Assembly (NCBI RefSeq): GCF_000315625.1
Contig: NW_005434508.1
Span: forward strand, 46,361-110,360
Length of the DNA: 64,000 nt
Origin: Guillardia theta CCMP2712
Lineage: Eukaryota > Protista > Cryptophyta
Direction of reading: 5' to 3'
Positions 1 through 64,000 of this stretch are shown in pieces. The position numbers and the translations under genes are program-made. Under the pieces are notes generated by a model. The model was not told the origin of the DNA. It ran no database searches and worked only from the letters and a program-made list of their open reading frames with translations. Numbering within the stretch: the first letter of the stretch is position 1; every line of letters starts with the position of its first letter.

Positions 1-3000
1 GACTCCTCGTCGCTGCCGTCCAGCAACGGGACGAGCAACCAGGTGGCGACGCTGTTAGCATCTGAGGGGATCGTGACCGATGGGGACGGGAACTACGACA
101 ACAACTGGGTCAAGACTTGGATCCTCGCCCCTCCTCTTGCCCAGCAGGTCTACCTCAAGTTCCTCGACTTCAACGTGGAGAACGGATGGGACTTCGTGTA
201 CGTCTACGAGTGCTCTACCGCCGCCTGCTCCTCTCCGGTGCAGGTGCAGGGAAGCCCGTTCACAGGGGCTGCCGTCCCCGACCTCCTCGTCTCCTCCACG
301 GGCATCATGAAGGTTGTCTTCACTTCCGACGGCTCAGTCACAGCGCCGGGCTTCAGAGCTGTCTTCCTCACTCGCCTCCACGACTGCTCCAGCAGCGGGC
401 TGGTGCAAGAGAGCTTCGGCCTCCTCTCCGACGGGATCGGCGCCTACGGCAACAACCTGCGCTGCTCGTTTGTGGTTCAGCCTCCCTCCTCCTCCAGCCT
501 CCGCCTCACCTTCCTCGAGATGAACATCGAGCAGAACTTCGATCGCTTGTACCTCGGACAGTGTATCCCCCCCTCGTCCACCAGCCGTGCTCCCACCACA
601 AGCCCAGCACCGACAACCAGCCGTGCTCCCACCACAAGCCCAGCGCCTACTACCAGCCGTGCTCCCACCACAAGCCCAGCGCCTACTACCAGCCCAGCTC
701 CTACCACAAGCCCAGCTCCTACTACCAGCCGTGCTCCTACCACAAGCCCAGCTCCTACTACCAGCCCAGCTCCTACTACCAGCCGTGCTCCTACCACAAG
801 CCCAGCTCCTACTACCAGCCCAGCTCCTACTACCAGCCCTGCGCCTACGACGCCCCCGAGCTCGGGCATGACTTGCTCGATCATAAGCGGCAGCCCCTAC
901 TCAAGCACGTCGACGATACCGCTCATCACTTCCTCTACCAGCATCCTCAAGGTCTCCCTCACCTCCGATGCTCAAGCAAGCTTCCTTGCTCGCTGGGGCC
1001 CTGAGCCCTCCTACAACGCTGACGCCTGCGCCTCCTCCGCCGCCGTCGCCCTCCAAGCCGACTACGGCGGTCTCTCCGACGGGGTCGGGCTCTACAGCAA
1101 CAGCGCCTCCTGCAGCTGGATCTTGGCTCCCGCCGGCGCCTCGAGCGTCACCCTCGTCTTCACCCAGCTGGACATGGAGTACGGCTACGACTACGTGTAC
1201 GTCGACGAGTGCAGCGACGCCTCCTGCGCCTCCTCCACGCAGCTGGCGAGCCTGACGGGGTCGACGATGCCGGGGCCGCTTGTGAGCTCGACGGGGTACA
1301 TGCGAGTGAGGATGTCGACGGACTACTCGGTGAGGCGCGAGGGCTTCAAGGCCATCTATGCGGGGTCGACGCGGGTGTACGACTGCAGCTGGGGAGGGAC
1401 AGGGGCGATCGACAGCCTGCAGGGGCTGATGAGAAACATCGGAGGAGCGTCATGCGTTTGGACCATTGAGTCATCAACGTCGCTGCCTTCCGCTCGTGTT
1501 CTCTACCTCAACGCTGCTGTCAGCTCCCAAGTATCGTTCTTCTCGTGCTCCGCGGGTGGACAATCTCCTCCTCCTACTACGTCGCCGCCGCCATCTTCTT
1601 CTCCTCCTCCTCCTCCTCCGTCGACCTGCTCCTCCTACTCTGCTGTACCCGGCAGCCCCTTCACCGGTTACAGTCTTCCTACTCCCTTCACGGCCAGCAG
1701 CCCCGTCCAGCTCACCTTCACCAGTGACGCCAGCATCACCTACCAAGGCTTCCTTGCTCGCTGGGGCCCTGAGCCCTCCTACAACGCTGACGCCTGCGCC
1801 TCCTCCGCCGCCGTCGCCCTCCAAGCCGACTACGGCGGTCTCTCCGACGGGGTCGGGCTCTACAGCAACAGCGCCTCCTGCAGCTGGATCTTGGCTCCCG
1901 CCGGCGCCTCGAGCGTCACCCTCGTCTTCACCCAGCTGGACATGGAGTACGGCTACGACTACGTGTACGTCGACGAGTGCAGCGACGCCTCCTGCGCCTC
2001 CTCCACGCAGCTGGCGAGCCTGACGGGGTCGACGATGCCGGGGCCGCTTGTGAGCTCGACGGGGTACATGCGAGTGAGGATGTCGACGGACTACTCGGTG
2101 AGGCGCGAGGGCTTCAAGGCCATCTATGCGGGGTCGACGCGGGTGTACGACTGCAGCTGGGGAGGGACAGGGGCGATCGACAGCCTGCAGGGGATGATAC
2201 GTCATGCTGCAGCAAACTCACAAACATCGACGACGTGCTCTTGGAGCATCGCTCCAGCGGGCACCTCCTCCGTCTCCTTCGTGTTCCATCAGTTCGACCT
2301 CAACGCTGCTGTCAGCTCCCAAGTGTCTATTCTTGCTTGCGCGGCGGGTGGACAATCTCCTCCTCCTCCTCCTTCTCCTTCTCCTCCTTCTCCTCCTCCT
2401 CCGTCGACCTGCTCCTCCTACTCTGCTGTACCCGGCAGCCCCTTCACCGGTTACAGTCTTCCTACTCCCTTCACGGCCAGCAGCCCCGTCCAGCTCACCT
2501 TCACCAGTGACGCCAGCATCACCTACCAAGGCTTCCTTGCTCGCTGGGGCCCTGAGCCCTCCTACAACGCTGACGCCTGCGCCTCCTCCGCCGCCGTCGC
2601 CCTCCAAGCCGACTACGGCGGTCTCTCCGACGGGGTCGGGCTCTACAGCAACAGCGCCTCCTGCAGCTGGATCTTGGCTCCCGCCGGCGCCTCGAGCGTC
2701 ACCCTCGTCTTCACCCAGCTGGACATGGAGTACGGCTACGACTACGTGTACGTCGACGAGTGCAGCGACGCCTCCTGCTCCTCCTCCACGCAGCTTGCGA
2801 GCCTGACGGGGTCGACGATGCCGGGGCCGCTTGTGAGCTCGACGGGGTACATGCGAGTGAGGATGTCGACGGACTACTCGGTGAGGCGCGAGGGCTTCAA
2901 GGCCATCTATGCGGGGTCGACGCGGGTGTACGACTGCAGCTGGGGAGGGACAGGGGCGATCGACAGCCTGCAGGGGATGGTGACGGATGGGCCAGGGAAC

Positions 3001-3306
3001 TACCAGACGTCGACGACGTGCTCTTGGAGCATCGCTCCAGCGGGCACCTCCTCCGTCTCCTTCGTCTTCCATCAGTTGGACGTGGAGGCCGGCTGGGATA
3101 CGCTGGCGATCGAGGAGTGCAGCAGCGGGAGGAGAGGGCTGAAACGGCCAACCTTGTCCTCCACAGCCATCGACAGGCAGACAGTCAGCGATGCCGCGAG
3201 CGAGAGACGCGGGGAGTCAGCCTGGTCGGATGTCACGACGACCTTGATAGATGTGTTTGGAGAGGTCGCGAAGAAAGCCAGTGAGCTGCTGTCAGGACAC
3301 GTTTGA
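1..3306 (+). CDS. 3' part of secreted subtilisin-EGF-CUB protein paralog (CUB domains, PTTS mucin-like repeat); 5' end outside window
   Basis: Open frame to 3306 with repeated CUB motifs (SDGVGLYSNSASCSWIL...FTQLDMEYGYDYVYV...MRVRMSTDYSVRREGFKAIY). Near-identical reverse complement of 12747-14618 apart from extra modules. Confidence 0.85.
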   Translation, partial: DSSSLPSSNGTSNQVATLLASEGIVTDGDGNYDNNWVKTWILAPPLAQQVYLKFLDFNVENGWDFVYVYECSTAACSSPVQVQGSPFTGAAVPDLLVSSTGIMKVVFTSDGSVTAPGFRAVFLTRLHDCSSSGLVQESFGLLSDGIGAYGNNLRCSFVVQPPSSSSLRLTFLEMNIEQNFDRLYLGQCIPPSSTSRAPTTSPAPTTSRAPTTSPAPTTSRAPTTSPAPTTSPAPTTSPAPTTSRAPTTSPAPTTSPAPTTSRAPTTSPAPTTSPAPTTSPAPTTPPSSGMTCSIISGSPYSSTSTIPLITSSTSILKVSLTSDAQASFLARWGPEPSYNADACASSAAVALQADYGGLSDGVGLYSNSASCSWILAPAGASSVTLVFTQLDMEYGYDYVYVDECSDASCASSTQLASLTGSTMPGPLVSSTGYMRVRMSTDYSVRREGFKAIYAGSTRVYDCSWGGTGAIDSLQGLMRNIGGASCVWTIESSTSLPSARVLYLNAAVSSQVSFFSCSAGGQSPPPTTSPPPSSSPPPPPPSTCSSYSAVPGSPFTGYSLPTPFTASSPVQLTFTSDASITYQGFLARWGPEPSYNADACASSAAVALQADYGGLSDGVGLYSNSASCSWILAPAGASSVTLVFTQLDMEYGYDYVYVDECSDASCASSTQLASLTGSTMPGPLVSSTGYMRVRMSTDYSVRREGFKAIYAGSTRVYDCSWGGTGAIDSLQGMIRHAAANSQTSTTCSWSIAPAGTSSVSFVFHQFDLNAAVSSQVSILACAAGGQSPPPPPSPSPPSPPPPSTCSSYSAVPGSPFTGYSLPTPFTASSPVQLTFTSDASITYQGFLARWGPEPSYNADACASSAAVALQADYGGLSDGVGLYSNSASCSWILAPAGASSVTLVFTQLDMEYGYDYVYVDECSDASCSSSTQLASLTGSTMPGPLVSSTGYMRVRMSTDYSVRREGFKAIYAGSTRVYDCSWGGTGAIDSLQGMVTDGPGNYQTSTTCSWSIAPAGTSSVSFVFHQLDVEAGWDTLAIEECSSGRRGLKRPTLSSTAIDRQTVSDAASERRGESAWSDVTTTLIDVFGEVAKKASELLSGHV
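570..850 (+). repeat. Coding minisatellite with 18/21-bp units (SPAPTT/SRAPTT), mucin-like linker
   Basis: Tandem accagccgtgctcccaccacaagcccagc-type units; a different array is present at 13650-14040. Confidence 0.9.
981..2980 (+). repeat. Three near-identical CUB-coding modules (spacing 768 and 783 bp)
   Basis: cttccttgctcgctggggccctgagccc starts at ~981, ~1749 and ~2532, each followed by ~450 bp of near-identical sequence. Confidence 0.9.
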
Positions 3307-3402
3307 AGACGTAGATGTTGACATGCTAAGTTTGTTTTCTTGTAAATCATTTCATGATGCTTCCAGTCTCTTGCTTGTTTTCTCTCTCCTCCTCTCATCA
3401 TG

Positions 3403-5357
3403 TCATTCTGACGTTGACCAGCGCTCAACCTCTTTCTCTGGCTCTGGCCGACAATACACATGACGAACGCCAGCAAATCTCTTCCCAAGGTAGCAGACAA
3501 GCCGCACCTGTTACATCGACTGTCAACTCTGATTCGATCCTCCTCCTCCCGCTTCTCCTCCTCCTCTGCCTTCTCCATCCTCCTCCTCTGTCTACTCAGC
3601 GATCTCGACTCATCCAGCCGTATCGTTGGTATCAACGGCCCCGCCGCAGTCTCTTCCTCCTGCTCTCTTTCATGCTCTTCTCCTTCCTCACCTGCGGGTC
3701 CAGGTAGGTCGTGTCCATGAGCGCCTACACGGGATCAGCAGGAGCACACTTGCTGCAGAGAGATGAAGCGAGGAGATGCAGGAGGAGCAGGAGAAGAACA
3801 AGCAAGACAGACACACTGAAGGAGGAGGCAGGCAAGGAAGCAGCAAGAGGGTCAGCAAGAGAAGGAGGAGCAGGTGGAGATGGAGGAGATGGAGGAGCTA
3901 GCGGAGCAGCAAGAGAAGGGGGAGCATGAGGAGGAGAAGGAGGGTTTGCGACCTCATCAGGATCGAAGAACTCTTTCGGCAGGGCTCGCTGCAGAGCTCC
4001 TACGAGAGCCTGCAGAGAAAGTGAGGAGGGAGAGAGAGAGCGGGGTTAGGGTGAGAGAGGAAGAGGGAAGGAGACTGAGCAGACGACTGAGAGGGAGAGG
4101 AGGGGAATGAAACGAGGGAGAGGAGGACGAGGATGAGACTACAAGACGAGGAGGGAGATTAAAAAGGAGAACTAGCAAATGCATGTAAAGCAGAGGGGGG
4201 CTCGGAGGAAGAGAAAGATAGGAGGAGAGGGGAGGAGAGAGGAGGAGAGAGGAGGAGAGGGGAGAAAGGAGGCGAGCAAGAGAAGAGAGGAGGAGGTACT
4301 TCAGGGTTCTTTGGAGGTCTGTTGAGAGGCTCAGGAGTCAGTCGAAGCTCTTCCACTGAGATGATCATGCGGGTGGGAACGCTGGGGGCCTGGAAGCAAA
4401 CAATGAGGAAAACATCCTCCTGCATCACGTCCATGCGCTCCTCTCTCCCTTCCTCCTCCTTTCTCCCTTTCGCTTCCTCTTCCATCCCCCTCCCCCCCTC
4501 TCGCTTGCAACTTTCTCGCTCCCTGCCTGCTGCCTCCCTCCTTCACTCCCTCCCATTATTCGTTCTCCTACACATCTATCGAGCCTTACCTCACTCATGT
4601 TGTAAGAGCACTTCACCTCGAACAGGCCTCGCGTCCTTGATCCCGTCAGCCTCCCCCCTCAAGGTCCAACAAGCACATCAAGTACCTCAACTCTTCTGCC
4701 TGCCCCGTCACATCCTCCCGGTACTCCCACCTTGCCTGATGCACCAACTCCCGCGCCCCTCCGTCGATCCTGCTCCTGATGTCTCTGACCTGCTTAAGAA
4801 TCAGAGACAAGGGAAGACCAGGAGGGAACGAGGAAAGAAAAATCCAAGAGGAGGAGGAGGAGGAGGAGGAGGAGGAGGAGGAGGAGGAGGAGGAGGAGCA
4901 GGAGCAGGAGGAGCAGGAGCAAGAGCAGCAGGAGGGTGTGGAGTTTATTTCGGCTGTTGAGCAGGACCTTGAGGTTGGTGTCGGGCGAGAGGAGGCGAGA
5001 GGTCGAGTACAGGAGCTGCCAATCCCCCGACACGGCGAAGTTGAAGAAGTTGACGTCGAAAGGAAAGATCTGCTGCTGCTCTAGCTCCGCTATGCACTTC
5101 CTTATCATGGTCCTGCTCTCCTCGTCCGACGTCCCTTCCCGGATGTGCGTCAGCAGGCGCTGGGGAGCCTTTGCTATGTAATCTTGGAAGCCTGCGTCTG
5201 AAAAAGCATCGTCGTCTCCCAAGCTCATGCTCCTGCAGACAGCTCTTCTGCATCTGAGGCTCGGAGTGAGCTGGCCTGGTAGGTGAAGTTGAAAGCAATC
5301 GCAGAGAGAGAAGAGGAGGAGGGCAAAGGAGCAGGATATCCGGGAGAAAATCTTCAT
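3403..5357 (-). CDS. Plastid lipid-associated protein / fibrillin family, about 7 exons, bipartite plastid-targeting presequence
   Basis: ATG 5357 MKIFSRISCSFALLLFSLCDC-F (Phe at +1). SGDWQLLYST motif, then spliced exons APSVPTRMIISVEEL / ALVGALQRALPKEFFDPDE / ALMDTTYLDPQ / VRLVCYLGKRFAGVRHVYCR...* (last exon 3507-3403), matching the fibrillin TTYLD-xx-R C-terminus. Confidence 0.75.
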
Positions 5358-6157
5358 GATTATTGCTTTTTGATGCTTGAAAGATTCATTTGCTCCTGCG
5401 AGAGTTGTCAATTTCGATTTTCTGTCTTGCACTACCATCACTCCCTCTCCTTCCTTCCACTGTCTGTTCTTGTGTTGTGCTCATCGAAAGCAAGTCCTCT
5501 CCCCTCTCCCCTCTCCTCTCTCCTCTCCTCTCTCCTCTCCCCTCTCCTCTCCTCTTCTCTCCTCTCCTCTCCTCTCCTCGTCCTCCAGTTTCGTCCCCAC
5601 GTTGCCATGTCGAAGATACAAAGCATGGGAATCCTGGTATGCTCCCCCCACACAAGGGTACGTGTACGATATTTGACTGATTTTCTGCTATAGTAATGGA
5701 AATATAAGGAAACATTTCTTGTGGTCGTAGATGCTTAAAGGTTCCTTGGTGTACTTTTAAGGGGTGGGGGTACACAGACCACCGGTCTATTTCAATTGAT
5801 GGGGTACTGACAAGATTTACCTTTGGGGTAGGTCCTTGTTTTCAGTGGTGGGGTCTAGGGTTGGGTGTTTTAAATAGGAAGGTGGGGTGGAGGCCTCCCA
5901 GAGGAAACATGCACGTGCAATCAGGTAATGCAGGGAGGCGTGCGATGGTGATGGGGAGAGGAGAGGGGAGGAGAGGGGAGGAGAGGGAAGGAGAGGAGAG
6001 GAGAGGAGAGGGGAAGAGAGGAGAGGGGAGGAGAGGTAGCTGAGGCAGAGGGGAGGAAGTGAAGGTGAGGCAAGATGTAATTGAAGACGGATGGGAAGAA
6101 AGGAATGATCGCTGATGAAACAATCGTATCTTTTTCTGACACCTCTTCTGAATACCC

Positions 6158-6547
6158 TTGAGGATACACGTTTCTGAGATCACAACTCCATACCCCACAC
6201 ATCTCATCGAGGGAGTTGCAGAGTTTCTGTTCGCTCATGGTCATTTGCTACAGGCTGCTGCTGCTGCACGGCAAGGACATTACTCCCCAACGATGGGACG
6301 AGGTGAGTTTGCGGAGAGAGACCCCCCCTTGTGTCTGTTCTTGGCCAATGAGGAACAAAAATTCATTTGGAGACCTGATCTGAGGGAAACCGATGGGGAT
6401 TTGAATACTTACCTACATTATCTGAGGCTTTTCACCTCCCTGCACGCGATTTTGAAGATTCTCGTGTTTTTTCGAATGACTGGCATGCAGATGAAGGAAC
6501 ATCATCCCTCCTCGATCATCGTTGTCATGGCTGGAAGTGAAGTGTGA
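6158..6547 (+). CDS. Possible small multi-exon hypothetical gene
   Basis: Splice-like junctions (cag/...GACGAG/gtgag; gcag/ATGAAGGAA...TGA); no recognisable domain. Confidence 0.25.
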   Translation: MRIHVSEITTPYPTHLIEGVAEFLFAHGHLLQAAAAARQGHYSPTMGRGEFAERDPPLCLFLANEEQKFIWRPDLRETDGDLNTYLHYLRLFTSLHAILKILVFFRMTGMQMKEHHPSSIIVVMAGSEV

Positions 6548-6636
6548 CGTTGTCCCTTTGTTAGCGAATTTTGGAGCTCTGTAAATTTTGTTGTATAGTA
6601 CATGTGTTTCATTCACCTCCTACCCCTCACCCGCTT

Positions 6637-9619
6637 TCACTGCTGGGCGAAATTTCTCGCCTTGTTTCTGTAGGCGTCGAGGTCACTCTGCGAGAGATTG
6701 TTATAAGAAGACGAGGCGAGGAGAGAAGGGAAAGGAAAGGAGAATGAGAGGGAATGAGAGGGAGGGAGATATGGGGGAATGAGAGGGAAGTGGGTGCGGG
6801 ACAAGGTGGGTGAGGGTTAGACAGGACTTGCGTAGTAAGCCACCTGTAGTTTGAGCCAAGGTGAAGGTAGCGAGAGGCAGAGCCACTCGGTGAGGTGAAG
6901 CTGCAGTAGGATCTGGAGAAAGAAAATGTCAAAAGCGAAAAGAGATAAGGAAGAAGAACAGCAGAGGGAGAGAGAGTCAAGGGGAGAGGCGAGGAGCGCG
7001 AGGGAAAGAGAGTCAAGGGGAGAGGCGAGGAGCGCGAGGTGAGTGACGGGACATGGAAGGGGTTAGTAGGAGAGACAGTGAAGAAGTGAAGTGAAGGGGA
7101 TAAACTACCTTAGAAACGTCATCTGCTGACATCTGGGACGAGGCCTGCTCCTTAGAGGGGTAGAGCCTCGCCTTGACCTCCGTCAGCACTTGCAAGATGA
7201 CGTCCAGCCTCCTCCGTACTTCTGCCTCCTGCACAGTCGTCGTGACGCGCAGCTGGGCATTGCGGAGGTGGGAGAGAGTCGTAGCGTACGCCTGGTGGAG
7301 GTTCTTGAGCCGAGGGAGGAAGCGGAGGAGGCTCAGGATGACATCCAGGTTCCTTCCCAGCACGACGACAACGTGGCTGTGGGCTGGGGGGGAGGAGGAG
7401 GAGCGGGAGAAGGGGAGGTGGTGGACGAAGAGGGCCTCGTCCGGGTTCAGGTGCCAGTCCTGCAGACATCTCTCGACCCCGTCGATCACTGCTGCCGAGT
7501 TGGACCGTCCGAAGTGAGCCTGCAGCTTGTTCACCACGTGCATCTCCGCCTCATCCAGCTCTCTCTTCGTCCCCTGGCTGGTCTTTAGCCCGCAAAGTTC
7601 GTTCTCAGCTCGCAGCCTCCTGATGGTAAGGAGGCAACGCACCAGCCCGCTCCAGTCCCCCGGCATCACTTCAGCCTCCGTCGACTCCTTGGCATGGTAG
7701 AGCGGCTCGATTGCCAGCGCCCCTGGAAGGGCCTGGGAAAGGACTCGGATGCTGTACCTTGCTGAAGGAACTTCGCGCAGAGACGCTCTTAGAGCGCTCG
7801 CAAGCTTCTTGAGAGCTTCCTGAAGCTCCCCGAGACTCCCCCTGCTCCTCAGGCTGAGCATGGCCGAGTAGTCTTCCTGCCCACTCTCACTGCAGAACCT
7901 CGACTCGAACGTCTGCAGCTTGGACAGCAACTTGCTGACGTCAAAGATGCAGGCCTCTACTATGATCTCCTCCTCCGTCCAGCTGAGCCGCTTCTCCGCC
8001 AGCTGAGAGGCGTCGAAGCCGATGTGCTGTTCGAGGATGATAGAGGGGACGAAGGGCTCTGCTTTAGGAGGGGTGCTGGACTCCGGCAAGCCCTTGACGT
8101 AGACAGTCAGCCGCTGGATTTGAGTCTCAGCCACCCGGTTGGCCTTCTGCATGTGCTGGACGATCTGAGGGCATCGTGTAGTGAAGTGATAGAGGTTGCG
8201 GAGGCGTTGAGCCGTGCTAGTCAAGTTGACGAGGATGTACCTTGCGACATGGAACTCCTCTCGCCGAATGGACGCCAGAAGCTCTCTCTCCTCCCTCTCT
8301 CGCCTGATCTCCTCGTTCACCCGAGCTTCGTTCGGCGACCACACACTGTCGACTTTTTCCATGGTGAGGGTGCGAGCAAGGTCCTTCCGCTTCTCCAGGA
8401 TCTCCCTCTGCCCGGACTCGTTGATCCTCTTGCAGAACGACATGAGCCGAGCTACATAATCTGGCGCCATGGTTGGGAACGGCTGCTCTGTCTCCTGCAG
8501 GTGCCTGGAGTAAGTGAACAAGATCGCGATGCCGATCTGGAAGATGGCAACGCTGCCCTCGAGAAAGATTATGTCCCAGAGCTTGACCACGAGAGGAAGG
8601 GGGAGGGCGTTCACGAAGAGCGAAATGAACCACTGCGGGCAAACCATCCCCAGCAGCTCAGACACGACGATCTCCAGCCCCTCCAGCTCTAGGTAGATGT
8701 CGGGTGCGAGGGTCTTGAGAAGGTCGCAGAGGACGAGGACAGAGATCTTGAAGCTCGTCAGGGTCCGAGTGAGGCCCCCAGGTATCAGCTGCGTCACCAC
8801 TGAGTGGAGAGTCCAGAAAGTGTCCTCGTCATCCTCCAGGTGCAGCAGAAGCAATGCCGCGATGAAGTTCATCCCCTGGCTGTACCCCAGCTCCTTGTTG
8901 TGAGCTGAGTATGCCAGCAGGCATCGCCGTAGCCTCTCTTGTCCCTCCGGGCTCGCGATGTAGGGGATGTCAGGCATCGACCGCCCCAGGTCTCTGCCGA
9001 TCTCCGACGCAACGTCCGCATGGTCCTCCATCCGCAGCTCGCACAGATGCTTATAGTACTGCTCCCCTGCGTCCTCCCTCAACAGGCTCGTCCTTGCGCA
9101 CAGCCGCCAAAGACGCCCCCTCCTCTGCTTGGACACTTCTTTCAGGTAGCCCCCTTGCAGCAGGGAGCTCATCTCAGCGCACAGGAACTGTCGCCATGCT
9201 CGATCTGTGAGCGCGTCTTCTGACTTCACCGAAGACTTCTCGAGTGGCCTTGCAATTACGTCAAAGCAGATGTCCGCTACCACAGCGTTCCTTCGCCTTA
9301 GAGCGTCCAAGATCTGATCCCTGATAGGGAATCGATTCTCTGGCTGCCTGGAAGCCTGCCCCGTCTCGTCGTCATGGAACTTCGATCGAAGGTTGTTCAC
9401 GACGCTGCCATTCTCTGCCGCCCACTCCTCAACCTCTGTGACAACAACATCTCTTGGAAGCTCTCTCAGCAGTTGTCTTAACAAGGCTCTTCTTCCTTCT
9501 CCCTCATGCTGCATGCCATCTGAATCTGTCGTGCCTTGTGGAGGCATGTTGTCCTTGCCTTCGCTCTCGGGCACGGGTGTTTCCTCCACCATCGAGTCGC
9601 CGGACTCAGCGGTTATCAT
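6637..9619 (-). CDS. TBC-domain Rab GTPase-activating protein
   Basis: IGRDLGRS (R-finger) and GYSQGMNFIAALLL (Q-finger), WFISLFVNALP...LWD. Long first exon to ~7110, then short exons ending SDLDAYRNKARNFAQQ*. Confidence 0.88.
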
Positions 9620-10389
9620 ACTGGTGGAGTCAGCAGCGTGAGATCCAGAGGCACTCCGACTGGTCGAGCATACGAGGAGGAGCTTCAGTGGATGAGTACC
9701 ATCGAGTTCAAGAGAACAGCAGCGCCAGCAGCCCGATCATTCCCAGTGGCTTCAGAACATCGACTTGACTGCTTCAAGGCTTCTGTGTCAATCAGTTCCT
9801 TCTCCCTCTCAGTACATTCGAGCTCGATCTGCCTTTGTATAACCCGCCCTTGCTCGCCCCTCCGTCCCTCTTCAATTCGCCTGTTACGCTCCTCACTTTG
9901 TGCCTGCCTCCCTGACACCAACTCTTCATACACCTCCCCCTCTTCTCATCCCTCTCCTCTTCTCTCCTCTCCTCTCCTCTCTCCCTCCTCTCAGTCTGCT
10001 CCTGTCCTTCACTCCCCTTTCTTGTTACATAGCGCTACCATCCCCGACCGCAATACACTGCGACGGTTATTTCATCGTTACTTTCAACCAGCTATTTGTG
10101 CTGCCTTCTCTTTTATCCCGATTTACACCTGAGGCGGGCTTAGTTTGAAACTCCAACAACTGCGATTCTTTACTCAAGTCAGAAATCAGTGGCTGCAGTA
10201 TTCAATGATTGGAGGCGCTCGGAACCCTCCCTCCAGTATTTGTCCCTGGCTCTCGGGGCCAGAGTGAGCCTCCGAGGCTCGGAGCGGCGAGTCAGGCTCG
10301 TAGCGGCCGCCAGTGCCGATGGCACCGAGCCTGAGAGCCAAATTGATTCAGTGATCGGCGGCTTCGCAGCCTGTAGGTTTCTTTCTGTG

Positions 10390-10448
10390 ACTCAAAGTTA
10401 AGAAGTTAAAAATCAGTACGAGGACAATCAGGTCGAGGAGGCTTGACC
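10390..10448. repeat. Conserved ~60-bp dispersed element, copy A
   Basis: ACTCAAAGTTAAGAAGTTAAAAATCAGTACGAGGACAATCAGGTCGAGGAGGCTTGACC, matching copies at 17791 and 24467. Confidence 0.85.
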
Positions 10449-10881
10449 CGTAGGATGATCAGGGTGTAGGAGTAACCGCGTTGGAGGCCCATGAGACTCG
10501 GTGACTTCAAACTTAGTTGGGGGGCGGCTCACTGAGTCAGTGCGATCAGAGCTTTCATCTCATATTCTTGAGGGAAAACAGCAAGTTAGAGATTTCTCAA
10601 ACCAAAACACAATAACAATCATGGCCCTCAAGTGATCCCTGGACAGCTTCAATCAATCGTGCAGAAACAGGCGATGGTTGTATCAAGGTGTGTCAATGTT
10701 TATAAGAACATAAAGAAGGGTTTCTGTGAAAGGATGCTAACACAAGCGCGCACGTAGATTGAAAAATATTTCTTTATGCAATATCATGGTTTGCATACCT
10801 GTCTGTGGCCTCGAGAAAAGATTTTCGAATGAATGAGCACATACCTTGCAAGCTTTGAACTTTGACAAACACGCGATGGAA

Positions 10882-11211
10882 TCATGGAGATTTGCTTAGC
10901 GTCGTCTGAATCAGATTTTCACACTCATGCTTCCACCTCTCCATCTCCCTTTCATCTTCGGTCAGCATGGGCTTACTAGTCTTCTGCGAGCTTTCTGTCT
11001 TGATAGGCGGCCTTGATCCTTGTGGCAGGGTGTCTCTGTTGGAAAGTAGCCCAGTCGCCTTTGACCATCGAGGAGGAGTGCCGAGAGGAGGAGAGTAGCT
11101 GGGCTGGAACTCGGACCTGTTGCTCAGCGGGACAGAGCCTGGTTTGTACATGAGCGACCGCCGACCTGTCGACTTTCTGCTAGCGCATTCGCAGCACATG
11201 GCGTTTAGCAT
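10882..11211 (-). CDS. Hypothetical 109-aa protein
   Basis: ATG-initiated ORF with non-repetitive composition, located just downstream of a GGGGTA-rich block; no family recognised. Confidence 0.4.
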   Translation of the reverse strand: MLNAMCCECASRKSTGRRSLMYKPGSVPLSNRSEFQPSYSPPLGTPPRWSKATGLLSNRDTLPQGSRPPIKTESSQKTSKPMLTEDEREMERWKHECENLIQTTLSKSP

Positions 11212-11730
11212 TGCGACAAACCTCTGCTTGAAAGGGCGAACGACAATTCAAGAGGGTAGGGTAGTGCATAAAGGGGTCCTAATGTCAGATAACAATGCTC
11301 TTATATCAGGGTGGGTTGTTCAGGTGAGGCTGTGGAGGGGTGGGGGGTACGACAAGTTCTGTCGGGGGTCACTGATCGTACTAGTGGGTGTTGGAGATAA
11401 GTAAATTTCAGTACCTGGATTCACATGTGACTAAAATGTGTAGGTTGCAAGAGTGTCACCTACGCGAACGCTCCGACACAGAGTCGGTCTCAACGCCGGG
11501 CCCGGGCTCCGGAGTCCGGGGCCGGCCGGTGACTCCGGGCCGAGTGACCGGCGACTCAGCCTGACTTGACTTACTAGTTACTGGCCCGATCCTGATCGGA
11601 CTGCGACAGATCTGTTCGCTCAGCGGCTAGACATAGCTCTAATCGTACGGAAGTTCCAGTGATCCGACCTGCAGTGCAGTTCCTGCTCTAGAGCCGGGTT
11701 CCAGGAGCCGGGAAGGGAGAGTCCGACGGT

Positions 11731-12650
11731 CATTGTTTGCTTCCAGGCCCCCAGCGTTCCTAACACTCCTCTGCTCTGCTCTGCTCTGCTCTTCTCCTCT
11801 CTTTCTCTCTGCCCATGAGCCCCCACCTCCCCTGAGACAGGCCCATTCTGTTTTACATGCAATTGCTAGTTCTCCGTTTTGATCACCCTTCTCGTCTTGT
11901 CACCTCAGTGCTCAGTCTCCTTCCCTCTTCCTGAGTCTCTCACCCTAACCCCGCTCTCTCTCCTCCTCCTCACTTTCTCCGCAGGCTCTCGTAGGAGCTC
12001 TGCAGCGAGCCCTGCCAAAAGAGTTCTTCGATCCTGATGAGGTCGCATATCCTCCTTCTTCTCCTCCAGCACCTTCTCTAGCTGCTATTCTGCTCAATCG
12101 CCTGCTTCTCTTCCTCGTCCTCCTCATGCTCCCCCTTCTCTTGCTGCTCCACTAGCTCCTCCATCTCCTCCATCTCCACCTGCTCCTCCTTCTCTTGCTG
12201 ACCCTCTTGCTGCTTCCTTGCCTGCCTCCTCCTTCAGTGTGTCTGTCTCGCTTGTTCTTCTCCTGCTCCTCCGCCATCTCCTCGCTTCATCTCTCTGCAG
12301 CAAGTGTGCTCCTGCTGATCCCGTGTAGGCGCTCATGGACACGACCTACCTGGACCCGCAGGTGAGGAAGGAGAAGAGAATCGAAGAGAGCAGGAGGAAG
12401 AGACTGCAGCGGGGCCGTTGATACCAACGATACGGCTGGATGAGTCGAGATCGCTGAGTAGACAGAGGAGGAGGATGGAGAAGGCAGAGGAGGAGGAGAA
12501 GCGGGAGGAGGAGGATCGAATCAGAGTTGACAGTCGATGTAACAGGTGCGGCTTGTCTGCTACCTTGGGAAGAGATTTGCTGGCGTTCGTCATGTGTATT
12601 GTCGGCCAGAGCCAGAGAAAGAGGTTGAGCGCTGGTCAACGTCAGAATGA
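11731..12650 (+). pseudogene. 5'-truncated duplicate of the fibrillin gene (3' exons only)
   Basis: Reverse-complement match to ~3403-4405. It starts at cattgtttgcttccaggcccccagcgttcc, the APSVP exon is broken, and exons 1-3 are absent. Confidence 0.75.
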
Positions 12651-12746
12651 CATGATGAGAGGAGGAGAGAGAAAACAAGCAAGAGACTGGAAGCATCATG
12701 AAATGATTTACAAGAAAACAAACTTAGCATGTCAACATCTACGTCT

Positions 12747-15700
12747 TCAAACGTGTCCTGACAGCAGCTCACTGGCTTTCTTCGCGACCTCTCCAAACAC
12801 ATCTATCAAGGTCGTCGTGACATCCGACCAGGCTGACTCCCCGCGTCTCTCGCTCGCGGCATCGCTGACTGTCTGCCTGTCGATGGCTGTGGAGGACAAG
12901 GTTGGCCGTTTCAGCCCTCTCCTCCCGCTGCTGCACTCCTCGATCGCCAGCGTATCCCAGCCGGCCTCCACGTCAAACTGATGGAAGACGAAGGAGACGG
13001 AGGAGGTGCCCGCTGGAGCGATGCTCCAAGAGAACGTCGTGGACGTCTGGTAGTTCCCTGGCCCATCCGTCACCATCCCCTGCAGGCTGTCGATCGCCCC
13101 TGTCCCTCCCCAGCTGCAGTCGTACACCCGCGTCGACCCCGCATAGATGGCCTTGAAGCCCTCTCGCCTCACCGAGTAGTCCGTCGACATCCTCACTCGC
13201 ATGTACCCCGTCGAGCTCACAAGCGGCCCCGGCATCGTCGACCCCGTCAGGCTCGCAAGCTGCGTGGAGGAGGAGCAGGAGGCGTCGCTGCACTCGTCGA
13301 CGTACACGTAGTCGTAGCCGTACTCCATGTCCAGCTGGGTGAAGACGAGGGTGACGCTCGAGGCGCCGGCGGGAGCCAAGATCCAGCTGCAGGAGGCGCT
13401 GTTGCTGTAGAGCCCGACCCCGTCGGAGAGACCGCCGTAGTCGGCTTGGAGGGCGACGGCGGCGGGGGAGGCGCAGGCGTCAGCGTTGTAGGAGGGCTCA
13501 GGGCCCCAGCGAGCAAGGAAGCTTGCTTGAGCATCGGAGGTGAGGGAGACCTTGAGGATGCTGGTAGAGGAAGTGATGAGCGGTATCGTCGACGTGCTTG
13601 AGTAGGGGCTGCCGCTTATGATCGAGCAAGTCATGCCCGAGCTCGGGGGCGTCGTAGGCGCTGGGCTCGTAGTAGGAGCTGGGCTGGTAGTAGGAGCTTG
13701 GCTTGTGGTGGCAGCACGGCTGGTAGTAGGAGCTGGGCTGGTGGTGGGAGCACGGCTGGTAGTAGGCGCTGGGCTTGTGGTGGGAGCACGGCTGGTAGTA
13801 GGCGCTGGGCTTGTAGTGGGAGCTGGGCTGGTGGTAGGAGCTGGGCTGGTGGTAGGAGCTGGGCTGGTAGTAGGCACTGGGCTTGTGGTGGGAGCACGGC
13901 TGGTAGTAGGCGCTGGGCTTGTGGTGGGAGCACGGCTGGTAGTAGGCGCTGGGCTTGTGGTGGGAGCACGGCTGGTAGTAGGAGCTGGGCTGGTAGACGA
14001 GGTTGTTGGAGCTGGGCTTGTGGTGGGAGCACGGCTGGTGGACGAGGGGGGGATACACTGTCCGAGGTACAAGCGATCGAAGTTCTGCTCGATGTTCATC
14101 TCGAGGAAAGTGAGGCGGAGGCTGGAGGAGGAGGGAGGCTGAACCACAAACGAGCAGCGCAGGTTGTTGCCGTAGGCGCCGATCCCGTCGGAGAGGAGGC
14201 CGAAGCTCTCCTGCACCAGCCCACTGCTGGAGCAGTCGTGGAGGCGAGTGAGGAAGACAGCTCTGAAGCCCGGCGCTGTGACTGAGCCGTCGGAAGTGAA
14301 GACAACCTTCATGATGCCCGTGGAGGAGACGAGGAGGTCGGGGACGGCAGCCCCTGTGAACGGGCTTCCCTGCACCTGCACCGGAGAGGAGCAGGCGGCG
14401 GTAGAGCACTCGTAGACGTACACGAAGTCCCATCCGTTCTCCACGTTGAAGTCGAGGAACTTGAGGTAGACCTGCTGGGCAAGAGGAGGGGCGAGGATCC
14501 AAGTCTTGACCCAGTTGTTGTCGTAGTTCCCGTCCCCATCGGTCACGATCCCCTCAGATGCTGACAGCGTCACCACCTGGTTGCTCGTCCCGTTGCTGGA
14601 CGGCAGCGACGAGGAGTCGCCGAACATGGCCAAGAAGCCCTTGCCCCCGATGCTTCCGTCCGAGACGAACTCGACCACGACGGGAGTCGGTCGAAGAGCA
14701 GCAGCTGGAGGCGTCGTGCCGGAGTAGGGGCTGCCAGAGTCGTAGGTGACTTGCTGGCAGACGGACGGGCTGATGAGGGGAGGAGCTGGGACACTGCAGT
14801 CCTGTCCTTGGAAGCCGATGTCGCAGGAGCAGGTGCCGAGCTTGCAGGTTCCATGTGACGAGCAGCCGTTGGGGCAAGTGAGGGCTGGGCAAGTCACCTC
14901 CTCCACGTCCCCCGTGACCACCAGCGAGAACTTCTGCGAGCTCCCTTGGATGTCGAGCCCTTCCACCATCACTCGGTACATGCCGCCCGTAGCGTTGGAG
15001 ATGGTGACCTGCTCGCAGTTGTTGGCGTCGTCCTTGACCGGGTTGCCGCTGCTCGTGAGGTTGTTGCCGAACAAGAGCCTCCTGCTCGGGTCCTGCACCA
15101 AGAGGTTCAGGTCATGCATCAGCGTCCGCTGGCTCCCGACAGGAGCAGGAGGATCCGTCCAGACGAGAGATGCGCGGAAGACAAGGGAGGACGGGCGGCT
15201 GGGGGCGAGGAAGCAGAAGTGTCTGGTCTGCTGGTCCTCGACGACCTCCCGGTCATGCACCTTGAGCTTGAAGGGAGTGGAAGGGCCAAAGTAGAGGACG
15301 GACTCGAGGTCGACCCGTCCGAACCCTTGCGACACGTGAGGGAGCGAGGGAGGAAGCCTCCACGTCGACGACTCCGTGTACCACATGGGCTGACCCGCAT
15401 GGATCATGATGGCCTTGACCAGCGACGCCGACGGCGCCATGGCGGCGGAAGCGTTGCGGGCCCCGGAGGAGAGGAAGCCTTCGCGGAAGTACTGACGCAC
15501 TAGCGCTGACGCGCCTGCGCATGTCGGGGTGGCCATGGAGGTGCCGCTCATCTCGGCGATGGAGCACTGGAAGGAGGTCAGGGTCCCGTCCGAGTAGGCC
15601 GACCGGATGCTCTCTCCCGGGCACACGATGTCCGGCTTGAACCGTCCGTCCGGGGTTGGCCCGCGGGAGGAGAAGTCGACGAGGCCAGTCCTCTGCTTGT

Positions 15701-17128
15701 CATGCGCCGTCCCCGTGTATCCGTCGTAGTCTTGGTAGGCAGCGAGCGTGTTGGCTCCTGCTCCCACTGCCAGGATGTTCTTGGCCGTGGCGGGGGAGCC
15801 GATGGTTCCTGCTCCTGGCCCAGAGTTACCGGCAGCCACGAGGATGAGGAAGTCGTCGTGGTCGAAGATGAACTGATCCATCTCCTGCGCCGTGCTGGTG
15901 TAGGCCGAGGTCGACGACCCCCACGAGTTGGAGTGCAGGTTGGCCCCGACGGCGAAGGCATGAGGGAACAAGTCCGTGTTGAGGTCGTCGGGGAGCCACA
16001 GGCTGCTGCCGTCAGAGGAGATGTCGTCGAATGAGAGCTTTGCTTCCGGCGCTCCTCCGTTGTAGGAGACGGTGTAGTCGCTGGACAGAGAGTTGCCCAG
16101 GATCGAGCCGACGACATGTGTTCCATGGCCGTAGGAGGTGTCGCCCACGTTGGTGGAGGCGAAGTAGCGGTAGGAGACGATCTTCCTATGGTTCATGTTG
16201 ACGCAGTTTGCGGGGGCTCCCAGGCCCTGACACGTCTTCACCTGCTGGTTGGGGTCCTGGAAGAAACAGCTGTCGTAGTCCACCCCAGTGTCCGCACACC
16301 CGACGATCTCGCCGGAGCCCAGCAGGCCCTGGCTCCAGAGCTTGTTTTGCGTTCCATCATTGGACTGCACGGCCATGGACTAGGTGGGCAAGTCAGGAGC
16401 AGGAGGGAGGAAGCAGCTGCACTCACCGCATACTTGTTGTTGATGATGAAAGTCGGCCGCTCCTCGATACAGACCACCAGCGGCTGCTCTGCCAGCCAGG
16501 CCCACACAGCGTCTTCCTGTGCGACGTCCACAACCACCACCACCTTGCTCGTGCTGGCCCATCGCATGGTGAAGGAGGAAGGAGGTACAACCTTGCGGAG
16601 GTCTCGCTGCCATGACATCAGCGTGCTCGCAAACGTTCCTCGCGTCTCGTTCGTCACTGCCACTTGCACGTCCAACGTGGCCGTGGCCCCTGCCGCCGCT
16701 CTGACCTGAGCAGCACGAGACGCTGTCTTGGCCTCCGCCGGCATGGCAAACACGCCCTCGACCCCCCGGAGGGAATGGACGGCCTCTGCGTGCGCGGCAT
16801 CGAGCGCCATGAGGTAGGTGTCGTGAGGATAGTACTGCATGTACTTGCCCGCCGCGATCGACCTCAAGCTGGCGACCACTGCTCTGGGGTCGGACACCCG
16901 AACAACGTAGAGGCTCAAGCTAGAGGACATGGAGCGAGTAGAGCTTTTGGACTTGTCATCGAAGACAAGCTTCCTCAAAGGAACGTCCTTCATGTTTAGA
17001 ACGTGCCATGGGCGGCCAGTAAGCCTCTTGACACTGAGATCATCATCCCGGTTGCTTGCTTTCCCCCAGCACGAGGAGAGCAGAAATGACACGAGAAAGA
17101 TCAGACACTTCGTCTCAGACGGCGGCAT
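12747..17128 (-). CDS. Secreted S8 subtilisin-like protease (KP-43/TagC-like) with EGF-like, CUB and mucin-like PTTS regions
   Basis: Signal peptide MPPSETKCLIFLVSFLLSSCWG; 47-nt intron 16426-16380; catalytic motifs ADTGVD, GHGTHVVG, AAGN, SGTSMATP; EGF CPNGCSSHGTC...CSCDIGFQGQDCS; CUB repeats. Confidence 0.92.
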
Positions 17129-17790
17129 GGAGTCTCAAAGGAGGACACGCTCGTCGTATCAGGTAGAAGTTCCAGAACCGCTTGGGATAGACGCGACCGA
17201 GAGGAATGCGACGACCTAGACAGCAGCGATGCAAGCAGATGGGAACAGGAAGAAAGACAAAAGAGGGGAGGAAGGGGAGGGAGACGGGAGGGTGGCAGGG
17301 AGAGGGGGTGCGAGAGTGCGAGGGGAGAGTTCGAGGATAGATTGTTATGAGGAGCTTGATCTATCGGGGAACATTGACGAGATCACGGTGCTTGCTGTTG
17401 GCTTTACTGCTATTTTACTACACCCGATCCTTATCCTAACCGACAAAATGACCATTCGGTCTTCCATGTAGCAAATGCGGTAACTTCTCAGGCTACCCCC
17501 ACCCCACTAAACCCTATCAACGGGACCCCTACCCCACCACTTCTTTGTTCCGAACAGCCTAATCCCTACAGCAACTTAGCAACTGAAACATAAAACCGTG
17601 AAACTGAGGCTTCACCGCCTCCTCACTTCACTCTTGAGCCGCCGCGGCGCGGCGATCCGGATGAGCCTCGGCGAGTCGGAGGGCCCATAGCCCGGCCCGG
17701 CCAGTAAGCGGCCCGGCGACTCAGATGCATCTGACTCTGTCCGACGGTCATGACTTACTCACTGAAGCCAAGTTAAGTTAAAAACTCTTC

Positions 17791-17874
17791 ACTCAAAGTA
17801 AAGTTAAAAATCTGATCATCGCCGGATGATCAGTACGAGAGAAATCAGGCCCTGAGAGTCGAGGAGGCTTGACC
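17791..17874. repeat. Conserved ~60-bp dispersed element, copy B, with two small palindromic insertions
   Basis: Same consensus as copies A and C plus inserted TGATCATCGCCGGATGATC and CCCTG-type extra bases. Confidence 0.8.
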
Positions 17875-18603
17875 TTGAGACGGAATACAAGTTTGTTATA
17901 CTTGTACTAGTCCAAAGTCACGCAGATATCACATCGACCTTAGTTGTAACAAGACAGTTTTTGCTCAAGACCGAGTTTAATGCACACGAAACCAGAATTG
18001 AGGAGCACATGAGAGATAGACTGTATGCTAGGATGTGAAACCCAAGCATCCAGACATGAGGGGACCTTAGCAAGACGGCTAGGAAGGCCTCCTCTTCGTC
18101 ACACGTACTACATTGCCGCCTGCCACGTAAGTCGTTTTGGTTTACAGGAGAGTTTTTGTTAACTCGGCGCTATCTGACTGGCACGGCTGGCATACGCTCC
18201 ATCCTCCCCCCGAGTTTCTGAAATAGTACGTTACATCGGACGTCAGAAAGTCACTCAAACAAGAGAATGTCAGCAGATCCAAGTCAAGATACGATGATAC
18301 AACGTCAAGTTCACAGTCATGCTGAGTGGGCAATAACCATTCAAAGATTGTCCATTCTGAAGAAGATTTTCATGCAGGGCTATTAGATGTGCAGTGCAGA
18401 GATAAGGGGAGATGCCTGGCGAGCTGATGCAATGACGAGAGAAGGAGGATAAGATAAGAGAGTCTGAGGAGAGAATAACAGAGAGAGATAGAGAGAGAGA
18501 GAGAGAGAGCGTGCCCGCCGGCATTTGAAGACCAAAAGATAAATTTTTGAACCGTAAAGAACTTGTGACCAGAGATTGCTGCCGCGAGATTGGAACATCC
18601 GTT

Positions 18604-21384
18604 TCAAGGCACAATCCCATGCGCATTCAAAGTATATCCGAGAAAACTGATCTGCGTCTGAAGAAACACACACTTGCTCCGTTTAACGAAGACCTGGTGG
18701 TGGCGGAGGCGCTCCAGTAGGAGACGCACCTGCTGTAGGTGTGAACGAGGATTACCCATGGAAAAGATTAAGAGATCATCGACGTAGACTAAGACGTTGT
18801 TCATACCTGCGAGGATGCCCTGTGAGAACTTCTGGAAGGCAGCTGTGGCCGTTTTCAGACCAAAGGGCAGAGCGCGGAATTGGTAGGATCCTTGTTCAGT
18901 AACAAACCCAGTATATTGAGAGCTGTCAGGAGTGAGAGCTAGCTGCCAGAATCCTGAGGCCATATCCAGCTTGCTGAAGTAGAGGGTATCCGTACTGGAC
19001 ACAGTACGCTGCGAGAGCACGCGCCCGATACGTTCCATGAGCTCGGTAGGGACGGGAGGCGGAAAACTGTCGTCGAGGAGGTGATTGTTGACTCCTCGAT
19101 AATCAATACAAAAACGAAATTGAGGGACTCCTTCAGAGGAAAGACCTTTGCGAACAAAGATGACGGGACTCTGCCACATGACATCATTGTTCCGCTCGAT
19201 GATGCCGCGTGCCAACAAGAAGTCGATCGTTTTAGCGAGCTCCTCCTGGAGCGTCGCCGGAAGGCGGTAGGGACGACGACGAATTGGACGAACGTCATCA
19301 GGAACCCGAAGGACAACGTCATACTGCCCCCGCGAGACAGGTGGCTGGATTGGTAGTTCGTCCACCAGAACATCGGAAAAATCCTCGAGTAGCTCCTGCA
19401 AGGCCGGAGCTGCGAGCGGCGAGGCCGACGAGGCGACCTGAGAGACCAATGAACTGGTAGAAACAGGCGAGGACACGGTCGCCATGACCCAGGGCATCAT
19501 ATCCTCAGGTGGAGGAGGCTGAAGCGTGTTCCAGTCCGCATGCCAGGGAAAAATCAAACACTGGGCTTGCCGCATAGCCGCGGAGCCAGGACCAGGGATG
19601 TGAAATGCGAGCGGAAGGCGTTGACGCCCCGCAGTACCATCCTGCGCTGGAATAGTAACGAGCTTGGAATGAAAGTCGATATTCATTTTCATCTTGGCAA
19701 TGAACGGTTGGGACAAAATCGCCGGCAGTGACGCTGGAGAGTCCAAAATGAAGAACGTTTCTTGCGTTTCAACATTGGTGCCTGCAATGCGAAACGGCAG
19801 GAGGCAGGTTTCACGAAGCACGACCTGGGCGTCGCCATGAGCGAACTGAGCGGTAAGCGTGGCGGGAATTCGCTGTGTGGTCAATTGGAGCTGTCGCGCA
19901 ACCTGACGCGAGATCACACTGATCTCAGCACCCGAGTCAAGCAAAGCCAGGATCTCGGAAGTAGCAGCTGGCACCGGAGAGGTGAGTGGTACAATGGGCA
20001 GATAGAGAAGCGATCCTGAAGACGCCCCGTGCTCCTGAGAGCCAAGGGAGTGGAGTGCAATCGGATGCAAGTGTACCTCGAGAGCGTCACCGTCCAGAGG
20101 CACTTCATCTTCCAGTTCTTCAGCAAAATGCACCTGAGGACGGCGCTTAGGCGTCTTCGAGCGAGCAGCAATCTTGTTAGCTGCAACGGACGGAGCAGCC
20201 TTGCGGTCGTCGGAAGTCTGAACAGCGCCAAGCAGAGGCGGAGAGGAGGAGTCGGACGACTGCTCACGTTCAGGACTCTGACTGCGGCGGGTACGACGAC
20301 ACTCGGAAGATCGATGTCCGAGTTTGCCACAGTTGTAACAACGGATGGCATTGGTCGATGTGTTTGGGGACGAGGAGTCTCCCGCACTCCTGGCGTCCGG
20401 CCGAGCAGCACGGCGCTCTTTGAAGGCCGAAGCCTTGCCAGAAGGACGACTCTTGCGATCATTAGAATTAGAGGAGCGATTGCCCACCTGCACGGAGTAG
20501 AGCTGCCGGTGGGGATCTGCTCCCGTCGAATGGTCTTTGGTTCTGGTCTGATTGTCGATCTTGAGCGCGTACTCCCTGAGCTGACGGAAGTCAACATCAT
20601 CCGAACGCTGTAGAGTCACCCACTGATTCAAGAGTAGAGCAGTCATATGCGATCGGACACCATTAATGAACCGTTTGCAGACCAGTGAGGACGTCGCAAA
20701 TAATTTACCATCCGGAAGGAGCTGAAGTTGCTCGATTAAGGTCAGGGTTCGGGCAGCATACGAAGCAAGAGATTCCTGACGGTCTTGATTCAAATTGTCG
20801 AGTTGGTGAATGAGATTCGACAGCAGGTGAGGAGGCAGGAATTTTTCACGAATTTCCTCTGAAAATGTATCCCACTCCATGCGGCGAAAGGTCTCTGGCG
20901 GGTACTTGGCCACGAAGTGTTGGCGCACTGGAGCATCCAGTAAATCGAGGGTATGGACAACCCAGTTGGCTCGGGGGATACCATACACAGCAAAGGAGTA
21001 CTGAATGGTTTGAACCCATGTCAAGACATTGTTGGCGCTAGTTTGGCGGGCAGTATCCAACTTGGGGAGATTGCGCAACTTAGCAAGCAATTGCTGATCA
21101 GCCAGAGAGACCAGCTGAGGACCGTCACGCGAGGAGATGGGGGACGGTCCAGGCTTGAGAGCGGCGGGCGGGACCGCCTCAGAAGAAGCAGGAGCTTCGA
21201 GAGCGTTCAACCGCTGCTGAACCTCCAGCAGCGCGGCAGACATGTTTTGGAGCGACCGATCCTCGGTCGATTCGGGACGAAGATCGTCGTCAATGCCGGC
21301 AGCAGATTGCCAGTCATGTTCCAAAGTATCCGTAGCATTCTCGTCCAGCATGCGAGCTGCGAGTCGAGTATTGTATCCGGACAT
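18604..21384 (-). CDS. Gag-Pol polyprotein (single frame, truncated after RT)
   Basis: 926-aa uninterrupted ORF with gag, protease and RT in gypsy order. Confidence 0.9.
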   Translation of the reverse strand: MSGYNTRLAARMLDENATDTLEHDWQSAAGIDDDLRPESTEDRSLQNMSAALLEVQQRLNALEAPASSEAVPPAALKPGPSPISSRDGPQLVSLADQQLLAKLRNLPKLDTARQTSANNVLTWVQTIQYSFAVYGIPRANWVVHTLDLLDAPVRQHFVAKYPPETFRRMEWDTFSEEIREKFLPPHLLSNLIHQLDNLNQDRQESLASYAARTLTLIEQLQLLPDGKLFATSSLVCKRFINGVRSHMTALLLNQWVTLQRSDDVDFRQLREYALKIDNQTRTKDHSTGADPHRQLYSVQVGNRSSNSNDRKSRPSGKASAFKERRAARPDARSAGDSSSPNTSTNAIRCYNCGKLGHRSSECRRTRRSQSPEREQSSDSSSPPLLGAVQTSDDRKAAPSVAANKIAARSKTPKRRPQVHFAEELEDEVPLDGDALEVHLHPIALHSLGSQEHGASSGSLLYLPIVPLTSPVPAATSEILALLDSGAEISVISRQVARQLQLTTQRIPATLTAQFAHGDAQVVLRETCLLPFRIAGTNVETQETFFILDSPASLPAILSQPFIAKMKMNIDFHSKLVTIPAQDGTAGRQRLPLAFHIPGPGSAAMRQAQCLIFPWHADWNTLQPPPPEDMMPWVMATVSSPVSTSSLVSQVASSASPLAAPALQELLEDFSDVLVDELPIQPPVSRGQYDVVLRVPDDVRPIRRRPYRLPATLQEELAKTIDFLLARGIIERNNDVMWQSPVIFVRKGLSSEGVPQFRFCIDYRGVNNHLLDDSFPPPVPTELMERIGRVLSQRTVSSTDTLYFSKLDMASGFWQLALTPDSSQYTGFVTEQGSYQFRALPFGLKTATAAFQKFSQGILAGMNNVLVYVDDLLIFSMGNPRSHLQQVRLLLERLRHHQVFVKRSKCVFLQTQISFLGYTLNAHGIVP

Positions 21385-21471
21385 CTACGCGACGTAAGCG
21401 TAGGAAGAAGCAGAAGAACAGTGGAGAAAGGGAGGGGAAGAGAGAAGACTCGATCTCTGTCACCGATCACA

Positions 21472-21483
21472 ACCTTGCTACCA
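21472..21483 (-). promoter_or_regulatory. Primer-binding site, probably initiator tRNA-Met
   Basis: TGGTAGCAAGG lies 6 nt after the LTR end, complementary to a ...GCUACCA tRNA 3' end. Confidence 0.65.
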
Positions 21484-21489
21484 ATTTTA

Positions 21490-22124
21490 TGTCACACCTC
21501 GAAGATTCTCGAGTGGACCTTCAAGCGCAGTTCAATAAGAACTCACGTTGGATTTCTCTACTAAGAGGGAAAGCGGTGAAACAGAAGGAGATCTAACTCT
21601 CTTTTATTTCTTTCACACACACACACAAAACAAGACAAGACGATACACACAAAGACGTCTCAACAATCGTGGCACACACACGAAAGGGGAAGAGGACCAC
21701 CTAGCTCTGACGAGTTTCATCCTTTTATAGCTTCGAGGAATGAGCCAGGGGTGCCGTCTCTTGGCTACAGAAAGGAGGGGTATCCTGTTCTTGGAAGTTG
21801 ACAAGCATCCCTTCTGACCTTCGAGAGGATACCATGCTCTCTCGCAGGGAAGAGAACCCCGTCCTTGCATGGCAGCAAGCTGCTTCCAACGGGTCGTACT
21901 GCACAAGACGCACCCCTTCTGTTTACCTTGTAAGTCCCCCACGGGTACACGGTTGCTGCAACAAAGGCCTCCACAGGGGTCCTTTCAGCAGCTTCACACT
22001 GGAGTAGAGTATCCTGGGTCATCCAGGAGAAGTCAGCTTCGAACACGAGTACGAGACAGCCAACTGTCCTTTCATCCTGATAGGCCTTTGTCTGACTCGG
22101 GCTCGGTTCCTATGAGCTCTGACA
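21490..22124 (-). repeat. Putative 5' LTR (~635 bp)
   Basis: On the minus strand it begins TGTCA (22124) and ends TGACA (21490), with TATAAAA at ~21723-21729 and AATAAA at ~21603-21608. The 5' boundary is inferred because no second LTR is available. Confidence 0.65.
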
Positions 22125-22549
22125 CATTTGATCCTACTCAAAGATCAAGAAGATTAAAATAAGAATCGAATCAGCTTCAAGTGCGTTTCCACACGGTTAA
22201 GCAGATATTCGACTCGGACCGACCAATCTGGCTGGCCCAGTGGGGAAAGGCTTGTTTTTCCTATTCGAAGATCAATCAAACAAATTGAGGCTGAGATGAG
22301 AGGCCTAAACAACTTGCGGCTAGAGAGAGAGCCTGATTGAAGAGAGGAGTCATCCGAATGTGTAAGGCTTGATAGAATTGCATGAATTTTCAACAGCAAC
22401 GGAAACGTACGAGGAGGGGAGAGGAGGGAGGAGGGGTGGTCCAAAAAAGNNNNNNNNNNNNNNNNNNNNNNNNNNNNNNNNNNNNNNNNNNNNNNNNNNN
22501 NNNNNNNNNNNNNNNNNNNNNNNNNNNNNNNNNNNNNNNNNNNNNNNNN

Positions 22550-22735
22550 GGGATGGGATGGGATGGGATGGGATGGGATGGGATGGGATGGGATGGGATG
22601 GGATGGGATGGGATGGGATGGATGGGATGGGATGGGATGGGATGGGATGGGATGGGATGGGATGGGATGGGATGGGATGGGATGGGATGGGATGGGATGG
22701 GATGGGATGGGATGGGATGGGATGGGATGGGATGG
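22550..22735. repeat. (GGGAT)n microsatellite next to an assembly gap
   Basis: Direct reading of the sequence. Confidence 0.97.
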
Positions 22736-22807
22736 TAGTGGAGACGTAAATTGAGAGGTTTTTGTAGCGAGAGCGAGGCAGACTTGTAGAGAGGGCGGAG
22801 GGAGAAG

Positions 22808-24176
22808 ATGGCCTCTCCTCCACCGAAGTACCCGAGATCCGGGCACAACAAGTGTGAGAGCCAGGACATGGAGCATCATAACAACGTTATGAAAGTGAAT
22901 TGTAATTGCTGACATGGTTCTTCCAGGTTGACAGAAGTCAGTTAGCCGCGCTGGAAGGCTGGTCTACACTGATATCTTCATGCGAACGGGAGTTCATTGT
23001 GAACGGGCTGGATCACGGTACAGGCGTTGTGAGGCATGGAGATGAGGTAACGTCGATCTTTCAGGTATCCGCATGGATGGGAGGCAGAGGTTGGAATCGA
23101 GAAACATCCAGCTCAAGGTTGTCCACCGAAGTCTACAGACTTAATTGACGTTGGATAGGTTGGCACGGTGCCCAGCTGCTACGGGTCAGCTTCTGTGCAC
23201 TGTGGTGGAACGAAGGCGATCGCATCCGTGCAGGCTGAGCTGAGCGACACGGGAGCAGAAGGCTCGGGCGCCTCGGTGGAAGTGTCAGTGACGTGCAGCA
23301 ATATGCCGAGCTCAGCTGGGAGGCAAGCAGAGGACATGTCTGCAGCCTTGACTGCGGATGCCAACCGAATCTTTGCGAGACCGATCCCCACCCTCATCAA
23401 GTCCCTCATGGTCTCAGATCGGCATGCATGGAAGCTCTTCGTGGACGTCATGCTGGTTGAATACGACGGTTGTCTGTTAGATGTCGTCTCCATCGCTGTT
23501 TGGGCTGCACTGAGTGACACAAAGCTGCCGACGGTAGGAATCAATGCTGCGTTCTGGATGCCTGTGCACTTACGTGTACCAACAGCTGTCAACCTTCACC
23601 AATGCAGACGGGAGCGTTGGTGTGGAGCTTTCGTTGGAGATGGAGGAGAAGAACAAGAAGCCGCTAGACTTGAGCTCGGTGCCAACGTATGTCTCCATCA
23701 CGCAGGTACCTTGTGGTTTGTTTGTTCATGAAGGTGACGGCCTCCTCTAAGGTGGGCAAACACTTTATCGCCGACGCTACTGCGATCGAGGAGGCATGTG
23801 CCGGATGCAGGATATCATATGCTATCAATGCAAGGAACGAGGTGCAATTGATGGCATTTTTTTTTCTTTGAGATTGACAAGCAAGTGTACAGGTTTGTTG
23901 CATCCACAAGAGTGAAGGTAGAGGATTGAAACCAACACAAGTGCGAGAGGGAAGGGGGAAAATGGGTATCTTCTGACTTATCGCAGATTGTCAGCACGAT
24001 GGGAGCAGCCACCCAGTTCGGATCGAACAGGATGAAGTTTCTGGACAAGAAGTTGCAAGGTCTCAGCGTCCTAGCTTCCTGTGCTGCACGAGCTCACTAC
24101 TAACACTTGGCTGTGCCTCTCAGACTTGATCGACAAGGATTCAGGAGATGATCTGTTGGACCGTGATGTACTATAA
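22808..24176 (+). CDS. RRP42: Exosome RNase PH-like subunit RRP42 (EXOSC7-like), multi-exon
   Basis: Spliced reading ISSCEREFIVNGLDHG/IRMDGRQRLESR...GSASV...WKLFVDVMLVEYDGCLLDVVSIAVWAALSDTKLP...FIADATAIEEAC. Start and stop are approximate. Confidence 0.8.
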
Positions 24177-24466
24177 AAATAAAACAATGCTGACTAATAT
24201 TTTCGATTGTTTGGGATCTGAAACCCCATCGTTCCAAAGTTAGCATCGAAACGTTGTTATATACATACTTTTCAGATCCATGCCTCAGCCTCCGTCACGG
24301 TCCGTGGCCGCGGATAGTGCGCGGTCACACAGTCACTCGGCCTCGGCCCGGCGGCCCGGCTCTTCGGAGTGCCTCAGTCACGGTGCTGTTCCCGAGTCCA
24401 CTACTGCCTGAGACTCTCAGCCGCAGTGATCAAGTTCAAGTTACATAAGAAACGGTTCTTCCCGGT

Positions 24467-24528
24467 TTACTCAAAGTTAAGTTAAAAATCAGTACGAGGA
24501 CAATCAGGAGAGTCGAGGAGGCTTGACC
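24467..24528. repeat. Conserved ~60-bp dispersed element, copy C (closest to consensus), followed by extra TTACTCAAAGT half-sites
   Basis: TTACTCAAAGTTAAGTTAAAAATCAGTACGAGGACAATCAGGAGAGTCGAGGAGGCTTGACC; TTACTCAAAGT recurs at ~24570 and ~24601. Confidence 0.88.
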
Positions 24529-25803
24529 CTGACACTGTCGCACAGGCCAAACGGCGAGAAGAGAAAAGGTTACTCAAAGTTAAGAGTCAGTACTACGGCT
24601 TTACTCAAAGTCAGTTAAGGTATCGTACTGTAAGTCAAGTTACTAAGTTACTCAACTGAGTCTCAGTAGCTGTCAGAGCCCGCCCGGCCAGACCACGCCC
24701 GACCCGGCCCAGCGGCCCTCCGCCCGGCCCGGACCGTACATCGGTTGAAGAAAAATCCTCGGTCACGGTGGTGCCACGGCGCGCCCGCCGAGTGACTCCG
24801 AGCCGGGGCGTCTGGCAATGACGCAATGTCACTTTTATGAGTAAAGATTGTCAGTAGTAAACTTAGAGAGGAGCGAGTGAGCGAGTCGTCGTGCCCAGTA
24901 GCCCAGTAGAGGTAGGTGGATGGTGCTTGCGAGTCTCGGAACACTAGAGAGATCTACCTCCTTGAAGCGGCAGCGTTTGACTGTTTACCCTCGATTACAA
25001 GTGGCTTTTTAACTCACCGTGACTGCTGCGTGTCAGAAGATGGAGTTAAACTAACGCATCACAAAACATGATTTTTATTTTGATATTAGGTGGAGGGTGG
25101 GGTACCATTGAATCATCCATGGGATACCTGAGCGGAAATGGACGGGTTGCGCCCCTACCCCTGTTGTTCCCAATCGGTGTGGCCCTTGGCAATCTAAAAG
25201 GATTTTGTTTGTGTTGTATTGGCTATTTCAATCGTTCCCAAATCAAGCTGTTTCATACCATGGGTAACTTAAAACAATAGTTTTTAGGCCAGAAGGGGTC
25301 AGAGGATTTGGATGAGGGGTAGGGTACTCAATTTGTACCTCAAAGGGGTCCATGGGTAGTGTTTCTGGTACTACAGCTTGATAAGGGTGGGTTGGGTGGC
25401 TTGCTCGGTAGAGGGTGGGGTGGAATGGGGGTTGGAACAGGGGTAAAAGAGGAATCGTGAGACGCAGAGATCGTGCAGGTGTTGTAGCAAGAGCAGAAGG
25501 CAGGAGCTTAATTAAGCACGCGGAAAGCAGGAGCGAGGAAGGAGAATCGAAGACGAACAAGTCCAAGGATTCGTAGCCAACACATACAGCTGCACCGAAG
25601 GCACGCGACACTGCTAGTCTTGACCACCAATTCGAATACGCAAGGAACGGAAGTTTTTGAGCTGAACTAGCCTCCTCACTCAAGAGATCATTTCGATTTT
25701 TCTTAGAGGGAGATTGGAAGCTTGGTTTGTGCCTGGATGCGTGTTGAGCATTGATTTTCTGCCGGCACATTTCGATATTCCGTCAAACCAAGAATCCGTA
25801 TTA

Positions 25804-26298
25804 ATGACGCAGGGTCACGAAGACTTCATTATGAGAAGCTCGTCAAGTGGATCGTTTCAGCGATCGGCTTCGTCAGATTGGACAGCGCATGCGCTGCATG
25901 ACCCAGAGATATGTGCGGCACCTCTGGACTTCGACATTTCTCTCTACGACTTTGAAGAAAACCTTGACTTCGATCTGGACCAGAGCTACTTTCAGAACAA
26001 GCTGGAGGCGAAAGCGAATTTATTTGCGGGAGGGGAGGATCTTTTGGGGAGTGCTAAGAGCAGCCTAGAGATATGTATCAAGCCTTCAATCTCTCGATTC
26101 GGAGAGATCTTGAGGGGAGGGGTGTACTCCCAGTACGGGTTCGAATCCACGAAACACCCGGCGGAGAAATCCATAAACCGGAACGGGGACTTTGTGAAGG
26201 AAGAGCCACTGATTGTTCCGAATGCCGAAGAATCTAGAGGGAGAGATAGAAGGCTGAGCGAGGGTGAGCTCTGGCTGTGCTCGGCCCGGCTAATCTAG
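25804..26298 (+). CDS. Hypothetical protein (acidic, low-structure exon)
   Basis: ORF of ~165 codons from ATG with a possible donor (GAGG/gtgagc) near its end; no family recognised. Confidence 0.4.
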   Translation: MTQGHEDFIMRSSSSGSFQRSASSDWTAHALHDPEICAAPLDFDISLYDFEENLDFDLDQSYFQNKLEAKANLFAGGEDLLGSAKSSLEICIKPSISRFGEILRGGVYSQYGFESTKHPAEKSINRNGDFVKEEPLIVPNAEESRGRDRRLSEGELWLCSARLI

Positions 26299-26827
26299 AC
26301 ATGCTTTTGTTGTCACATTATTCTTTCCACATCAATTATTGTTTTCAACTGTTGTCTTTTTTACTTTCAATGAAGTAAAATTACATCTTCAAAGAAGTGA
26401 TTCCCCGATAGATGATTTTTTAATTGCAAAAGCGCAAAGATTTTCACATGTTTGAAGTCGGGTTGTCAGTCAAACGTTAGAGGCATTGGAGACACGGAAT
26501 ATAGAAGGATTGCAAATGTATTTCTGGTTTTTTAGAACTTGAATCGAATATTTCTGTTGGTGGGTTTGCTGTCTATCCTCGATATTTTCCGCCTTCACAT
26601 CAAGAATGGGCAGCCAGCAGAGCCGGTGTTTTAAGACATAGTATGTGGCCTATGATGAGGTATTCAATCCGAGTCAGGCGTGGAGTTGAAGACAACAGGA
26701 TCAAAGGATGTTTGAGTCAGATGAGTTTTGTCTGCACTTCAAAACTTCATTCAAGATACATTCATGATTGCCTCGACAGGTTAACAAGTCACATTCTACA
26801 CAAAACAATGATCGGGTTGGGCGCTCC

Positions 26828-27360
26828 TCACTTCCTGCCACCCACTAGAGGCATTCCACCCGAAGCTCCCCTAGCACACCTTGAGTCAGTACACGACGAC
26901 AACGATGTCCTTCTCGCTCACCATGCATCCAACTTTCCGCCGGTCTTGGAAGCACTGGCGATTACCTGCAGCCAGACATCACAAGGTGAAACTCTAGAGC
27001 CCGAGCACTCACATCAGCAGTGGTCGACTTGGACAGACCTTGCTCGCTCATAGCACGCTGCAGGCAAAGCCATTCAGTATGACTAACACACATGACCTTC
27101 CTTTCATCTCATCCACCTGGAACAGCTTGAATTCATTCTCAGTAACAGGTGCTGACATGTCTGAGTGAGCAACCAAAAGGCACAGAAAACAATCAAAATT
27201 ACCAGCACCCTTAGCAACAGCAAGGAGCTTTGTTGTGCGCTGCCCGTTGCTCTTGATTCCTGCCACAAAATGAATTTAGATGTGTTCCCTGAAAAGTTTC
27301 CTTGCACTACGAATATGCTAACACTAGACGTCGTATGCCAACACAATACATCGTGGCATT
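26828..27360 (-). CDS. 3' exons of a small hypothetical gene with many short introns
   Basis: Exons GIKSNGQRTTKLLAVAKGA / PVTENEFKLFQVDEMKG / VIASASKTGGKLDAW / GASGGMPLVGGRK* separated by ~40-50 nt GT-AG introns. Confidence 0.35.
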
Positions 27361-28641
27361 CTACTTCATTTTCAATGTTTTTGACTTTCTGTAAGTCTCA
27401 TTCAACCAAAAAAAATTCAATCGAACATCCCTCGCTGTTTGCATATTTCACTAAAAAAGGCCTTTGCACACAATGGACAAGCAATACGATATTGCATCAA
27501 GAATCGGCACATTGCGACAATAACGTTGAGCTAAAACGAAGACTTAATGAAACTCTCCATCAGCTACCACAAAATAAATGAAATAGGTTGGTGATCCACA
27601 GACCTCCTTTTTCTGCACTAATTAGAACATCCCATAAGACACCATCCCGACAAAGCAGACACCATCGTCTGCCCTTGTATGATACTTTTTTTCACGAGCT
27701 AAATTAACGCACATTCTTCATGCGAACTCTCATTCCCCCTCACATGACCTCTCGTTTGAACTCTCGCTGCCATGCCAGAACTCTGTCACAACAAATCCTT
27801 TCTCTCCCCTTCCTCTCTCCTCCCTTCCTCTCCCCTTCCTCTCTCCTCCCCTCCTCCCTCCATCCGCTCACCATGATCAGCAACGATGCCCCACATTGTC
27901 GGCGGTTCTATTTCCGGGCAAAATCATCCCCCTCATATTCTACCTCGTCTTCGGGCACCCCCGCGCCAGAATGTGTACTAGTGTACCGCGGAATAGCTGA
28001 CTTGTGATCGGGGTGACTCGTCCGACGGTCAAGTTGAACTTCGGAGCCTCCGAGGCTCGGAGTTCGCCGGGCAAGTAGGCCGGGCCGCCAGTGCCGGCGG
28101 GTGACCGGCCCGCCGGGCCAGGCCGGGCGAGCCTCTGGCGGGAAGGCAGGATGAGTCCGGCTTCATCTGCCGGGCGGCCGGCCGGAGCGCCTGGTGGCCG
28201 CGCCGGCGCCCAGCCGCACGGGCAGGAGGTACCATTGCCCGCCGCCCGCGGCCGCCCGCGGCCGCCGGGGACCCGGGACGGGCACTTGAAAACCGTTGAA
28301 CGGGAGTCCCGACGGGCCTGAGTCCTGATCGAACGTACGGTAGTCCAGGCTACTCCGGGGGCCAGTCCGGGGGCCGGGCCCGCCGGCCGCCTGAGCCGGA
28401 TAGATGGGGATGAGGGTTTGCTTGCTGCATGAGGGGCACGATGGCGAATTGCACGTGCGGTATGGCGTTGTAGGGAGAAGAGTCGAGGAGGTGAGGACGA
28501 AGAGAGAGGAGGAGGAAGAGAGGAGGAGGAAGAGAGGAGGAGGAAGAGAGGAGGAGGAAGAGAGGAGGAGGAAGAGAGGAGGAGGAAGAGGAGACAGACG
28601 TAAGGGATGAAGAGGAGTGGAGCAGAAAGGAGAGGCAGAGG

Positions 28642-32438
<3,797 letters not shown>

Positions 32439-32508
32439 AGGCTGCCTCCAGCTGCAGTGGAGCTGGGCAGGGGAGGAGAGAAGTGAGAATGAATTGGCTA
32501 TGTACATG

Positions 32509-32858
32509 TCATGTGTCGAACGTCACAGTGTCGCGGAAGTTTGACAAAGTCACGTGGTGGGTCCCAGCTCGGTCCCCCGCAGCTCGGAAGACGTCCCACA
32601 GACGGTGAGCGACCCGCTCGTACCCCTAGCTGGAGGTCAGCTGGACCTGAGGCGAGATCGGGGAGACGCACCTTGGCGAGGTACCTCGGCTGGTAGAGGA
32701 AGCTTGTGTGACGAGCTGAGAAGCAGAGGGTGAGGTTGCATAGAAGAGTCGAGGGGAGGGGGAGGTGAAGGAAGAGGAAAAATAGCTGGAGAAGGAGGAA
32801 AAACATCAACATCATCAACACCACCACCACCATCAACATCAACGACAACAACAACATC

Positions 32859-32904
<46 letters not shown>

Positions 32905-33056
32905 ACAACAACACCATCATCATCACCATCATCATCACCATCACCATCACCATCACCATCATCATCACCATCACCATCACCATCATCATCATCATCACCA
33001 CCACCACCACCACCACCACCACCACCACCACCACCACCACGACCACCATCATCATC

Positions 33057-33115
<59 letters not shown>

Positions 33116-36100
33116 CAAGTGATGTCGATCGGCAGCTCCGATCTTCTCGCAGGCGGGGTCAGCTGGCGAGAGCCGGGCTGTCCCCTCTGCAGAGGACGAG
33201 GAGAAGCCTCATGNNNNNNNNNNNNNNNNNNNNNNNNNNNNNNNNNNNNNNNNNNNNNNNNNNNNNNNNNNNNNNNNNNNNNNNNNNNNNNNNNNNNNNN
33301 NNNNNNNNNNNNNGAACAGAGGGAAGTAGGAGGACAACGAGAAGGAAGAGAGGGAGGACGAGGACGAGGACCGTGGCTGTTGTCGTGATGCCATTGAAAT
33401 TGTCTGTGTCGACTACAAGCTCGCATGCTCCGCATCTCTTCGCGTGCATGTCCCCGCTGAGATGTTGTTAGCAACTCAAGGAGAGGAGAAAGAGGAGGAG
33501 GAGAAGGAGGAGGAGGTTAGAGAAGGAGGAGCAGGAGGAGCAGAAGGAGGATAGAAAAGAATGGAGGAGGAGGAGGAGGAGGAGGAGGAGACGAAAAGAA
33601 TCCTCATGTTGGATGCCTTCACCTCACCCTTTACTTCATCCCCTCTCCGTTGCTCTCCTGCTAATCTGACTGAGATCTGCCTGTAGATGACGCATGGAAG
33701 GGAGGGTACGACACGATGCCGGGAGGAGGAGCAGTGACGTGGCGGGCGAGGACGACTTCGGTACCTCCTCCTCATTCCTCCACTTGTTCCTCTTCTTCTT
33801 TGACTGCTGCTGCCGCAGCTGGCTGAGAGCTCGCAAGTGTTTGACTGGAAGTTGTTCAACCAGAAGGAGGTGACGAGACTCTCAAGTCCTCGTCCTCGTC
33901 CTCTCCGCCTCCCTCTCCCACTTCCTTTCCCTCGTATTTTCCTCCTCCTCCTCTTCCTCCTCTTCCTCCTCTTCCTCCCCTACCTCCCTTCCCTTTGCTC
34001 TTCCTCATTTCCCCATCCTGATCCTCATCACCATGCATATNNNNNNNNNNNNNNNNNNNNNNNNNNNNNNNNNNNNNNNNNNNNNNNNNNNNNNNNNNNN
34101 NNNNNNNNNNNNNNNNNNNNNNNNNNNNNNNNNNNNNNNNNNNNNNNNNNNNNNNNNNNNNNNNNNNNNNNNNNNNNNNNNNNNNNNNNNNNNNNNNNNN
34201 NNNNNNNNNNNNNNNNNNNNNNNNNNNNNNNNNNNNNNNNNNNNNNNNNNNNNNNNNNNNNNNNNNNNNNNNNNNNNNNNNNNNNNNNNNNNNNNNNNNN
34301 NNNNNNNNNNNNNNNNNNNNNNNNNNNNNNNNNNNNNNNNNNNNNNNNNNNNNNNNNNNNNNNNNNNNNNNNNNNNNNNNNNNNNNNNNNNNNNNNNNNN
34401 NNNNNNNNNNNNNNNNNNNNNNNNNNNNNNNNNNNNNNNNNNNNNNNNNNNNNNNNNNNNNNNNNNNNNNNNNNNNNNNNNNNNNNNNNNNNNNNNNNNN
34501 NNNNNNNNNNNNNNNNNNNNNNNNNNNNNNNNNNNNNNNNNNNNNNNNNNNNNNNNNNNNNNNNNNNNNNNNNNNNNNNNNNNNNNNNNNNNNNNNNNNN
34601 NNNNNNNNNNNNNNNNNNNNNNNNNNNNNNNNNNNNNNNNNNNNNNNNNNNNGTCACTGAGGAGGAGATCAAGGAGGAGGATCCGTTCGAACTTTCCTCT
34701 AAGGAGGAGGAGCAGACGGACGATATAAAAGAATGGAGGAGGAGGACGAGGAGGAGGAGGAGCATGGGGGAGTCACCCATTGAGATCGACGAGGATATGA
34801 GCACCCATCTCGTTGACGAGCTCAGCAGCTGCCGTGTCTGAGATGTGTGCGACGTTGATGAACTTCTGACGCTGCGGAAGGTCTCCCGCCCGCTCCACCT
34901 CCTGGTCCCCAGTCATGATCAGGTGAACTACCTCCACCTTCTCCTCGTCGTGCTCCGGGAACATCGCCTTGAGCGTCGCATGCGACCCATGGTTCATCCA
35001 GGTGTGCGAGGACGCGTACACCAGGATCAGTCTCCTCTCCGGCAGAGCCAGGGCCCGAACGTTGCTAAGAACCTTCCAGTAGACTGGGGTGATCCTCGAG
35101 TAGAACCAGTCGCCCCATGCGCGGTGGAGGAGGAGGAGTTCTTCTAGGTCGAGCTCCTGCGCCAGCGCATCGATGGAGGGGACGACGAGGGCGCGGGACC
35201 AGGGGCAGAACCTAGCGAGCCCCTTCCAGCACAGGCTCGCGTTCCTGATCACCTCCCGCTGGTACCTGCTGCCCCTCTCATGCTCGTCCCAGCAGCAGAT
35301 CGCGTTGGAGGACACAAACAAGTTGCTCTGAGCCACAGCCTTGAACGCCAGCCTCCCCGCCACCGCCTCCCTGTACAGCCCCCGCGCGTCCTCCTGCACC
35401 GAGCTGACCTCGCTTCCCATCCCGTAGAAGAAGTCTCCAAACCTCTGAGCAGGGAGTCCACTGCCGTTCATCAGCAGCGAGTCCAGCTCGTACATCCCCG
35501 CGTTGCGGTCGAAGGGAGGAGCTCCCGCTCTCTCCAGCCCCAGCCCCTCCGGGTCCTCTCCCCTGAAATCCTCGTCTGCCGCCAGCTCCTCCTGGTAGGG
35601 GTTCCATCCCGCGTGAGGAGGGAGCGAGCAGCTCTTGTGCTTGGGCACTGACATCCCTTCCTTGCCCACTGAGATGAGCGGAGTAAGAGAGTCCAGCACG
35701 GTGCGGATGCTGGAGACGTCAACGATAGGGACGAGGGCACCTGGGACGGTGGGATGGGGGACCCTGCTGACGTGCGGGTAGCGGACGTTGGCGTCCAGCG
35801 ACAGCAGCAGCATGTGAAGCACGCAGTCGTAGGCTGTCACGTTGAGCCGATGGAGCATCCTCTCCAGCGATCGGCCAAGGGTATAGCAGTCGCTCGGCCT
35901 CCCATGCAGGTGAAGGAAGCGCGAATGGGAGAGGGAGGCGGAGGAAGGAGCAGGGAGGCCAGGAGCAGCGGCGATCTCAGCGTCCACGAGCACAGGAGCG
36001 CGGGTTTCGGCCCTGATGATGAAGACTTCAGCGTTCAAGTTATGGTGGATCACGTTTGCTGTCTGTAGCGCCTCCAGGATGTTGAGGCAATGGTGGAGGA

Positions 36101-36995
36101 ACAAAGTCAGGGACGCTGTATCCCCAGCCTCCACTACCGCCCTCAGGAACGAGTTCGAGCTCTGCCCAAACACCTGCTCCACCTCATACGCAGACCAGAC
36201 GCCTCCTGCTCCTGCAGACACTCTCTCCAGCTCCTCGTGGCGGATGACTATAGGGAAGTGCTTGGCAAACCTACATCGTTCAACCTCCACCAGCCTCCTG
36301 AAGACCACTGACTCCCTCCATGCAGCATCCCCCGACGTCTGCTTCACGATGCTCATCCCGTTCCAGGCATGCTGCGCCAGCATCTCCATCATCGTCTCCT
36401 CGTCCGTCTCGCCCGACGGCTGCAAGGCTGCCGGGTGATCCTCGTCATGCTGGAGGGCGTAGTGTCGCTCCGAGTGCGCGTAGTGGGGGAAGACCGGGTA
36501 GGCAGTTTCGTGCATCACCGAGTTGGAGGGGAAGAGGAGGGGGAGGAGAGGACAGAGCTCGTTGTTCACTGCCGCCACCTCAAACGAGTTGTGGATCGCC
36601 CGACAGTGATAGGCTTTCGTGAACGCGTCCCGCGCCTCCCCGAGACGCGACGCCTGGCACCGCATGGATCCCAGCAGGTAAAGGGCGTCGGCATCGGAAG
36701 GGTTGAGGAGGAGGCAGGTAGCGATCGCTCTCTCTGCCTGCACGAACTTGCCATGCAGTATGTACGCCCCCGCCATCGAACGAAGCGCTTCCACCAACTG
36801 AGTCGCATCCTCTTGGCCGGGAGGAGGGCTGGTCAGCCGCTCGACCTGCTCGAGGGGGAAGAAGGACTGGGAGGGAGTCACTCGGATCCTCTGCGCGCCA
36901 CCCGCCATGAGCAGCAGCAGCAGCAGCAGCACCCGCGCCCTTGCCGCCCTCCCATCCTGCATGGAATGAACCCACTCACGGCACTTGTGGACCAC
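32509..36995 (-). CDS. Divergent GT41 (OGT/SPINDLY-like) protein: signal peptide, TPRs, kinase-like insert, glycosyltransferase lobes; spans gaps
   Basis: VLLLLLLLMAGG hydrophobic leader; TPR LLLNPSDADALYLLG; SDTAAAELVNEMGAHILVDLNG; later SFWLNNF and a final exon GYERVAHRLWDVF. The 3' structure is partly hidden by N-gaps. Confidence 0.7.
32800..33112. repeat. (CAT/CAC)n compound trinucleotide repeat (intronic)
   Basis: Direct reading of the sequence. Confidence 0.95.
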
Positions 36996-37259
36996 ATCCC
37001 CTCCATGACCGGGGCATATAAGGAAAAAAATGAGGAAATCCCAGGGGGGAAATGCTGAGAAGAAAGGAAAGGGACGAGCGGACTAGGAAAAGTTTAAGGA
37101 GCAGGAGCAGAGAGTGAGAGAGTGAGGATAGAGGCAAGAACTTGAAGAGGAGGAGGAGGAGGGAGAGTAAGACACGGCAGCGAGCACGAGCAGGAGAGAT
37201 TGAGCGAGGGGGGGGGGAATTGCCGATCAACCCTGTGTTTCAAGGAAGATAGTCAGATC

Positions 37260-39227
37260 ATGACCAGAAGTTCCGTGCTCGTCGTGCTGTTCGTCCTCTT
37301 CCTCTCTCTCCCTCTTTCTTTCTCTCTCCTTGCCCAGCCGTCAGGCTCCAAGCTGGCCTTCGCTCCTCGACTGGGACACAAAGGAAGGGAGGGCGGGGAT
37401 AGAAATTTCTTCGCTCGCTTCCTGCGCAGGAGGACGGGACTTTCCATGTCCAACCTTGACGCCTCCGCGTCAGGGAGCGGCGGAAAGTCTCCCAGGGAGG
37501 GCGAAGGCTCTTCGATGCTGCAGCGAGTGCCATGGGGAGTGGTGTACGGGGTTGGGTTCGGGGCCCTTACGGCCTCAAGGATCTCGCACGAGGCGCACCT
37601 GCAAGGGTTCTACATCAACAGCGTCGGACTCGCTCCGAGCGCCATCGGGGCAGGATGGTCGCTCTTCTGCCTGCTGGTGGCGTTTGCAGAGCCTGTGATC
37701 GGGGTCATGCTCGATCGGCTGAGGTGAGAAGGGGAGGGAGCGAGGGAGCGAGGAGAGGGAGAGAAGGGGAGGGAGGGGCAGTAGCAGGAAGAATGTGCGG
37801 AGAGAGAGGAAGGAGGCAGAGAGGAGGATGTAGGAGGATGTAGGAGGATGTAGGAGGATGTAGCGTGCAGCCCGTCCTGACGTGCTTCCAGGTCTAGGGG
37901 GGTTAGTCCTCCTACTGTCCTCAGGCTCCTCCTGCTGCCCTGGCTTGCCTTCGTGTTCTTGATCTGGACGCCGTCCAGCGCTGCTGCCCCCTGGACTGTT
38001 TTCCTCACCGTCATTGTGTTTGGGCTCCTTCAGGTAGATGCTGAGGAGGCAGGAGGAAGGAAGTAGCAGCAAGAAGGATGCAGCAGGCAGCAGGCAGCAG
38101 GACAGGAGGCAGGAGGACAGGAGGCAGGAGGACAGGAGGCAGAAGGCAGAAGAGGAAGGAGGCAGAAGAGGAACGAGGCAGGAAAGGGCAAGCCTTGGAG
38201 CAGGGCGTGATAGCTTGTTGTCTCTCAGGCCACCATGAACTTGGGCCTTCTCTCGGTCTACCCGACGATTTTCCCCACCAAGGAGGCGCGAGCAAAAGCG
38301 TTGGTCCCCCAGCAGGTAGTTAGAATGCCTCATTCACTGTCCTCTTCTTTTCCACTTTCTTCATCTCCTCCTCTATTCCACTTTCATCATCTCCTCCTCT
38401 ATTCCACTTTCATCGTCTCCTCCTCTTTTCCACTTTCATCGTCTCCTACTGCCCTCAGATCTTCTGCTCTTGTGTTTCTCCTCCTCTCTCCTTTCTCCCC
38501 TCTCTCATACTTTCTCCTTCTTTTCTCTTTTCTCCTCTCTTCCTCTCTCCTCCCTTCCCCTGCCCCCTCCTCGCCTCGTTTTCTTCACCCTCCTGCCAGG
38601 CCATGACCATCGTCGGTCTCCTTGTGGGCATGACAACACCAGCAATCCTCTCGGACGACTGGCAGCAGCCTGTTCGGACCTGCTTCTCCCCTGCCCTACT
38701 TGCTTTGAGTCTTGTTGCAGCACGCCTTCAGCTCAAGATTCGTCCTGGGACTCGCAGGTGATCTTGAGGAGAGGAGGGAAGGAAGAGGAGGTAGAGCAAG
38801 GAGCAGGAACGGGAGATGAGAGAAAGTGAGAGAGGACGAGGGGGAGGAGGAGAAGGAACAGGAGGACAAGAGTTTCCAGGCAAGAGGAGAAGAGCTGATT
38901 CTTCTCGTAGCTGCCACGATGTTCTCGTTTGTCTTGATGCAGATTCCGCACGCGAAGGACTCGAAGCCTGTGGGGAAGGAGGAGGAAAAGAAAGTCAGGG
39001 GAAGCTCTACCCTCCAGTTCCTCTCCATCTTCTCGAACCGGTTGTCATGCCCCTGACATGTCAAAGGGAAACTTTAACGAGCTTGCAGGTTTTTCCGGCT
39101 CATTCTCGCAACAATTTTCATGTCGCAGGTGAAATGGAAAAACTTGTCAGGGCCCTAGAGACTGAGCGGCTGTGTCCCCGCAGATAGGAAACGCGCTGCT
39201 TGCCTCAACCCTTCCGCTCTTTGCCAA
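37260..39227 (+). CDS. GPH/MelB-like MFS transporter with N-terminal signal+transit-like presequence; 3' half not visible
   Basis: MTRSSVLVVLFVLFLSLPLSFS leader, basic Ser-rich spacer, then GFYINSVGLAPSAIG...AFAEPVIGVMLDRLR and LLSVYPTIFPTKEARAK motifs over short exons. Confidence 0.7.
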
Positions 39228-39506
39228 GTGAGGAAGAGGAGGAGGGAGGAGGGAGGAGGGAGGAAGGGGGAGAGGGAGGAGAGGGAGGAGAGGGAGGAGA
39301 GGGAGGAGGAGGAGGCGGGAGGAGGAAGAGAGCAAGGAGGCGGGAGCGTGATGGCCTTTAGTTAAGGGTAGAGGGAATCAGGATCAGGTGCAACAACGAA
39401 ACCGTAGAGACGGTGATACTGCAATCGGACGGTTTGAGAACGGAAGATGAGGCAGGAGATCGAGGACGAAAAGGAGGAGCAAGACGAGCAGGAGTGGGAC
39501 CTCGAT

Positions 39507-39550
<44 letters not shown>

Positions 39551-39737
39551 CGCACGCAGCAGAATCAATGGATATTGCAAAGGATTGATANNNNNNNNNN
39601 NNNNNNNNNNNNNNNNNNNNNNNNNNNNNNNNNNNNNNNNNNNNNNNNNNNNNNNNNNNNNNNNNNNNNNNNNNNNNNNNNNNNNNNNNNGCAAGAGGAG
39701 GGAGGGAGGGAGGAGGGCGGCGTCTGACGGGAAGGGT

Positions 39738-40706
39738 GGGGGTACAGGGATCACTCGATCTTGTTCATGCTGAAGCTGCTGACGATGACGGTGGACGAGA
39801 TCCATGCAGGGATGAAGCAGATGGAGAAGCAGCAGGCGGAGGTAGAGGGGGTGGGGGAGAAGGTAGAGAGGATGTGCAAGGAGCTAGGGGATAGGATGGA
39901 AGCGATGTTCAAGGATGGTGGCAATCAGAAAGGTGAAGCAAAAGTGAAGGTTAGCGGCCTTCATGGTTTGAGATCTATCTCTCCAGTGTCGGTTCGACAG
40001 GTTGTTTTATCGTCTCTTGTCTGGTTTGACGGCTGGGCAGGTTGAGCGGAAGGGACCAGGGGACGGAAGGAAAGTGAAGGAAGAAGTGGCTGATGACGTG
40101 TCACCAGCCAAGTCTGAGGACAAGAAGAAGGCGAAGCAGATGTTGGAAGAGCCCGTGGCTGTGATGGACGACTGGTGTGAGTCTCATACAAGAGCGGCTC
40201 GCGGGGGAAAGGAACTCAAGAAACACAGCTCGCATGTTGAGAAGCGCGTCGTCAAACCCTCCGATGGATCCTCTCATGCTGCTGGGGCCTCTGCTGGGAT
40301 CATCCCAAGAAGCGGCTCACTCAACGACATGACGCGAGTGGCTGCACAACGTCTGGACGGAGAAGGACGGAGACGAGAGGACGAGGAGAAGAAAGGAGAA
40401 GGGAGAGGAGAAGGGAGAGGAGAAGGACGCGAAGGCAAGGGAAGGAGCTCAGCAAAGCTCACGGAGAAGGCCTTGAGCGAGGACATCTTTCAAAAGTCCG
40501 CTGACTCTCTTCTTAGAAAGTTGGACCGATCGCGAAAACCAGGGCAGACGTTGACTACCGTCCATGACCGGAACGGAAGTCATCGGACCAAGAAGAGCGG
40601 GAAAGAATCAGACGCTTTCGCTGACCTGATCCTCCTCCCTCGCACGGTTCAAGACTCGGACGATAGTCAGGTCTCTCAGAGCAAGACGGTGAAGGAAGGC
40701 CACTAG
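39738..40706 (+). CDS. 3' end of a channel paralog (coiled-coil and disordered tail); upstream part in or behind a gap
   Basis: 39697-39913 is the near-identical reverse complement of 41702-41914 (DHSILFMLKLLTMTVDEIHAGMK...MEAMFK), followed by a different tail. Confidence 0.65.
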
Positions 40707-40883
40707 GTGCAGAACCTGAACCTGGGCTATCGCTCTACCTCCCCCTTCCTTGCACCTTCTTGCTCGCATTCTTCTCCTTTCATGACCTTGCCCATCTTGC
40801 TCGTCAGACATGAGACAACAACAAGCGCTAGAATGAAGAGAGCTCTCCTTTCCTCTTCTCTTCCTCTTCACATACTTCCTCTC

Positions 40884-43800
40884 TCACATCAAGTGATAGC
40901 CTTCCATCGGGCTCTGCGTGCCCTGCCCAGCAGGACTCCAGCCAGACGGCGACCGGTCGTGCTCGGAAGGCTGCGGAGAAAGCGGAAGGCGGAGAAACTT
41001 TCGCTCCGACATGCTTCGCTCGGCAAGTCTCTCATGCAGGAAGACCATCCTACCGTCCCCGTCGGTGACTGCTGGAGGAGCGCGAACTTGATCGCTGGTT
41101 CCTGTCAGGTGCTGGTACCGCCGCACTTGATAGAACTTGGCGAGAGCTGCCTGATCTATGGGGCTCGCTCTCTCCGGCTCCTGCGCCTTGAGCGAGTTGA
41201 TCCAATGCTCTGCTCCTCTGCTCCTTCCATCTCCGTCTTCGTTCATGTCCAAGGTCCTCGGAGAGCGACCTTCTTCCCTCCTCCTCCTCCTCTCTCCTCG
41301 TCCTCTGACCGAGTCCTGCTCACACGTCAGGCCCATCTTGCCGTCAGGTCATGGACCTGTCGCCGAGGAGAGGAGAGGCTTCCGTTATGCAGCTCCTGCA
41401 GCAGCTTCTGCTTCTGCTCCCCGTGATCTCTGCACGTGCAAACCAGTCAGCTCCGACCGCAACGTGCACCTGCCAACCTGTTGGCCTGCTCCATCCTCAT
41501 GACCGCACTGGGGTACACCATCCGCTCGGGAGAGGAAGGCGATCTCCCGCGAGGAGCTGGAGGACGAGCCTGACCCTCACCCTCCTCTCCCCTCATCGTT
41601 CTGCTCGAAAATCCTTCGATGCCATAAGGGGTCGACGGCGACCTGGTCCTTTCACGATGCTGCAAGTCTTGATCTCGAAGCTCGACGCTACCATACCGAT
41701 TCTTGAACATCGCTTCCATCCTATCCCCTAGCTCCTTGCACATCCTCTCTACCTTCTCCCCCACCCCCTCTACCTCCGCCTGCTGCTTCTCCATATGCTT
41801 CATCCCCGCATGGATCTCGTCCACCGTCATCGTCAGCAGCTTCAGCATGAACAAGATCGAGTGATCCCTGTACCCCCACCCTTCCCGTCAGACGCCGCCC
41901 TCCTCCCTCCCTCCNNNNNNNNNNNNNNNNNNNNNNNNNNNNNNNNNNNNNNNNNNNNNNNNNNNNNNNNNNNNNNNNNNNNNNNNNNNNNNNNNNNNNN
42001 NNNNNNNNNNNNNNNNNNNNNNNNNNNNNNNNNNNNNNNNNNNNTATCGCTTCAGCTCTCCCTTCATCCTGTACCGCCCAAACCATCGTCATCGCCCCGG
42101 GCCCTACGCCCCCTCTCTCTCCTCTTCCCCCCTCCCCCCTTCCCCCCGTCTGCCTGCCCCTCCTCCCTTCCCTCCCCTGCCTCACATGGACTGGAACTGG
42201 TCCGCGTCGAACTCCCCATCCTCCTTGCAAAGGTTTCCTCCCTCCGTGATGATGTCATAGTCGTCCAGCGTCAGATGGATCGGCGTCGGCAGCGGGAGCT
42301 GCTTCAGCCCCGCGTTCAGCTCGTGGAAGTCCAGCCCGCCGCCCCTGCCGCCTCCTCTCAGATGGCAAGTCGCGAGCTCCCCTTCCCTCTTCCTGCTCCC
42401 CTACCCTCATCTGCCTTCTGCTGTCTCTTCCCTTCCCTCTTTCATGCCCTCCCACTGCCTCCCTCTGCCTTACCCGTCGGCGTCAAGCATCGTGTACAGC
42501 TGCTTGATCCGACTCGACAAGTCCACGTTGTCGTTGAACGACGAGATCGACACCAGCAGCGGGGCCAGCACCCCTGAGATCCTCGAAGCCTTCGCCTCCA
42601 GCTCCCGCTGCTCCTGCAGCAGCCTCGCTTGCTCCTCTTTCTCTCGCGTCACCGACGAGATAAACTCGTCCAGCAGCACCGCCACCACGATGTTCACCAG
42701 GATGATCGTCGCTATGATCACGTACGAGATCGAGAAGAGCGCCACCCGCCGGTTCAGGTTCCCTGCCTCCGCGTCGTCCGGCCCAACCTCGTCGAACAGC
42801 GTCCGCGTTACCGAGCTTGCCCACGAGTCTCCCGTCATGATCTGGAACACTGCCATCCTGTACGTTAGTCCTCCCTCCCTTCCTCTCCCCCTCCTCTCCT
42901 CTCCTTACTTGTGCTGTCCCCTCAGTCCAGCCCCGTCCCGCGTCCCCCGCCCACCGCGTCCGCACGCCCCCATCCAGCCCCGCAGCAATGCATAAAACAC
43001 TCCCGTCAGACCCTGATCCGCCTCCCAGCCCCAAGCCCTCCCCCTCTGAGCCTTTCTCTCCTGCTCCCTGCCTGCCCTTCCCCTCATTTCCCTTTCCCTT
43101 CCGCTTCCCAATCCCTCCCTTCTCCTTTCCCTTCCCTCCCTTCCCCTTCCCCTCCTCTGTCCTGCCCCTCTCCTCCCCCGCCCTGCCTCTGCNNNNNNNN
43201 NNNNNNNNNNNNNNNNNNNNNNNNNNNNNNNNNNNNNNNNNNNNNNNNNNNNNNNNNNNNNNNNNNNNNNNNNNNNNNNNNNNNNNNNNNNNCAAGAGCG
43301 ACGCGCTGAAGGACCGAAGAAGTCTTGTTGTAGTCCTTGAACAGATGCGTCCCAGGATCGCGTAGAAGCACGACACCAGCAGCAGCAGCATGAACGCGTT
43401 CATCAGCGGCACCACCGCCCTCCCCAGCGCCGTGATGATTGTGTGCGAGCTCTTCACCTGTCGGAACACAAGCGCTACCCTGTACCTCCCTGTCAGCCTC
43501 CCGTCTCCTCACCAGCCTCGCCCCTCCCTCCTCCTTCCTCCTGACCTGAAGATCCGCACAAGCCCCAACACCTTCAGCTGCGGGTCTGTCTCGAAGGGAG
43601 TGACTACGAGAGAGATGACGACGACCATGAGGTCCATGATGTTCCAGGGGTCTGAGTAGAAGGGCTTGAAGTGGTTCTCGGACATGGCGAACGCTGCTAC
43701 CGACACCTCTACTGTGAAGAAAGCTGTAACAAGTATCCCTACCGTCCTCACAAACAATCCATCGCTTGATGACGCCTCGGGCAGGCTCTCTGCCTCGAAC

Positions 43801-44626
43801 ACATCCACGAAGAAGTTGAGGAAAATCAGCACTGACATCACTGCACACAATCGTCACCATCTTCCTGAAGGTTCAACTTCTCTCATGGGCTTTCCCTCCA
43901 TCTCTTGCTTGCTCTGCTTCTCTTCCTGCCTCCTTCTCGCTGCTTACCTATGTGTGTTGTCCGCGCCTTGATCAGCTTCTTCGCCTTGAAGCGCAGCCAC
44001 AGATACTTGCTGTCCCCGATCTCTTTCAGCGCATTCTCCTTCCGCTTCGCCTTCATCGCCAGCTTCAGCCCCGTCGACATGTCCTTGTGCCATTCCAGGC
44101 ACTCCGCCTCCGTCTTCATCCGATACACGTACGTACGCCCGGAGTTGTGTCCTCCCTCTACCGTGCGGATGATGAGGCAAAGCTTCTCCTCGCGCTCACT
44201 CTTGTTCTCCCCCTCCATCATCAGCTGCACCACCTCATGCAGCGGGATGTAGTCGATCACGGTCTCGTCGTCCTCGATGACGCCATCGTCGTTGAGGAAG
44301 CAGATCATGCGGTCGGTGAGGACGACGCCTTGTGTCTTCCATGTGACGACTGTACCAGCGATCTTCTTCTCGAGGATGCCAGATCGAAGCTGCTTGCCGC
44401 ATTCTCGCAGCTTCAATTCCTCCACCAAGCTTCCATGAATGCTGGGTTCCGAATTTTTTCTCTTCAACAAGTTGAGCGGTGAGTTTGATCCCTTGGGTGC
44501 GCTTGCTGCAGAGGAAGGTTGAAGTTGAGAAGGAGACAAGTCGGACGAGGAGGAAGACGCCTTCATGTCTTCTATCCTCTTGGACATGGCGCGGGACACT
44601 GTAGCAGACGCCACCGCCATTCCCAT
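40884..44626 (-). CDS. Single-domain 6-TM voltage-gated-type cation channel (EukCat/BacNav/CatSper-like) with N-terminal PH domain and C-terminal EF-hand
   Basis: PH LRSGILEKK...RTYVYRMKTEAECLEW; S2-S3 FFTVEV, DPWNIMDLMVV; S4 LKVLGLVRIFRVALVFRQVK; pore FQIMTGDSW; S6 ILVNIVVAVLLDEF; EF-hand LDADG/SGGLDFHEL. Apparent 1-bp deletions next to the gap at ~43300-43355. Confidence 0.85.
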
Positions 44627-45887
44627 CCCCAAGTCAAACTCCCCAGCCTTCTAAAATGCATACACCCCCTACCAACCCCCTCACCCCATTATCCCCCTAC
44701 CCCCCTCAATCGGAACACCCTCAACACCATCTACCCTCTTCGCCCCTTCAATGGTCATCAAAATCCACCGGTTCTGAGAGGACCCTACCCTCAAACGCCC
44801 AAAAGTTCTCAGTGAACCACCCTCCTAAACCAATGACCCTACCACCCTCGTTTCCCAAAACCACTACCCCACCCGCACGTGTTGGTCGCATTCCCCGACA
44901 AAGCGCCCCAGCACCCTTTACATGCAGCATCTGATTACCCCTGTCCACCTCAGAATATTGGAGGGTAGGGTATTCGGTGTTGTAGTATATATTCGGCAGG
45001 AAGTTTACTTCAGTCCACTACCCCTCCCCTTAATCAAAAGTAAACATCTACCCCCACTTTTACTACCCCCACCGTCCCCTCTACCCCACATTGCAGTGAC
45101 ACCTCACAGGAAACATGAACTTAGCTGGGCCCGGCCGCTCCCCGGGCCCCGCCGGCCCGCGATCGTCGGAGGCTCCGAGGCTCCGATTTCTGAGTCAAGC
45201 CCAAGCCTTGAAGTTCCGCTCGGACTGTTCGGTGACCGGCGCCGCTCAGTGCACTTTCGGGGTAAAGCCAGGGACGGTCACCATGCGCTGACTACACGTC
45301 CAGTGCGGCAAGGATGCTGGCCTTCACTTTCAGGGTACGGTCAGGGTATGGTCATGCCAAGGCGGTTCTCCTCATGATGTGTTAGTACGTCCGGTACAAC
45401 TTGTGGTATCATTTGAACCCCAACCCCGCTGACAAACTTCCAAGCAGTGCCAGGCCCTGGTTCATACCGGGCTGCTGCATCATGATCCGGCGATCAAATG
45501 ATCGGACCGTTAGCCGGGGCGGGCTGGGGCGGGCCCAGGGGCGGGCCCGTGAATTGTGGGGGAGGAGGGCGATGAGCAGCAAGATGAGGCGCCCTTCCTA
45601 GCGATCAAGCGCTCGCTCGAAGCTGCGAGACAAGTTGAAGCAACCCTCTCCTCCTCTTCCTCCTCCTCCTCCTCCTCCTCCTCCTCCTCATCATCATCAT
45701 CCATCCTCCCCCTTCCCCTCCCCCTCCATCCTCTTTCCCCTCTACTTCTTTTTCTTCCTCCTCCTTGTCATCCTTCCGTGTGATATCTCTCCCATCATCC
45801 TCCTTCTTTCTCCTCCTCACCGTCACTGAATTGCACCTCTTGATCCTCTCTCCCAACGCTCACGGCATCTCAGCCTGTAATCACAGC

Positions 45888-48543
45888 ATGATGAAGTCAA
45901 AGTCATCGTTGTCCCTCGCGCTCCTCCTCCTCCTCTGCTGCTTGGACTCAAGCGTCCAGCAGAAGAAGTCCAAGAGCAAGCGGGGAGGAGGAGGGGACAG
46001 TGGCGCCATCCTCAAGGCCAAATTCGCTGCCCAGGAAGGAGCAGCAGCGCTGGACAAAGGGAACTTTCAACTGGCCATGAGCAAGTACCAGAGGGCGGTT
46101 GAGATGGACCCGGGGTATTCAGACTACCACACTCAGCTCGCTACAGCCCTCCGGGCGATGGGCAGGAAGGACGAGGCAGCGCGCTCATACGAGGCCGCGA
46201 TCTCCATGATGGATGAGCCCAGGAACAAGGCGGGAGGAGATCAGTACTGGGCGGCTGTCCACATCAACCTGGGATACCTGTACGCGGAGGGGGGAGGAGG
46301 GGGCTTGTTCGAGGGCGCGATGGCGCTGGCGGCAGAGAAGTTCAAGGTCGCCACTCAGCTGATCCCGCAGTTCGGAGAGGCATACACGTACTGGGGGAAC
46401 GCGTACCAGGAGATGGGGAGGTGGCAGGAGGCTCTCGATGTCTTCATGCTGCTGCTGGAGAGGGTGCCGGCCTCGTCGATGGAGGTAGAGAAGCAGGCGA
46501 CAGCTCACTTCCACATCGCCAACTGCTGGGGGGCGCTAGGTAAGACGGACAAAAGTCTTGAGGCGTATAAGGAGGCGACAAGGATCAACCCCAAGTTTGC
46601 GGCCGCCTACACCAACATGGGGACGATCCACCAGGGGAGGAAACACAACGAGCTCGCACGGGAGTCGTTGGAGCTGGCGGTAAAGATCGACCCGGAGCTG
46701 GCGGAAGCATACACGAACCTGGGAATCGCGATCCAAGACCTCGGGGACTCGGAGACGGCAGTGAGGCTGACGGAGCTGGCAATCCGGCTGAAGCCTTCCA
46801 TGGGGGCAGGTTACAACAACTGGGGCCGCGCGCTCGAGAACTCCCAGCAGCTAGAGAAGGCGCTGGAGGCGTACAAGCTTGCCTTGAAGCATGGGAGCTC
46901 CTCCTTCGCGGACGCGTTCTGCGCCAAGGTCTACCTGGAGCACTTCCTGTGCGGATGGAACACTCTATCGACGGACATGCGGCAAGTGTCGAAGTACCTT
47001 GAGGAGAACCTCCACCCCAGCCAGGCGAGCAACGAGCCGTGCGTCCAGCCCTTCCGCGCGTTCGCGTATCCTCTCTCGCCCATCCTGTTCATGAATGTGA
47101 CCAAGAAGGTCGTCGACCAGGAGCGCGTGCGAGTGCCCGCAAAGTCTATGTTCAAGACGAGCCCAGCTAGGCACCTGGACCCGCGGGTGGATCGGCTGCG
47201 AGTCGGGTACATGTCGGCAGACTTTGGGGGGCACACGGTCGGGTCACTGATCCGCAACCTGCTGAAGATGCACAACCGGCATCGGGTCGAGATCTTCGGC
47301 ATCGGGATGATGAAGGGGGATGGAACAGAATGGAACATCGACATGCAGACAAGCGTCGACCGATGGCTGAACATTCATGCCATGACCGATCACGCTGCCG
47401 CCTTCGCGGTGCGCTCCCACTCCTGACTTGCTTCTTCTCTGACGCTCGTGCTCAGGTCGATGCCCTCGAGGCTCACATCCTGGTGGACCTCAACGGGCAC
47501 AGCAAGGGGTCGAGGATGGGGGTGCTCCTGCGACGGCCTGCTCCCATCCTCATCGCGTACCTCGGTTACCCCTCGACGTCCGGGGGGCTCGCCGACTTTC
47601 TGATCGCCGACAAGTGGGTTGCGCCTCCTGAGACGGAGCACCTCTACTACGAGAAGCTCGTCTTTCTCCCCTACTCCTACTTCGTCAACGACCACCGCCA
47701 GCTCTACCCTCGCCCCTTCGAGCACTCTCCCACCCGCCAGGAGTACAAGCTGCCGTCCTCCGGCATCATCTTCGGGAACTTCGGGCAGCTGTACAAGGTT
47801 GAGCCGAGCCTCTTTGACGTGTGGGTGCGGATTATCAAGAGGACGAGTAACACGTCGCTGTGGCTGCTCAAGTTCCCCAAGGAGGCTGTGAAGCGCCTGC
47901 TCAAGGAGGCTGACAAGCGCGGACTGCCGCGCGATCGGCTGGTGCTGACGAGTCTCCTGCCGATTGACTCGCACCTGGCGATCAAGGCGGTTGCTGACGT
48001 GGCACTTGACACCAACATGTTCAACGGGCACACTACAGGAGCCGACACGCTCTGGTCGGGCCTGCCGCTAGTGAGCCTGTCGGGGGAGCAGATGCGCTCG
48101 AGGGCGGGGGCGAGCATGGCGTACGCGCTCGGGGTGACGCGATGGCTGGCGAGGAGCCTGGAGGACTACGAGGAGATCGCAGTGAGGTTGGCGTCGAAGC
48201 CAGAGGCGATCAGGAGGGCGAAGGAGGAGATGGAGGCCGGGATTAGGGACTCTACTTTCTTCGACACGGCCTTCTGGGCCAAGGGCTTCGAGCGATCCTG
48301 GTTCCTTATGTGGGAAGCGTTCGCAGCAGAGGGGAAGGCGCAGAGCCACCACCTGGTTGCCAGCAGGGAGAGGCTGGAAGAGTACGGGAGCGACTGGGAG
48401 CCGCAAAACCTGATGATCGGAACATCGCGGCATCCTCGGAGACAAACCCCAGGGGGTCCCAAGGTACTGCTGGCTATCGCCTCTTCCCACTGACTCGCGC
48501 GCAGCACGACCCGCTCGGACTGTCGGAGCAGGACGACGCCTAA
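45888..48543 (+). CDS. O-GlcNAc transferase-like GT41 protein with signal peptide and TPR array
   Basis: SLSLALLLLLCCLDS leader; about 8 TPRs; LRVGYMSADFGGH, HILVDLNGHSKG, YLGYPSTSG, NFGQLYK, NGHTTGADTLWSGLP; introns 47409-47455 and probably 48464-48504. Confidence 0.9.
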
Positions 48544-48576
48544 CGACTGTGCAATGGGATGCTTTTGACAGATATT

Positions 48577-50095
48577 TCATCGAAACCACGGGGGCAAGTC
48601 CTCGGGCCCTTCCTCGTCCTCCTCCTCGTCCTCCTCGTTGCGCCCCGTCGTGACTCTCCTCTTCCTGTTCGAGGACGAAGACCTTGGTCGTGATGTACTG
48701 ACTCCCAGCCCTTGATTCTTGGATTGGGTCCTCCTCTTGGACCTCTCCTCTTCCAGCAGCTCTTCGTGCTCAAGCTGCCGCAAGTAATCGTCGAGCTGCT
48801 GCTGACTGGTCGGAGGTTCGTGGAGGTCTGCTGATGCAGAGTACCTGGAGGAGGTCAAGAGCGACAAGATGCGCGGGCCAACCACCTCCTCCTCGTCATG
48901 TCGACTTGCACGTACTCGTGGAGAGTTTTGCTGTGGGCGTCTTAGGGAAGAGGCAGGAACGAGGAGAGAGGAGAGAGGACGGAGGAGGAGAGGACGGAGG
49001 AGGAGAGGAACAGGGAGGGCTGAGGAGGCTTTGGGAGGGGAGGAGCTGCTTGCCTCAAGGCCACGTGGCCATTGAACTCGCTAGTGTCAATCGCATTCTG
49101 CCCCAACTTGTTCGCGTCCGTCACTCGCGCCCCGAGCGCGATCAGCACATCGCACATGTCCCCGTCTCCTCTCTTCGCCGCGTAGTGGAGCGGAGTGTAT
49201 CCTTCCACCTGCGGCGTCGTCAACCAGCCTCCCTCCTACCTCCCGCACTCACATCCCTTGCCCGCACTCCCGCGCCGTTGCGGACGAGCAACCTCAGAGC
49301 CTTGATGTTGCCTGAGAGGGCCAGGAGATGAGCCGCGCTCTGCTTCTTCTTGGAGTAGTCGCAGAGCGTCAAGTTTGCTCCTCCTTGGATCGCCTGCCTG
49401 ACCTTGTCGAAGTCTCCCTCCAAGCAAGCCTCATACAGCTTCCTCGTCTGATCCGTGACCTGCGCCTCGCCAAGACCTGCAGGAGCTTTGAGGAGTTCTA
49501 TCCCTTCGTCCTCGTTCACTTCCTTGTCCTTGCCTTCATTGCCGTCCTTGCTCTCTTCCTCTACCTTGACCTTCACTTCATCCTCCATCTCCGTGTTCAA
49601 CGGCTGCTCGTTCCCCTCCAGCTCGCTGCCTTCCGCGTCCTTGGAGTCGCTCAGCAACGTCGCAGTGGGCTCGAGACCGAGAGCCTTCCTCCTCTGTTTC
49701 AAGTAGCTCTGCACGCCCTCGCTCCCCAGCATCTTCGACAGGAACTGCCTACAATCGTCCACGTCTTGGAAGGACTCGGTCAATGACTCTGAGCTCTCCA
49801 TCCTAGGAGGGCGACAGGACAAGACTGCCGATGCCCGTGTGCTGTTCTCCGGATCTGAGATCTCCTCCACGCTGTCACCTAGAGGGGCTCCTGGGGCTTC
49901 TCCTCCTCTCAGAGCTAGCGAGGTGTGTGGTGCGATGCTGAGGTGGCAGTGCGAGGCCCGTCGGAGAGGAGGAGAGGAGGAGAGGAGCGTGAAGTGGTCA
50001 TAGAGGAGGAGACTTGACAGCAACGTCAAGAGAGGAAGTCGCTGACCGATAATCCTCACACCGCTGCTACATGCAACACATTGGTCGGAAAACAT
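48577..50095 (-). CDS. Ankyrin-repeat protein with hydrophobic leader and LRGG-containing presequence
   Basis: AAHLLALSGNIKALRLLVRNGAGVRARD / VEGYTPLHYAAKRGDGDMCDVLIALGA; acidic C-terminus. Confidence 0.8.
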
Positions 50096-50588
50096 TGATC
50101 GCCCCCTCCTCGTCCCTCGTTCTACTAGTCCTTTTCCTCAATGATTGAACGAAGCATCACCCGTTTCGTATGATGCAAGGTATGAGATGTCGGAAGACAG
50201 GTGGCAGGAGCAAACTTGGTTGGAGGAGATGGAGGATTAGAGGACCAAAGCAGGATTAGGGAAGGACATGGAGTCAGGGAGAGGGAGGAGGGAGGGGATA
50301 GGACGTCAGGGAGGGTGCGGGAGGGAAGGAGGGGGGGGGGGGGGAGGAGGAGAAGGCGAAGGAGCGAGAAGCAAGTGGGGAAGGGAGCAGAGTCTAGGAT
50401 CCACTCAGGGATTGATGTCGAGTAGGGGTGGGTGAATGAATTATAGGGGGTGATGTGGAATTGAGAAGGGTACATAAATCTTCAAATTTACGATATATTG
50501 GGGGTAGGGGGTACTCAAATTCCTTTGAAGGGTAGAGGTCACTGAATATCTAGGGGGTGGAGGTAGAGGGGAACGGCTAGGAAGTGCC

Positions 50589-51339
50589 ATGGTGGACGGC
50601 TGGATGGGCGCTGCGCTGCAGCAGCTAGAGGGGAGGCACCCAGCCATGGCCGCGCTCCTTCACATCCTCATCACTGCTCTGTGCACAATGTCCGCGGTAA
50701 GACGTGCGATTCGGCATGAGAGGAGGAGGCGGGGACGTCAGTGTGGTGACGTCTCGTCAGGTTATCACCACCACCCCCATGAACTTTGCAGCTGGGATGC
50801 TCTTCGGCATCCTTCCTGGAGCCGCCATCATGAATGTCGGATGCGTCGTTGGGAGCATGGCAAACTTCTTCATCGGGCGATACGTAGCAAGGGAATGGGC
50901 CAGGAAGAGACTCCAGGAGTCCCCCACATTGTCTGCGCTCGAGGCGGCGCTGCAGAAACGAGCTGTCTTCATCATCACCCTCGCGCGTCTGTCGCCCGTC
51001 TTCCCCTTTGCCATGGTACGTGAGATGCTGCTGCCGCGGCTGGTGGCTGACGAGCATGCTATCGGTCCGCAGGTCGGGTATGCTCTCGGCGCCTCTGCGG
51101 TGACTATGCGAGACTTTGCGGTAGGAACTGCCGTTGGGCTCTTTCCGGGATGCATCCTGTACAGTTGGATAGGAGTGAGCATGAAGGATATGAGCAGCAA
51201 GGAGGGAGGAGGAGCCGGCTCGTGGATCAGTATCATGATCAGTGTTGCTTCCACTATCGCCATTTCGATCTACGCCAAGAGAGTGTACGATGACGCCGTC
51301 AAAGACTCGAGCAGGACTGCAGTGAACAAGCGAGTTTGA
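50589..51339 (+). CDS. TVP38/TMEM64 (SNARE-associated, DedA/VTT superfamily) membrane protein, 3 exons
   Basis: AAGMLFGILPGAAI...GSMANFFIGRY...LARLSPVFPF/VGYALGASAVTMRDFAVGTAVGLFPG. Confidence 0.88.
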
Positions 51340-52119
51340 CGTGAAGCGTCTGTGAGGATGAGGTGAAAACCTCGTCGGGTCTCTTACGGTCTCTTGGTGC
51401 AGATTCTCTGATCCACAAGTTCCTCCGGCAGCCATTTTAAATTTTTCATGCTATCCTTGAGTTCGACTTCACTGTTGCCCTGCCGAGATTTCCGATGGAA
51501 CTTTTGTGTTTATTCCAGGTTCTGCCTACTAGTGTGCAAACAATGTCGTCGAGCTTTCTTTCGTGTTCGATTACATGGATACTATCAGGAGCGATTCGAG
51601 TGTCAAGAAGCCTGGAGAAGAAGCTTCAGAGTAGAACGCGACGGCATGCACGGCTCTGCTCCTCATTCTCGTCTTGTGCTTTCATCAAAGTAGAAGTCTT
51701 GTAATGAATTTTCCTTCTGCATCGATTTGATCAACTCAAATATGCAGCGGGCTTTCGGTGAGGACCTTTAGATTAATGTGACAAGGTAACGATCTAACTG
51801 TTGAGAGAGATTTTCATTTCTAGAAATGTTCTTTTGAGGGGAAAAGTGCATAGCAGAGAAGAACTTCGAAAACATCGAGATTATATTCAAACATCCTCCC
51901 TCGCTCATTTGACCAAACGCAAATTACATTTCCCCTCCTGCTCCTCCCTCGCTCACACAAGTCGCCCATCCTGTGAGAATGTCGCCTCCGTCCTGTAAGC
52001 TCGTTCGTATCGGCTCTCGTCTTCTACTGTACAAGCCCCTTCATGCCCCCATGATCTACGCCCTCCCTTTCTTCCTTCCCGCCCCCCAAGTAGCCATGCC
52101 TCGACCCGAAGGGCTCATT

Positions 52120-52448
52120 TGCGCTGGCCTACCTCCGGTCTATGGATCAGATCCTTCCACGTGACTATGGTGTCTTCCCTGCATGCGGCCTCGTCCTCCA
52201 TCGCTTGCGTCTCGCTCTGAGCGCTTGCTTCCGGCCGAAGCACGTCCTGAAGGCCTTTCATCTTTCCAAACGTTCGGTTGCCTTGGTTGACCACTGGCCA
52301 GCTCCAGCCGCCCTGAGGACATGTCAGCTGCCGCAGACAGAGCAAGGAGTAGATGCCGTACCTTGGTGCTGATCGATCGTCTCAAGGACCACGAGCAGGC
52401 CTTGGAGGCTCTGACGAGGACGGGGAGCGCACGGGAAGTAGGAAACAT
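52120..52448 (-). pseudogene. Tandem duplicate (truncated in intron 2) of a small protein with mitochondrial-like presequence
   Basis: Near-identical to 53115-53443; identity ends just after the donor GTAGGCCAGCGCA. Confidence 0.55.
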
Positions 52449-53081
52449 GCTAGGAGCTTCGTAGGCGGTAGGTGAGTGAGTGTGTATCACAGTGTATGAG
52501 GCGTTGGGTGTGTGTAGGGAGGGGGAGGTACAAGTGAGGCTGAGGAGGGGAGGAGGCTGAGGGAGAGGAGGGGAGGGGAGGGCAGGAGAGGACGCGGGAG
52601 CGGATGCGGGAGGGAGAGTGGAGGAGGATATTTATAGCGGGGAGTCGATGAGCCGGATACGTAAAATGGGGCCGGCGATATGACGGGCGGTGATGGGGTG
52701 AGGAGGGGTGGTGAAAATGGGGGAAGGGGGGTGGGTGGGAAGGGGGCGGTACATGACTACAAGGACACACTGACCGTGATGGGTGAAGATCAGCAGTGTT
52801 GTTCTATGACTGCAGTGCTCCATCACAGTCGACCTGTGATGTCCCTAGCCTCACTCTGACGTGCTGCTCACTCTCTCCATTCTCTATGTGCCCGCTACTT
52901 GTCACTTGATCAGAAAGTAGCAAAGTTTCCATGCTGAAAGAGAACATCTGATGATATTGATATATATCGAACAAGCAGGTGTGGTTGGAGGGTTGAGAAG
53001 AGGGCAAGCAACAGTTTCAGGAGGTCATTGATCGATTTATTGTTATCAACATGCAACTCGTGTGCCTCAGTATGTAAGCAA

Positions 53082-53443
53082 CTAGAACTGTTTTATCAGC
53101 ATCGAAAGCAAGAGTGCGCTGGCCTACCTCCGGTCTATGGATCAGATCCTTCCACGTGACTATCGTGTCTTCCCTGCATGTGGCCTCGTCCTCCATCGCT
53201 TGCGTCTCGCTCTGAGCGCTTGCTTCTGGCCGAAGCACGTCCTGAAGGCCTTTCATCTTTCCAAACGTTCGGTTGCCTTGGTTGACCACTGGCCAGCTCC
53301 AGCCGCCCTGAGGACATGTCAGCTGCCGCAGACAGAGCAAGGAGTAGATGCCGTACCTTGGTGCTGATCGATCGTCTCAAGGACCACGAGCAGGCCTTGG
53401 AGGCTCTGACGAGGACGGGGAGCGCACGGGAAGTAGGAAACAT
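53082..53443 (-). CDS. Small hypothetical protein with mitochondrial-like presequence
   Basis: MFPTSRALPVLVRASKACSWSLRRSISTK / GGWSWPVVNQ...WKDLIHRPE / F*; amphipathic Arg/Ser leader without acidic residues. Confidence 0.55.
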
Positions 53444-54203
53444 GCTAGGAGCTTCGTAGGCGGTAGGTGAGTGTGTGTGTGTGTATCACAGTGTATGAGG
53501 CGTTGGGTGTGTGAAGGGAGGGGGGAGGTACAAGTGAGACTGAGGAGACTGAGGGAGAGGAGGGGAGGGAGGAGGGGAGGGGAGGGGCAGGAGAGGACGC
53601 GGGAGCGGATGCGGGAGGGAGAGGGAGAAGGGTTCTAATAATTCATAGGCGTATCCTCGATACGTAAAACCTTTGGGGGACGGTGGTAGGGGTGGTCCTG
53701 GGGGGAACACAGGGGATACGTCGGTATCAGCGTCGGTATATGATTGGCTATGATAGGAGGGGTGGGGTCATATTGGGAAAGAGGAGGGGTGAAGGGGGGA
53801 GGGTACGTGACCAGCATGTTTAGTCCTGTGTGCATAAAGCCGTTACATTAATGTAACGATACAAATAGCAACCAACCAGCGCGACATGTAGGTGATGAAC
53901 GAAGTCTGGACAAGACCTGAGCAGCTGAATGAAGTAGAGAAGATTCATCAGCCCAGTGGGTGTCACAAACTCTCTTTCACAGTCCAGCAGGTTTCACGGC
54001 ATCTTTTCCACAGTTCCAGTGCAATCTCTCTGATGGTAATAACATTCGAACTTGGAGAAGAAAGAGTTGAACTCCTAGAAATAGACTGAAACGAGCACTT
54101 CATATCATCCAACATCCCTTGAATGTGATTCTTCTATAAGATACGAACTGATCAAAATAATGTCAAACAGTCACTGCTGTCATGTCAAGTGAACAATAGT
54201 AGT

Positions 54204-54237
<34 letters not shown>

Positions 54238-54572
54238 AGAGTATCTCAGTAACGAACATCGCAGTAAACGAGGAACAAGACGATTGCAAGCTAAGGCTAC
54301 CAAACGCCCACAGGCCACAAGCGATTGAAGATTGTTTCTTTGTCAAAAAAATTGCATGAGAAAAGTTGATTACTATGTTGTTTGTGATTCCGCCGTGCAA
54401 TGACAGGATCGTATTCACACCACAGCCCATTCGTGCATGATGCTGGGCACAAATGTGATGCTAGTCCAATCTCGACCCTCCTGCTGCTCTGCTGTCACCG
54501 AGTTGTCTCGGCAATTCCGACGGTCACGGTGGCTCGATGGGGAGGAGGAGGATGTGAGTATTTTATAAGTCA

Positions 54573-56843
54573 TTACAAGAAGGAGGGGACGGGAATGCTG
54601 AGAGAGAAGATTCCGTCCAGGATCCAGTCGGGTTGCTTGTGGTTGGTGACGTCCAGACAGGACCTGAGACAGTCGCACCACCTGCAAAGCCACCAGCTCA
54701 GAACGCTGCTGGCCGCGTGCACTTGGGGAGAACCTCCTGCGATCCTCTTCGGAGCTGGAGGAGAGCAGGTACGTCAGCCCTTCCCCGTAATTGGTCTCTA
54801 GCACGAAACAGTTCGTCCTGCCAAGAGACATAAGAGACATTAGTTGCACCCAGCCATCCTGCTAGTCCTCATCTTGCCTTCCGTAGGCGTCATCGACCAC
54901 CTTGACCTGCGCCAGCGTCAAGATGATGGCAGTCACAGAAGCGACGCGCTCACGCTAGTTGAGTGATCTAGCGTGATCCGCTCGATGGCGATGAGCTTTC
55001 TGCTGTCCTGATAGTAGTAGAGGCTCTGCGAGCAGAAGGGTCATGGCGATGGATACAGGGAGTGAGGCGACCTGGTCGACAAGAACAAAGTATCTTGGCT
55101 TCCAGATGCCACTGGGGCCATCGAGACCAAGAAGGGTGCCTTCGCAAATGGTTTTCAACTGACACCATTTGTCATGCTCATTGCCTCCCTGTCCCTGGGT
55201 CACCTCTAGAGACTCGGGGACCCAAATCTGCTGCGATCGCTGCAAGTTTGATGGGTAGGATGGATCTTCTCGGCTGCTGACAGAGTATACGGAGGGCAGG
55301 CTTTCTTCCTTGTAGTCGCGAAAAACAGCAGCTGACAAGAAGCTAGTCACGAGTCAAGATACACAATCATGAGACTTACGTTCATCCGGGAAGGAAGTCT
55401 TGACGACGATGGGTGCTCGATTTCTGTGCAGGTCTCCTTCATCCTGCGGATATCTAGTCAGCTTGTTTCAACAGCCGAATCAAATCACCTTGAAGACGAA
55501 CTGCTCTTGATGTTGAGAATTGAGATGATGATGGTCGTTGTAAAACTGGTTTTGATCATGAGATTGCAAGACTTGAGCAGCCGCAGGGGGTTGATAGGAA
55601 AACAGTTGAGCGTATGGAGCATGGTCAGTGGAGAAGTTAGAAGACGTGTAAGCGGTCTGAACATCGCTCCTGTTCAAGATGTATGCTGGAGTACTGTCAT
55701 AGATCCTGTGATCGGCTTCCAACTGCAAGGGCTGGTCCGCCATCGATGTCTCATTCTGACCATGATGATATGAACATCGAGACAACAAGGCCGAGGGGAC
55801 TCACCTCGGATTCAGAAGACTCAGTGATTTCAAGAGATTCAACTTGATCACAGGCGGCGTCTTCGTATGTAGTGTCTCTGAACAAGTCTTTCTGCACGTG
55901 CTCGATTCGAGGCTCGTCAGGGAGTGTGTGAGTTATCATTTGCCTTCCTGATGACGCCATGTTGTCAAGCGATCCATGTTCTTCTCCATTCGCATGCCGC
56001 TGGTTTGAGATTCCAGTGTTGTTGTTTTGAATCCTATCCATGGAAGAGGCTCAGGTTCGGACGATATCGTGTCCTCCCCATGATACTCCGCTGGTGATTT
56101 TTTGGCAACGACTTTTTGAGCAGCAGCCCCAGAGTAGTGGGTCTGAATCTCAGAGTAGTGGGTCTGAATCTCACTGATTCGCATGGGAACGAGCGATCGT
56201 CCGTTCAGCGAGCTCAAGACGTCATCTTCTTTCTTCGCAGATGTGATTACGTTCGCTTTGAGGGGAACAGCCTTCTCTGCCTCAGGAGTTGCTATCGGGG
56301 CAGTGACGGGAGATTGGTTCGGTTTAGCTGCAAGAGAGGTCAGCCTATGGCATTGTTGTTACACGTAAAGGTCATACCGATGGACTTGGACGGAGCAGAC
56401 CTTTCATCTTCTCCTGGTGTTGAGCCTGCAACGATGGGCTTCTCGGCTGACTTGGATGGCTCAGCTTCTGACTGGATGAAAGCAGCTCGAGCCATCTCAA
56501 AGCGAGCGTGCGCCTCAGCACGTTGCCGGTCAGCTGCTTCCTTATCATAGATGTTGTCTCGCTCCATCGCTGCGATGTTCTCGAGCGTGTCGTTGAGCAT
56601 TCGTTTTGCCTTGTCCAGGCTGTCTGTCGGATTTCTCGGAGTCTTCGGCGTTGGAAACGATGCCTGCGGCGAACATTTCATGGCTAGCTCCTTATCCAGC
56701 ATGGCCTTTGCCCGCGAGACCGGCCCATCTTCCGAGCGTTGAGGTGTCCTGTGCTTAGTTGCGGGAAGAGGCGGCTCTTGCTGCACTCCAGGAGTGTCGA
56801 AGATGGAGCTAAGCTTCAGAATCACCTTACCGGAACCTGCCAT
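54573..56843 (-). CDS. Protein with long disordered N-terminus and C-terminal PH domain, multi-exon
   Basis: CEGTLLGLDGPSGIWKPRYFVLVDQ / LYYYQD ... NCFVLET...YLLSSSSEEDRRR/WCDCLR. Confidence 0.75.
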
Positions 56844-56987
56844 GTTGAGTTAATCATCCCAAGAGGTAAGCTTCATCAGCATGATACATCAATCCATAAA
56901 AGTAGGAGAAGCCTAAAACAGACATATACCGAGCTGAGCTCGGCCTTGGAGAAGAGCAGCAGCATTAAGGCACTGGCGAATGGATGG

Positions 56988-57027
<40 letters not shown>

Positions 57028-59244
57028 TTGCACAATAAGCATTGCAGCAGCAGCGTTGCACAAAAAGCACAGCAGCCGCGACAAGAGCAGAAAAAGCAAG
57101 GGAGAGCAGCGGGATCGGCGGGAGCACGAGCACGAGCAGCAAGAAGAGAAGAAGAAGAAGAAGAAGAAAGTAAGGAGGAGCAGAGGCAGGAGGAGCCTCG
57201 GAGCAGGAGGAGGAGCAGGAGGTTCATCGCTCACTTCGCTTGTCAGCGTCTTCCGGCATGGTCCACGGCGTTTGACTCAGTGGGCCCAACGAGGACCCTA
57301 CCTCCCCCCAGGAGTTTTTGACCCTAATGACCCGTCCATTTGACGACCTTCAACCAATCATATCCGACCACCCGTCCCAGTGCAACACAAACGACTCGTA
57401 TGGTACCCCACCCTATGAAAGCTTGGACAAATCGGAAAAGTCCGAGTGAACAAGGTGGGGGTGGGGTGTCACTGCCGACGGATGGAGGGTACTGCAATGT
57501 AAGGATGGTACAAAAGTACGGAGTAAATGGACGGGTGCTTGTTTAGCTTCCAGGGTAGGGTACTGCCGCCGGGCTGCCGGGCCGCCGCCGACTCAGCGGC
57601 CGGGCCGGGCCAGCTGAGATCTCGGGGCCCCCGGGGATCAAGTTCACGAAGTCACTAGTAGACTCCCGATGACGGCAGAGAGCAGCACTGAGGGCATTGA
57701 CTCAGCGCGGACTAGGCTAGTCCGGAGGCTTCCCTTAGCCTTTAGAAGGATTAGCATGTTCAGCTAGTAGAAGGTCTGTTCTCTCCTCATGCTGTATTGT
57801 ATGCTACGCTGATCTAGCATCGCTAGTAACACAATGATCACTGTAGATGTCTCACCTCATTTATTTGAGGGATGGAGTGTTAATCTTTCATGGCTCGTTG
57901 GGACGAGAACGAGCGACGTTTGTGAACATGAAGATGCTAGGGAATAAGCTTTAGAGATGGTTTACGATCACAGTTGTCATGGAGGAAAGGCGAAGACCAT
58001 TTTAAGGGTAGGTATCCTTTCGTACCGCAACTCTTCTGAGGAATGTCTTCCAGCGAAAAAGTTTCAAACAGCGATCAGTTCAGTCCCGCACAGTCACTCG
58101 AATTTAATTTCATTAATTCTATCTCCTGACATTGCGAAGTTCATCGAGATGTCTCTCGGATCATGAGCGCTTGGGAGCGTGATGATGGGAGCAGTCAACT
58201 AGCTTATGGTACGTTTTGTCGGTTTTCATGATCTGTCCTGTAAATCCCTGACAGTTTCATTGCCGCATACGGCACAATGAAAATAAAAGTATTCCTTGTT
58301 TTCATGAATGCCTGGCCTGTTCGGATTGAATCATACACGATGCAATGGAATACATCAAAAGCCCTTAGATCAAACTTTCTTGATCATCTTTGTATACGGA
58401 ACCGTGAAAAATGGATAGATCATTGAACAAAGTGAAAAGTGAATAGATCATTGAACAAAGTCAATTCTGTTGGAGCATCGCTCCTATTTATGATTTGTTG
58501 GAGGTGTTCATTCAGTAATGCTATGAGCGATATTTCTGTCTAGACCAATGTTTCCATGTCGTGACTCGCTTCGATGGCTTCAGTGTTAGAAGCTCTCTCC
58601 AACACACACTAAATCACGCACTGTTCTCAATGCCATGAATGTAGTGTTGTTCTAGTCGACCAACTACCCAAAGGAGAGTACATCTTCCATCAGAGCGACT
58701 CGTGACACTCGGTCGCTCTGGACAACCACCAAGTATATTCAAGATACACTCAGATCATCAAATTTGGTTGGAAGGGTGTCTTCATTACCTATGAGTTTCA
58801 GTACATCAAAGACTACCAGCGGAAGAGCCCGAGCCGAACATGTCATCAAGGCCGAAATCAAGCGCTACAGACCCCCTCTCTACATCCAGAAGTTGATCTT
58901 GTGCATTCTGCTGGCGATCTAATGGGTCGGAGGCTCCAACGGTTGTGATGTGCCCAATGCCTGCTGGCTTGATTCTGCGATGCAAGCGCGTCATGGCAAC
59001 ATGCAGTCGGGGGTCATGGGCGAGCTTAGCACGACGCAAGACTTGACATCGGGTCTTGATGCTTCCCGGTCTCTTGTTTCTGTCTCTACCGCAGTTATCA
59101 TCTCGTGCTCTACCTCAACAGCACGCAAAGGCTCGTGGAATGGGAGCTCGCGGACGCTAGAGCGCAGAGGTCGACAAGTTTATTGTCAGATGCAATGCAG
59201 ACTGCAAGGAGCATTGCGTGTTGAGATCAGCGAGAGTCTTCGCA

Positions 59245-60078
59245 TCAGATCTTTGACGCCGTCAAGCTCGCAACGACGGCAAGAAGGACTGTGGCAAAGG
59301 ACGTGGGTGCCGAGCCCATAGCTGCTGAGCTTACTTTGGACACAGGTGTTGTTGCAACCGCTGCTGTCGTGCTCGAGGGACAGCTGGTGTCCGCACAACT
59401 GCCGTCGGCCTTGGACGATGCGATCATAGTATCGAGAGCAGCGCTAGAAAACTCGCAGACGTTGGAGTAGGCGGTCCTCATTGAGCTGCAGCATTGCGCT
59501 ACCTTAGGCTCAGTCGTCGTCGAGGGGCATTGAGAATCAGAAGTGCATCCCACCATCCCTGAGAATGTGAAAGAGGCAAGCGCGCAGTATGTCGCGCAGT
59601 CGGATCCCTTTGCCTTCTGCAATCATGAAACCAGTCACTATGCTACAAGCACGCTACTCTCTGACTTACATTGGTAGTGCACAATGCGTCAATGGATGTC
59701 TTGCATGCTGTAGCGTTGAACGTGGCTAATTGCAGAGTATTATTTAATGATGCAAGGCCTGCATCAGCCACGGTTTGCGACGCACAGCTCCCAAACTTCA
59801 AGATCAAGTCAGGACATCCCCCTATGACAAGCGTCAGCTCAAGTATCTCTCAATCACCCTTGACAGGCATGAGGGAGGTGGATACGCCGCGACGGGAAGA
59901 ACGAGGAGGAAGATGTGAGACAGGAGGAGGAGGAGGTGGTGGTGGTGGTGGTGGCTAAAGAGGAGGAGAGAGGAGAGAGATGGCTACCAGCAGCAGCTTT
60001 CTTCTCTGCTTTGTAGCATGTGCCAGCAAGAGCAGCTGCTACGAGCGTGAGGGATAGAAAGGCTCTCAGGGACAGCAT
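59245..60078 (-). CDS. Small Cys-rich secreted protein, probably GPI-anchored (3 exons)
   Basis: Signal MLSLRAFLSLTLVAAALA; Cys-rich core; Ser/Thr stalk; C-terminal SSAAMGSAPTSFATVLLAVVASLTA hydrophobic tail. Confidence 0.75.
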
Positions 60079-60244
60079 GGCGAGTATCGCAGTTGTAGCG
60101 TTGCCTCTTCTTTGTTTTCTTTATTACCCCTTGGGAACTTTTGAGGGAAGTTAACATGGTCTGAATCACCCTCTGAAATTTGAAGCATCAATAGGGCATG
60201 TTTGTAAGATTTGAAATGTTGCTGAAGTTGAACGAGGCTACTAT

Positions 60245-60386
60245 CAGTCAGTACTGACAAATGATACTACCACTAACTGATGAGCAAAACAAGAGAATTC
60301 TTTATATATTGATATTAAAGTAAGTAACTGGTACAAATATGTTTACCATATATATCACTAATTTACTCATTTGTCAGTACTGACTG
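60245..60386. mobile_element. MITE-like foldback element with perfect 20-bp terminal inverted repeats
   Basis: CAGTCAGTACTGACAAATGA (60245-60264) and TCATTTGTCAGTACTGACTG (60367-60386) enclose an AT-rich interior; no clean TA target duplication. Confidence 0.6.
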
Positions 60387-60454
60387 TGGGTACAAATTAG
60401 TACCAGAGTTTTGAACCTGAAGCATTTCAACGAGCCCTGAAAGATCCAGTCCTT

Positions 60455-61010
60455 GTTTAATATTGAAATTTCATCGGAAGATTTCAGATACTAATTTCGT
60501 GCGAGCTCGAATCTGATAGTAGCCTCGTTCAACTTCAGCAACATTTCAAATTCATTCCGTATTTTGAAACAGGTTTCGGAAAGGGATATTGATATTGAAA
60601 TTTCAACGGAAGATTTCAGATACTAATTTCGTGCGAGCTCGAATCTGATAGTAGCCTCGTTCAACTTCAGCAACATTTCAAATCTTACAAACATGCCCTA
60701 TAGATGCTTCAAATTTCTGAGGGTAATTCAGACCATGTTAACTTCCCTCAAAAGTTTCCAAGGGGTAATAAAGAAGTCAAGAAGAGAACGCTTCAACTGC
60801 GATACTCGCCATGCTGTCCCTGAGACCCGGCCTTTCTATCCCTCATTCCGTATTTTGAAACAGGTTTCGGAAAGGGATGTTGATATTGAAATTTCAACGG
60901 AAGATTTCAGATACCAATTTCGTGCACGCTCCGAGTCGAATCTGATAGTAGCCTCGTTCAAATCTTACAAACATGCTATAAAGAAGAGGCAACGCGTCAA
61001 CTGCGATACT
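60455..61010 (+). repeat. Scrambled direct repeats of the surface-protein upstream region
   Basis: atattgaaatttca.cggaagatttcagatactaatttcgtgc...gaatctgatagtagcctcgttcaa occurs at ~60460, ~60590 and ~60882; an abortive ATGCTGTCCCTGAGA occurs at 60811. Confidence 0.85.
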
Positions 61011-61014
61011 CGCC

Positions 61015-61707
61015 ATGCTGTCCCTGAGAGCCTTTCTATCCCTCACGCTCGTAGCAGCTGCTCTTGCTGGCACATGCTACAAAGCAGAGAAGAAAGCTGC
61101 TGCTGGTAGCCATCTCTCTCCTCTCTCCTCCTCTTTAGCCACCATCTCATCCTCCTCTTCCTCCTCCTGTCTCACATCTTCCTTGCGCGTCGCAAGCCGT
61201 GGCTGATGCAGGCCTTGCATCATTAAACAAGACTCTGCAATCAGCCACGTTCAACGCTACAGCATGCAAGACATCCATTGACGCATTGTGCACTACCAAT
61301 GTAAGTCAGAGAGTAGCGTGCTTGTAGCATAGTGACTGGTTTCATGATTGCAGGAGGCAAAGGGATCCGACTGCGCGACATACTGCGCGCTTGCCTCTTT
61401 CACATTCTCAGGGATGGTGGGATGCACTTCTGATTCTCAATGCCCCTCGACGACGACTGAGCCTAAGGTAGCGCTATGCTGCAGCTCAATGAGGACCGCC
61501 TACTCCAACGTCTGCGAGTTTTCTAGCGCTGCTCTCGATACTATGATCGCATCGTCCAAGGCCGACGGAGGTTGTGCGGACACGACAGCAGCGGTTGCTA
61601 CAACACCTGTGTCCAAAGTAAGCTCAGCAGCTATGGGCTCGGCACCCACGTCCTTTGCCACAGTCCTTCTTGCCGTCGTTGCGAGCTTGACGGCGTCAAA
61701 GATCTGA
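61015..61707 (+). pseudogene. Inverted paralog of the Cys-rich GPI-type protein; deletion removes the intron-1 acceptor and start of exon 2
   Basis: Reverse complement of 59245-60078 but missing ~120 bp at ~61183, so unspliced reading stops at 61206; also a 15-nt in-frame deletion in the last exon. Confidence 0.65.
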
Positions 61708-62811
61708 TGCGAAGACTCTCGCTGATCTCAACACGCAATGCTCCTTGCAGTCTGCATTGCATCTGACAATAAACTTGTCGATTGATTGAAGAAGTGGCTT
61801 GAGACCGAAGAGAGAAGCTTGAGCAGCCAACTGTTTGTTGGATTATTTCAGGTATAGTCAATTCTGTCTATTGTAGAGATTTTGAGACTGTGTTGCTGAT
61901 CAATCTTGATTGAGCTAGTTACATTAGGTTATTCCAGCCTGGGTAGGAGCCGAGGGATCATGCGAGAGAGCAGGCGATGAACGTGTCGGCTTGTTACAGA
62001 AAGGGTAACAGGGATCAGGACAAAGAGCAGTAGCGCAAGGCTCCTGTGAGGAGGACGGCAAGACTCATGCGAGAGCGATACTGCAAAGGCGGCCCGACCG
62101 TTGGCTGGTGGCCCCTGTGGCAGCCGTGCTTCTGCTCTGCTCTCTGCTCTGGTGTACCAACCCGAGTGCCCCCCGGCCTCTGTCTTCGAGCGCCGCAGCA
62201 GTGCTGCTGTCTGACTTCTCTAGCTGGCTCGAAGTTGTCGCCATGGCTGCATGCACTGGGGCCCTGTCCCCCCTTGGGTTTGAAGGGTTGCCCGAGGAGG
62301 TGAGTGGAGGGGTACTATTTGAGGGATAAGGAGGGGTAGTAGTCGGAAACGGTTTCAGTCAAACCTTTTGTTGGGAAGGAAGGGGGGTGTAGAGGCTCTG
62401 GTAACTTATGACGGGAAAGGGGTGGGTGGACAAGGTTTATATGGGGGGTAGTCGAGCAAGGGAAAGTGAAGAGTGATGTGGGTCAAATGAGAGAAGAGGA
62501 TCAGTCATGGCAGCAGTCATGGTGGAAGTAGGGAAAGAGGGAGGAGAGATGGATAGAGGAGAGGAGGAGGGAAAGAGAGATCACAGCAAGAAATGAAGAA
62601 AGACAGAAAGAGAGAGAATTATGAAAGAAAATGAAGAGATTGAATGAAGGGGGAGAGAAGCAGATAGTGTTTGCTGCAGGATGATTTCATTGATTGCGAG
62701 CAAGATCTCTGACAAGATTGAAGCATTTACAGGAAACAAGATTGCACATATGAGGGAAGTTCTTTGAGGGGGAATTCTTGAGTGACAAAACAAGATACTG
62801 ACTGAAAGAAA

Positions 62812-64000
62812 ATGGCTGCATCAGTACCAGTGATTAAAGCAAACCAACAACAATCATCAATGAGAAACGTATCAAAACCATCCCCAGAGATTCGCTCTCT
62901 CGCAAATCTGCAGCATGACAAGACATTCAAACTAGCAGAATGCGGCAAGCAGCTTCGATCTGGCATCCTCGAGAAGAAGATCGCTGGTACAGTCGTCACA
63001 TGGAAGACACAAGGCGTCGTCCTCACCGACCGCATGATCTGCTTCCTCAACGACGATGGCGTCATCGAGGACGACGAGACCGTGATCGACTACATCCCGC
63101 TGCATGAGGTGGTGCAGCTGATGATGGAGGGGGAGAACAAGAGCGAGCGCGAGGAGAAGCTTTGCCTCATCATCCGCACGGTAGAGGGAGGACACAACTC
63201 CGGGCGTACGTACGTGTATCGGATGAAGACGGAGGCGGAGTGCCTGGAATGGCACAAGGACATGTCGACGGGGCTGAAGCTGGCGATGAAGGCGAAGCGG
63301 CAAGAGCAAGAGCTGCAAGAGATCGGGGACAGCAAGTATCTGTGGCTGCGCTTCAAGGCGAAGAAGCTGATCAAGGCGCGGACAACACACATAGGTAAGC
63401 AGTGAGGAGGATGGAAGGAGGCAGGAGGAGAAGAAGCAGGACTGGTAGGGAGGGGAAGAGCAGGACAAGCGAGGGAAGGAGGAAGGAGTGTTGAGATGTG
63501 GTTGCATGTCGTGCTTGATGACATTCGGCAGACACGTCGGTACTGACGGGTGCGTGCAGTGATGTCAGTGCTGATCTTCATCAACTTCTTCGTGGATGTG
63601 TACGAGGCCGAGGAGCTACCATCCGTCTCGTCTCTAGAGGGATGGATAGTCCGACTGGTCGGTATCGTCGTTACAGCTTTCTTCACAGTAGAGGTGTCGG
63701 TAGCAGCGTTCGCCATGTCCGAGAACCACTTCAAGCCCTTCTACTCAGACCCCTGGAACATCATGGACCTCATGGTCGTCGTTGTCTCACTCGTAGTCAC
63801 TCCCTTCGAGACAGACCCGCAGCTGAAGGTGTTGGGGCTTGTGCGGATCTTCAGGTCAGGAGGAAGGAGGAGGGAGGGGCGAGGCTGGTGAGGAGACGGG
63901 AGGCTGACAGGGAGGTACAGGGTAGCGCTTGTGTTCCGACAGGTGAAGAGCTTGAACAGAATCATCACGGCGCTCGGGAGGGCGGTGGTGCCGCTGATGA
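62812..64000 (+). CDS. Second PH-domain single-domain channel paralog (5' part; continues beyond window)
   Basis: 62938-64000 is a reverse-complement homolog of 44404-43400 (PH, S1-S4, S4-S5 linker). Confidence 0.85.

What the first reader, a model, noticed from the sequence alone, without database searches (positions are those of the whole stretch)
40884..44626. Single-domain voltage-gated-type channel fused to a PH domain and an EF-hand, with a charge-reduced S4
Seen: PH, then S1-S4, pore (FQIMTGDSW), S6, EF-hand (DADGSGGLDFHE) and coiled-coil in one 6-TM subunit. Established: single-domain Nav/Cav-like channels (BacNav, CatSper, algal EukCats) have a TxD/ExW filter and a run of every-third-residue Arg in S4; PH domains commonly bind phosphoinositides or G-proteins. 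Here S4 reads K-x-x-G-x-x-R-x-x-R-x-x-L. Inference: a Ca2+-permeable homotetramer gated more by lipid, G-protein or Ca2+ than by voltage. I do not know this domain combination from characterised channels.
Basis: partly seen in the sequence, partly recalled or inferred. Interest (0 to 1): 0.72.

Follow-up and report, generated by a model that had tools for sequence, protein, structure and literature searches.

The report
PH-fused algal channel, charge-poor sensor
This is a real, already annotated but unstudied gene of the cryptophyte alga Guillardia theta for a one-repeat voltage-gated-type cation channel with a PH domain in front and a calcium-sensor-like tail; at least 20 genes in this genome share the design, and this one is unusual mainly because it has lost two of the five voltage-sensing arginines.

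Summary
The finding is the minus-strand gene GUITHDRAFT_120042 of Guillardia theta (840-aa database model P0097, CDS 44626 to 40884).

**Confirmed parts**
- A PH domain, supported by Pfam, an AlphaFold model and 162 PDB PH matches.
- S1-S6 with the filter FQIMTGDSW.
- An EF-hand-like pair, followed by a long predicted helix.

- The EF loop reads DADGGGGLDFHE, with Gly rather than Ser at position 5.
- S4 reads K-G-R-R-L-R-K. The first and fourth of the family's five arginines are lost.
- The gap at 43193-43292 lies in an intron and removes only the donor site.
- The gap at 41915-42044 hides about 17 codons of a small exon.
- Three one-base deletions beside the first gap put 12 codons out of frame. 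This is either an assembly error or decay of this copy.

**Is the fusion real?** Yes. An intronless paralog carries PH, channel and EF-hand in one 612-aa ORF, and transcripts from other cryptophytes show the same layout.

**What it is.** The closest solved single-repeat channel is NavEh (EukCatB1 of Emiliania huxleyi). I read this gene as a cryptophyte EukCatB-type channel with an added PH domain. I found that addition in no paper. This scan has already reported the same family about eight times on other DNA of this genome.

Gating by lipid or Ca2+ rather than voltage remains untested.

The parts
43948..44626 (-). Exon 1. It holds the start ATG at 44626, a predicted N-terminal helix (residues 5-23), a Ser-rich disordered linker, the PH domain (residues about 70-185) and a long linker helix leading into S1.
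   Evidence: Pfam PH E 1.8e-5. AlphaFold pLDDT 83, and Foldseek matches to PH folds. The exon 1/2 junction is the same in database models P0097 and P0041.
43546..43840 (-). Exon 2. It holds S1, S2 (F-x-x-E kept; the family's conserved Asn four residues after the Glu is Ala here), S3 (D-P-W-N-x-x-D) and the first half of S4 (K, Gly at R1, R2, R3).
   Evidence: Ion_trans E 8.3e-9. Family alignment.
43294..43479 (-). Exon 3. It holds the second half of S4 (Leu at R4, R5, K), the S4-S5 linker (SSHTI here, SLNRI in sister copies) and S5. Three one-base deletions at about 43313, 43322 and 43350 put 12 codons out of frame.
   Evidence: Ion_trans E 2.6e-4. DNA alignments. DNA-run contigs carry the three extra letters.
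43193..43292 (.). Assembly gap at the start of intron 3. Only the donor site is lost, and the true gap seems to be about 3 letters.
   Evidence: Loose end of an X3 contig at 43293, compared with the left flank of the gap and with the C292 copy.
42474..42857 (-). Exon 4. It holds the pore helix, the filter FQIMTGDSWAS, S6, the post-S6 helix and the first four residues (DADG) of the EF loop.
   Evidence: Ion_trans E 5.1e-6. The best PDB match is the pore of Cav3 domain IV, with NavEh also matching.
42186..42344 (-). Exon 5. It holds the rest of the EF loop (full loop DADGGGGLDFHE) and a second, non-canonical EF-like helix-loop-helix.
   Evidence: Same junction as in P0097. CDPK EF-hand E 3e-4 and a plastin EF pair.
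42045..42068 (-). Start of small exon 5b (MKGELKR...), which runs into the gap. The database model does not include it.
   Evidence: Translation. Sister copies read on. The family consensus is QFQxMMxxELxxYAQR.
41915..42044 (.). Assembly gap that hides about 17 codons of exon 5b, its donor site and part of the next intron. A DNA contig confirms the length of 130.
   Evidence: X2 record 2 spans the gap with 130 letters.
41697..41867 (-). Exon 6. It encodes a long amphipathic helix, the putative coiled coil.
   Evidence: Conserved in C292 and C26. AlphaFold helix 555-617. The stretch 41699-41914 is 99% complementary to 39701-39916.
40884..41641 (-). Three further exons of database model P0097 (about 41477-41641, 41357-41428 and 40884-41315, including the stop). 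They encode a disordered tail that is not conserved and is unverified.
   Evidence: Mapping of P0097 onto the window. pLDDT is about 30. The C292 copy diverges after KELGD.

Best explanation
The gene encodes one subunit of a homotetrameric cation channel of the single-repeat Nav/Cav type. It belongs to the cryptophyte branch of what Helliwell et al. call EukCatB.

**Order of parts**
1. A short N-terminal helix on a disordered tether.
2. A PH domain whose C-terminal helix runs on towards S1.
3. The voltage-sensor domain.
4. A pore with an Asp filter (TGDSWAS).
5. S6 with a long cytoplasmic extension.
6. An EF-hand-like pair.
7. A long helix.

**What is shown.** The architecture is real, the gene is a family member, and it has lost two S4 charges.

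**What is inferred**
- The pore passes Ca2+ as well as Na+.
- The sensor still responds to voltage, but with less gating charge, so a shallower or shifted activation curve.
- The PH domain and EF tail tune gating or placement at a membrane, rather than replacing voltage.

The window copy is one of four or five recent copies: two on this contig, two on contig C292, and one exon fragment. Its local frame damage next to a gap is more likely an assembly error than real decay.
For: **Identity**
- The window is Guillardia theta contig C166. The gene is GUITHDRAFT_120042 / XP_005820754.1 (P0097), and P0097 maps exon by exon onto 44626-40884.

**The fusion is real**
- The intronless paralog on C47 has PH, Ion_trans and EF-hand in one 612-aa ORF.
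- The C26 paralog has PH and S1-S4 in one open frame.
- Proteins predicted from Hanusia, Hemiselmis and Geminigera transcripts, and other G. theta gene models, carry PH plus Ion_trans.
- 20 of 25 PH matches in the genome lie 0.5-1.6 kb upstream of a channel match on the same strand.
- This PH type is found only with channel and EF-hand domains. There are 60 representatives among 1.84 billion proteins, and 51 of them scanned showed no other Pfam family.

**Family placement**
- NavEh (7x5v, 8j7f) is the best solved single-repeat match, at E 4.5e-20. No bacterial Nav reaches E 1e-10.
- NavEh has an N-helix, an EF-like tail and five gating charges (PMC9114117).

**Filter**
- The E305D mutant of EhEUKCATB1 has the same TGDSW motif and conducts Ca2+ and Ba2+ (10.1101/2020.04.29.068528).

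**S4**
- This gene has Gly at R1 and Leu at R4. In 26 of 26 other family members R1 is Arg and R4 is Arg or Lys. The other G. theta paralogs whose S4 I could read keep both charges.
- The C26 paralog has Gly and Ile.
- The sister lineage P0052 keeps all the charges, and the tree supports that sister relationship at 99/97.

**Constraint**
- dN/dS against C26 is 0.16 over 528 codons.
Against: - I obtained no RNA evidence for this copy. The one RNA run with raw reads gave 0 reads from about 6% of the run, which is no test.
- Three frame-shifting deletions and a changed S4-S5 linker (SSHTI instead of the conserved SLNRI) are unique to this copy. No DNA-run contig showed the window's version at those places.
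- dN/dS among the recent copies is 0.36-0.62, so constraint may be relaxed.
- The EF loop has Gly at position 5, and Pfam finds no EF-hand in this protein.
- The PH domain lacks the canonical beta2 Arg.
- No phylogeny with named EukCatA, B or C sequences could be run.
Confidence: 0.7

Rival explanations
1. One reading: the voltage sensor is vestigial. The channel is opened mainly by a ligand of the PH domain (a phosphoinositide or G-protein subunit) and/or by Ca2+ at the EF-hand.
For: - Two of five S4 arginines and the conserved S2 Asn are lost only in this subclade.
- The best Foldseek matches include the GRK2 PH domain, which binds G-beta-gamma and lipid, and inositol-phosphate-bound PH domains.
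- EhEUKCATB1 currents needed Ca2+ (10.1101/2020.04.29.068528).
Against: - Three Arg, two Lys and the F/E/D charge-transfer residues remain.
- The canonical PH beta2 Arg is Gln here, and the EF loop is degenerate. The supposed ligand sites are therefore weaker in this gene than in its fully charged relatives.
- No functional data exist.
Confidence: 0.15
2. The window copy is a decaying duplicate, a young pseudogene. Function, if any, resides in sister copies such as those on C292 or in the C26 paralog.
For: - There are three one-base deletions (12 codons misread) and three substitutions in the conserved S4-S5 linker, all unique to this copy.
- The gene is multi-copy with inverted duplicates and an orphan exon-6 fragment.
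- dN/dS among the copies is 0.36-0.62.
- No RNA reads were laid on the stretch.
Against: - There is no stop codon in any exon, and the net frame is kept.
- The deletions sit in short base runs within 60 nt of an assembly gap, where contig ends are of low quality.
- Splice sites are intact wherever they can be read.
- The DNA-run contigs covering the spot all show the intact version, though they fit the sister copy equally well.
Confidence: 0.2
3. Gene-model artefact: the PH exon belongs to a separate upstream gene, and the channel starts at S1.
For: Only that no transcript of this copy was seen.
Against: - The intron is 107 nt, has GT-AG ends and keeps the phase.
- The same junction is used in two independent database models.
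- PH and channel lie in one ORF in the intronless C47 paralog and in C26.
- This PH type occurs only with channels.
Confidence: 0.02

Closest known systems
NavEh / EhEUKCATB1 (Emiliania huxleyi EukCatB; PDB 7x5v, 8j7f; PMC9114117; 10.1101/2020.04.29.068528)
   Same: - It is a single 6-TM repeat, expected to form a homotetramer.
[quoted passage not shown]
- It is the best solved single-repeat sequence match (E 4.5e-20).
   Different: - It has no PH domain.
- Its filter has Glu (Na+-selective), where this gene has Asp.
- It has five S4 gating charges, where this gene has three Arg plus flanking Lys.
- It is 542 aa, against about 840 aa for this gene's database model.
Diatom EukCatA channels (PMC6509283)
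   Same: They are single-repeat eukaryotic channels. Some have Asp at filter position 0, and they are permeable to Na+ and Ca2+.
   Different: They form a different clade, with no PH domain reported and no EF tail described. I ran no tree with these sequences.
Bacterial Nav/Cav channels (NavAb, NaChBac, CavAb)
   Same: They share the same fold and also have a C-terminal helix after S6. Asp-rich filters make them Ca2+-selective.
   Different: - They are prokaryotic.
- They have four S4 Arg.
- They lack PH and EF-hand domains.
- They are weaker sequence matches than NavEh.
CatSper subunits
   Same: They are single-repeat, have an Asp filter and are Ca2+-permeable. They are called weakly voltage-gated in PMC6509283; that some subunits have fewer S4 charges is from my own knowledge.
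   Different: They are animal sperm heterotetramers with many auxiliary subunits and no PH domain. Relatedness was not tested here.
T-type Ca2+ channels (Cav3), domain IV pore
   Same: They are the best PDB sequence match for the pore exon (E 1.5e-16). The pore motif is TGDNW, against TGDSW here.
   Different: They are four-repeat animal channels. The resemblance is confined to the pore and S6.
PH domains of GRK2, Btk, Akt1, ArhGAP9 and Slm1
   Same: They share the same fold (Foldseek E 8e-6 to 1e-4). This gene also has basic residues at the end of beta1 (KK) and the start of beta2 (K).
   Different: Sequence identity is only 10-26%. The beta2 Arg that I recall as essential in Akt1 (from memory) is Gln here. 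This PH clade occurs only on channels.

Membership tests
Ion_trans (PF00520) single-repeat voltage-gated-type channel | Six TM segments with an S1-S4 sensor and an S5-P-S6 pore in one repeat | tested here: met
   P0097 matches Ion_trans at E 1e-23 over residues 223-446. Each of three exons matches on its own. The AlphaFold model has helices S1-S6.
EukCatB (Helliwell 2019/2020) | Placement in clade B together with haptophyte, cryptophyte and pelagophyte sequences | tested here: inconclusive
   The organism is a cryptophyte. NavEh, which by my own identification is EhEUKCATB1, is the best solved single-repeat match. No named EukCatA, B or C sequences were available for a tree, and the supplementary ID tables are not held.
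EukCatB (Helliwell 2019/2020) | Coccolithophore-type Na+-selective filter TGESWSE with Glu at position 0 | tested here: not met
   The filter is TGDSWAS, with Asp at position 0, as it is throughout the cryptophyte family. The papers define the clade by phylogeny, not by this motif.
EukCatB (Helliwell 2019/2020) | C-terminal EF-hand pair and helix (present in EhEUKCATB1) | tested here: met
   An EF-like pair is found by phmmer against CDPK and plastin. The model has helix-loop-helix elements at 490-556 and a long helix at 555-617. 17 of 25 relatives match Pfam EF-hand_1 at E<0.01, and 18 match EF-hand_7.
Canonical voltage sensor (NavEh-like) | Five regularly spaced S4 Arg/Lys gating charges | tested here: not met
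   R1 is Gly and R4 is Leu. In 26 of 26 relatives R1 is Arg and R4 is Arg or Lys, and the other G. theta paralogs whose S4 I could read keep both charges.
Canonical voltage sensor (NavEh-like) | Charge-transfer centre: S2 Phe and Glu, S3 Asp | tested here: met
   F268, E271 and D296 are invariant alignment columns and are present in P0097. The conserved S2 Asn is Ala here.
PH domain (PF00169) | Seven-stranded beta sandwich capped by a C-terminal helix; Pfam match above the cut-off | tested here: met
   The exon alone scores 25.6 bits against a cut-off of 25.1. The whole protein scores 22.5 bits, below the cut-off. The AlphaFold model has the right fold, and there are 162 PDB matches at E<=0.001, the 50 best listed all PH-domain structures.
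Phosphoinositide-binding PH domain | Basic motif K-Xn-(K/R)-X-R across beta1 and beta2 | tested here: not met
   This gene has EKK...W-K-T-Q, so the last Arg is Gln. Most relatives have W-x-P-R. Binding by another surface is not excluded.
Canonical EF-hand | A 12-residue loop with oxygen ligands at positions 1, 3, 5, 9 and 12, and Gly at position 6 | tested here: inconclusive
   DADGGGGLDFHE has D1, D3, G5, G6, D9 and E12. The ligand at position 5 is missing. There is no Pfam EF-hand at E<0.1, but a CDPK EF-hand matches at E 3e-4. The Gly at position 5 is shared with C26 and P0052.
C-terminal coiled coil (BacNav-like) | A heptad-repeat helix forming a four-helix bundle | not tested
   There is only a predicted long helix, 555-617, at pLDDT 38-75. 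No coiled-coil predictor or tetramer model was run.

The most novel reading that the evidence does not exclude
In this subclade the voltage sensor may have been repurposed. With Gly at R1 and Leu at R4, plus a changed S2, the S1-S4 domain would no longer drive gating. Either it leaks ions itself, as a natural gating-pore ('omega') path like those caused by R1-to-small-residue mutations in animal channels (my own knowledge), or it hands control to the PH domain and EF tail. The second case would give a lipid- or Ca2+-gated Ca2+ entry channel built on a bacterial-Nav scaffold in a phototactic alga.
Probability: 0.12. Interest if true: 0.75.

Novelty: new variant of a known kind. Interest (0 to 1): 0.45.

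Why it matters
Single-repeat eukaryotic Nav/Cav-type channels (EukCats) are a recent discovery. Only a few coccolithophore and diatom members have been recorded, and one has been solved.

Cryptophytes turn out to have dozens of them, and most carry a PH domain that the EukCat papers I searched never mention. That gives a natural set of experiments on how a membrane-lipid or protein-binding module is coupled to a minimal voltage-gated channel.

This gene and its close copies add a natural loss of two gating charges on a fully charged family background. It could be used to ask how much charge such a sensor needs.

The value of this particular report is limited for two reasons. The same family has already been reported several times by this scan on other DNA of this genome. 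The window copy is also damaged or mis-assembled.

Tried and rejected
- **RNA support.** The only RNA run with raw reads (X6) laid 0 reads from about 6% of the run, and the tool itself calls this no test. The other runs are DNA-like contigs that include introns.
- **DNA-run contigs at 43293-43583.** They fit the sister copy on C292 as well as a corrected window copy would, so they cannot settle whether the three deletions are real.
- **Supplementary ID tables.** Those of the two EukCat papers are not held, so I could not check whether this gene was listed as an EukCatB.
- **The search for homologous proteins.** With P0097 it returned only 6 hits, limited by the word index, and no haptophyte sequences. 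No rooted tree with named EukCat classes was therefore possible.
- **Bacterial promoter/terminator scan.** It is irrelevant for a eukaryote and found nothing.
- **Complex prediction.** Not sent. Tetramer formation rests on homology, and a pass would not have changed my odds.
- **Joining exons.** Exons were searched one by one by reference. Whole-protein work used the database model P0097 and the intronless paralog ORF by reference.
- **PH exon as a separate gene.** Rejected; see the rival explanations.
Full report
**What and where**

The window is contig C166:46361-110360 of an 87.1-Mb, 669-contig genome. Protein matches name it as Guillardia theta CCMP2712.

The finding's span is exactly the CDS of an annotated gene: GUITHDRAFT_120042 / XP_005820754.1 / UniRef100_L1ID07. 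It is 840 aa and is held here as P0097. UniProt names it 'EF-hand domain-containing protein'. P0097 maps onto the minus strand in nine exons from 44626 to 40884.

I rebuilt the first six exons independently from the three-frame translation and the GT-AG sites. They agree with P0097 except at the two gaps described below.

Exons were searched one at a time by reference. Whole-protein analyses used the database protein P0097 or the intronless paralog ORF by reference.

**The gaps and the frame (tested first, as asked)**

*Gap 43193-43292.*
- It starts one base into intron 3.
- Exon 3 ends ...SFSASL(L) at 43294, as it does in the C292 copy and the C26 paralog, where GTAAG follows.
- A contig of DNA run X3 ends at 43293 with a loose end reading CCCCGCCCTGCCTCTGC-TTA. 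Its first 17 letters repeat the window's letters just left of the gap.
- The two flanks therefore almost abut, and only the donor site is missing.
- The database model copes by using a cryptic donor. This drops SFSASL.

*Gap 41915-42044.*
- It is spanned by a DNA contig carrying 130 letters, so its length is right.
- It cuts a small exon that starts at 42068 with (M)MKGELKR.
- Sister copies continue YAQRC(V/A)AN(A/T)MSETER(K/Q)E and then GT.
- About 17 codons are hidden, and P0097 skips this exon.

*Frame damage in exon 3.*
- Within 60 nt of the first gap, the window lacks one base in each of three short runs, compared with both C292 copy A and C26.
- Twelve codons are misread, and the frame then recovers.
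- All DNA-run contigs that cover the spot carry the three extra letters. They fit the C292 sister copy just as well, so this is not proof for the window copy.
- In the AlphaFold model of P0097, pLDDT dips below 55 around this segment.

**The parts**

*PH domain.*
- Pfam PF00169 matches the exon at E 1.8e-5.
- An AlphaFold model built with 18 family sequences has mean pLDDT 83, with seven strands and a long C-terminal helix.
- Foldseek finds 162 PDB chains at E<=0.001. The 50 best listed are all PH-domain structures: GRK2, Btk, ArhGAP9, Slm1, DAPP1, TAPP1 and Akt1.

*Channel core.*
- Ion_trans matches at E 1e-23.
- The filter is FQIMTGDSWAS.

*S4.*
- It reads K-V-L-G-L-V-R-I-F-R-V-A-L-V-F-R-Q-V-K.
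- The family consensus is K-x-x-R-L-I-R-V-F-R-V-A-R-I-F-R-R-L-K. Against it, the first and fourth arginines are Gly and Leu.

*Tail.*
- The EF loop crosses the exon 4/5 junction as DADGGGGLDFHE.
- A second, non-canonical EF-like unit follows, then a long helix.
- The last 220 residues or so of P0097 are predicted to be disordered. They are not conserved between copies and are unverified.

**Is the fusion real?**

Yes.
- A paralog on C47 has no introns and carries PH, Ion_trans and a canonical EF loop (DIDKSGGLSFKE) in one 612-aa ORF.
- In the gap-free C26 paralog, PH and S1-S4 lie in one open frame with the same exon layout.
- Proteins predicted from transcripts of Hanusia phi, Hemiselmis andersenii and Geminigera cryophila, and other G. 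theta gene models, show the same layout. 11 of 25 relatives match Pfam PH at E<0.01, and most align through the PH region.
- In this genome, 20 of 25 PH matches lie 0.5-1.6 kb upstream of a channel match on the same strand.
- The PH type is rare and channel-specific. Only 60 cluster representatives among 1.84 billion reach E<=0.001. In 51 of them scanned, the only other Pfam families are Ion_trans/PKD_channel and EF-hands.

**Family placement**

- Among solved structures, NavEh is the best single-repeat match (E 4.5e-20). It beats every bacterial Nav, none of which reaches 1e-10.
- NavEh is the Emiliania huxleyi channel that I take to be the one Helliwell et al. recorded as EhEUKCATB1. The two papers do not cross-reference each other in the text I read.
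- The pore exon on its own is closest to Cav3 domain IV, which has TGDNW.
- Helliwell et al. place cryptophyte single-repeat channels in EukCatB (PMC6509283).
- They describe EhEUKCATB1 as ion-transport domain plus coiled coil plus EF-hand pair. They also show that changing its filter from TGESWSE to TGDSWSE lets Ca2+ and Ba2+ through (10.1101/2020.04.29.068528).
- The EF tail is therefore known in this family. The Asp filter predicts a channel permeable to both Na+ and Ca2+, which is an inference.
- 'PH domain' and 'pleckstrin' do not occur in those two papers. 'PH domain' does not occur in the 2024 diatom survey. Two further full-text searches found no paper on a PH-bearing channel of this kind.
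- I could not build a tree with named EukCatA, B and C sequences.

**What is special about this gene**

- In an ML tree of 28 family members, the window gene and its C292 copy are sister to an environmental cluster, P0052/P0102, with support 99/97 and a long stem.
- P0052 keeps all the S4 charges. It shares the DADGGG EF loop and W-K-P-Q in PH strand beta2.
- The S4 losses therefore arose after that split.
- They are shared by the C292 copy A and by the second copy at the window's end, and by C26 (Gly and Ile). A Hanusia transcript (P0043) appears to have His at R4.
- All other G. theta paralogs whose S4 could be read keep Arg or Lys at all five positions.
- The subclade has also replaced the conserved S2 Asn, but it keeps the S2 Phe and Glu and the S3 Asp.
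- dN/dS against C26 is 0.16, so the charge-poor sensor has been kept under selection.
- Among the recent copies dN/dS is 0.36-0.62, with patchy divergence between exons. That is compatible with relaxed constraint or with gene conversion.

**Mechanism, with the inferred steps marked**

- Shown: the architecture, the family, the Asp filter, the loss of two S4 charges and the intact charge-transfer residues.
- Inferred from homologs: a homotetramer, Na+/Ca2+ permeability, and reduced but not abolished voltage dependence.
- Speculative:
  - The PH domain, tied to S1 by a continuous helix, and the EF pair modulate gating or anchoring.
  - The N-terminal helix on a roughly 45-residue disordered tether acts as an inactivation ball, as in NavEh (PMC9114117). 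It is predicted only at low confidence (pLDDT 45-50).
- In this gene both supposed ligand sites are weaker than in its relatives: Gln at the canonical PH Arg, and Gly at EF position 5. This does not favour the idea that ligand control has replaced voltage control.

**Novelty and score**

- The gene is annotated, and its domains are visible to automatic annotation.
- The EF tail and single-repeat design are published for EukCatB.
- The PH fusion and the charge-poor subclade are, as far as I could search, undescribed.
- This scan has already reported the PH-channel family at least eight times on other DNA of this genome, including one copy with a 'half-neutralised S4'.
- I file it as a new variant of a known kind, of moderate interest.

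Noticed in passing
window 62925-64000 (+): A second copy of the same gene (PH exon 96% identical, S1-S4 exon 88%) runs off the contig end. It is annotated as GUITHDRAFT_120051 (P0041, 288 aa). Contig C292 holds two more copies (P0116 is GUITHDRAFT_122197). This recent, partly inverted amplification probably broke the assembly here.
   Followed up: partly
window 39701-39916 (+) and 41699-41914 (-): This is a 216-nt inverted repeat, 99% complementary, covering exon 6 of the channel gene. Both arms abut assembly gaps (39591-39690 and 41915-42044). No other channel exon lies upstream of the plus-strand arm, so it is either an orphan exon copy or a mis-assembly.
   Followed up: partly
window 59171-61781: There are nested inverted repeats of 189-400 nt, 95-100% complementary, forming a palindrome-like block of about 2.6 kb that lies 1.1 kb upstream of gene copy 2. 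Its nature is unknown; it could be a transposon with inverted ends or an assembly fold-back.
   Followed up: no
window 52120-52419 and 53115-53414: Two direct copies of a 300-nt stretch, 99% identical and 995 nt apart.
   Followed up: no
P0011 (Geminigera cryophila) and P0012 (metagenome): In these family members, the alignment places about 130-150 extra residues, holding EF-hand-like loops (DKDNSSCLDKAE, DPDGSGTLDWEE), inside the PH region. This looks like a split PH domain with an inserted EF pair.
   Followed up: no
P0139 (MGB1597082.1, 'MAG: ion transporter, partial [Promethearchaeia archaeon]'): This 563-aa protein, from a 1.7-kb contig of an Asgard-archaeon MAG, shares a cluster with the eukaryote-type PH-channel P0047 (the collection is grouped at 90% identity). 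It is most likely a mis-binned eukaryotic contig.
   Followed up: no
window 43441-43447: Three substitutions within 7 nt change the conserved S4-S5 linker motif SLNRI to SSHTI, in this copy only. No DNA-run contig showed this version.
   Followed up: partly
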